Below, in pieces: positions 1 through 64,000 of a DNA stretch of 64,000 bases (the first letter of the stretch is position 1; every line of letters starts with the position of its first letter). The notes below the pieces were generated by a model. It worked only from the letters and a program-made list of their open reading frames with translations, was not told where the DNA came from and did no database searches. Where the stretch lies: assembly GCA_951406725.2 (NCBI GenBank), contig OX597815.1, forward strand, positions 65,596,001 to 65,660,000. The letters run 5' to 3'. Position numbers and translations under genes: made by a program. This DNA comes from Octopus vulgaris (lineage: Eukaryota).

Positions 1-545
1 ATTGGTGAAGAAGATTTCATCTTGTTCAAAAAAGACAACAACAGCAGATGTGACTTCCCACAGTGTTTTTTTCATGTTGGGGAACAGATGATAGTCAGAT
101 GGGGTAAAATTAGGAGAATAGGAAGGGTGATCAACCAGTTCAAAGCTAGTCATGCACAGCAGCCATTGAAACCAAGGACTTGTGTGTTGGAGTATTGTTC
201 TGATGAAACAAGACCCCGCTTCATCAATTTTCCTGGGTGTTTGGTCGTAATAGCCTTTCGTAACAGCCTCAGCAAGTTGGTATAGTACTTCTCATTGATG
301 GTGTGGCCCTTTTGAAGATAGTCAATGAGCACAATGCCTTTTACCCCCCCCCCCCCAAAAAAAAAAAAACGAAGGCTATTACCTTCCCTGCAGATAAAAT
401 GACCTTGGCCTTCTTTGGAGCAAAACGAAGAGGAGTGTTTCCATTGCATGGATTGTCTCTTTGTCTCTAGTTCAATGTGATTAAGCCAACACTCATCATA
501 GTTCAGGCAATCTTCAAGGAAACCAGCCTCTAGCAATGTCAGACT
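1..545 (-). mobile_element. Decayed mariner (DD34D-type) transposase fragment
   Basis: Minus-strand translation gives YDECWLNHIELETKRQSMQWKH and KGIVLIDYLQKGHTINEKYYTNLLRLLRKAI, followed by an HP.YSP.L.PSD-like region: mariner catalytic domain with frameshifts. Runs off the window edge. Confidence 0.85.
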
Positions 546-555
546 TTCCTGTGAC

Positions 556-593
<38 letters not shown>

Positions 594-744
594 CTATCCA
601 TGATTGCAAGTAGTAACAAGTTTGCACCTGCGTTGATATATCATAGAACAGCGATAGGATGTAAGTATATATGTAGAGAAAGATGACTCGCAAGAAGCAT
701 TGCTTGCAGCAAACGTGAGAGATGCAGCATATAATTTGGAGATG

Positions 745-1995
745 TCTGGAAAAGCAGCCTAAAATGAATATAGTGAAGAACAGATACCTGACGGCTTCTT
801 AGAAATATTATTTTCTAAAATATAACGTTTAGCAACGCATAGTTCGTTGTAACATGAACTGTTCAAATAGTTTATGCTCATGAGTTGATAAATAAGAGAT
901 AATCTTGAAACTTCTGAGAATGCTTCTGATTCAAGAGACAAAGCTTCTCCAGCTGCCAATATTTTCGTGTTGCGTTCATTAAAGCGACTTTGAAATTCTT
1001 CAGTACAGTTATCAAAACGCAGTTGTAAATACGATTAAAAAGTAGATATTTGTTATCAGAATCTTCATGACCCAGCGTTGAAATTATTACAGATGATTGT
1101 GTAATATTCTCTAGAATTCTATGAGTGCATTGAGGAATAGAACATTCGTCTTCTACATTAAATGTCCTAGCCCGAGAGAAGATGCTCTGAAATTTTCCCT
1201 TATCTATTCTAATTTCTTTCAAAATATTCAGTACAGTATTTATAAAAGTACTCCTTCAGATAAATCTCAGTAGTGGCGTTGTAACAATTTATTTGGTGCA
1301 TCAAGAACTTTCAGAATATCTACAAGAAGAATGGCAATGAAAATGAATTTGAGGCTAGTAATCTGTTTCAAAATACCTTTTGACTCAGTTCTGATGTCCA
1401 TGTCAGAATTGTTGCGTTTTGCACCGCTAAGCACTTGCGCTGTGCCCATGATCGGTACGTATAGCGTTAACAGTTGCTAAATGCTCTGACCAATGTTATT
1501 CCAATAAGCGCTTCAAATGTGTACCTTTGTTTGCAGTAAACAACTTTGGTTTACGCAGAAAGTGTTAAAGAGCTTTTTGACAAAGCATTATGCCAGTTAG
1601 TATATCCTTCAACTTTAAAACTATTGCCAACATTCTGGGATGTACAAAAATGCCAATTGCAGAAAGCAGCCTTAGACTGAACTAAGAATTCTGACCCTGG
1701 TCTGCCATTAAACCATGAAGCACAGAAGTCTCATTTTCTTACCGTATTGTTTAGAATGGTACACTGATAATTTTGGCTGGCATGACACCGTATCTAATCC
1801 AGATAAATCGTTTGGAAAACATACCAAGTTCTGTTTTGCATAACGAAGAAATAGAAAGATGGTGTAATGTTGCAGATTCAATTAACTATGGTTGATCTGA
1901 AATGTAAGAAATCTCGGTCTCATCATTTTTGCAAGTTTTGGAGATTTTAGAATTTCCGACCAAAAGCATTGACAAGATAGATGTTCGTCGTTTCA
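745..1995 (-). mobile_element. Decayed hAT (ZMYM1/ZBED-like) transposase fragment
   Basis: Minus strand reads GTHLKRLLE*HWSEHLATVN and DIRTESKGILKQITSLKFIFIAILLVDILKVLDAPNKLLQ, typical of the hAT RW motif and following helix. Multiple stops. Confidence 0.7.
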
Positions 1996-2142
1996 TTACT
2001 TTTTCATTTGAATATAATAAAATTTGTTTATTGTTATGTTTCGGAATGGTCTTCTTTTATTTTATTTTTTGTCAAATAAACACGCCCTATATATTTGTTC
2101 ATCACTCGTTTATTATAGCTCTTGTTTTATCTCATGCCCATT

Positions 2143-2185
2143 GCCAGGAAATCTTTCGTCACACACCTGTGGCCTCTTCAGCGAC
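2143..2185 (-). ncRNA. Hammerhead-ribozyme-like motif, left arm of foldback (opposite polarity)
   Basis: Reverse complement: gtcg-CTGAAGA-ggccaca-ggtg-tgtgac-GAAA-gatt-TC-ctggc. Confidence 0.55.
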
Positions 2186-2265
2186 GTTTCTACACTACAT
2201 GTATCATCCTGTTCTGTTTAGTCCATTCTCTAAACTGAACAGAAGGATACATGTGGGATAGAAGA

Positions 2266-2308
2266 GTCGCTGAAGAGGTCACAGATGTGTGACGAAAGAT
2301 TTCCAGAC
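2266..2308 (+). ncRNA. Hammerhead-ribozyme-like motif (minimal type I), right arm of foldback
   Basis: gtcg-CTGAAGA-g-gtcaca-gatg-tgtgac-GAAA-gatt-TC-cagac: intact core boxes, 6-bp stem II, short near-palindromic stem III. Confidence 0.65.
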
Positions 2309-2785
2309 AATGAACATAAAATAGATTAAGAACAATGATAAACGAGTGAAGAACGAATATATAGCGCGTGTTTATTCGATCAAAAGAAAAAAAAATGACC
2401 ATCCTGAAATGTAACAATAAATGTAACACGAGATTTCACATCAGGAATCTTGCAAAATAAATTCATAAACGCAGCATTCTTTTTTTCAAGTAAAATAATA
2501 TAAAATTGCTGTAATGAAAAGCAAATAATTGACAGTTATTATTTTGAAAAAACAGAGTATTCGGGGAATAGACTGGCCAAAATGCCTGCTCCGATCCTAT
2601 ATTTTTAAGTTGCTGCACGATTTTAATCGGAGAGGTAATGTTATAATCGAAGATTTGAAGGCAAAGTACAATTAGGTCAACTTGAAGAACCTTAACTTTT
2701 TCGATACAATCGAAGAAAGACGTCGAAATCTCACTGCTAATGAGACGAGTTTCTGAAGGGAATGAAATAAATTTTTATATCTCTC

Positions 2786-2786
<1 letters not shown>

Positions 2787-2871
<85 letters not shown>

Positions 2872-2900
2872 TGTGTGTGCGTGTATTTGTGTGTGTGTGT
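2787..2900. repeat. (GT)n microsatellite; representative of dozens of (CA)n/(TA)n/(TATG)n/(GA)n tracts in the window
   Basis: Directly visible. Other long tracts include 11706-11752, 40145-40528, 50077-50126, 56870-57110 and 60847-60922. Confidence 0.99.
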
Positions 2901-3552
2901 TTGTATACATAGATTAGAAGAAGTATTCTTAAAGGTGGTCAGTATATGGTCTAAATAGCGCTAGCACAAACAGTAACCCATATATATATATATATATATG
3001 TAGGTGTGTGTGTGTGTGTGTGTATTTGTGTGTGTATGTGCGTTTGTATAGATAGGATTGGAAGCAGTATTGATAAAGTGTAAATGAATGAATAAATGCG
3101 TGCGCGCGTACGCGCTTTTCTGTCCGTGCGTGCGCGTATGTGTGTGTATTTAGGTACATATGTATATGTGTTCTGCGGAGCATCAGTAGTATATAAATCT
3201 ACATTTCATTAGCGCTGTTGTATTTGTGTTGTTGCTGTTATTGTTGTCGTTATTGACGATGTTTTTTCTTTAGTTGTTGCTTTTAGTGGATAAAAAAGTT
3301 TTGTTTCTGCAGTCAATTATACAACAGATTACATTTTAGATTATAACATTTAGATACAAACAGAAAAAACAAATGAGAAAGATGACGAAAGAGAAAAATA
3401 AAGAAAAAAGTGAGGTGGGGGTGAAAGCAGCAGACGATGGAGGGTGAGGGGACGATGAGCCTCGCCTCTTCAAAACAAATGGTGTGCTCAACTATGCTCT
3501 GGGGTAATGACCGCGATGGCGTTGCTGCGGAGAATGGTTCAACAATTCTCTC

Positions 3553-3685
3553 TGGAGGTTGACTTTGCCTTTCATCCTTTTGAGGTCGATAAATTAAGTA
3601 CCAATTGCATACTGGAGTCGATCTAATCGACCGGCCTCCTCCCCCAAAATTTCGGGCCTTGTGCGTAGAGTAGAAAAGGATCCTC
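3553..3685 (+). mobile_element. Partial tRNA-derived SINE family A (Meta/MESC-like central domain)
   Basis: gactttgcctttcatccttttgaggtcgataaattaagtacc...gggccttgtgc, matching about 30 other copies in the window. Confidence 0.8.
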
Positions 3686-3799
3686 CCTGGAACGGGTACG
3701 ACGTTTTCTTCGTATTTGCCTTTTTGTCTTTCATTCAGTATCATTTCTTCCTCCGTTATTTCCCTGGCGAATTGTTGACTCGTCTCTTTGGTTCGTCTT

Positions 3800-4020
3800 A
3801 TTCTTTTACTTGTTTCAGTCATTTGACTGCGGCCATGCTGGAGCACCGCATTTAGTCGAACAAATCGACCCCAGAACCTATTCTTTGTAAACCAAGTACT
3901 TATTTTATCGGTCTCTTTTGCCGAACCGCTATGTTACGGGGACGTAAACACACCAAAATCGGTCGTCAAGCGATGGTGTGGAGACAAACACAGACACACA
4001 AATACACACACACACACATG
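3800..4020 (-). mobile_element. 3' half of CORE-type SINE family B
   Basis: ttttacttgtttcagtcatttgactgcggccatgctggagcaccgc...; same block at 9570, 11440, 31650 and 60660. Confidence 0.8.
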
Positions 4021-4506
4021 TATATATATCACACGTGACTACAGGCCATTTCTATTGCCCCTTTCTTTTCTGGACAGGACGTTCACTGGGTTGGGTGTCA
4101 TTTTTCTCGGCTCCCGACATTTTTTTTCTTCTACTATTTTCTTCTCTTTTAATTATTCTATTTCCTTGAAAAAAATTCTCCCAGGCGTTACTCATGACAA
4201 TTCGTCTTGGCCTAACGGCTCTTAATGTTTGTCTTCGTCGATTATTTACTCTGTATGTACATTCTGTTGTTGTTTGTTTGTTCGAAGCCTTAACTCTCCA
4301 CAAATTTTATATTCTAAAAATTTCTGGATGCTGCTGTCTTATGAAGTAGACCTATCTTGTCGTTAAAAGCATGAAATAGGAATAATAAACAGTTCGACAA
4401 CTGGTGAGAAGTTATCTTCTTTTGGTGTTTTGTCCTATACTTTTCTCTCGTGTGTTTACTTATTTTTCACTCGTTGGTGATAACCTGTACACAATGTGTA
4501 TTTTTC

Positions 4507-4554
<48 letters not shown>

Positions 4555-4759
4555 GTGTATGTATGTATGTATGTATGTATGTATGTATGTATGTATGTAT
4601 GTATGTACACGCACATGGACCCGTCGCTAAGAGCACTGCTCCTCACTATCCGATGATGCATTCTCAGATTTAGAAAATACAGTTTGCAAAAGCTTGCCGC
4701 AATATATTTCTTGAAGTCTTACTAACTTTTCTCTTTGATCCAAAACGGAAAATAAATGA

Positions 4760-4905
4760 CGTGGCTGTATGGTAAGAAGCTTGCTTCCTAACGACATGGT
4801 TCCGGGTTCAGTCTCACTGCGTGATACCTTCTACTGTAGCCTCGTGTCAACCAAAGTCATGTGAGTGGATCTGGCAGACGGACACTGAAAGAATCTCATC
4901 ATCTA
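4760..4905 (+). mobile_element. 5' head of CORE-type SINE family B
   Basis: gtggctgtatggtaagaagcttgcttcc...ggttccgggttcagtctcactgcg (A/B-box-like), ending in (TA)n. Confidence 0.75.
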
Positions 4906-5047
4906 TATATATATATACTACACGTGTTTCAGTATTGGAAGATTATAATATATATATACATATACGCGACTGTATACCCATATATATACATATATAAATA
5001 CATATATGCAATCGACAGATTTACAGTTATTCCAAAGCATCTTAATG

Positions 5048-5248
5048 TGTTAGAAAATCTCCATAACAGAAGAAAACTGTAACTATACTGAGAAGCAATG
5101 TTTATTGCCACTTCAACATGGCTGTTTCAGTAGGAACCGACGTTATTACCATGAAACTGTGGTAGTAACAGAACAACTATGTTCAAGTGGTAATAAACAT
5201 TACTTCTCAGTATGGTTACTGCTTTCATCTCTTATGGAGATTTTCTAA
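5048..5248. repeat. Imperfect foldback (about 80-100 bp arms)
   Basis: ttagaaaatctccataa (5050) pairs with ttatggagattttctaa (5232); atactgagaag/cttctcagtat; inner gttattacca/tggtagtaac. Confidence 0.9.
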
Positions 5249-5349
5249 CTAGCTAATATGCTTGTTGTAAGATCAGTGTCTAATTATCACTTATTTTTCT
5301 GTATATTGTGAGCTAGAACATTCTACTGTTATCTCTAGCAGACGAGTAT

Positions 5350-5397
5350 CCACCACTGAGGATGAGCACATTAGCTCGAAACCGTACGGTCTGTTGG
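5350..5397 (+). ncRNA. Minimal type-I hammerhead ribozyme (Penelope pLTR type)
   Basis: ccacca-CTGAGGA-t-gagc-acatta-gctc-GAAA-ccgtacgg-TC-tgttgg: all core nucleotides, 4-bp stem II, palindromic stem III, GUC cleavage triplet, stem I 5/6 paired. Confidence 0.8.
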
Positions 5398-5538
5398 TCC
5401 CGTCACTGGAAGATTGTAGGGGTTCACTTCCTTGCTTGCAATCTATATCGGGTGCAGATTACATCGACTAACTAGCTGGAAGAGGCATCCTCCTGGGGGT
5501 TAAAATGATAGTAACGTCGGTCCCTACGGAACAGCCAT

Positions 5539-5617
5539 GAAGGGCTACAGCATCTACATGAAAGGAAGAAGGGCTAGAGCATCTACATGAAAGGAAGAAG
5601 GGCTAGAGCATCTACAT
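5539..5617. repeat. 29-bp tandem repeat, about 2.7 copies
   Basis: Unit gaagggctagagcatctacatgaaaggaa. Confidence 0.9.
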
Positions 5618-5819
5618 AAAAACTAAAAGTTAATTCTTGCGTAAAATTTTCCGAGGAAGACAATGGAAGTAGTTCCGAGTCTCTTGGTGCCCCTCTAAGG
5701 GAGCTACAAGTTCTTTTCCAAAATGTTACCCAAAGCGTAGTCCAGACTAAAAAAAATGCCCAATCTAAGGGAGATAACATACATACAAACACAAACATGT
5801 ACACATGAATATGCAGAAT

Positions 5820-5882
<63 letters not shown>

Positions 5883-6267
5883 TACATATATATATATGCA
5901 TATAGACACATACACAAGCATACATTCAAAACATGAGTATCTCACCTTTCATTCGGATTTAGTGTAGGGACTGGAAAACTTCTCATATCAATGACCCCTT
6001 CGTGAAATTGCCGATAACTTATCGATCTCACCACCATATATTTAATCTATTTTAAAACAATAATTCCTTCGGGTACCCAACAGTATACACCACATCTGTA
6101 CACATGTCACACCGTCTCAGTAGCTTTGCACCGTGAGTCCAGGATGCTGTAAATGAAGAGGTGGATGTGATTAGCACTATCTATCGCCACTTACGTTATT
6201 TCACAGGGAGGTTTTACATTCTGATTGCGTTGATTCAGCTTCCTCGCCATAAACTTCAACAACCAGC

Positions 6268-6705
6268 TACAAGGTGGTATCAAAAACTTCCCAGACTAGT
6301 TATGTTTAATAAAACAGCTCATTTACTTAAGTTTTAACATCATCTCCTTCGAAATAGTTATCATACGCAGCAATACACCGGTCCCAGTGTTCCTGCAGAT
6401 TTTGGAACCCGGGCCGGAAATTGTTTTCCGTAAAGAGTCGAGGACCTTCTGCAATTCGCTCTGGATCTCGACAATGATGTTAAAACGGCAATTTTTGGGG
6501 AAGAGATGTTAGTCCGCAGGTGCTAAATCTGGCGAATTGGGCGGGAAACTCGCGAGTGAGGAGAGCTCGGTGACGTGGTGCATTGTCGTCATGAAAAATC
6601 CAGTTCTTAGCGCTCTACAGATCCGGTCCTATTGGTCGAATGTCCTCCCTCAAAGACTTCAAAACATCGTTGATTGTCCACCGACGATCGTCATGATGAA
6701 TTTTC
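6268..6705 (-). mobile_element. Mariner 3' fragment with TIR
   Basis: TA + caaggtggtatcaaaaacttcc TIR-like end; minus strand encodes WDRCIAAYDNYFEGDDVKT, a mariner C-terminus. Confidence 0.75.
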
Positions 6706-6724
6706 TCGTATATAAATTGCTTTA

Positions 6725-6920
6725 AAGTTTTGGCACAAGGCCAGAAATTTTGAGGGAGGGGTAGATCGATTCAAGTGCTCAACTGGTACTTATTTTATCG
6801 ACCTCGAACAAATGAAAAGCAAAGTCGACTTCAGCAGAATTTGAACTCAAAACGTAAAGACGGAGGAAATACTCCTAAGCATTTTGCCCAGCGTGCTAAC
6901 GATTCTGCCAGTTCGCTGCT
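6725..6920 (-). mobile_element. SINE family A
   Basis: Reverse complement has gcgaactggcagaatcgttagcac (A box), gagttcaaattc (B box) and the gactttgcttttcat domain. Confidence 0.85.
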
Positions 6921-7215
6921 GTAACCAACTATATAAATTGCTCTTCCTCATGGTACTTATTTTATTCTCCGGAGAAAGAGTAAGAGAGAGAATGGGGCAT
7001 GGCAAATATGTCGGTTTTATTTGCGTTATTGTTGATATCACTTATACGTCACCAGAGGGCGGGGCTGAATAGTCAGACTATTTTTAATGTCAGTGATATT
7101 ATTGTTGTTGTTACTGGTGGTGGTGTTGTTGTCGTACTGTTCATTCTTATGGATAGTTTCAACCATTTCTACACACGCGTTAATATACATACATTAGTAC
7201 ATACACAAACGCGCG

Positions 7216-7266
<51 letters not shown>

Positions 7267-8161
7267 GCACAAACGCACGCACGCACACACACACACATGT
7301 AATCGCTGAAACTCGAGAAGTTGTTTGCCTCTTGACACGCAAAACACTAAAACAAAAATAAAACAGAAATGAGTAAAAACAAAGAAATTCATCATTGTTC
7401 GCGGACTGGGTCCCTTTCTAGCTACCTCCTCCAGTTCTACCACCACCACTTCAAGAACGCTGCCCCTCTATTGTTGTGGTTGTTGTTGCTGTTGTTATTT
7501 TCATTACTTTTGCAATAGTTACTTTTAGCGCCGCTGCTGCTGCTGCTGCTGTTGTTGTTGTTGTTTAATTCCAGGTCATCCCAAATCAGGCAGACTTATG
7601 AGTTGAGGAATTCCGTCCTTGACCATCCCGCCTTTCCATATATTACTGGCCATAACCTTCGTTAAAGACGGCAGGATGTTATTTGAGAAAAATTTGGCTT
7701 CTATTTCTATCAGATCAAATAACTTTCGAGAGGTAACCTGAATGGCCTGTTGTTATCAGTACTGACTCTGGTTGTAACGACCTCGGAAGGATGAAAGAGA
7801 AAATTTGACGCCGGTGGGATTTGATCTCTGAAAATAAAGTGGTAAAAGGAAATGTCATTGGTAATGTAGTTCGTCCGCTGCTCTATCGATTCTGCCACTC
7901 CGCCACTCTAATAGCAACGACGACAATGGTGATGTCGATGACAACGACGGCGATGAATGCTGATAGTGATAATGACGACGACGACGACAAAGAGGAGGAG
8001 GAGCAGGGGGAGCAAGAGCAGAAGGAGGAGAGCAGTAAGATTACTAACAGAAATTATTTGAAGATTGGGAACTAAAAAGTAAAAATAGAAAAGAAAAAGA
8101 AACACGATGATGGAAGGAACATAAAAATAATCCACCAAAACGAAGAAATTATTATTATTAT

Positions 8162-8241
<80 letters not shown>

Positions 8242-8970
8242 AAAACAACAACACTGACTAAAGCGGTAGTAGCAGCAATAAGGCAAAGAAAGGCAGGCAT
8301 TGACAGCAGCACATTCCCCAGAAGAATTTTTGCATGTTAGAACCAACAACAACAATAACAACAGAAGCAGTAGTAGCAGGAGCGATGCAGAATTTGGTCA
8401 ACTCAGCAAATGCGAAAACAATGACCTCACTAAGAAGGATTATTTTTACCTCTCTACCATCATCAACACTCCATCGTTTTCATCATCACAATAACTACAC
8501 CATCATCATCGTCACTGTCGCCGTCGTTGTCATCAATAGCACTATCACCATCACCACAAACACCATCAACACCAACACCATCATCATCATCATCTTCATT
8601 ATTGTTACCATCATCATTATTGTCCTCACCGTCACCGTCACATACCAGAACCATTCCCGTCACCATCTTTTCACTGCAACCTCTACCATCCCTCTCCCAT
8701 CATTGCCAATAACAATGTCACAGTAATTACTACAAACCCTATCCCTCTCTATCACTGCCACTCACTTTGCTTCACTTAGTATCATCATTCACAACGAATA
8801 CCACTAGAAGCATCAACCCTACATCTCAACTACTAACGCAACCGTTGCATCATAGCTATCGTTACAACCACCACTAACATTACCGCCAACACCAATGCCA
8901 CTAGCACTAACGTCATCTTCATTACCCAATCATGTAAAAAGACACAGGTCTTTGCTCAGAATGCTGGTGG

Positions 8971-9019
8971 ATTCGCAGATACGGTGTTTCGACTTAAGAT
9001 GGCCTCCTCAGTGACGAAT
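8971..9019 (-). ncRNA. Hammerhead-ribozyme-like motif
   Basis: Reverse complement: attcgtca-CTGAGGA-ggc-catcttaa-gtc-GAAA-caccgta-TC-tgcgaat. Stem I attcg(t)ca/tgcgaat; stem III has one mismatch. Confidence 0.6.
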
Positions 9020-9149
9020 AATCCCGACGTTCCGAGCTATGCCGAATATGTTTGTTCCGATATAAACATCTGTAGGGATGGTTGTATTTGATTAAGCCAG
9101 TGACTGTAAACCATGGTCCATATGACCTTTGGGATGGGGTGTCTATATA

Positions 9150-9377
9150 AAATTTTACTGTTTAAATGTATGTGCAATAAATTCATTATACTTCTACATA
9201 ATACAAAATATTCGAAGAATTTTTCTTTATAGAATCGCCGATAATATTTAATTATAAAAATTTAAAAGGGTAATATTTAGTTATAAAAATTTAAAATATC
9301 GAATGGCTATGAGGGCCCATCAGAGTAAAATAGGAATCAAAGGAATCCATGCGGAAAAAATGGTTCAAAAATACTGA
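9150..9377 (-). mobile_element. Partial hAT-type MITE (same family as 57534-57849)
   Basis: Reverse complement starts cagtatttttgaaccattttttccgcatggattcctttgattcc, similar to the left end of the 57534 element. Confidence 0.5.
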
Positions 9378-10639
9378 ATTAAGCTAAGTCCAGTACTTGA
9401 TAGTTATTTCACTCTCTTAGAAAGGTACAGATTAGATAATGTAGTCCTGAGTACAATAAATCTGAAAATAAGCAGTTTAGTCATTACTTAGTTGAATTTA
9501 ATCATAGGTCTGCGCAATCAGGACTGAATTTGGGATTAAACAAAAGAAACCCATTGCATTATCGTCTTTAACTTGTTGCGGTTATGGACTGTAGCCATGA
9601 TAGGGCACCACATTGAAGAGTTTAGTCAAACAAATTGACCCCAGTGATTAATTTTTTTTAAAGTCCGGTACTTATACGATCGGTTTCTCTTGCCAAACTG
9701 CTAAGTTACGGGGACACAGTCAAACCAGCACCAGTTGTCAAAAGGTGGTGGGGGACAAACACAAAGATACACACGCACACGCACACACACACATACATAT
9801 TTACATAGATAGATGGGAGAGACTGTCTGGATGCTTGTAACAGAGTGGTCTCCAGTAAAGACACCAAAGGTAACAGAGGGTGGAGTTAAACCGGTTGATG
9901 GCTTAAGTCAACCACCCAACAAAAGAGAAAACTAAAATAATACCACAAAGCATCAAGGCATCATCATCGTCGTCGCCGTCGTCTTCATCATCATCACTAT
10001 CACCACCACCACCACAATCACCATCATCATTATCACCATCATCATCACCATCATGGTCATCATCACTGCCACCATCGCCACCGCCGCCACCACCATCAAG
10101 ACATTAAGGTCGTTGTTGGTACAAACCCGCCAAGCTACCGTTCGAGAGTGGTACTGTTTTTATCGACTGAAAGCATGAACAACAAGGCCAAGCCTGGCAG
10201 GACTTGAACTGAGATAAAGCGCAGAGAGTCGAATATATGCCGGGAAGCATCATATACGACTCTCTAATGCCTACCTAAAGAAAGAAAAGCAAAGCTGACC
10301 TCACTGGCATTTAGTAATCGATTCAACTAATCACTCATCAATAACCCGCATGGGCTAATATCTATAGATTTTGGGACACACAGTTTTGTTGTTAGAGCTG
10401 GGAATCTTATAGTCGATCATGTTGGTTCCAGTACTTCACAAAACCTTTATTTTAAGGACCCTCGGATAGATGAAGAGCAAAGTCGGTACCAGCAAAATTC
10501 AAAGAAAATGGGTGAATGTGTACTCAAAAATATAATTTTCAGTTGCGCGTGTGTGTGTTAAATCTTAAACAGTTTACTAGATACCAGAATGAAATGAAAT
10601 AAAATTTTCAACTATCAATGGAAAATAAATATAAATAGC

Positions 10640-11016
10640 TACTGCTACTCTAGGCACAAAGCCTCAAACATTTTCGGGGAAAGGGGATAGTCGATTACAT
10701 CGACTCCAGTAGGGAACTGGTACTTATTTCATCGACCCCGAAAGGATGAAAGGCAAAGTCGAATTTGAAGTCAGAACGTAGCGGCAGACGAAATACCTAT
10801 TTCTTTACTACTCACAAGGGGCTAAACACAGAGAGGACAAACGGATTAAGTCGATTATATCGACCCCAGTGCGTAACTGGTACTTATTTAATCGACCCCG
10901 AAAGGATGAAAGGCAAAGTCGTCCTCGGCGGAATTTGAACTCAGAACGTAGCGGCAGACGAAATACCGCAACGCATTTCGGCCGGCGTACTAACGTTTCT
11001 GCCAGCTCGCCGCCTT
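10640..11016 (-). mobile_element. Dimeric SINE family A
   Basis: Two body units joined by linker gaaatacctatttctttactac...aaacacagagaggacaaacggattaag. Confidence 0.85.
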
Positions 11017-11429
11017 AATAAATATAATATAAAAAGAAATGGTCCTCATATAGGATTTAAGTCAGTCTAGGCTTAAAGATCTTCAAGACTGAACCTCGGT
11101 TGGCACTCCTTGAGCAGCTGTTTGACCTAGAGAACTCTTTATTTATTGTCATGCACAAAATAAATAAATAAATGGATAAATGAATAAACTAGGTCATCAG
11201 GAGTTCTGTGAAATAACCTTTATAATAGTCAAGGGTTCTCTTGATTGATTGAGATGAAATATGAAAAATAATAATCGGATTATGATAGATGACTTTAATA
11301 TTTTAAATAACAGCTGTGATTAAAGATTAAAAGATTGACCGAAGAGTTTATTTACCGGATTTTAGGATAGAAAAGCCAAAAATGAATTAATTATAATGAA
11401 TAAATAAATAGATAAATTTATTTATTTAT

Positions 11430-11696
11430 TTACTCTTTTACTCTTTTACTTGTTTCAGTCATTTGACTACGACCATGCTGGAGTACCGCCTTTAGACGAG
11501 CAAATCGACCCCAGGAGTTATTCTTTGTAAGCCTAGTACTTATTCTATCGGTCTCTGTTGTCAAGCGATGTTGGGGGGACAAACACAAATACACAAACAT
11601 ACACACATACATACATACACACATACATATATTGTTGGGGGGACAAACACAAATACACAAACATACACACATACATACATACACACATACATACAT

Positions 11697-11759
<63 letters not shown>

Positions 11760-11931
11760 CATATATACGACAGGATTCTTTCAGTTTCCGTCTACTAAAT
11801 CCACTCACAAGGCTTTGGTCGGCCCGAGGCTATAATAGAAGACACTTGACCAAGGTGCCACGCAGTGGGACTGAACCCGGAACCATGTGGTTGGTAAGCA
11901 AGCTATTTACTACATAGCCACTCCTGCGCCT
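11430..11931 (-). mobile_element. Full-length CORE-type SINE family B with internal microsatellite
   Basis: Head ggcgcaggagtggct...gggttcagtccc, CORE-like ggcaccttggtcaagtgtctt, internal (TA)n/(TATG)n, then the 3' block; flanked by (TTTA)n. Confidence 0.85.
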
Positions 11932-11933
11932 AT

Positions 11934-11964
<31 letters not shown>

Positions 11965-12666
11965 TAAAAATGCAATAGAAACAAACGAACCCGTTTCTGA
12001 ATATTTAGAGGAACATAATTAGATGAAATATGGTGGCATAATGAATTAATAATAGAGCTTTCGTCAGTTGCGGCGATGAGTGTTCTAGTTGTTGGATCAG
12101 TGAAATTACCAACTAATGGAATGATTTTGTTATTGTTATTGTTATTGTTATTGCTTTGTATTTTTTCTTGTTTTGTTATGTGGTTAAGTACTCCACAAAC
12201 GCTTTAGTATATCATTACCGTAAATCAGGGTGATATTCTCAGTGAGTGGACCAGCCGCAAGATTTTATGAGACACAAACTGAAAGTCAGTGGGATTCTAG
12301 TTTGAAACGCATTGTAAAGTAGGCCTAATCTTTTTCTTTTTTTTTTTTGCACTATTACAGGCACATGGTCTGGGAGAGGGATAATCGATTACTCTAAACC
12401 CAGTACTCAAGTGGTACTTATTTTATCGACCTTAAAAATATGAAAAGCAAAGTTGACTCTAACGGATTTTGAACTCAGTATGTAATGAGTCGGAAGAATT
12501 ACTGCAAGTCATTTTTTTCTAACACTCTAACAATTATTCCACCTCGCCATCTTAGTGATTGTGTATGTGTGTGTGTGTGTGTGTGTGTGGAGGGTTGATA
12601 AATACCGAAAGTTATTCATTCTGGTGCCTTGGCGTGCTAACGATTCTATCAGCTCAACGCCTTCGC

Positions 12667-12741
<75 letters not shown>

Positions 12742-12742
<1 letters not shown>

Positions 12743-13297
12743 GCCCTGATGCAGTACCAAGCAGCGGCTCTCATGGCTTCTGATCTTAACTGAGTGGAAG
12801 TGTTATCATGTACATTGTTTTGTCTTGGTATAAAAGATGGGCTACAGCAAATAGTCTGCTCAATACCACAGATTTGCTTGTCAGTTGTTTGACCGTAACC
12901 AGTTGAGCATGTCCCTTAGTGGCTGACGATATGTGCATCTCTGATCACGAGTAGAAGTAGTGGGGGAGCATCATAGCCATGTGTTGAGAGGGATTCTTTG
13001 GGGTTTGAATGATTCACCTCTGGAAACATGGGTGTTTCATTCAACATCCTTAAACAACCCTTATTCAGGGACCTTTTGAGTGGGATGGGTTACCCAACCA
13101 GAAGAAAATTCTAACTGGGCCCCACCCGCAAGGTCATGCGCTGTTTATCTTGTTATGAGATCACCATGTCGTGCACATATGGTTGTGATGCATGTGCCTG
13201 GTATACCCTTATCAGACGGGTAGTCATGATGGGTATACTGGGCTTCGTATATTTGTACCCCAGTGTCTCTTTGATGGCATGCACTCCTCTCTCACTC
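12742..13297 (-). mobile_element. Non-coding ~555-bp (AAT)n-associated element, copy 1
   Basis: tgccctgatgcagtacc...ctctctcactc with (AAT)n on both sides; near-identical to copies at 15208 and 23353. Strand inferred from the truncation pattern. Confidence 0.85.
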
Positions 13298-13327
13298 AAT
13301 AATAATAATAATAATAATAATAATAAT

Positions 13328-13541
13328 CCTTTCTACTATAGGCACAAGACACGAAATTTGTGAGCAGGGGAAAGGTCGATTACATCGACATCAGTAGTGA
13401 ACTGCTACTTATTCTATCGACCTCGAAAGGATGAAAGGCAAAGTCGACCTCGGCAGAATTTGAACTCAGAAAGTGAAGACGGACGAAATACCGCTAAGCA
13501 TTTTGCCCGACGACCTAATGATTCTGTCAGCTCACCGCCTT
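13328..13541 (-). mobile_element. SINE family A embedded in (AAT)n
   Basis: Full head to tail, (AAT)n on both sides. Confidence 0.85.
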
Positions 13542-13566
13542 AAATAATAATAATAATAATAATGAT

Positions 13567-13646
<80 letters not shown>

Positions 13647-13663
13647 TAATAATAATAATAATA

Positions 13664-15112
13664 ATGAAGGAAAAAATAAGAAAGGAATACTATAGGAGAA
13701 TAAGGCTTGTACTGAAGACTGAACTCAACTCCAAAAATTGCATTGAGGCCATTAACACCCTGGCACTTCCAGTAGTCCAGTACAGTTTTAATATCATTAA
13801 CTGGAACCTTACGGAACTCCAACGCTTAGACAGGAAGACAAGAAAGTTACTGACATCCAGGAGCATGCACCACCCTAAGGCAGATGTAGACCGCTTGTAC
13901 CTACCTAGAAGCAGCGGGGGAGAGGAATGATGCAATTAGAGCTGTGCTATAAGACCTCTACTGTAGGAATGAACAGGTACCTATCTAGTACAAAGGACTG
14001 GATGCTGCGACTTGTGCGCGAACACGAAAGCAACAAAAAGCTGCATTCTATTGTCAAGGAAGCTTATAAGTTCGAAAGGGAACTAGACATTAACCTTGAA
14101 TCAGATGAAGAGCCGGAAACCACTGCTACCAAGCAAGCAAAGCGAATCAAGCATACTGCAAAAAAGAACGGGCAGAATCAAATTGAGAGGCGGTGGAGCC
14201 AGAAGCCCCTGCATGGACAATATATTCTCCGAAGCCAAAATGCTGATGTAGACCAAGCAACAACCCATCAGTGGCTGAAGAGCTCTGGATTGAAAGCAGA
14301 GACTGAAGGTTTCATAATGGCAGCACAAGATCAAAGCTTGTTTACCAGAAATTACCAGGCTAACGTTCTCCGAAACGGTACTGACCCTAAATGCAGATTC
14401 TGCGACACATTTGACGAAACGATAGACCATCTCGTTTCGGGATGTCCTGTGCTGACACCAAACGAATACAAAAATCGCCACGATAGGGTAGGACAGTATA
14501 TACATTGGAAGATATGTAAACACTACAAATCCGACACTCCTGCTAACTGGTATGAACACCATCCTCAGCCAGTTGTTGAAGGTAAAGATGTCACCATCCT
14601 CTGGGATTTTCCAGTCAACACTGACAGAACGATCAAGGCTAATCGACCAGACATAATTGTTAAAGACAGGGAAGAAAATACCTGCAGACTAATAGAAGTA
14701 AGCGTCCCCACTGATAAAAATGTATCTGTCAAGGAATTTGACAAACTTAGTAAATATAAGGACCTGGAAATCGAAATACAGAGGATGTGGAATCTTAAAA
14801 CAAAAACTGTTCCTGTTATTTTAGGTGCCCTAGGTATGATAAAAAAGGGATGTCAGAAACACCTGGACAATATCCCTGGAAAACCATGTCTCAAGGAAAT
14901 CCAAAAGATTGTGCTAACAAGTACTGCCCACATCCTTAGAAAAACCCTATCAATGTAAATGTCTGTGTTTGCATTACATGGAGATATATCTCTACTTCCC
15001 CTTCCCAAGCTTTCAGCTATATTTCAACAACTCTTAACCTTCACTTGCCCTAGGGCGCTGGGTGTGCCCCGGCAGGTGATTGCATCAAACATGCAGATTA
15101 AAAGTAAATGAC
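13664..15112 (+). mobile_element. 5'-truncated R4/Dong-clade non-LTR retrotransposon (RT thumb, CCHC knuckle, restriction-like endonuclease)
   Basis: ORFs 13664-13930 and 13927-14958 (one frameshift at GGRG) contain HHPKADVDRLYLPR, CRFCDTFDETIDHLVSGC, RHD, ANRPDIIV and KLSKYKDL. About 150-bp 3' UTR, then (AAT)n. 5' end abuts (AAT)n. Confidence 0.92.
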
Positions 15113-15116
15113 AATG

Positions 15117-15207
<91 letters not shown>

Positions 15208-15209
<2 letters not shown>

Positions 15210-15762
15210 CCCTGATGCAGTACCAGGCAGTGGCTCTCATGGCTTCTGATCTTAACTGATTGGAAGTGTTATCATGTACATTGTTTTGTCTTGGTATAAA
15301 AGATGGGCTACAGCAAATATTCTGCTCAATACCACAGATTTGCTTGTCAGTTGTTTGACCTTAACCAGTTGAGCATGTCCCTTAGTGGCTGACGATATGT
15401 GCATCTCTGATCACGAGCAGAAGTAGTGGGGGAGCATCATAGCCATGTGTTGAGAGGGATTCTTTGGGGTTTCAATAATTCACCTCTGGAAACATGGGTG
15501 TTTCATTTAACATCCTTAAATAACTCTTATTCAAGGACCTTTTGAGTGGGATGGGTTACTCGACCAGAAGAAAATTCTAACTGGGCCCCACCTGCAAGGT
15601 CATGTGCTGTTTATCTTGATATGAGATCACCTTGTCGCGCACATATGGTTGTGATGCATGTGCCTGGTGTACCTTTATCAGACGGGTAGTCATGATGGGT
15701 ATATTGGGCTTCGTATATTTTACCCCAGTGTCACTTTGATGGCATGCACTGTTCTGCCACTC
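15208..15762 (-). mobile_element. ~555-bp (AAT)n-associated element, copy 2
   Basis: Near-identical to copy 1; (AAT)n on both sides. Confidence 0.85.
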
Positions 15763-16716
<954 letters not shown>

Positions 16717-17250
16717 CCATTACTGAAGCATGTACACATGAACCATTGCTGAAGCATGTAAAGAGAACCATTGTCGAAACGTATCGAAGACCGGTGTCAT
16801 CAAAACTGATAATTATGTAAAGAAAGAAAAACTTAGAGGGCAAAAACTCAAAAATAGAATTAGCATCGAAGGAAAAAAATTTACGATCAGTTTGAAAGAG
16901 ATACAAACGCCAAGGCAGATATACTGAAGACCGGTTATTATGGATGAGGGGGGGGGTGATCGGAAGATTGGGACAGAAGCACTTATATGCGCAGCACAAG
17001 AACAAGCTTCAAGGACGAACTATATGAAGTGTAGAATTGACAACACAACCGAGTGTGATAAATGCAGAATGTGTGATGAGAGGGGTGAAACGGTATGGCA
17101 CATTGTTAGCGAATGCTCGAAATTGGCACAATGCGATTACAAAAGACGACATTACAATGTGGCAAGAATGATCCACTGGGGGCTCTGTGAAAATCACGGC
17201 CTACAAAGAGCAAAGACACGGTATGACAAAATCCCAGCAGTGTTTGAACA
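16717..17250 (+). mobile_element. Decayed R4/Dong-like LINE fragment (second subfamily)
   Basis: TEALICAAQEQASRTNY...CRMCDERGETVWHIVSEC...RRHYNVARMIHW. Confidence 0.85.
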
Positions 17251-17259
17251 CGCTCTACT

Positions 17260-17598
17260 GCACACTGCCGTCGGGACGTGAAGACAATTCGTAAGCTCGC
17301 TATGCAATAAAGTCTTGTGTTAAACCGAACAAAAAGTGAGCTATGCAATAGTTTTGTGGTAAACCGATACAGAAACTTTGGATTGCTTATGGATTAACTT
17401 GTATGAGCCGAGCAACAGTTTGTCACTGGCAGAAGAGGTTCAAGGATGGTAGAGAGGAGATGAGAGATAATGAAAGCAGTGGGAGGGAGAGGGCGTCAGA
17501 ATATCAGAGCTGATTGGAAAAATTTCTGGATGAAGACCTAAGTATGTTCATAAAGACAATAAGCATAGTTTGGAGTTGGTGTGGCAGCTGTACACAGA
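17260..17598 (+). mobile_element. Mariner 5' fragment (duplicate of 24685-25022)
   Basis: Essentially identical to the 5' part of the mariner at 24685-25842; ends abruptly at gtacacaga. Confidence 0.75.
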
Positions 17599-17963
17599 TA
17601 TGTGCATCTCTGATCACGAGCAGAAGTAGTGGGGGAGCATCATAGCCATGTGTTGAGAGGGATTCTTTGGGGTTTGAATAATTCACCTCTGGAAACATGG
17701 GTGGTTCTTTCAACATCCTTAAACAACCCTTATTCAGGGACCTTTTGAGTGGGATGGGTTACCCAACCAGAAGAAAATTCTAACTGGGCCCCACCCGCAA
17801 GGTCATGCGCTGTTTATCTTGTTATGAGATCACCATGTCGTGCACATATGGTTGTGATGCATGTGCCTGGTATACCCTTATCAGACGGGTAGTCATGATG
17901 GGTATACTGGGCTTCGTATATTTTACCCCAGTGTCACTTTGATGGCATGAACTGCTCTCTCAC

Positions 17964-17965
<2 letters not shown>
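17597..17965 (-). mobile_element. ~555-bp element, copy 3 (partial, fused to mariner)
   Basis: gatatgtgcatctctgatcacgag...ctctctcact, then (AAT)n. Confidence 0.85.
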
Positions 17966-17994
<29 letters not shown>

Positions 17995-17996
<2 letters not shown>

Positions 17997-18620
17997 CTAC
18001 TAAAAGCACAAGGCCTGCAATTTGGGGGAAGGAACTAGTCGATTACATCAACCCCAGCGTTTTACTGGTACTTAATTTATCGACCCCGATAGGATGAAAG
18101 GCAAAATCAACCTCGGCGAATTTGAACACAGAACGTGGTGGCAGACGAAATACCGCTAAGCATTCACCATGCGTGCTAGCGATTCGGCTAACTCACCGCC
18201 TTGAAAATGGCAATAATAATCCTTTCTATTAAAGGTACAAGGGCCTAGACTGTTGGGGGAGGGGATAGTCGGTTATATCGATTCTAGTACGTAATTGGTA
18301 CTTATTTTATTGACCCCGAAAGAATGAAAGGCAAGGTTGACCTCGGCGGAATTTGAACTCAGAAGATGAAGACAGACGAAATACCTATTTCTTTACTGCC
18401 CACAAGGGGTTAAACACAGAGAGGACAGACAAACGGATTAAGTCGATTACATCGACCCCAGTGCGTAACTGGTACTTATTTAATCGACCCCGAAAGGATG
18501 AAAGGCAAAGTCGACCTCAGCGGAATTTGATCTCAGAACGTAGCAGCAGACGAAATACCGTTAAGCATTTTGCCCTACGTGCTAACGATTCTGCCAACTT
18601 ACAACTTGAAAATGACGATG

Positions 18621-18678
<58 letters not shown>

Positions 18679-18682
18679 TAAC

Positions 18683-18742
<60 letters not shown>

Positions 18743-18955
18743 CCTTTTTACTAAAGGCACAAGTCCTGTAATTTGGGGGAGGGGGATAGTCGATTACATT
18801 GACCCAATGCTTAACTGGTACTTAGTTTATAGGCCCCGAAAGGATGAAAGGCAAAGTCTACCTTCGCGGAATTTGAACACAGAACGTAGCGGCAGACGAA
18901 ATACCACTAAGATTTTCGCCTGGCGTACTAGCGATTCTGCCAGCTCGCCGCCTTG
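17995..18955 (-). mobile_element. Cluster of SINE family A copies (monomer, dimer, monomer) separated by (AAT)n
   Basis: Repeated atcgaccccgaaaggatgaaaggcaaagtcgacctc blocks; dimer linker at about 18378-18445. Confidence 0.85.
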
Positions 18956-18959
18956 AAAA

Positions 18960-19047
<88 letters not shown>

Positions 19048-19142
19048 CCAAGCAGTGGCCCTCATGGCTTTTGATCTTGATCTTAACTGATTGGAAGTGT
19101 TATCATGTACATTGTTTTGTCATGCTATAAAAGATGGGCTAC
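19048..19142 (-). mobile_element. ~555-bp element, copy 4 (about 95-bp end fragment next to AAT tail)
   Basis: ccaagcagtggccctcatggc...aaagatgggctac. Confidence 0.8.
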
Positions 19143-19280
19143 GCACAGAAGTATGTTCTCTGCACTTGCCCCGAACGGGGCCTGGCCTTGTTGATTTTGA
19201 AATATTTGATAGTCAGATATTGTGAAGCTTGTTACAAATATCCCAGACTCGTCCCTTGCATGTCATAAAATCTTTCTTAC

Positions 19281-19347
19281 TGTGAACTATATAGAGCACC
19301 ACTGTACCTGAAGCCACTGACCTCCTGTTGCATTTCATCGTTGTATA
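19281..19347 (-). other. Candidate 67-bp host exon
   Basis: Minus strand: gcgttatttacAG|tatacaacgatg...agttcaca|GTaaga in non-repetitive sequence; two frames are open. Confidence 0.3.
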
Positions 19348-19798
19348 CTGTAAATAACGCAATGGTTAGGACTGGAGCGCTTTTGTTTATGAAGTCAGTG
19401 ACCTGTACTGAATTATAGTAACAACGATGACGACAAAAGTAACGACAACACCGTGAAAATTAGAAGGTAACAGAAAAATAGAAAATGCTCACGGTCGGAG
19501 GTTGCTGAAATATGATTATAAGTTTGTGAGTGACATTTGGGGAGGCGAAAAACACCACACATTTTGTGCCGTTTGTCTGTAATTCAATACAGTCCATACT
19601 GTTTCTATGTAATAGAATATTTTCTATATGCTGTCTGTATGTAAGTCAATACGTTGTATTTTTGAAACAAATATCTTCAATAAATCATTTCAAAGCAGCA
19701 CACACACGCACATTAACACATATGACTCTTTAAGAAACACAAATGAGGTAACACCAACATACAACGCATACACTTTTCTCTCTCCCCTCTCTCTCTAT

Positions 19799-19837
<39 letters not shown>

Positions 19838-19883
19838 TGTATGTATGTATGTATATGTATATGTATGTATGTATATGTATGTA

Positions 19884-19936
<53 letters not shown>

Positions 19937-19993
19937 CAACATTGAGGAACGGCCCCGATAGGCCATTCGACCCACTAGACTCAAACCGCTAAT

Positions 19994-20081
19994 TCTACCA
20001 ATGCATTGCATTTGGTGTGCAATAATATCGTCCATTGCATCATTTCTGTATGAGTAAATACATATGTGTATGTTTTATATG

Positions 20082-20133
<52 letters not shown>

Positions 20134-20273
20134 AAACATACACATATGTATTTATTCATACAGAAATGATGCAATGGACGATATATATATATATATACAC
20201 ATATGTATTTACTCATACAGAAATGATGCAATGGACGATATTATTGCACAGCAAATGCAATGCATTGGTAGAA
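19994..20273. repeat. (TA)n-centred palindrome with internal tandem duplication
   Basis: ttctaccaatgcattgcatttg...atcgtccattgcatcatttctgtatgag is mirrored on the far side of (TA)n; the catacagaaatgatgcaatggacgatat block occurs twice in the right arm. Confidence 0.9.
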
Positions 20274-21933
20274 TGGTTAGAGAGTTAGACAAAATGCTTA
20301 GGAGCATTTTTTCTGGTACTTGACATCTGGAGTTCGAATCCCAATGAGGTCAACTTTCCATCTTTTGGGAGTCAATAAAATAAAATACTAGTCAAGACCT
20401 GGGGTCGGTGTAATCGACTTAACACTTTTCCTAAAATTGCAGACATGGGGCTTACTTTAGAAAAAAACCCATTATCATCATCATCATCATCAAGGTGACC
20501 AGCTGGCAGAATCGTTAGAGCGTCGGACAAAATACTTAGATGTATTTCTTGCGGTTCTTTACGCTCTAAGTACAGATGCCTCTGAGGTCATCTTAGCCTT
20601 TCATACTTTCAGTTCCGATAAAATAAAAGTACCAGTCAAGTACTGCGGCCAATCGCGAGTATAACCCAGTACTAGTAGTTTATGCTACCAAATGGTACAT
20701 TAGTAGTTCGTACCAATAAAGGGTCCAATACAGAGCCCGAAGAAACTGGTGGTGGTCTGTATTAGCAAACATTATGTAATGAATTTAGAGAGCATGGACA
20801 AGTTCCTATGTCGTAGATAGGATTGTCTTAACCGCAGTGCAGCCAACCCCTCTCTCGAAGCAAAATAATACACTCGGTTCCTAGATACGCAACCACAGCA
20901 TACATCACTAGTCAAAACCTCCTAAACCTATGAATGTTATTGCTTAAAAATTTTTCTTGAACCTTAGGAGTCACAAGGCCGATTACTCGATTTCTATGGT
21001 AATCGGACTTTTTGGAGGGCGGGAAGGGAGAGGGGCAAGTCGATTGCATCAACTCTGGTACTTGATTAGTACTTTATTTTTATCGCTCTCGAAAGGATGA
21101 AAAGCAATGTTGACCTCGGCGGGATTTGAATTCAGAACGTAAAACGCCAAAAGACTTGTCATAAAGCACTTTGTCCAACGTGCTAACGATTCAGCCAGCT
21201 CACAGCCCTTATAAATGTTAAACACGCAGGTATTTTAATATCAAAACAGCTTCAAGTGAGCAAAGCAATTCAGAAAGACTGATTTCTAACTTTGTCAGTA
21301 GGCGACAGGTGTTTAGAGAAGGGAAGAGTTCATTAAATCAATCACAATACGCTACTAGTTACGTATTTTATCGAACCCTGCAGGAAAAAAAGGACCTAGT
21401 GAACTCCCAGTAGGATTTGAACTCAGAATGTGAAATACGCAACTAAGCACAGTATTTGATGGCGCATGGACATGTAAGATGCGCACCAATTTCAGCAGCG
21501 CACATTCAGGAGAGAAGCTTTTAGTGAATTAAAGCACATACTATAGGCCCAATTTCGAATAGAGGTCCTCAGGTTATTTATTTATTTATTTATTTTTAAA
21601 GCTTTTTATTTATTTATTTATTTATTTTTGGTTAAAATCAGTACGTTTCATACGCCGTCTCAGTGTGCACTTTACTGTCACTTAATTTATTCGGAAATAA
21701 AGACTTCAAATTTTGGCACCAGGCCAGCAATTTTGCGGGGATGGGGCTAGTCGAGTACATTGACACCAATACTCAGCTATTACTTATTTTAAAAACCTCG
21801 AAAGGATGAAAGGCAAAGATGATTTCACCGGAAGTGAACTCAGAACATAATGAGTGGGAAGAAATGTTGCCAAGCATTTTCTACGACGTACTAGCAATTT
21901 TGACAACTCACCGCTGAAATGATGATGATGATG

Positions 21934-21987
<54 letters not shown>

Positions 21988-22212
21988 TAATAATAATAAT
22001 AATAATAATAATCATCATCTTTTCTACTCTAGGCACAAGACTCGAAATTTTGGGGAGGGGCCAGTCGATTAGATCGACCCCAGTACGTAACTGATACTTA
22101 ATTTATCGACCCTGAAAGGATGAAAAGCAAATTTGAACTCAGAGCGTAAAGACAGACGAAATACTGCTAAGCATTTCGCCCCACGTGCTAACGCTTCTGC
22201 CAGCTCGCTGTC

Positions 22213-22214
<2 letters not shown>
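20265..22214. mobile_element. Six or more old SINE family A copies (2 plus, 4 minus) and a possible Tc1/pogo MITE remnant at about 21450-21675
   Basis: Diverged A/B boxes and central domain at about 20265, 20492, 21010, 21285, 21705 and 22020. Confidence 0.7.
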
Positions 22215-23352
<1,138 letters not shown>

Positions 23353-23926
23353 ATGCCCTGATGCAGTAATATGCCCTGATGCAGTACCAGGCAGTGGCTC
23401 TCATGGCTTCTGATCTTAACTGATTGGAAGTGTTATCATGTACATTGTTTTGTCTTGGTATAAAAGATGGGCTACAGCAAATATTCTGCTCAATACCACA
23501 GATTTGCTTGTCAGTTGTTTGACCTTAACCAGTTGAGCATGTCCCTTAGTGGCTGACGATATGTGCATCTCTGATCACGAGCAGAAGTAGTGGGGGAGCA
23601 TCATAGCCATGTGTTGAGAGGGATTCTTTGGGGTTTGAATAATTCACCTCTGGAAACATGGGTGGTTCTTTCAACATCCTTAAACAACCCTTATTCAGGG
23701 ACCTTTTGAGCGGGATGGGCTACTCAACCTGAAGAAAATTCTAACTGGGCCCCACCTGCAAGGTCATGTGCTGTTTATCTTGATATGAGATCACCATGTC
23801 GCGCACATATGGTTGTGATGCATGTGCCTGGTGTACCTTTATCAGACGGGTAGTCATGATGGGTATATTGGGCTTCGTATATTTTACCCCAGTGTCACTT
23901 TGATGGCATGAACTGCTCTCTCACTC
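23353..23926 (-). mobile_element. ~555-bp element, copy 5, with duplicated terminal 16-mer
   Basis: atgccctgatgcagta-at-atgccctgatgcagtacc at the left end. Confidence 0.85.
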
Positions 23927-23947
23927 AATAATAATAATGATAATAAT

Positions 23948-24140
<193 letters not shown>

Positions 24141-24675
24141 CCATTACTGAAGCATGTACACATGAACCATTGCTGAAGCATGTAAAGAGAACCATTGTCG
24201 AAACATGTATCGAAGACCGGTGTCATCAAAACTGATAATTATGTAAAGAAAGAAAAACTTAGAAGGAAAAAACTCAAAAATAGAATTAGCATCGAAGGAA
24301 AAAAAATTACGATCAGATTGAAAGAGATACAAACGCCAAGACAGATATACTGAAGACCGGTTATTATGGATGAGGGGGGTGGTGATCGGAAGATTGCGAC
24401 AGAAGCACTTATATGCGCAGCACAAGAACAAGCTTCAAGGACGAACTATATGAAGTGTAGAATTGACAACACAACCGAGTGTGATAAATGCAGAATGTGT
24501 GATGAGAGGGGTGAAACGGTATGGCACATTGTTAGCGAATGCTCGAAATTGGCACAATGCGATTACAAAGACGACATTACAATGTGGCAAGAATGATCCA
24601 CTGGGGGCTCTGTGAAAATCACGGCCTACAAAGAGCAAAGACACGGTATGACAAAATCCCAGCAGTGTTTGAACA
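24141..24675 (+). mobile_element. R4/Dong-like LINE fragment (duplicate of 16717-17250)
   Basis: Same AAQEQ/CRMC/HIVSEC peptide; few differences from the first copy. Confidence 0.85.
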
Positions 24676-24684
24676 CGCTCTACT

Positions 24685-25587
24685 ACACACTGCCGTCGGG
24701 ACGTGAAGACAATTCGTAAGCTCGCTATGCAATAAAGTCTTGTGTTAAACCGAACAAAAAGTGAGCTATGCAATAGTTTTGTGGTAAACCGATACAGAAA
24801 CTTTGGATTGCTTATGGATTAACTTGTATGAGCCGAGCAACAGTTTGTCACTGGCAGAAGAGGTTCAAGGATGGTAGAGAGGAGATGAGAGATAATGAAA
24901 GCAGTGGGAGGGAGAGGGCGTCAGAATATCAGAGCTGATTGGAAAAATTTCTGGATGAAGACCTAAGTATGTTCATAAAGACAATAAGCATAGTTTGGAG
25001 TTGGTGTGGCAGCTGTACACAGAATTATTCATGAAGATCTGAACATGTGCAAAATTTATGCAAAGTTTATTCCCAGACTGCTCAGACGCGTTGGTGACGG
25101 CATGGAGATAGCTGAGCTCATTACTTCCAATCTAAGAGTACTTGAGTCTCTTGCGACCTGTGACGAAAGCTGGCTCTATTGTTATGATCCAGAGACCAAG
25201 TGGCCGAGTGTCCAATAGAAGAATCCTGGCCCTCCCCCACAACCAACAAGGCCAGACAAAAGAAGTTCCCCGGGAAACTCACGATGATCCCCTTTTACAA
25301 CATCAAGGGTATCAGCTACACCTACTAGAATCTCTCTGGCTAACAAAAAGTACTTTGGTCACAAAAAAGTACTTTGTACAGGTTTTCAGAGAGTTCCGGA
25401 AGAGATTTCGTCGCAAAAGACCGGAGTTCTTCCACTCAGATTGAGGGCACCAATGCACCAGTCTAAAAATTCAATCCTGGTAATCAACTACTTAACAGAG
25501 ATGAACATCAAAACTATCCCTCACCCTCCCAACTGTTCAGCCCTTGTTCCTTGTGACTTTTGGTTGTTTCCTAAGCTGAAGGAGAAT

Positions 25588-25625
<38 letters not shown>

Positions 25626-25842
25626 TTTTAAAGACATTGCGAACATGAAGGAGGTTCTGACAAGAATCCTGGACATCATTTTGGATGACTTCCATGGGGT
25701 CTTCACTAAGTAGCTGGAGCACTACAACAAGTGCATTGAACTCAGAGGATCCTACTTCGAATGTGATGAGAATTTTGTACTTCTTCGAACTAATAAATGT
25801 TATCTCCGAAAAAGTCTAAAGACTTTTGGAAGTACCTTGCAT
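24685..25842 (+). mobile_element. Near full-length decayed mariner element
   Basis: IIHEDLNMCKIYAKFIPRLL, TCDESWLYCYDPETK, HPPNCSALVPCDFWLFPKLKE and GSYFE; (GA)n insertion at 25591-25622; TIR-like gacttttggaagtaccttg at the 3' end. Confidence 0.88.
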
Positions 25843-27239
25843 CAAGAAGATTTGATAATAACGGTTTGAATTTAGGTCGGTCGGGGAAGATCTAAACTCA
25901 CAGAAACAACCGGTTGAACGCTAGTGGTAAATGAAACTTAAAAGTGACGATTTCGTACGAAACAGACTTTGATAATAATAATAATAATCCCATCACCACC
26001 ATCGCCGCTACTACACACGTACTGGTCAAACAACCATCGACTTCAGCAAGACTTTCGACTTCATCTCGCGAAAGCCACTTATAAAATACTCAACCCTTTC
26101 TTCAAAACATCACAAAGCAATCCCTGTTTCAGACTGTCTCTCAAGTTGTCAGGCCTGTGTTATGTATCAAGAAAAACAAAACGAAAAAAAAAAGCAAGAA
26201 AATAGAAAACACATCTTGGGTTAATAATTTCCCCAAATGGAATACTATAAAGCACCTATTCATTCATCTACTAGATTTAATCATTGCTACTCAAACTTCT
26301 CACACATCCCAAAACATATATTGGTATATAGATAACATTAAACTCATATACAGTTGCATATCTCTACATGAACCACCAAGAAATTTGGCTCCAAACCAGC
26401 AAACTTAAGATCACCCAATCTCAATCCTATTCTGCAAAACTAGAAGACATCAAACATAATCACACACGACTGGTAAAGTATTACTATTGCACTTGTCATA
26501 CTTTAAAAGTGAAACGTCTCAAACGTATGGCTGTGTAATAGTAGAAATTTATTATTTGATCGAAACTACATCGTTTGGCTCACAAGAAATAGCAGATATT
26601 GCCTCTTACCTGAGACACTACTGTCTTAAAAAAGACGTGATGATCAGACTAGATTGACTTCGATCCTAGATCTGCTCATTCAAGATTGGCCTGTGGCTAA
26701 ACACCAACAACATTCATAGAACAAAAACTATACGATATAATGACAGAAGTCTGATGTACAAACATACTTTGAGCGCTGGTTTGACCAATAGAAATATCAA
26801 CATTGGTGGTTCAAATAACAGATTAGATCTATGATGGATCATGTCAGCCTTGCTTGGACTCCCTACATTTTCTTAGTAAATTTCAATAAGCTTTAAGCGA
26901 ACATAAAAGAGCGCACTATTGTTGTACACTGACTGCGCCTAGACACTTCTTCACATTTTAACGAAAGTACAAAAAATGAAATACCATCTAGGCCTGTGAT
27001 ATGGTTCTTATTATCTACGTTTCAACGATGGAGCTTTGTATCTTCTTTAGAAACCAGCTCCTTATTTAGTGGAAGACTTCAAATGATTAAAAACAGAAGA
27101 GAAAAACATACATCGTATTTGATAGTTTATAAAGCCCACAGATATGTACGCCCTCACTCCACTCGTCCGCAGGTTTTAGTAAGGAATATTAAAAATAATT
27201 TTTAATGTATTTAAGTATTACATATTTATTTAAATATTG

Positions 27240-27453
27240 TAGGTAGAGAAAAGTAGAAAAAACAAAACACTTGAACAAAATACGCAACTTGGACAACAGG
27301 AAAACTATTTTTAAAAATAGTCCTGCGGTACAAACAACTTTCGCTCTATCCGAAGCCATTTTATAACACAGATTACCAGCAGAGATGACAAAGCCAGTCA
27401 ATCTGGAAAACAGCCAAGAACAGTGATTTACAGCGAAAACATTCATTATACGG

Positions 27454-27511
<58 letters not shown>
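27240..27511 (+). mobile_element. Possible short 3' remnant of an R4/Dong LINE with (AAT)n tail
   Basis: KHLNKIRNLDNRKTIF...IVL resembles KHLDNIPGKPCLKEIQKIVL at 14860-14915; followed by UTR-like sequence and (AAT)n. Confidence 0.4.
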
Positions 27512-27512
<1 letters not shown>

Positions 27513-27949
27513 CGTGGTAACATAAAAGAAGCAGCTAAGTTTTAACAGAAACTATTGTCCACAAAAACAAACTAGCACTAGTTGAAAATAGAGCATAAAA
27601 ACCAAATAAGACCAGTGAATTACAATGAAAATATTACACAGTACATGAATATAATTGTAAAACGTTTCATAATATGATAAAATTAGCTCGGCTGTAGCAG
27701 AAAGGATTTTTTGTTTCTTCTTTTTTTTTCTTTTTTGTTTTTAATATTCCGTCTTTGAAATCCGCTGACATTCTCTGTTTTTGTACACATGAACAAATAA
27801 CTTCAACTTTCCTTTTCATGCAAAACCCTAAATCCCTTGTTTCTTAATCTCCTGCCCTCATTATTAATTACCATTTTCATTAAAAAAAAAACGCATCACA
27901 CTATTTCTCTCATCGATCACTTTTGTTCAAGAGACAAGCAGAACGCGTC

Positions 27950-28320
27950 TCTTTCACAAGAAATTGAAGATTAGATGCTCCAGTCTGATCCGACTGGTAA
28001 TTGAGCTATGGCTCGACGTTGATGCAGAAAATGTTGACGGAGGCGATGTAGATGTTTGCCACCTTGGCTCGATCCTCCAGAGATACCTTCCCCTCAGTCC
28101 ATTTCTAGATAAGACTGGTCACCTTACTCATAACCTCGTCTCAGTTCCAATTCACCTAATTATAGGGGCCGAACAAAATAACATCGTCCGACGACTTAGA
28201 CTTGTCCCTTTAATTGTTGAGCTGAAAGCCCACCGACTTGTCCGGATTGATTACTACTCTTGCCACCACCTCGTATTGCTTCATAAGGGTGCTGACCACT
28301 TCTTTCTAATTAGGCCGATG
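27950..28320 (-). mobile_element. Decayed L1/Tx1-clade LINE ORF2 fragment
   Basis: Minus strand: LMKQYEVVARVVINPDKSVGFQL...FGP...NWN*DEVMSKV...KW...VSLEDRAKVANIYIASV...RLEHLIFNFL*K, with stops. Confidence 0.75.
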
Positions 28321-28799
28321 CGGTCATTCTGCACCTCAGTTTGAAAAGAGATGACTTTGTTAATCGCTGTTCTAGATTTCTAATTCCCTGTCGAAAATAT
28401 TTCTTTCTACCACAAGCTCTTCATTAAACGTTATCAACTCTAATCTAATCGCACAACGCACTTTTATTCACCTCATTAAAACGTACCGAACATACGAAGT
28501 TAACATTTCAGGGTCAAAAGTTATAGCTAAATTTAAGATATAGCTACATACGCATCAAGATAATAGACACTGAGTTCATTGTTTGGCAATGGTAATTAAC
28601 AGATTCTCCAATAAACCGTTCTAGATAAACTTTGTTTCTCATCCTTCGGAACTGCTGGATTTGTGTCTCAATTTTGAAATCATATCTTTGAGCTTTTCGT
28701 TATCGATAAAATAAAGGATCAGCCGAGCACTGGAGTCGGTAACATCTAGCAACTCCCTCTTCTCAACATTCCTAGCCTTCTGCCTAAATTAGAAACCAT

Positions 28800-29050
28800 C
28801 GCGAGATCATGGTTTCAATTCCTAGACCAAGTGATGTTTTGTGTACTTGAGCAAAATACGTCATCTCATGTTGCTTTGCGATCACTTCGACATATGACGC
28901 ATAGCACACTGTGCACCTGTGCAGAAACATCGATTTGATGGAGGGAATGAGCTAATATACAACACATATATTTGATCACTATAAACAAATCATTTGTACA
29001 GGTCATTCGGCAAAAGCCGAACACTCTTCGACGGGAATGTCTATCATTAT
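28800..29050 (+). mobile_element. tRNA/CORE-type SINE family C
   Basis: ggtttcaattcctagacc...cttgagcaaaatac...tttgatcactataaacaaatcatt; reverse-complement copy at 61630-61825. Confidence 0.65.
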
Positions 29051-29057
29051 TACTATT

Positions 29058-31010
<1,953 letters not shown>

Positions 31011-31644
31011 TATCAGAATCCTATCAATGATAACTTTATTTCATTTTTTCTATGAAAGAATTTGGCTGCTATTTCAAGCAAACCTCGTGATTATGTTCAG
31101 GCTCCCTCGTTGGTTCGATAAGTACCAAAGATGTATTAGGGATGATATTATTAATTTTCTCTCTGCATCAAGGCGGAGAGCCAGCATGAATCTCAGTTCA
31201 ATGACCGATATTAATAACACAATAAGATCAATAACAGATCGATATTTCTTCCATTAAATTTCAAATGATTGTAAAAACAAAGCTTTCTTTTATTGATTCC
31301 TCATCACCAGAATAATTTCAGTTTCTATCACAATTTTATTTTGTTGATTTTTAAATATTTTTCGCTTTATTCTTCAAATTTGTATTTGTACTTGTGCATG
31401 CATGTGTCTGTGTATATGTATGTACGTATGTATCTGTGAGTATGTGTGTGTGTTTGTGTGTGTATGTTTACATGCGTGTGTTTGTATTTGTCTGTGTATA
31501 TGTGTGTATCTGTTTATGTGTGCGCGCGCGCATATATGGGCAATTTAAAACAATCACGTTATTAAATAAAACTTACAAACTTATATTAATACATAATGTA
31601 TATACGCACACATATGAACACACATGTACATACGCACACATTGT

Positions 31645-31858
31645 GTATACTCTTTTACTTGTTTCAGTCATTTGACTGCGGCCATGCTTGAGCACCGCCT
31701 TTAGTCGAGCAAATCGACTCCGGGACTTATTCTATCGGTCTTTTTTTGCCGAACCGCTAAGTTACGGGGACGTAAACACACCAGCATCGGTTGTCAAGCG
31801 ATGTTGGGGGCACAAACACAGACACACAAACACATACACACACACACACACACACACA

Positions 31859-31903
<45 letters not shown>

Positions 31904-32312
31904 TTAATCAAAATAAAAACATGATGCAAAAGATTTAGCGGTACATATGTTTTTGGCTTTTATTAGACGGTATATATCAATGCATAATTGATGTAATTTG
32001 TATGTCAATAGCCTTCTTCAGCCGCGTACAATTACTACTCCAAGGACATGTATTACATTATAAGACGATTTACGTTGGGGATGCAAATCCTCATAGTCAT
32101 GTACAACAGAGCGAGGCACCAAAACAAAATCGAAGCGTCCATCCCGTTCTTCACTCGATGTAGAATATATATACATATATACGACGGGCTTCTTTCAGTT
32201 CCCGTCTACCAAATCCACTCACAAGGCTTTAGTCGGCCCAAGGTTATAGTAGAAGATATGGCCCAAGGTGCTACGCAGTAGGACTGAACCCGGAACCATG
32301 TGGTTGGTAAGT
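31645..32312 (-). mobile_element. CORE-type SINE family B interrupted in its (TA)n by a ~260-bp insert (about 31905-32165)
   Basis: Tail 31645-31830 and head 32180-32312 flank an unrelated insert bounded by TA runs. Confidence 0.8.
31938..32025 (-). ncRNA. Degenerate hammerhead-ribozyme-like motif
   Basis: Reverse complement: gcgg-CTGAAGA-a-ggct...agcc-aAAAA-catatg-TA-ccgc. Perfect stem I and palindromic stem III; GAAA box mutated. Confidence 0.6.
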
Positions 32313-32321
32313 ATACACACA

Positions 32322-32394
<73 letters not shown>

Positions 32395-33777
32395 TCACTC
32401 GCACGCGCGCGTTAGTTTTTCTGATTTTATTTATCGACTTATTTCACCAATAGAGAAAAAAACAGGTTCTAGCCTAGAATCGAAACCCTTTCATTGTCTA
32501 TTTGCAGTCATGCATGTACATATGCATACATTTTCATATGTATGTATATATGCACATATCGATGCAGGCATAGATGTCATTGCATACTAGATATACAGGC
32601 CTACATGCTAAACCTTTTGAGTATTTTACAAATCCTGACGGTGCATTTGATAACATCATCTGTGATTAGGTGTGTTCATTATATACGTACGTACGTAGGT
32701 ATGTATGTATGCTTGTATGCATGCATGAATGCATATATATGTATGTATGCATGTATGTATGTACGTATGTATGAATATATGTATGTACATGTATGTATGT
32801 ATGTATGTATGTATGTATGTATGTATGTATGCATGCATGTTTGTATGTACATGTATGTATGCATATATGTGTGTATGAATGTATGTATGCATGTATGCAT
32901 GTGTGCATGTACGCATGTGTGTGTGCATGCGTGCGTGCACGCGTGCGTGCACGCGTGTGCATGCATGATTTTTTTTTAGTTTAATTTAAGTTCTTTTTGA
33001 GAGAATTCAAACCGGTCGCTAAAAGAGGAACAAGACTTTTTGAGTTTAGAGAGTTCCCGGTGATTGTCAATAAGTTGTTGAGTGGGTTGAACTCTCGATG
33101 CATACGCTCAAGTGTGTGTGCATCTTTACCCATAAGAATCTCAGATGGAGAATGTTTGGATTGTTTGACAAATATTCACATCTTCACTCTGCCACTAATA
33201 GGTTGATTTTGGAGAATATGCGCCAGTTTCTTTTGCTCTTTCACCGTGAAACCGAGTATTTCTAGGTTTTTGTGCAAATGTATGTGTGCGTCTCTGTGTG
33301 TGTATTATACATATGCATGCATATAAGTATGCTTACAGTATATCACAGGGTTCTGTACGCGGTCCCTTATTTATACATTACTCGATTATCAAATAATATT
33401 GACTTTTACATGTTAAAACACCAGATTTCACAGACAATACAATTTATTTATATCACCCTATTAAACTTGCGACATGCATAAGTCGCATTATAGTATCAGT
33501 TTACACGGATTACATTCTCAGCTAGTTCCCACCCAACAAAATGAAATAAAACGCAGATTAAACCGATATATTCTTGGCTGGTTTATATAATATATGATAT
33601 ATGACATATGATACATATATGTGCGCACGCGTGTGTTGTGTGGTTAAGCTCGCTTTGTAAACACTTGGTTTCGGATTCAGTCACCCTGTTTGTACTTTGG
33701 GCGAGTGACCTCTTCAATAGCCCCGACCAAAGACGTGTGAGTGAATATGGTAGAGGGAAACTGAGTGGAAGGGCGTT

Positions 33778-33824
<47 letters not shown>

Positions 33825-33839
33825 TACACACACACGCAC

Positions 33840-34843
33840 ACAGAGTGCGATGTGTAGATTGTCGTCTAAATTACATAAAAATGAAAATAACACTGACATC
33901 TCATTTTAACAGTTATGTTTACCAAAATTACATAAAAATATCTTGAAATACTAAAGAGTAAATTTATTCAATAAAGTCGAAATTTGGCTTCAAATTATAT
34001 AAAAATGAAAATAACACTGACATCTCATTTTAACAGATATATTTACCAAAATTACATAAAAATATCTTGAAATACTAAAGAGTAAATTTATTCAATAAAA
34101 TCGCCATTTGGCTTCAACCACGAACCCGAGACGACTTCGGAATCTACTGCAACTCTTCTGGACTCCCTACAAGTTACGTCGGAGAATGCTGCCATAATCT
34201 TTGCTTTCACTTCATCTTTGGTGTTACACGAAATTTTGTTGGTCTCTCGCTCAACTGCGCTCTACAAATAATAATCAAGGGGGTGCAATCTGGAGAGTTA
34301 GGTGGCCAGACGTTAGGAGTAATGTGATCACAAAAATTGTCTGACAGCCATGACTTGGTTCCCCTGCTTGTGTGACATGGTGCAGAGCCCTGTTGCCAGA
34401 CATAGGGTCTTCCAGCAGCCACCCTCTTGACCCAGGGCAGCATTACCTCCTCCAGGCACCAGATGTAGGCCTCCGTGTTGAGGCCGTGTGGGAGGATGAA
34501 TGGAGGCATAACGTCGTCATCACTAGTGGTCACTCCAAATACCATGATGTTGACTGGATGTTTGATTTTCACCACTCTCGGTATATGTCCTCAGATTGCA
34601 TTGTCCTCGGATTGAGACCCAGACCCTCTGAAATGTTCACATTGGAACTTCCGGTACGAATTCCAAGTAGTACAGCATGTCGTTTCCAAATTTCTAGCAG
34701 AGTGAATTGAGTCATGGTGCTGTTTTTCTCACAGACGGTGCCCAAGGGACACTACTATACCGTTTAGTCGACAAAATCAAAAACAAACAATGCGGATGCG
34801 CAGAATTAAATCTATAAAATGACAATTTACCCATCACACCCTA
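33840..34843 (-). mobile_element. Internally deleted Tc1/mariner (maT/DD37D-like) element with both TIRs
   Basis: KHPVNIMVFG...YVWQQGSAPCHTS...WPPNSPDCTPL; ends cagagtgcgatgtgtagattg / caatttacccatcacacccta; ~124-bp tandem duplication at 33868-34115. Confidence 0.85.
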
Positions 34844-36192
34844 TATATAAAGGTAAAAGGATGAAGACCACCCCGTTGGTCATGAATGACCATGGGATTG
34901 CACCTAGAAAAATCTACTCCGAGGCGCAAGTCCGGGCAAGGTTGTTTATGGTAGACCAGTAGCCGCCCATGCATACCAGCCTCCCCTCTCCACGCTACTA
35001 CAATTTAGTGTATAAGGAGGAGCATTAGTTTGAGCGGCTATGGCAGTCAAGCATGACGCCATGGTCAGATTCAGGCCTTTTTGACCTTGTGGCTTCGAAT
35101 GCTTAAACACAAGCACACACATTCATAAGTATAACTGTGCGCGCACGCCTGTATACATTCACACGTATGTGTGTCCGCCCATTCGCACGCGCAGTAAGCA
35201 AATACATACACATAGATACGTACCCACATACATCATTCATCCTACCAATAGGCACAGGCATCCATTTCCTCTAATACACATAGACATACGCACGCTTGTA
35301 TATAGATTGGCATCACTGTGTTCGAGCGCCCTGAATCATGCCTCCATACCCACACAGGCACCGACTGGCACACGCGCACACACACATACACGGGTACAAA
35401 GACGCCCACTCTTGTACGCACGCACGTACAGAGACACAAACCGGATCTTTGATGTTTGGCTGCCAAAGTTAATTTCTGTTCGAATTAATTTCATATTTAA
35501 TGTAATGAAACACTTTTAGTAGTTAATCTGGAAAAGTCAAATAACTCCAGCAATTCAGTTTGGAAAACTACTTTAATGTACCAAATTTTAAAATTTTCCA
35601 TATACTTTGATTTTTGAAATCTTGGCAGTCAAACAGAAAAGATCCCACAAAACTATATCCTGTATACGTATGCGTAGACGCACACACACAGACACATACA
35701 TATACAGACACAAGCACGTACGCACTTGCAGCCACATGTGCATTCGCGCACATACCGGCACACAATCGTATACATATGTATATATAAAACCCCACAACTG
35801 TACACATACCTGCACACGGGCGCAGCCGCTTAGCATGTGCGCGGTTACACACATCATGCACATACATATACCCACACACACATTTACTCACGTGCTTGAC
35901 AAGAAATCAAAGGCTTACACATACCGGGCCGCTCAATCTAATGCCCCTCCTTTAAATTCTTTATATTTTCTTATTTTTATTTATATTTTTTAACTTTTAA
36001 CAATAACACAAGTATCAACACTCCACCCGATTCATGTAAAATGATTTGTGCTTTTATTCTTGTATTTTCTCCCTAACCAAGCCCCTCCCCACTCCATAGA
36101 AAAATGCATCCGAACTGCTAGAATCTCTCAATACCACCAATTACCCTGAAGTGGAATCGAAATATAAATCTGTGAACTCATAAGCATATTAT

Positions 36193-36302
36193 GCCACCTG
36201 AAGAGGTTCTTTTGCACTGTGCGTTGCATCTGGTGTTATTGCACCATTCCACGCCCAATAGGGAGCAGTGCAACTTGAAGCCGAAACAGTTGTGCTAATA
36301 AA
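36193..36302 (+). ncRNA. Degenerate hammerhead-like motif with long stem II, followed by AATAAA
   Basis: cac-CTGAAGA-ggttc..ttgcactg...cagtgcaa..gaagcc-GAAA-cagttg-tg; cleavage site and stem I damaged. Confidence 0.55.
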
Positions 36303-37934
36303 TGCTTTTTTTATACATCTTCTCCATTAATCTTTAAAATACACCCTACGTGTACTCTGGAATTTCTGGACGTAGATCCAACGATGAATCGAAAATATCG
36401 CTGATGACGCCTGATAGCTATAAGTGATGAACGTGCACCGCAAACACACTACCTGGGACTTACCCTGAAACACGGTTTGGATACTGCATTTAATGCCTAC
36501 TTTCGAAACCTTAGTTCTTTAACTTTAAATTCTAATTATATATCTACTATAATAATACTAGTGTTTTTCTCCGTCACAACATATGAATGAGGAATAAGGA
36601 AAGAAGGGATGATAGCACACTTGGTAGTGGGACGATGGAAATTCTACGGTGGAAAAAAAAAATCAAACTGCGTTTCAATTCTGCATGAGTATATGTGTGT
36701 GTATGTAAAAGTATCTAAATTTTGAGGATCACACAATAAATATTCTTCAGAAATTTCAGCTTCACTTGCGCAGCTGTGTGAGGATCGGGAAAATGGAATG
36801 GTACTAATACAAAAATTAACGCAAAACACGACTGAAAAAGTTCGAAACCATTCAAAACATACACGAGCAAACAAACTTATGAGGAAATCAAATGTTTGAG
36901 TGGAATTTGAAATTGTAAAGGTTTTTTTTTGTTTTGTTTTTAATACAGTTTGTCAATTCTTGCTCAAGATGGAAAGTTGTAGAAATACTATAGTGAGCTC
37001 AGAGCGTTCTCTTTTGGACTGACGGATACATTTCGTTTACCGGATGCCAAGAGAGACAACTCAAAACTTAGTGGAAAGCTTTATTGACTGACAGCGTATT
37101 GGTCGTCAGCCCGGAACAAATTCTTGTGTAGATACGCGAACCAGTGAAAGGAGGAGTACAAACTTAAAATATTTGGACCTGTAAAGGCTTTTCACTGCAG
37201 TTTATCGTGAAAAAGAATTCTCGCTGAGATGGCTATGGTGTTTTAACATCCTTTATGTTAAGCGAGAATTTTTTTCTCAGTTACAAATTATTGCCAAAAG
37301 TCATAACGCGTTCAACTACCTCTTTAAAATATTTGAACTAGTCTTAAATTTGCATTATTTCGTTCACTGCCTCGCATACCTACTCACCAATATATGAGCA
37401 TATTTTGTCAAGTGCTACATAGATTTGAACGCGTTAAACCAGCATTGGCGCTCTGTATAAAATCATGGTCCGTAAAAGTGTGTTTTTGACTCCGAACCAA
37501 ATTATTTGAAAGACTTACCAAGTTTAGTTCTACCGGCTCTCGGAACAAATAACTACAGAACCAACAGAGATTGTTGGCGCCTTCCCATGCCCCATCAATA
37601 ACCAAACACTTAACAGAACTTTTGTCTACATCTCCCCACGGTTCTGAAATTCTTTGCTATCTGTTATCAAAGAGTTACCTGCTTTTATAATGTTTTCGTA
37701 ACAAATTAAAAACATATCTTACTTTCCCGATTGTCTTAATTCGCCTTAATCACTTGCACATGTCAATTTGTTAGATTGTATTTTCTGTTACACCCTACTG
37801 TATGTGTATTCCTAGGCTTTTAATGTTTTTATGCACGCACTTTGATTCTACGAAGTAGAGAAATGAATTACTCCTACTGCTCCTGCTACTACTACTATTA
37901 CTACTATTGCTACGACTACTACTAACAGAAATAA

Positions 37935-38495
37935 TTCTTTCTAATTTTGGCACAAGGCCAGCAATTTTGAGTGGTTAAGTTGAATACATTGAGTTAAATT
38001 GGTTACATTGATTTCAGTACTTGACCGGTACTTTATTTTATCGACCGCAAAAGCATGGAAAAGAAGTTGACTTCCGCCGGATTTGAACTCTGAACGTAAA
38101 GAACAGGAAGAAGCGCTGCTAAAACGTTTTGTCTATGGCGTTAATGATTCTGCCAGCTCGTTGCCTTACTAATAATGATTTCAAATTTTGGCACAAAGCC
38201 AGCAAGTTCGAGGAGGGGGCTAGTCGATTACATCGATCCCATTACTCAGCTGGTACTTATTTCATCGATCCGAATGGACGAAAGACAAAGTGGACTTCAA
38301 CAGAATTTGGAACTCAGAACGTAAAGAGGGACGAAAACTGCTAAGGCATTTTGCCTTGCGTGCTACGCACAGGGTCTGAAATTTGGGGAGTGGGGGTTAG
38401 TCGATTATATCGACCCCAATGCTCAACTGATTCTTTTTTCATTGATCCCGAAAGGATCAAAAGGAAAATCGGCCACGGCGGAATTTGAACTCAAA
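37935..38495 (-). mobile_element. Three tandem SINE family A copies
   Basis: Repeated ttttggcacaaggccagcaa...gaactcagaacg blocks. Confidence 0.8.
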
Positions 38496-38679
38496 TAATG
38501 ATGATGATGACGATGATGATGATGACGACGACGACGACGACGACGATGATGATGATGATGATGAAAATTATAATAAATCACAATTAGCAAAGCAAATACC
38601 TTGTAATGGACGAAACAGCTAAAATACAGGACACGGAAATGTGCTGTATGCTGAGTGAGTTAAAAATTAAAAAAAAAAA

Positions 38680-39260
38680 AAACTCAGGAAACTACTAATG
38701 GTATACCAAACTCACTACTCCAAAACAGATATAGACAGAATATACCTAACCTTTCCCCCATACAAAGAGTGGCCTGACACAAATAGAAAGGACAACAGTT
38801 GGACAGGAAAAACAGAAACAAAGATTAGAAGACTGATAAATGCAATAAAGAACGATGAAGAAAGACTTTTTCAATACTCAATAAAGTACAGAGTAGAAAC
38901 GAGACAATAAATTCAGATCACAATAAATTTAGGCAACAGAAATGGCTAAAAAGACAAAAAGACATAAAAAAACAATTACAAAATATACCAAAGAAAAAAA
39001 TAAAGAGAAAAAACACTTCATGGTCAATATCCTACGAGGCTCGACAGAGAAGTTAGAAGAATGAAAGCTGACCATGGTTGAAAAAATTAGGACTAACAGT
39101 AGAAACGGAAGGAGTGATTTTAGCCGCACAGGACCAATGTCTGACCACAGACAATTAAAAGAATAAATTAATGAAAATGGATCAGTTCCAGTTGTCCACA
39201 GGAGGTGGAAGATATTCCATTTCGATTGTAACAATACGTCCAAATGATCTGGGAAACATT
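38680..39260 (+). mobile_element. Heavily decayed R4/Dong LINE fragment
   Basis: HYSKTDIDRIYL, HGQYP and an ETE..AAQDQCL-like segment collinear with the 13664 element. Confidence 0.6.
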
Positions 39261-39319
39261 TTCAAGTTGAGAAGAAATCCTCCACATAACACCAGTTGGG
39301 TGAGTTCAAATACGTGTAG

Positions 39320-39660
39320 GTGGGTGGTAATGCGTTTGCTTCGCAATCATATGATTTTGGGTTCAGTCCTACGGTACGGTAACTTGGGCAAGTGTCTTCT
39401 ACTATATGCCAGGCCAACGAAAGTCGGAGTGGATTTGGTAGGCGGAAACTGAAAGAAACCTGTTGTATATGTATGTTTGTGCTTTTCCCCACCACTGCTT
39501 GACAACCGATGTTAGTTTAGCGGTTCGGCGGAAGAGAACGATAGAATAAGTACCATATTTTTGTTGAATATAAGAAGGCAATGTGGTGTATTCGTTCGAA
39601 TAAAGCCCTTCATGTCAGTGTCTCAGCATGACAGCAGTCTAATTCCTGAAAAAAAGTAAA
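39320..39660 (+). mobile_element. Old CORE-type SINE family B
   Basis: gggttcagtcctac...aacttgggcaagtgtcttctac...ggaaactgaaagaa, short microsatellite, tail block. Confidence 0.75.
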
Positions 39661-40142
39661 GATGAATGATATGTATGTATGTACAGAAAAATTTGAAATT
39701 TCCACAGGTGCAGCCCAACAGAAAAAGACCCCCCCCCCACATATATATGTATGTATTATGCATGTATATATATAAATATAAAGTGCGCACGTGCGTGTGT
39801 GTGGTTCCGCGCGTGAGTGTATAGGTATGCGGGTGTGATGAAAGATAGCCGACCTTCTGTTCTGTTAAACACTAACTTCATACAACCAACTCCGTTATTT
39901 GGGGAACACCTCCTACTTAACCCCAGGTCAAGGCCAATATACAAACTTTTATCGTGGCCCACATTCCTACCAACTTACACTGTAACTTCTGATAACATAT
40001 CACCGACACCATCACCATCACAACCATCACACTACCATCTTTATCATCATCATCATCATCATCTTCTCCTCCTCCTCCTCCTCCTCCTCCTCCTTCTTCT
40101 TCTTCTTCTTCGCCCTTCACCTCCTCTCCTCCCTCTGCTCTT

Positions 40143-40218
<76 letters not shown>

Positions 40219-40223
40219 TATAC

Positions 40224-40265
<42 letters not shown>

Positions 40266-40275
40266 ATACATATAT

Positions 40276-40308
<33 letters not shown>

Positions 40309-40367
40309 CATATATATACATATATATATACATATATATACATATATATATATATATACATATATAT

Positions 40368-40415
<48 letters not shown>

Positions 40416-40426
40416 TATACATATAT

Positions 40427-40531
<105 letters not shown>

Positions 40532-40646
40532 CCTGCTCGCTTAGCCAGCGGGGTGGCGTCATTCGAAGGCTAAAGTAATGCGAACGCATTGTGACCAGCG
40601 ATGTGTAACAACATCTGATGGCCTGGTCGATCACGTGATCACGTGA

Positions 40647-40682
<36 letters not shown>

Positions 40683-40762
40683 CACATATACATATATATA
40701 TATATATATATACGCAGATAGCTAGCTAGCTAGGTGGAAGATAATATACATAGATACATAGA

Positions 40763-40800
<38 letters not shown>

Positions 40801-40857
40801 CACACACACACACATATATATAGATACACATTTATATACATATATATATATATGCAC

Positions 40858-40909
<52 letters not shown>

Positions 40910-41489
40910 GTGACCTTTAAGTATTGCCAACTATTTAAAAAAGTTCTTTTATTTATCTAGCCTGGAAGAAGGGGTATTACTCATAACCTCTGCAAGATCG
41001 GTGAGCTTGTCACAGGTCAACACTCGCAGGGTAGACACATGCGAGAAGATTTCAGAGGGATAACAGATGGGGACGAAAGGTTTGGACATTGTAGGTCGTG
41101 CGGGCCTGGGAGGTGGGGTATAGATGCGGCAAGAGGTGAAAAGATGAGTGGGTGGGTGAGTAGTCTCTGAAAGGTCTAAATGGACTGTACAGGAGTTTTT
41201 TTCTTCTTGCTTGTTGATTTTATGAGTGAAATACTCACACAGAGAGTCTTTCGTTACTAACTGTATGGATAATTTCAGAGCGTAACATATGTAAGACCTA
41301 TACATATAGCATTTCCGGTGCAGTATACCGAAGTATTTTATTCAGTTGTAGTGTCCCTCTTCTGCTGCCTCCTCCTCTTCATCATCATTATCATCATCAT
41401 CATCATCATCATCATCATCGTCGTCGTCGTCGTCGTCGTGGACATCGTCGTCGTCATCTTCGTTGTCAACGTCATCTCTTCTCTGTCTG

Positions 41490-41541
<52 letters not shown>

Positions 41542-41730
41542 ACCTCCCACCACCCATCTCTCTCGAATGTCTGATGAGGCAGCGACGTCCTGCGCGCCCA
41601 CGAAACCCCAAGTAGTATAGAGACACTAACTAATATTAAGTACATCTAATTCCAGCCGAATATGTTCGTTGAGAGCTACTTTAATTCCTTTGTACTATCA
41701 TTCATATACATACATACATACATACATACA

Positions 41731-41762
<32 letters not shown>

Positions 41763-44020
41763 CAGTGTCTGTTGTGTATGTATACACACAGGTATTGGCA
41801 TACATGCACACGCACGCTCGCGTGCGCACACACACACACGTACAGACACACATGCACACACACATTGATCATTCTTAACTTTACAAAGTGAGTAAGAGGT
41901 CTAAAAAGACAGCAAGTATTCGGCATCGTCACAATTTCACCTAAAATCAGTCTCACACAGCATATTTTCTCTATTCTATAAAATTTCAATTTATTGATTT
42001 TATTGCATTTGTCTCCCTTGATAGTAAAAGCTGCTCATCTCTTGAGGGCGATTTTTACTGCTAATGCCTTAAATAATCTTTGTTAATCGAAGTTGTTTTT
42101 AGTTCACTTTATTATAAATATGATATTCCACCGCTTATATTTTATATGCAGGACGCTACTTCGATGTATATTTAGTCCAGCCATCTTGATAAAAGGCAGA
42201 CGACTGAAGAGAAAGAAAAAACAAAAGAGTATTTTAAAGCGAGTTTGAACAACGGATCAGAGGAGGATATTTGATGGATTAGGGATGCTTGTATATGTAT
42301 GTTTGTGTGGTAAAGTAAATTGCGCGTGATAAAGTAAATTGGAGGTAATTATTAAGAAAATTAGATGACAAATAAGAGAGAAATTTAAAGGAGTAAGGAA
42401 GAAATAGAAAAAAATGGAGAGTGAGGCTGACGTCAAATGGATGGAATGTAGAAATAGGGAAGAAGTGAAGTCGTAAAGATTGAGACTGAGTACGATGAGA
42501 TGGGTGAGAGAAATATGTGATGGAGTGTGAGCCTAAAGTTCTGAGATGTGTACGTCAATGCGTGATACCACTTCTGCTCACGGAGTATTTAGATCAATGT
42601 GGTTGATGTTTGTATTGAAAATTGTTAAGAGATAGATTGGTCAGTGAGAAATCTACTGCAATTTACAGTTCTTTGGAAGAAGAATTTACAGTTCTTTGTA
42701 ATTTACAGTTCTTTGGGGATAATATAATTCCATTGTTGAGGACAGTTTTTCATATGTAACCTTATCTTTATCCACGCTGCTATGGGTTGTCCTACCAAAA
42801 TTTATGAACATGTAAGTGTGATGGTAGAGACTCGTTCGATCAATGGTTCACCAGTAGATGATTACCAAAACATATGGATAATATAGCTCTGTGTGTTACA
42901 TATTGTCTGTGTTGTATAAAATTGAAGAGAACTGAATGCAGTGATAAAGATGTTTTGGCCAAGTTATGTGGTGGTGGTGGTGGGGGGAACATTTTGGTAG
43001 CAGAAATTTGTGTCGATTGGTTATCAAACGTGAGAAAGAAAATTGAAAACTGTTCCAAATAGAAGTAGTTATTTAGACGAGGATTTAAAGAAATATCTTC
43101 ATAACGTCATTTAGAAAATGGAGGCAATTGTATCAAATGAATTAACGCGTGATATAGAGTTGAACAATTGACTCGTACAGAGCAATAGAAACAGTTGTTA
43201 TGACGATTGAAAGACAAAAAGAAAAAGATATAATACAAAAGTAAGACAGTGACTAACCGTAAAAATGTATGTATGTATGCATGTATGTATGCGTGTGTGT
43301 GTATGTATGCAAATTTTTCACCCTTTCTTACTCTTCCCGTCATTAATTTAAACTAAGTCTAGTTCTACAATTCTTGACTCCCATCTCTTTCTTTTAGAGA
43401 TCTAACCACTATCGCCTCCCTCTCCTCCCCACTTTTCCCCCTCTCTCTCTTCCTTCTCGACATTTCTCGTTCTTCCTTCTCTAAAAATCGATTAATATAT
43501 TTATCGAGAGGTGGTGGCGCGGCAGAGGTTTGGCCAATAGATTAGAAGCTTCGGTGGAGTATGATGGCAACGACGTTTAACTTAAAAAGCTGATTGTTAT
43601 CTCGGATCACTGGTGTGATACAGGATAAAAATGTTAACATTTCCCGTGGATATCGTACGGTAGGGGCAACTCCAACAAACTAGAAACAGAACAATTGAAC
43701 ATGTGCAATAAATATATAGGGAACACTATTTGACTCTTGCTTACATACACATATAAATGTAATATAATCTAGACGATCACGACATAAGATAGAATGTATG
43801 TATGTATGTATGTATGTATGTATGTATGTATGTATGTATATATGTATGTATGTATGTATGCATGTATGTGTGTGTGTGTGTGTGTATGTATGTTCATACA
43901 CACACACATACACACACGCTAATATCGAACAGCGAGAATGAGTGCTCAACACCGCATTGGAGGATAAATATCACATTATATTATATTATGTTATATTATA
44001 TTATATTATGTATGTGTGTG

Positions 44021-44300
44021 TGGAGGCGCAATGGCCTAGTGGTTAGGGCAGCAGACTCGCGGGTGTTGTGAGTGTTTATTGACCGAAAACACCTAAAGCT
44101 CCACGAGGCTCCGGCAGGGGGTGGGGTTGGCAACCCCTGTTGTACTCTTTCGCCCCAACTTTCTCTCACTCTTTCTTCCTGTTTCTTGAGTAACGCTGTG
44201 ATGGACTGGCGTCCCGTCCAGCTGGGGGGGAACACATACGCCACAGAAACCGGGAAACCGAACCTATGAGCCTGGCTAGGCTTGAAAAGGGCGCATAAAT
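44021..44300 (+). mobile_element. tRNA(Arg)-like-head SINE with internal deletion
   Basis: ggaggcgcaatggcctagtggttagggcagcagactcgcgg head; gatggactggcgtcccgtccag 3' domain. Confidence 0.7.
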
Positions 44301-44301
44301 A

Positions 44302-44372
<71 letters not shown>

Positions 44373-44460
44373 GTTCAAATTTACAGAAAATAAAAGGCGA
44401 AGACATGGGTAGGAACAATAAGCAGGTGTATTAGTTTAATGCTCGGGAAGAATGGAAAAG

Positions 44461-44498
44461 TCGTTTACGTTTCGAGCCTACGCTCTTCGACAGAAAGG
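44461..44498 (-). ncRNA. Variant minimal hammerhead-like motif
   Basis: Reverse complement: ttt-CTGTCGA-a-gagc-gtag-gctc-GAAA-cg-TA-aa. A6 replaced by U; ACGT palindromic stem III. Confidence 0.45.
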
Positions 44499-45069
44499 AT
44501 TAAGAGGTGGGAAAAAAACAGAGAAAGAATGAAAAAAATAAAAAAAGGGAGACAAAAATATGTGTAAAGATTAACGGTCCACTTGGTTTTTGTATCTGGT
44601 TTGCAAGATTCTTTATGTGCATTGATGCGTTGAAACAAATTTTGTCATGTTCAGGGACAGTCATCATGTCAATATAAGTAACACATACACTGGTTCAATT
44701 CCACTAATTTACTAAATATCCGATTGTTTTGTGTTTGTTTGTTCGAGATTTTGTTGCATGCGTATGTGTACGTGCTCATGCGCTTGTGTATAACTATATT
44801 CATGTATATTCATGTGTGTATGCATATTCATGTTTGTATGTGTGCGTGCGTGCTTGTGTGTTTGTATATGTATGTATATATGTATGTATGTATGTATGTA
44901 TGCATGTATGTATGCATGCATGCATGCATGCATGTATGTATGTATGTATGTATGTATGTATGTATCCACACATACTGACCCATATATAATACGTACACCC
45001 AAATGTCTACATATAAATACACACACACACATACACACAAACACATACACACATGTACACACACACACG

Positions 45070-45113
<44 letters not shown>

Positions 45114-45752
45114 TGTACGCATTTATTATACACAGATAGATATATATATATTTATATCATGTAATATAATGTAATATAATATAATATGATATAATATAAT
45201 ATAATATTTCTGATTCAATGCTAAGAAGTAATACATTGGCTCAAATTTCATGTACAGTACGGTGGATTTATGTTAATTTATGTTCCCTACTCTATTTCTT
45301 CTCTACATTAACGGGCTAATTATTGTTGATAGTAACCACACCCGTTGATAACGAAAATGATACCATCTCTAATTCTTCCTTATTCTATAGACGCCGTACA
45401 CAACCTGGATATTTCATGATAGACTTTGCACCATTTCCAGGAGCAATTACCTCAAAAACCTTATCTGATGGAAGTCTGATGGGTTAGTGTCGTTCAACGA
45501 CTGCCAGACACAACCATAAGCCATACCAACAAAGTACTGTACAGTACAGCTGAAAATTCAAATACTGATAAGTGTTGAGGTGACAGACTTTGGTTGTTGT
45601 CGTTATGTAGTTCCATGTCAGCCTCTATGTGAGTTGACTTAAGATGCTTTCCAAACATAACCCTTCTATCTTCCGTATATCCAAGACAGCGTTATCTAAT
45701 GTGTTCATGTTTAAAAACAGTAAGTGTTGAGTCTGTGTGTGTGTGTGTGTGG

Positions 45753-45827
<75 letters not shown>

Positions 45828-46329
45828 AAAGTGTGTGGGCCAAGTGATTAGGGTTTTGCACCCACGATCGTAAGATTGTGATTTTGATTCCCGGATCAAG
45901 CAATGCGTTCGCTCTTGAACTTCACTTTATAGTCCTCCAATGCATTCAAATGTAAATGAATTCCAATAATAGCTTGGAAGTTAGGCCTGAGACAGACTGG
46001 TGTTCCCTTCAGCATGGGAGAGGTGTTGTGATCGCAGTCACTTATAATCTTGGAAACCGAGTTAAGCTCTGGCCTTATAGGTCCAAGGGCTCATAGCAGG
46101 TTTAAGTAAGTAGTGTGTGATTTGAGAGAATTTACTTGCTGTTTTTAGAATGTCCAGCGACCACATAAAAGCTCCTTTATTATCTTTGGTGACATTCCAC
46201 GATGTTATCTATATATCTAAAAAGTTACTAAAACGGCATTTTAAAAATAGTTTTGTCTAGAATAGTGATCCCTAAACTCAGCCAAAGCGTCCCCTTGTGA
46301 CCGTTATCGGTTCATAATGGGAAGGAAAA

Positions 46330-47022
46330 TGTTGTATTTTTTGTTAAAGCTCTTTAAACGCCGTGTGTTCATAGTTTGTTTTGTTCACGCGTGAAAGTTT
46401 GTATGTGTTCCTGTGTGAATTGTATAAACATTATTTTTGTTGATGTATAAACGAGAAACAGTAGTGTGTATATGTGTAGAAATTGGAATACAGCGAGAGA
46501 CTGAATTTTTTTTTTTTTTTTCTGTGATTCAGAAAATCGGTTAGCCGGTTTCCATAGTGTATAAGTGACCAAGATCACATCACTGCTTTTGAACCCTGAC
46601 CGGCACGCCTGATGCAAGGTTCACGCTTATTGATCGGTTAATAGACTGATCACGCGAAACCGTGGCTGGTTGATCGTGATGTCTAACTACGTATCCAGGG
46701 ATTCAGTTTTGAATCACCGCTACACAGCATCATTTCTTCATAAAGTATCATTTCTTCTAGATACATTATCACAGCAAAACACTTGCGTAAAAATGTAAGC
46801 AACTCGAGGAGCTACGATATTCGTATACAACAAAACTGAGTATGAGAATTGATCACATATGTATTCCAATTTCTACACATATACACACTACTGTTTCTCG
46901 TTTATACATCAACAAAAATAATGTTTATACAATTCACACAGGAACACATACAAACTTTCACGCGTGAACAAAACAAACTATGAACACACGGCGTTTAAAG
47001 AGCTTTAACAAAAAATACAACA
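46330..47022. repeat. Apparently perfect 163-bp inverted repeat (46330-46492 / 46860-47022), 367-bp spacer
   Basis: tgttgtattttttgttaaagc...gaaattggaataca and its exact reverse complement; no mismatch found by eye; no TSD. Confidence 0.95.
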
Positions 47023-47099
47023 CGCTTCATTTTGAACAATGGGGAAAAGCAGCTATGCACAGTAATGAAACTATCAGGAATAAAAATAGAGGTGAATTT

Positions 47100-50065
47100 C
47101 GATCTGCTAGTCTCAGTCAATCACGATAGGAAAGAAGCATTAGCATGCGTCCAGAGGTGGTGTTCTGTCAAAAAGTTAACATTGAACAGACATATCCATC
47201 TCTTAATGTCACTGCCCAAACGAATAAAACGTCACACAAAACACACTTGCGAATGTCCGACCATATATCCTGCGAGAAGGGAGAGTTTTCAAAACCGAAA
47301 TACACAAACTCATAAAAAAAACACGGAAAATAAAGCAAAGCACCAAACAACTCAAAACAATGGGCTACAATCAAAGAAAAATAGCACATGAAAAATTATA
47401 CCTCAAAAACTCACAAGACCCCCACAAAAAAGAAAGAAACACAAAAGAGGTAATCATGCATACAGAAAATAAAAGCCTAAATCAAAGTGAAATTTGTACA
47501 GTTACCTACACGAGTAATAAATACACATAGACAAGCAAATGCTGAAAACACAAAACGACAGCAATAAAAAAAAAACACACACACCATGACAGACAAACTA
47601 CAGGTGATGCTGGAAACGAGTTGACTGAAGTAATAACAAAAAACAGAAGTCGATAAATATGAGTCAGCATAAGCGCCTCCTAAAGCTACAAAACTATAAG
47701 TAGCTCTGTGAAAAGATAAATGTATACAATAAATCCCTATAAGACATAATAACCGCATTAAAAGATACCCTGGATATCAAAAGACTAAATAACCTGATCT
47801 ATTCAGCAGCGGTAGTGATATCTAGGGAAACAGGACTTGATCCATTCAAAGAAAATGAAAAAAAAAAAAAAGGGGAAAAAAAGCCAAATCTCAAACCCCA
47901 AAATGGAAAGAAAATATAATAAACAAAATAAAAAAAAATCAAAGACTTATTCCTAATTCATGAATTAGAGAAAGAGAGATCAAGCATGAAAAGAAAAAGA
48001 AGACCTATATAACAAAAAAAAAAAAAAAAGATATGACATAAATAAAGGAGTTAAAAGAAAGCGGAGTATAGCAGCAAAAGCTTGCTACATACAACGGTAT
48101 GAAAAACGCGAAAACTTCTTCCGGGAAAATACAAAATTTAAAATAAGCACAAAAACAATTTACAGAAACTTAAACAAAAAACCCTATCAATAGATAACAT
48201 GCCAAAATCATCAGAAATTCAGTCATACTGCGAAGGAATATGGAGCAAACAAGAACAACACAACAAAAATGCTCAGTGGATAAATAGAGAAAAAGAAAGG
48301 AAGAGCAAAATAGAATCACAGGTATGACCCATCACAAGCGAAGAGATCACGGGAACTACGAGGACTACCAGTAACTGGCAAACTCCAGGAATAGACAAGG
48401 TCCCCAACTTTTGGTTGAAACACTTCACCAGTACCATACTCATATAAGAACAGCAGCATTTAACTTGATAGTAAGCAAGTAAGAATCAACATCAAATTGG
48501 ATGCTGGAGGGACAAACCACTCTAATACCAAAAGACAAAAGCATCATACACCACAAAATCACAGGCCAATAACATGCCTATCACCAACTTATAAAACCCT
48601 CATATTAGTTATCTATAACCAGCTTGTAGCATACCTGGAAAATAACAATGTTTTAACAGAAGAATAAAAGGGATGTCGAAAATGGATGTATAGCGGAAAA
48701 GAGCAGCTACTGGTGAATAGGACTGTAAAAAGCGAAAAACAAACCTCAACATGACCTGGATCGACTACCAGAAAGCGTTCGACAGCATTCCACACTCATA
48801 GATCCTGGAGTATTTCCACATAAATAACTCCAACGCTAACTCCAACACTTTAAAAATATATCAGGCATACAATGGCCAACTGAAGAGTCAGCATAAAATT
48901 GAAAAATGAGCCATTATAACCAGTCCTCTACCCATAAGAAGAGAAATTTTCCATGGAGAATCGTTGTCCCTTCTCTTCTTCTGCTTTTTTTTACCCTATT
49001 AACAAACTTGTTACATGAAACCACTATGGGTTACAGATGTTATAGACAAACTATTAAGCGTCTACATATGACCGATATAAAATGTTTCATTAAAAACACC
49101 ACTAAACAGAAAGAGCTCAAAATTGGCTATGGTTTCAGCAAGACATCAGGATGAGCATGGGATTGAACAAAGTGGCATTGAGAAAAGATAACTTAATCAG
49201 CACTGAAAACACTGAACTCGACATTGACACAGAAATCAGAAAATTAGACCACAATCGCACTTACAAATGTCTAGGAAAAGACAGAAAAGCTACAATACAA
49301 CACACAGAAATGAAAAAGAAAATTAGAAGAGAATATCACAGAAGAGTTAGACTAATACTAAACGCTGAACTCAATGCAAAATATAAGATAACAGGGCTAA
49401 ACACGCTGGTTATACCAGTCATAAATTACAGCTTGAAAATGAATAACTCGAAGATTAGTGAATTAAAAAATTTAGAACGAAAAGACCAGGAAACTATTAA
49501 CAGAATATCGAAGTCACCACCCCAAAACAGACGCAAACAGAATGTCTACCACGCTCAGGGGGTCGTGACTTGACGCAGATAGAGAACTACTATAAAATAG
49601 ATACAGTTGGAGTTGAAAAATACCAAGAAACAAAAAAGTGAACGACTACTACATGTAATAAAGAACACGAAAAAGAAAACGCATTTCTCTATACACAAGG
49701 TGGCGACAAAATTGAAAACAGAAACAAACTACTATGAAACACTAAACTCAGATGACAACGTGATAAAAAATAAATGATCAAAGAGTCGAAAAACAACATG
49801 AAAACAGAACAAAGCATACTAAAGAAGAAATGGAGAGAAAAATCACTCCCCGGTCAAAACTTCACAGGGCTTGACAGAGAAGTGAGCCTAAGTGAAAGCC
49901 AACAATGGCTTAAAAGCTCTGGACTAAATGCACATATAAAGGATTGATTGTTGATGCACAAGACCATGTCTAGCTGTAAACAATTGTAAAAGCAAAATAA
50001 TAAAAGTAGGCCCTAACACCAAATGCAGAATGTGCAACTCAGTCATGACTATATATATATATATA

Positions 50066-50129
<64 letters not shown>

Positions 50130-51380
50130 CTTGCAGGCATGAAGTGGATTCGATCCACCATAGCCAAATTACAAGTAACAGTTCAACAGAACTTTTCTCA
50201 CGGTGGAACAATAGTTTTTCTGACAGTTTGACAGTTTACATTTACTCGATACCTTAGCTTGGCCGAAATAATGTCTTCACCACTTGACCCTTCTAACTCT
50301 ACTTCACCAAAAGTTAGAATTAAGATAACAAGTACCACCAACGAAATTCATTGTTCTCAATGATATGTCTATCCTTCTGGATAGTTATAAAAATAAGAAC
50401 ACCCAAGCAAAAGTTAGTTAGTAACAACTCGAATTAGTGAGAACGGAGTCTGGTTGGCCGGCTGAATAAAACGCCGTCTCTAAAGAAAAGGGCATAAAAA
50501 TGACAACTATGATAACTCACCAACGAAGCAGTTGTCTTGTCCTACACTCTCTCACTCTCACTGCCTACTTTATTTTCTCTTACAACATCACTGTATTTCT
50601 ATCTATAATTTCTAATACACAATGACGGGAACACAAACACAAACTAAATAAGGAAAACCTATGACTTCTATCTTTTCTTCGCATGCTTTACGATTTTATC
50701 ACCTGCCCGCTGAGGTAAGGTATTGTATAATGTAACGGTAAAAATAAATATTTTCTTTACAACTTTAATCACTGTTCTTTCATATTTACATAATAGCCAT
50801 CAACGAAGAACCAATCCTTACAAATTGATTACAACTCCGACGTTCCATATTATTTACAAATTAATTTCAACGGTTATAAAATTAATCTTTATCGTTACAT
50901 ATATATATACACACAGACATGACTGAGTAAGTACTTATATTCACTGGATACTATGCCAACACTGCAACATAAAAAAACTAACAAGAAATGGTATAAACAT
51001 GTGACAAACAAGGCACATAACAACGACCAGGCAACAGTCAACTGTGATACATCTGTTCAAATTGACAAAGAAATCAAAGATAATCACCCAGACATAATAA
51101 TCAAATATTGGAAGAAAAACACCTGCTTACCTATAGACGTTGCCCGAAAGGAAGTAGAAAAACTGTAAAAGTACAAAGATCTCGAAACTGAAATATTGAA
51201 GATGTGGGATATGAACGTAAAAACAATACCAGTTATAACTAGAACATTAGGTATGATAAAAAAAAAACCATGAACAAAAATGTAGAAACCAAACTTGGAT
51301 CCAAAATACAACACTCTTTCCAAAAAATAGCCCTTCTAGGAACGTGCCACATCCTAATCAAGACATTATCAATTCAATAG
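47100..51380 (+). mobile_element. Long, heavily decayed R4/Dong non-LTR retrotransposon, interrupted at about 50050-50915
   Basis: In order: NWQTPGIDKVPNFWLKH, NHRPITCLSPTYK, WIDYQKAFDSIPHS, KKIRREYHRRVRLILNAELNAK, QWLKSSGL, CRMC, RHD, HPDIII, KYKDLETEILKMW. Many stops and frameshifts; 5' boundary uncertain. Confidence 0.88.
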
Positions 51381-51729
51381 CACAACCCAAATAAATTAAT
51401 CTACAAACACAAGACACACTCTATACAGTAAATATCCAATAAAATAACCAAACCCTACATCATGTACTCTACAGAAGACCAAAGCTCACAATACACATAC
51501 AGTGCAGGTCTATCTGTTTTCTTTTCCCTTTGTCATTTACTTTTTTTGCTTTGTAAGGTTCTTACTCGTCTTCACTTCGGAATGAGGAGTGACTAGAGCC
51601 TGTAAGATCTGTCTCAGGGAGAGTGAGTGTGTCTGTGATAGTGTGAGTGTGCTTGTGTGAGTATATGCTTGAGAGAGGGGGTGAGAGGGGGTTTGTTTGA
51701 CGGATACCCTGGGTGGTTTTCTCCATTGT

Positions 51730-52571
51730 ATGGTCTCAAATTTTGTCACAAGGGCAGCAATTTTTGAGAAGATGAATCGATTACATTGACCCCAGTGTTC
51801 AACTGGTACTTATTTTATCGACTCCGAAAGGATGAAAGGTAAACTCGACTTTCGCAGAATTTGAACTCAGAACTTAGCGACGGACGAAATACCTATTTCT
51901 TTACTACCCACAAGGGGCTAAACACAGAGAGGACAAACAAGGACAGACAAACGGATTAAGACGATTATATCGACCACAGTGCGTAACTGGTACTTATTCA
52001 ATCGACCCCGAAAGGATGAAAGGCAAAGTCGACCTCGGCGGAATTTGAACTCAAAACGTAGCGGCAGACGAAATACCGCTAACCATTTCGTTCAGCGCGC
52101 TAACGATTCTGCCAGCTCGCCGCCCTAATAATAATAACAATAATAATTATGGTTTCAAATTTTGCCACAAGGACAGCTGTTTTGGGGATAAGTCGATTAC
52201 ATCGACTTCAGTGTTTCACTGGTGCTTGATTTATCGACCCCGAAAGGATGAAAGGTAAAGTCGACCTCGGCAGAATCAGAACGAGTGAAATACCATTAAT
52301 CATTTCATCTACTATAGGCACAAGGCCTGAAATTGTGGGGGAGAGGACTAGTCGATTACATTGACCCCGTTGTTTCACCGGTACTTAATTTATCGACCGA
52401 AAGGTACTTAATTTATCGACCTCGGCGGAATTTGAACTTAGAACCTAGCGACGGGGGAAATACCTATTTCTTTACTACCCACAAGGAGACAAACAAGGAC
52501 AGACAAACGGATTGAGTCGATTAAGCATTTCATCCAGTGCGCTGACGATTCTGCCAGTTCGCCGTCCTAAT

Positions 52572-52608
<37 letters not shown>

Positions 52609-53490
52609 AAGAAGAAGAAGAAGAAGAAGAAGAAGAAGAAGAAGAAGAAGAAGAAGAAGAAGAAGAAGAAGAAGAATTAACATTAGCACAAGTTTGGGAG
52701 TGGGTATACAGTCGAATTAATCGAACTCACAACTTGACTAGTTTGCCTTCAATTTATCGACCCAGAAGCAGGAAATGTAAATTGGCACCAGGCGAGATTT
52801 GAACACTACCATAGAAGAAACTTTAACGCTTTTGTCAACCTACGACACTTAAAAATGTTAAAGAAATAAAATAATTGAAGGACTAATTATTTAATAAAAT
52901 TGATTAAATAACAATAAGCATTTATAAAAATAATTTCAGCGAAAATTAATGGAAGCACACGAAAGTTTGAGAAGAAGGGGAAAAAAAGAGGAAGAAGAAA
53001 TTTGTAATAACTGAGTAGGATTGAAATATGAAGAAGCAAATACAACAATAAGAAGAATAACAACAGCAGAGATAACAATAAAATTAGCAACAAGAATAAT
53101 ACAGCAGGAACAAAGGCGACAGGAATAACAGCAATAACAATAGGAAAAATAACAAGGAAAGCAGCCACAATAACAACTAGAACAGCAATATCGGTAACAA
53201 TTACAACAGGAATAACTACAAGATAAGCAGCAATAAGAAAAATAAATAATATTAACAGTAATAATAATTGTTTCAAATTTTGCCACAAGGGAAGGAATTT
53301 TTTTGTGGTGGGGGGGGGGGGATTAGTCGGTTATATTGACCACAGTGTTCAACTGGTACGTATTTTATCGACCCAGAAAGGACGAAAAGCAAAGTCGACC
53401 TCGGTGAAATTTGAACTCAGAACGTAGCGACGGGCAAAATACTACTAAACACTTCGTCCAGTGTGATAACGATTCTGCCAGCACGCTGCC
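51730..53490 (-). mobile_element. Cluster of SINE family A copies (including dimers at 51730-52127 and 52310-52566) with (AAC)n, (GAA)n and AAT-derived low-complexity DNA
   Basis: Repeated central domain and dimer linker. Confidence 0.8.
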
Positions 53491-54058
53491 TTATTAACAA
53501 CAATAATAATAACTGGAATAATAATAATGACCATATCGGCAGCAATAACAAGAATAACAACCATAAAAGAAAAACAACGACAGTAAAAGACAACGAGAAT
53601 AACGAGAACAACGACAACGACAAGAATAATAACAGTAACAACAATACTGATAACAACAGCAACAACAACTACAACAATAAATATAAGAATAATAATAACA
53701 GTAACTATAATAACTACAATAACAAGAATGATTGCAGTAAAAACAATAATGATAACAACAACGACGAGAAGAATAATCATAGTAATAACAATAATAACGA
53801 CGAGAACGGCGACGACGGCGGCGATGACGATGACAACGAAAAGCTAAATGGATAACTGAAATGGTAGTAAGAATCTCGGAGGAACGATGAGGAATAAAAA
53901 CCGAGAAGAATTCGGAACTAGGAGGAGTTACCGAATTATTGACCAATCAACAGCCAGGATTTCGGGTAGCCGTGCACTTTATCAAGCGAAACGACTTAAT
54001 GACTTTCAATAGAAAGATTCTTTATGACGCTGTTGTTGTTGCTTTTGTCGTTGTCGTT

Positions 54059-54093
<35 letters not shown>

Positions 54094-54565
54094 TGTTGTT
54101 GTTGTTGTTGTTGTTGTTACTGTTGTTGTAGCAATATCCCCAAAGTTGACTAAGCGAAATTCTCTTTGCATTCATAATAAATTTGTGCACTTGCAGGAAC
54201 ACATTACATACATACATGCGTGTACGTGTGTGCATGTGTGTGTATGTATGTGTGCGTGTGTGTTAGTGAGCGTGTGCATGGTATACAACTTGCACTGCAC
54301 GACTCTCCCTCCATCATCTGTCGACTGGAGATTTCATCATTTTCGGCTTCTTCCGACATCAATTCTGTGTGTTTGTGTGCGTGTGCGCGCGTGCGCACAT
54401 GTGTGTGTGTGTGTGTGTGCGCACGTGCATGTGTGTGTGTTTATGCCAATATGTATGCATATATATGTGCATGCTTGTGCCTATACATGTGTATACATAT
54501 ATGCACACAAAGACACATACAGATACATGCGTGTGTATACATACAAACACACACACACATATATG

Positions 54566-54598
<33 letters not shown>

Positions 54599-54681
54599 TT
54601 ATATACATGCATATATATGATATATATATATATATTATATATACATGCATGTATGTATATATATATATATATGCACATGCA

Positions 54682-54733
<52 letters not shown>

Positions 54734-54983
54734 TGCGTAAGTACAATCAGATGTGCACATTCGCACGTGTGTTATCATGATATTGTATGCGAAGAAATAG
54801 CATCAGTCGAATAGTTTATTGCGAATAAGGTTGGTAACACATGTATGAGTAATTCGATAATTATGCAGGCATATATACGTTCTATGCATATATAATTCTA
54901 TGCATATATATATCCTATGCAAATATTTTTACATATTTTTCCTGTATGTATATCGATGTAATTTATCTGCATGCATTTGCGAT

Positions 54984-55045
<62 letters not shown>

Positions 55046-55212
55046 GTGTGTGTTTCCTTCCCTGAGCGTCTGCTAATACTTTATATGTACCACGTCCTCG
55101 AGTTGTTGCATTTTTGTGTTTGTTCTTCGTTTTTGGAGGGATTTACTATATGTGCGTGCGTGTGTGTGTGTGTATGTGTGTGTGTGTGTGTGTGTGTTTG
55201 TGTGTGTGTGTA

Positions 55213-55243
<31 letters not shown>

Positions 55244-55324
55244 TTGTGTGTGTAACAGTGTTATTAGCGAGGAGCAAAATACTTCATAAGCTCTCTGTTG
55301 GTACACCAAGCTAACAATATTCTT

Positions 55325-55510
55325 TTTTTCTATAGGCACAAGGCCTGAAATTTTTTGAGGAGGTACTCAGTCGATTAGATCGATCCCACTACGCAAGTGG
55401 TATTTAATTTATCGACTGGAAAGGATGAATGGCAAAGTCGACCTCGGCGGAATTTGAACTCAGAACGCAAAGACAGACGAAACACTGCTAAGCATTTCGC
55501 CCGCCGTGCC
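55325..55510 (-). mobile_element. SINE family A
   Basis: ggcacaaggcctgaaattt...gtcgacctcggcggaatttgaactcagaacg. Confidence 0.85.
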
Positions 55511-55634
55511 AAGATTAATAAAGAACTTCAACTATACTTGTGGTTGGGTCTGAGGTTATGGTTCATCATCATTCAATAGTGTAAATCCATGGTTGTGTTC
55601 CAGTTATACTTGTTTTTACACAAAATGATATACA

Positions 55635-55875
55635 AGACAAGGTATAAATAATGGTCATTATATAGTTTGAATTTATTAGAGTAAATTTGGCTTACAACGG
55701 TTTCCAGTAGTCATTATAGGTTCATTAGTGATAGGTCGTTCAATTTTTCTCAGCTGATCAATAGACCAATTGAGGAAACCTACCAGTAACCTATAATGAT
55801 TTTTGGAAACAGCTGTAAGCCAAATTTACTCCAATAAAGGAAAAATAGGCATTGACCATTATTTATACTTTGTCT
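55635..55875. repeat. Imperfect foldback (about 100-bp arms)
   Basis: agacaaggtataaataatggtca/tgaccattatttatactttgtct; gagtaaatttggcttaca/tgtaagccaaatttactc; tcattataggtt/aacctataatga. Confidence 0.9.
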
Positions 55876-56392
55876 GATATATATGTAAAAAGATACAAAC
55901 TGGGACAAGAACGCAAAACATTTAGAAGACGATACAAAAAACACGGACGGGACGGGACATTCGAAGCCTTCAATCTTCAGTCAAGAACCGGATCATCCTC
56001 GAAATTTCGGCTGATTAATCTTGAGATTGCTCCGATCTGGCCAGCCCCAAAGGAAAATCTAAGCCAAGCGCATTAGATTCCTTGGAAGAAAGCCTCGAAT
56101 GTATACAAAACAAGGACGGAAAACGGACGATGTTATACGAATAAGAATACAAAAATACGTAAAAACAATAATGATAATAATAATATCAAAAACAGGACGT
56201 CACAGACAGGCGTCTTTCGACAGGACGAGTAAACTTTGAGCTGGCCTGTTAGAAAAATGTCTTAGGGCAGAGAGAGAAAAAATGTATCTTGCCGCGACGA
56301 CTGCTAAGCACGAAAGGCCGGCAATCGGTCAGTCATGTGTGAGGAGAAGAGAAAGAAAATGTATATATATAGCGACGCCCGTACCCTTTTGT

Positions 56393-56434
<42 letters not shown>

Positions 56435-57042
56435 TAACATGAGAGGTTGCCTATAAGGTACTTCAGTAACACTCAGTGATGATTATTTACATATTATAAA
56501 TTACATAATCAAGATTTATTGTGTAGTCGTCAGAGACGTATCACTTTTTAATGGGCATCAATATTGAATTGTCTCCCCGAGGTTGATTCTACAAACTAGT
56601 AATGCTACGTATGATTTAACAGTATGTCTTAATTATGTAAAGTACGTTATGTAACAAGTAATCTTCTTGCGTTAATGAAATGTAAGATGGTGTAACCAAA
56701 TATCATAAAAACAATGTCTCATGTTTACTTTCTATTCAGTGAAACACGCAAAACCCGGATTACTCATAACAAGTGATACATATACAATAATGCGAACGGG
56801 GATACACAGACAATTTCTAATGACTGGTTATTTGTCACGCAGTTGAAAGTTAAAATTACACTAGATGATAATATATGTATACGTATGCATATATATATAT
56901 ATATATATATAAATATATATATGTATATGTATATATATATACATATATATGCACATATACATATATATATGTATATAGGTATGTACATATACATATATAT
57001 ATGTATATAGGTATGTACATATACACATGCACACAACCACAC

Positions 57043-57105
<63 letters not shown>

Positions 57106-57533
57106 TATACATACATACAAACATACATACATACATGTGCGTGTATATACGAATATATATGTATAAATATGCATACATACATGTATTTATATGTGTGCGT
57201 GCGTGTGTGTGTGGGGTGTATGTGTTTGTATGTGCGCGTGTGCGTACGGCCTGTAATTTAGTCACAAAACCAGCTGCTATGAGGGGATATGCTTAGTAGT
57301 TTACATTCATCTCCAGTTCTTGATTAGAACTTTATTTTATCAACAAAATAGGGATAAATGTTGAAGTTCATCTCGGCGGAGTTTGCACACTGAGCACAAA
57401 AAGTTGGAATAAATGCCGCAAAGCGCTCTTTTCCAGTGCTTTAGAAGTGCGATGTTTTTCTTGGTTAATCTGTAACGTGATCCAAACTGAAATAGTTTTA
57501 GTAATAAGCAGCTTATAATTTCAGCAATTAGAG

Positions 57534-57849
57534 TAGGGGCTCTCAACCATTTATTTCTTTTATCTATGGAGCCTTTTGATTACTCTTTTATTCTGGTGGA
57601 TCTCCATATTCATATTTATAGAAACTTCTTTCAAAATTCCAATTTTGTTATTCACACATCAACTTGTGCAGGTTGAACTATATGAGACATACATGCATCC
57701 ATACCAATACATACATCAAGAACAAAATTGTTTCAGAGGACCTTAAAATAATATTGTGAATCTCCAATTTATTATTTTGTTATATGGACCCCACCAAAAA
57801 TCTTATATGGCCCCTGTGGGGCCATATGGATCCCGGTTGAGAACCACTG
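57534..57849. mobile_element. hAT/Charlie-type MITE
   Basis: TIRs taggggctctcaacc / ggttgagaaccactg; degenerate 8-bp TSD aattagag / aattccag. Confidence 0.75.
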
Positions 57850-58085
57850 AATTCCAGTTTAAAACAGCACTTTCTATTTCTTTGACATCCGGCTAATAAT
57901 TGATGTTTTTATTTCTGATGGCTAAAATTATTATTGGTTCTAATTGTTTGAAATTATTAATTACTACACTATTATTATTGCTGATATCATTCATTAATTG
58001 AATAATTTAATTGATCTCAATCTTCCAACCCACCTACAAACATTCACTATTTATCTGCATCTAGCGTTCTATTTAGCTTCATATA

Positions 58086-58126
<41 letters not shown>

Positions 58127-58155
58127 AAGAGGAATATATAGAAAAGAGGAATATG

Positions 58156-58189
<34 letters not shown>

Positions 58190-59686
58190 AAAGAGGAATA
58201 TGTATATATATAGAGTAATAAATATTGGACCGCATTTATAGCTTATTTTTTTATACAAAGCATGACATAACAAATAGGTGACGTAACAAATCTTACGGCC
58301 ATTTCCGCATCCGTTGCCAAACGCTGTCTATAAATAATTGCGAAAATAACATTCTTCATCTTCATAGGACATTCAAATTAAGGCACGGTGCTTCATCAGA
58401 GTAAAAGACAAGAGCATCCAAAGGGAAGAAGGAATAGGAAAGAGACCTACAAAAGAAGCATGGAAGCATATAATCTACCATCTTGGGGCTACGAGGTCTG
58501 TAGGTAAAAGAGTGAACTAGTAGTGGTCTAGGGAATACTAAAATTTATTTACGGGTAGTTACAATTTAAGGGCGGAGTAAGATGTTTTAAAATTTATGAA
58601 AAGAAGTTATCTAAAAAATAATACAAGGAAACTTACTAACGTGATTATCAAAGGGCAGTACCTATGCTAACGAAGTAAACTCAAGTAAAATATATCTAAA
58701 ACATTACCGTAGGATACTTAAGAAAGTGTACTCACAGGAATATTACTGAGAATCCCACCTATGGTCCACGATGGGGCAAGTCTAAGTCCGGCGGTCTCTA
58801 CAATTGCTCAGTTTCAATTTGAACCGAGGTCACAAGTTAAAACCGTTACAATGGATATGTCAATAAAATAAGAAAAACTAAAGGGTCTGGGGGAGAAGAC
58901 AATGATATAAGTGGTTAGGGGCCGCTTATGCCCTTCAGCAGCTTAATGTTATAACATGCATGAGGGAACGGTCAAAGAGTAAGTAGGGTTATAGTTAAGG
59001 GGAGGTAACTAGTACAAGTAATTCAATGACTCATTAAAGCTACTTGGAAATGAATTTGGACTTAATTTCATATATAGAAAATTGTGGTAATAATTAGATA
59101 TATACAGGTACGCAAGAAAAATCCATCTTCTAGATACACTACAATTCACAAATAAAAAGCCACTTACAATCAGGCAGTTAATATTTAAGACCAAATCACA
59201 TGTTAATTATTATCAATTATAAAACTCACAAGTTGCCACAGTATACTAAATATGCTTAATAAGCATTACATAGACATTAAATTTAGATATTTCCTATCAT
59301 TATATAAACAATTTAAAAGAATATATTGGTACTATATGGGTACAGTTAATACTGGGTCCACTAGCAAATAAGTACTATGAGTAAAGTTTCCTTTATTTAA
59401 ACAGTTTGCGAAACATATTTAAAAGGCAATAACAATTACACCTAAGACTCGTGGTATATAAAAGCATTCTTATTTATATCGTTGACAGACGAGAACCATC
59501 TGCTGAGCCACCGGAACTGCGAGATCACATAATTTCGCAGTTTTGAGCTCTTCAGTGACACACATCCGGTCGTGTCATAACAGCCGAATCTCCTGTCTAA
59601 GAATATTAGTGTCTATTCAGACACAGATGCTGCAAATAGCCAGTGGGCTCATTAGAAAATAATTAATAGCGATAATTAAGGCTTCG

Positions 59687-59717
<31 letters not shown>

Positions 59718-59807
59718 GCAGACAGACAGACAGACAGACAGACAGATGAGTGTGTATTCACATATATGTAAACATATACGTGTATGTATGTGCGTATACG
59801 TCATAAA

Positions 59808-60238
59808 GGCGCATGGCTCAGTGGTTAGGACATCGGGCTTACAATCATGGGGTTGTGAGTTCGATTAGCGAACCGGGCTGTGTTGTGCTCTTGTCTTGAG
59901 CAAGACACTTTACTTCACTTTGTTCCAGTTTACTCAGCTGTAGAAGTGAGTTGCAACGTGACTGGTGCCAAGCTTTGGGGCGAGGAGACTAGTATGCACG
60001 GGCGACTGCTGGTCTTCCACAAAATAACATTGCCTGGACTTGTGCCCCGAAGAGGAACTTTTTAGTGCAATCCCATGTCATTTGTAGTCTTCTTTTAATT
60101 TCCGTCTATTAAATCCACTTACAAGGTTTTGGTCGGCTCGTGGCTAGAGTAGAAGACGCTTGCCCAAGATGCCACGCAGTTAGACTGAACCCGGAACCAT
60201 GTGGTTGGGAAGCAAGCTTCTTAGCACGCAGTCACGCA
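59808..60238. mobile_element. tRNA/CORE SINE (+, 59808-60080) and family B head (-, 60095-60238)
   Basis: ggcgcatggctcagtggttagg...gagttcgatt...cttgagcaagacactt; then aaatccacttacaagg...gaacccggaaccatgtggttgg. Confidence 0.75.
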
Positions 60239-60250
60239 TATATATATATA

Positions 60251-60659
60251 TACTAGCAGCTAAGCCCGGTTTCACCCGGTCTGTTTGGATAATGTGGCTG
60301 TGATCATTTTTGGTCAGGCATAATCTATAACAGCGTTTCTCAATCTTATAATTTTGGGTTCCCTGTTTCGATTGGAGCCTCCAACTATATGAAAATTTCC
60401 TGACCCCACCTCGTCAGAAAACAGCTTCTAAGCAACTGGTTGTTTTAATGGCGGAAGAAAGAGGGGAATTCCATTAAGAAAGGTTTTAATCGATTTTCTC
60501 GGTAAGTATGGGGGCTAAGTAAAAGATACAAACCGCATTCCAATCTATGCACCCGTCTCCACATGTATGCCATTTTTCACGCAAATCTACCCAGCCATTT
60601 GGCTGTGAACCTCAAGACAAGAAAGAATACAACGGTCACCCATGTCCAATTTATAGATT
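60251..60659. mobile_element. Non-autonomous Helitron/Helentron-like element
   Basis: Starts tactagcagctaagcccggtttcacccgg after a TA run and ends aatttatagatt, resembling the termini of Lep1/HINE-type elements. Confidence 0.55.
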
Positions 60660-61401
60660 ACCTTTCACTTGTTTCAGTCATTAGACTGCTGCTATGCTGG
60701 AGCATTGCCTCTTAGGGTTTAGTCGACCAAATCGTCCCCAGTACTTATTCTATCGTTCCTTTTTACCGAGCCACTAAGCTTCGCGGACGTAGATAAACCA
60801 ACGCGGACGTAAAAAAAACCGACTCCCCCATATATATATGCATGCATGTATGTATGTATGTATGTATGTATGTATGTATGTATGTATGTATGTATGTATG
60901 TATGTATGTATGTATGTATGTATGCATGCTTGTATATATATATATGTATAGGCAAATTTGTTTTTGAAAATGCACCTAAATTTGAAAAATTGTTTAAAAC
61001 AAATTTATTTACATATATACCAAACTTGTTTCAACAATATTGCTTGTTTATCAATGGTAAAAATTTTGAATTATGAATTAGAAAAAAAATCTTTAAAAGT
61101 TTCAATGTCGACAAGTTTAAATGTTCATAATAGACAAATTTAGAATTATGAATTAGAAAAACATGTAAAGAACTCATTAGTGTTAGTAGTGATCGACAGT
61201 TTCAGTCATACTGAGTTAAGAGTGAAAAAAAAACAGGGGAGAAATGAAGATAGTAAAAAAAAGGGATCCCGTCGCGTGTAGGAACTTTCGCTTGTATATT
61301 TATGATGGACTCTCCCGTCGAAGGCGAGGAATGAGTTTCTCCAGGCGTTGTGTATGCGTGAGTCTGTGCATGTGCATGTGTATTTGTTTATATATATATG
61401 C

Positions 61402-61443
<42 letters not shown>

Positions 61444-61450
61444 GTGTATG

Positions 61451-61481
<31 letters not shown>

Positions 61482-61577
61482 GTATATATTTGTATATATA
61501 TATGTATGTGTGTATATATATAAATATATATATATATATACATATGTAAATATATGTGTATATATGTATGTATATAA

Positions 61578-61612
<35 letters not shown>

Positions 61613-61971
61613 TATGTATATGTATATATATGATGGGCTCTTCCGTCGAAGGCGACGTATGAGTGTTCGGATTTTCTGCCGAGCGACCTGCACGAATGAT
61701 TTGTTTATAGTGATCAAATGTATGTGGTGTACATTAGCTCACTCCCTCCACGAAATCGACTGAACAGGTGCCCGGTGTACCGCATGTCAGATGTCGAAAT
61801 GATCGCAGAGCAACGTGACAAGAACATAACCTCGAACCCACAAGAGTAAACAAGAGAGACAGGGACAGGCAGAAACAAGGAAAATGCCCCTTGTAATTGA
61901 ATACTATGTAAATATTCTTTTAAAAAAATTTTCTTTTAATTTTTCCAAAATGTAATTGTTTTCCATACGTA

Positions 61972-62007
61972 CAGTTGAAAAAGTCTCAATGACTGAAACC
62001 GGTACTG
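61972..62007 (+). ncRNA. Degenerate minimal hammerhead motif
   Basis: cag-TTGAAAA-agtc-tcaat-gact-GAAA-ccgg-TA-ctg: all three stems perfect, stem III palindromic; CUGANGA has two transitions. Confidence 0.6.
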
Positions 62008-62077
62008 AAATGTCTTTTATAAAATTATTTTAGTATTTTTTTCTTGACTTTTTTTTCCATGTTCCTTTTTAACCTTC

Positions 62078-62171
<94 letters not shown>

Positions 62172-62205
62172 TGTAATGTATGTATGCATGTATGTATGTA
62201 AAGTA

Positions 62206-62237
<32 letters not shown>

Positions 62238-64000
62238 CACGCACACACACATATGTACATAAATATGTTTGTGCGTATATACATATAAATGTATTTACTT
62301 TTAATCAGCACTTATATGCATGCGTATGCCCACACACGCACGCATACATGCACACACACACACACACACTTCATCTATCCATTCACCTACCTAGCTATCT
62401 ATCCGACTACCCTCTCTCTCCCGTTCCGTGTACCCGAATGCACCAGATGCATCCCTTCTGCCTGCTTTTTCCCAGTTGACATCTACTTACCCTCTCCATC
62501 ACTTTCTCTCTTCCCCCGCCCCCCTCTCTCTGTTTCTCTCTCACCTTCTTTCACTCCCCACAAATCAACCCAGTTCCAATGTCAAAACACCCTCACAGCT
62601 GTGTCTAAAAGTGCACGTGAACCGCTTTCTCCACTTAACACAAGCCGTTGTTTGAGAACGGTTCGAGCGGGGATGGCGGCGATGGAGGCGATGGCGGCGA
62701 AGGTGGTGATGGCGGAGATGGTGAGGACGGTGGTGGTGATGGTGGTGGAGAGAGAAAGGCCATCTATTGTGCGGAGGCTTTTATGGAAAGTATTGTGCCA
62801 AATAAGCATAATCTAACAGAAGGAAGAGGGGGAATGAGATACAAAGGGATAAATACAAAGGTAATGGGTGAAGGGTTAAGCAAAAGACTAAAAAAAAAAT
62901 CAATAGTAAATTTTGAAACTGGTTACATATTTATTAACCAATCACAACAGGCGTACAGCTGCTAATTTATGTTAATTTATGCACACACGACCCGGCTGGA
63001 AATTCGTCGCTCAATCGTTGAGTTTTTTTCATTTTATATTATGTTGATAATAAGGTTAATGCGGATCTTCTATGTGAGCGAGTGCATGCGTGCATATGTG
63101 TTGTGTGTGCTGCGCGCGCGCGTATGCAATCGCGGGCAGGTGCTTTATTTGTGCCTCTGTGTGTAATGTATGCTTGTGTATGTATGTATGTATGTATGTA
63201 TGTATGTATGTATGTATGTATGTATGTATCTATATCTATGTATGTATGTGTGCGCGTATGCGCGAGAGCGTGTAGTTGTTTTATGCGTGCATCCGTGTGT
63301 ATCAGTGACTGTGTGTGTTCAAAAGTATGTGGACGGGCGAGTGCGTGTTCTCGTCTAACATTAGCGGAAATAAAATTAGGCAAGTGCATACATTCATCTC
63401 TCACACACACAAAGACATAAGCACACAAGAACACCTACATACTTGCATGCATACACGCACACACACATACACACACACACACAATGTAACAGGAATCGTG
63501 AGATCATTTTCATTTCTACTGTAAGTACATATGCACCCAGAGCTGAATTGCCGTGCAACGATTCACAGCTGGTTTTTTTATATTTGGTTGGCAAGGTTAT
63601 TGTTGTGAACTCATACGTAGAAACATATTTCGTTGTATCTCGGGAGGGTCGTTATGCTAATAATGAACACAGGCCTTCGTTCTATTTCAATTCTTTATTG
63701 TTATTCGTCGATCGGTTAAGTATTTAAACAATTTATTGCTTGTTTGATCAATCGATTAATCACTTGGTTAAATGGTTAACCGATTCACGAATAGCAATAA
63801 AGAAATGAAATAGAACCAAGAATGTGTTTATTATTGGCATAATGACCCTCCTGAGATACAACTAAAGTTTATAACTCCCCCGGGGCCATGTACATGCACA
63901 TCGAAACCTCCAGCTTCTATATCCAGACTATGAATTCCTATTCATACCACAAATAATTGGAACACTAGGTTTTGTTAGTAAATGCTTAAAGGAGAATCTG

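Follow-up and report, generated by a model that had tools for sequence, protein, structure and literature searches.

The fold-back near the start of the window (the whole 64,000-nucleotide stretch of Octopus vulgaris DNA that was analysed) is very likely an old and now decaying insertion in which a high-copy repeat of the Penelope-like element (PLE) type lies head-to-head in two truncated copies. By the features examined it is not a retrozyme or a viroid-like RNA. On this reading, hammerhead motifs occur on both of its strands for the only reason that a hammerhead-bearing repeat has been duplicated. An earlier reading of this DNA, made from the letters only, had derived the structure from PLE-type pLTRs that stand head-to-head and carry minimal type I hammerheads (min-HHRs), and this derivation is supported by the motif and by the geometry. 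PLE identity is drawn from these two only, because no reverse transcriptase (RT) or GIY-YIG coding sequence was linked to the repeat. The features are as follows.

2027..2229, minus strand: left copy, a 5'-truncated pLTR-like repeat with no tail (arm alignment); the 8-nt loop is included as its presumed own upstream sequence
2222..2229, no strand: loop of 8 nt, the probable offset between two 5' truncation points (folding, contig depth)
2230..2421, plus strand: right copy, as far as it is paired with the left one (arm alignment, contig piece starts)
2422..2470, plus strand: tail-like extension, present on the right copy only and belonging to the same repeat family (contig depth, pieces, loose ends)
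2266..2308, plus strand: minimal type I hammerhead motif (motif scan, folding); core 2270-2277 with an extra nucleotide, helix II 2278-2293 (6 bp), GAAA 2294-2297, predicted cut after 2303
2143..2185, minus strand: mirror minimal hammerhead motif, decayed (arm alignment, folding); helix II has C.A as its second pair
2395..2460, plus strand: ATG-started frame of 21 codons (translation), of which 9 lie in the paired arm and the others in the tail

Geometry of the fold-back and divergence of its arms

The arms are inverted with respect to each other, 2027-2221 pairing with 2230-2421 around the loop. In a global alignment 156 of the 192 columns are identical (81%), and there are 24 transitions, 12 transversions and 3 gap columns. 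The two inverted arms of ~200 bp, ~80% identical around an 8-nt loop, that the sequence-only reading had described are thus real. The minimum free energy is -215.5 kcal/mol on the plus strand and -218.6 kcal/mol on the minus strand (z of -27.5 and -26.7, respectively), and none of 100 shuffles on either strand was as stable as the fold-back. The rod-like fold of ~400 nt that had been proposed agrees well with these values (z about -27 on both strands). The extent assigned to it, 2023..2425, holds for the paired arms but not for the right end, the right copy reaching ~2470.

The window is AT-rich, microsatellite-rich, non-coding DNA in which other inverted pairs are present. The fold-back at 63618-63873 lacks both a loop and a hammerhead, and only one of its arms carries a tail-like extension. 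When its arms were paired with those of the fold-back at 2027-2421, the left arm matched the right copy over the 3' half and tail of the latter with a score of 53, equalled by 0 of 500 shuffles; the remaining three pairings are weak, with 4, 49 and 284 of 500 shuffles as good. At 4988-5309 there is a head-to-head fold-back (close pair 5035-5263) with arms about 76% identical, the right copy of which continues into a min-HHR-like motif at + 5356 (5345-5410) with a palindromic helix III, while the left copy stops earlier. The pairs at 63618-63873 and 5035-5263 make fold-backs seem generic in the window, with or without a ribozyme. The fold-back at 55596-55950 has a short loop, and its right copy continues into a frame at 55849-56073. 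The 163-bp inverted arms at 46330-46492 and 46860-47022 are 100% identical and separated by a 367-bp spacer; this is a young inverted-repeat element with no target-site duplication (TSD) visible by eye. Another inverted pair, at 19980-20282, has near-identical outer parts and a (TA)n-rich centre. At least 15 copies of a SINE-like repeat of ~170-230 bp are also present, some of them back to back (6700-6870, 13320-13490, 18210-18560, 30330-30790 and others).

The region 1888-2637 was compared at 80% likeness with 4 of the 24 listed public runs, all of them as contigs. Three (X1, X14 and X20) are DNA runs with three organism labels, and X22 is guessed to be RNA. The joints, between-joint letters and pieces described below are the best 15 of 222, 12 of 48 and 32 of 13,055, respectively. 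Letters private to one arm were counted against the X1 majority letters in the best 40 of 212 rows shown. On this basis the right arm has 9 private differences and the left arm 8; in two columns neither arm has the family letter, and at four positions the arms agree with each other against the family majority. The 9/8 private and 4 shared positions fit one template followed by equal drift. The 36 differences between the arms make a wobble G.U pair on the plus RNA in 12 cases and on the minus RNA in 12 cases. They look neutral, to judge from the letters, with no strand bias. A change confined to the left arm, at 2172, disrupts the second helix II pair. Judged from the row for 2146 (mirror 2305), both arms also depart from the family letter at the second position of helix I.

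The repeat family, its ends and its junctions

Contig depth summed over the hammerhead (2263-2312) is a rough measure and does not give true copy numbers. It amounts to 172-187 thousand for X1, 30-35 thousand for X14 and 420-510 thousand for X20; single-contig flank depth is about 15-18, 6-10 and 48-64, respectively. The core depth is thousands of times the flank depth, and the arm therefore has roughly thousands of copies (order 10^3-10^4). It is a dispersed high-copy repeat in X1, X14 and X20, and upstream of 2262 the sequence is a different one in most copies (147, 82 and 159 contigs). The view that the structure is not a one-off accident is accordingly upheld for the arm, which is a repeat of thousands of copies across three species labels. 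X22 holds pieces of the family and does not cover the flanks of the locus; it is uninformative on expression. Metagenome, prokaryote-genome and viral contigs, when scanned for the exact motif, gave 0 matches each, as expected for an animal repeat.

The depth changes sharply at the loop. At 2236, just to the right of it, the depth is 0.50-0.57% of the core depth in the three runs, and over 2213-2231 the implied depth exceeds the value at 2236 by a factor of 3.5-3.7, which means that most contigs reaching the loop from the left stop there. Among the best 32 of 13,055 pieces, 6 start at 2230-2231; one of these (X14 record 11) has 232 unaligned letters before its start. The letters between joints continue the loop sequence in the best 12 of 48 rows. 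We infer that the loop is upstream sequence belonging to the left copy, and that the truncation points of the two copies lie 8-10 nt from each other.

Among the best 15 of 222 joints there are at least 11 distinct ones that link the left arm or the loop to the right copy on the same strand, and their 11 junctions all differ. All of these are in X20 at about one-contig depth and land at 2262-2440; where given, their sides are 20-48 letters long, and the short-sided joints may be misalignments. As read from the contig letters, the listed joints are other head-to-head pairs with other junctions, so that inverted, 5'-truncated copies with variable junctions belong to the family. The loop is crossed by 2 of the best 32 of 13,055 pieces (X1 record 2 and X20 record 18), at about 84% identity and with 3-4 gaps, neither having the 31 letters to the left of the loop that come under the bridging rule. 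These two pieces suggest that similar junctions are present at other loci. Recurrence of the whole unit is bounded at well under 1% of the family, with an upper bound of about 0.5% of the depth, in contigs that fragment and collapse young perfect palindromes; a small minority of hairpins may have been re-mobilised. The expectation that the family recurs as an arm-loop-arm unit is largely not borne out: single-arm copies dominate, the depth past the loop is small, and the 11 listed junctions differ.

Four of the 11 listed joints, all in X20 and one contig each, land at 2289-2294, in the 3' strand of helix II. The clustering has a post hoc p of 0.025-0.16 on a tool-selected subset. We suggest, only tentatively and as something rather unlikely, that helix II is a stall or fold-back point of PLE reverse transcription, or that one asymmetric junction was re-mobilised as a non-autonomous inverted-pLTR subfamily. 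If there were a stall at helix II, the min-HHR would gain a structural role in PLE 5' inversions.

The two copies have different 3' ends. The left copy halts at the mirror of 2421 and the right copy at 2469-2471. Family depth is high again at 2438-2462 (47,414 in X1, 12,345 in X14 and 200,730 in X20), listed pieces at 2247-2457 and 2283-2461 extend from the arm into the tail, and loose ends at 2469-2471 number 48-99 contigs per position in each DNA run, with flanks that are unlike one another (agreement 0.44-0.46). The tail depth, the arm-to-tail pieces and the loose ends make the right copy about 49 nt longer than the left, in the manner of a PLE tail. The extension is present on one copy only, and its length compares with a published 30-40 nt. 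The ATG frame at 2395..2460 is possibly the start of the ORF of the parent element, to judge weakly from its likeness to published PLE anatomy; it gave no Pfam match.

No TSD was found in the flanks, where the best repeats are 6-7 nt long with inconsistent offsets; the insert is old. The TIR/TSD features of a DNA MITE, which the sequence-only reading had named as evidence against itself, were likewise not seen, there being no TA or other TSD and the ends being asymmetric. Contigs running from the flank into the left arm occur under two other species labels (X14 1891-2109, X20 1930-2115), and the insert is therefore old and retained. At 1960-2015 and 2490-2560 X1 has an exact flank contig as well as flank contigs with the X14/X20 letters, which suggests, from the letters concerned, that X1 has a further copy of the segment, either a paralogue or a very divergent allele.

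A pathway can be proposed for such an insertion. The RT/GIY-YIG protein of an autonomous PLE would drive target-primed reverse transcription of the pLTR RNA, and synthesis would stop about 40 nt upstream of the hammerhead. Fold-back or a template switch would then cause the same sequence to be copied in the opposite direction, the 8-nt loop being the offset between the two stop points. Truncation would be so extensive that only pLTR sequence is deposited, comprising a right copy at 2230-2470 with a ~50-nt tail and a left copy at 2229-2027 without one.

Alternatively, a solo pLTR could have been inserted first and the inverted copy made later at the DNA level, by snap-back repair or inversion-duplication. 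This is improbable. It too would give two arms from one template, as seen in the 4 shared positions, and a short spacer, and no TSD was found. However, the left copy stops where the tail would begin in the repeat itself and includes no DNA of the right flank, and the 63.6-kb fold-back has an end of the same asymmetry. Furthermore, a property of the element is indicated by the 11 or more other head-to-head joints of one run and by the several fold-backs of the window.

Hammerhead motifs within the rod

The sequence-only reading had also placed an outward-reading hammerhead-like core on each strand, and such cores do start at + 2270 and - 2181, 89 nt apart. One extra G separates helix II from the CUGANGA box. 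Helix III consists of only A-U, G.U and two loop bases, its self-duplex having 0.0 kcal/mol in the folding model, and helix I of both arms is short and forms only with a bulge. Helix II of the left (minus) motif is broken by the C.A mismatch; the pairing letter at 2172 is present in 84% of the X1 depth. When the right copy is folded alone the probability of helix II is 0.90-0.98, compared to 0.17 or less for the left copy alone. Type I topology, the extra nucleotide and the long helix II of a min-HHR are all present in the motif, which is thus a predicted ribozyme. The arms are somewhat more alike in the hammerhead region, with differences at 4 of 43 positions compared to 32 of 149 elsewhere (Fisher p 0.079), which points away from drift.

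No hammerhead in the whole window matched Rfam at the gathering score, and the Infernal scan that had been suggested gave 0 hammerheads among 20 matches (Rfam, E<=10, 1900-2600). The miRNA matches in Rfam are generic hairpin matches far under gathering and were rejected. As Rfam gave no hammerhead match, the ribozyme call is made from the motif and its alignment with published min-HHRs only. A loose core pattern has 12 matches in the window, 10 of which are outside the fold-back pair, and by itself such a pattern is weak evidence. A solo min-HHR-like motif at 8955-9025 on the minus strand (core 9011) belongs to another sequence family, with no close inverted partner listed.

The head-to-head arrangement places the sense hammerhead of each strand in the second arm, after its own complement. 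Read-through RNA from either strand would zip into the rod before the hammerhead is complete. ViennaRNA closes the rod as soon as 20-30 nt of the second arm have been made, and the predicted probability of helix II is 0.0 in all prefixes that contain it, on both strands. The hammerhead fold would cost 63.8 (plus) and 70.8 (minus) kcal/mol in the rod, and 60.4 and 66.8 kcal/mol in the nascent RNA, in a folding model without tertiary or protein terms. Hammerhead folding in both polarities during transcription, as is characteristic of viroid-like RNAs, is thus not predicted. The head-to-tail units with at least 2 same-strand hammerheads that define retrozymes are not present either; there is one motif per strand, and the only other copy of the arm in the window is the inverted one (blast matches to the arm at 27716, 48031 and 44619 are of low complexity and were rejected). 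With one cut per strand and no tandem unit, no monomer or circle would be released. The locus is most likely a dead-end and at most, by the folding model, a source of long double-stranded RNA; it would not be a self-processing replicon.

These results bear directly on the proposal that the structure belongs to a non-autonomous, self-processing hairpin retro-RNA family, which moves as an arm-loop-arm unit and is cleaved in both polarities. The rod is strong on both strands, both cores are intact, the loop is crossed by 2 of the best 32 of 13,055 pieces and 4 of the listed joints share the landing at 2289-2294. Moreover, pelamoviroid hammerheads fold during transcription despite the rod (PMC11722881). 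Nevertheless, depth past the loop is about 0.5% of the core even with single arms starting at 2230 included, junctions vary between loci, the 12:12 pattern of wobble pairs is neutral and the left helix II is broken. The complement is transcribed before the ribozyme, and each strand would have one cut and no tandem unit; min-HHR monomers are reported to be inactive in vitro (PMC4209133). The proposal is therefore very improbable: both ribozymes would be sequestered in the rod, as modelled, arm drift is unbiased and there is one cleavage site per polarity.

Two further possibilities have hardly any standing. A DNA transposon MITE or Foldback element with a hammerhead-like motif in long TIRs would account for the long inverted arms, the lack of coding capacity and the mariner-type remnant at 153-593, but not for the one-sided 50-nt extension, the prevalence of single arms or other junctions, the PLE-typical min-HHR architecture or the want of symmetric, fixed termini with a TSD. 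A fold-back kept as a functional hairpin RNA, either an endo-siRNA source or an editing substrate that silences the family, would fit the old, retained insert (X14 and X20 flank contigs) and would give a 400-nt duplex if transcribed, but the 36 differences have no strand bias or compensation and the arms are 19% diverged.

Relation to Penelope-like elements, retrozymes and viroids

Pfam searches gave no RT or GIY-YIG match on the translations of arm and tail, in which the fragments are short, and nothing relevant on 11 read-through fragments. On 136/152 higher-complexity frames of at least 70 aa in the window, only a mariner-type transposase remnant was above the cut-off (153-593, minus strand; PF01359, E 2.9e-09). 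A 349-codon frame at 13909-14955 (+) has a weak zf-RVT match below the cut-off (E 5e-04) and is probably a LINE remnant. The frame at 55849-56073 was taken by us to resemble a GIY-YIG remnant. This was not confirmed, Pfam giving nothing and the 2 matches in 1.84 billion proteins being repetitive and judged spurious. The left copy begins with a peptide, 'NGLN', that may resemble the end of a PLE endonuclease. No tRNA genes were found in the window. A literature search of mostly non-subscription papers, outside Repbase, gave no description of the repeat family or of a self-propagating inverted-pLTR hairpin.

The nearest likeness is to head-to-head pLTR insertions of endonuclease-positive PLEs (PMC3846280, PMC8557442). 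In the account of Arkhipova et al. (2013) head-to-head is the commonest arrangement and junctions are palindromic, one inverted pLTR may carry an optional tail, the first 12 codons of the ORF lie in the pLTR (22 with the tail), and inserts often, but not always, have a TSD (PMC3846280). Craig et al. (2021) describe an inverted 5'-truncated copy adjoining the 5' end, together with a one-end tail of 30-40 bp, as usual PLE features (PMC8557442), and Frangieh et al. (2024) link the tail to two RT start sites (PMC11167929). The fold-back has the same adjacent inverted 5'-truncated copy and palindromic junction, and it shares the one-copy tail, an ATG frame across the repeat end and tail, and an AT-rich site. 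It differs in having no ORF between the repeats, an extension of about 49 nt instead of 30-40 and no TSD that could be found.

The hammerhead motif resembles that of metazoan PLEs. According to Cervera and De la Pena (2014), PLE min-HHRs have an extra nucleotide between 9 and 10.1, a G10.1-C11.1 pair, a long helix II and a tiny palindromic helix III; there are thousands per genome, mostly single, and dual min-HHRs lie about 100-700 bp apart on opposite strands (PMC4209133). The motif has the same extra nucleotide, G10.1-C11.1 pair and palindromic helix III, with a 6-bp helix II, and there are likewise thousands of dispersed copies and a close opposite-strand pair (PMC4209133). The spacing of 89 nt is just under the published range, and helix I is bulged in both arms. 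In the same source a min-HHR monomer is not cleaved in vitro and dimers are cleaved at a low level (PMC4209133), and Frangieh et al. (2024) find the PLE hammerhead to be protein-assisted and dispensable in vitro (PMC11167929). There are thus published precedents both for truncated pLTRs that stand head-to-head with a tail on one side and for dual min-HHRs on opposite strands (PMC3846280, PMC8557442, PMC4209133). The locus itself matters little, being very likely a textbook by-product of PLE insertion. The family, with thousands of copies in several related species, is a natural data set on how the tandem and inverted structures of PLEs form.

Animal non-LTR retrozymes are also non-coding, 170-400 nt long and pLTR-derived, with a type I hammerhead (PMC7229834; bioRxiv 10.64898/2026.07.22.740005). 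Unlike the inverted pair with one motif per strand described here, they are head-to-tail tandem repeats that need two successive hammerheads on the same strand and from which circles are released (PMC7229834; bioRxiv 10.64898/2026.07.22.740005). The Avsunviroidae and the retroviroid CarSV have the same rod-like fold with facing hammerheads in both polarities, and in pelamoviroids the hammerheads that lie opposite one another within the rod nevertheless fold transiently during transcription (PMC11722881). These are circular replicons with head-to-tail multimers, whereas the fold-back is a chromosomal palindrome that contains two copies of one motif and gives no sign of circles or multimers. Some caution is therefore needed in the search for viroid-like RNAs, because hammerheads of both polarities in a genomic rod can arise by simple inverted duplication and mimic them.
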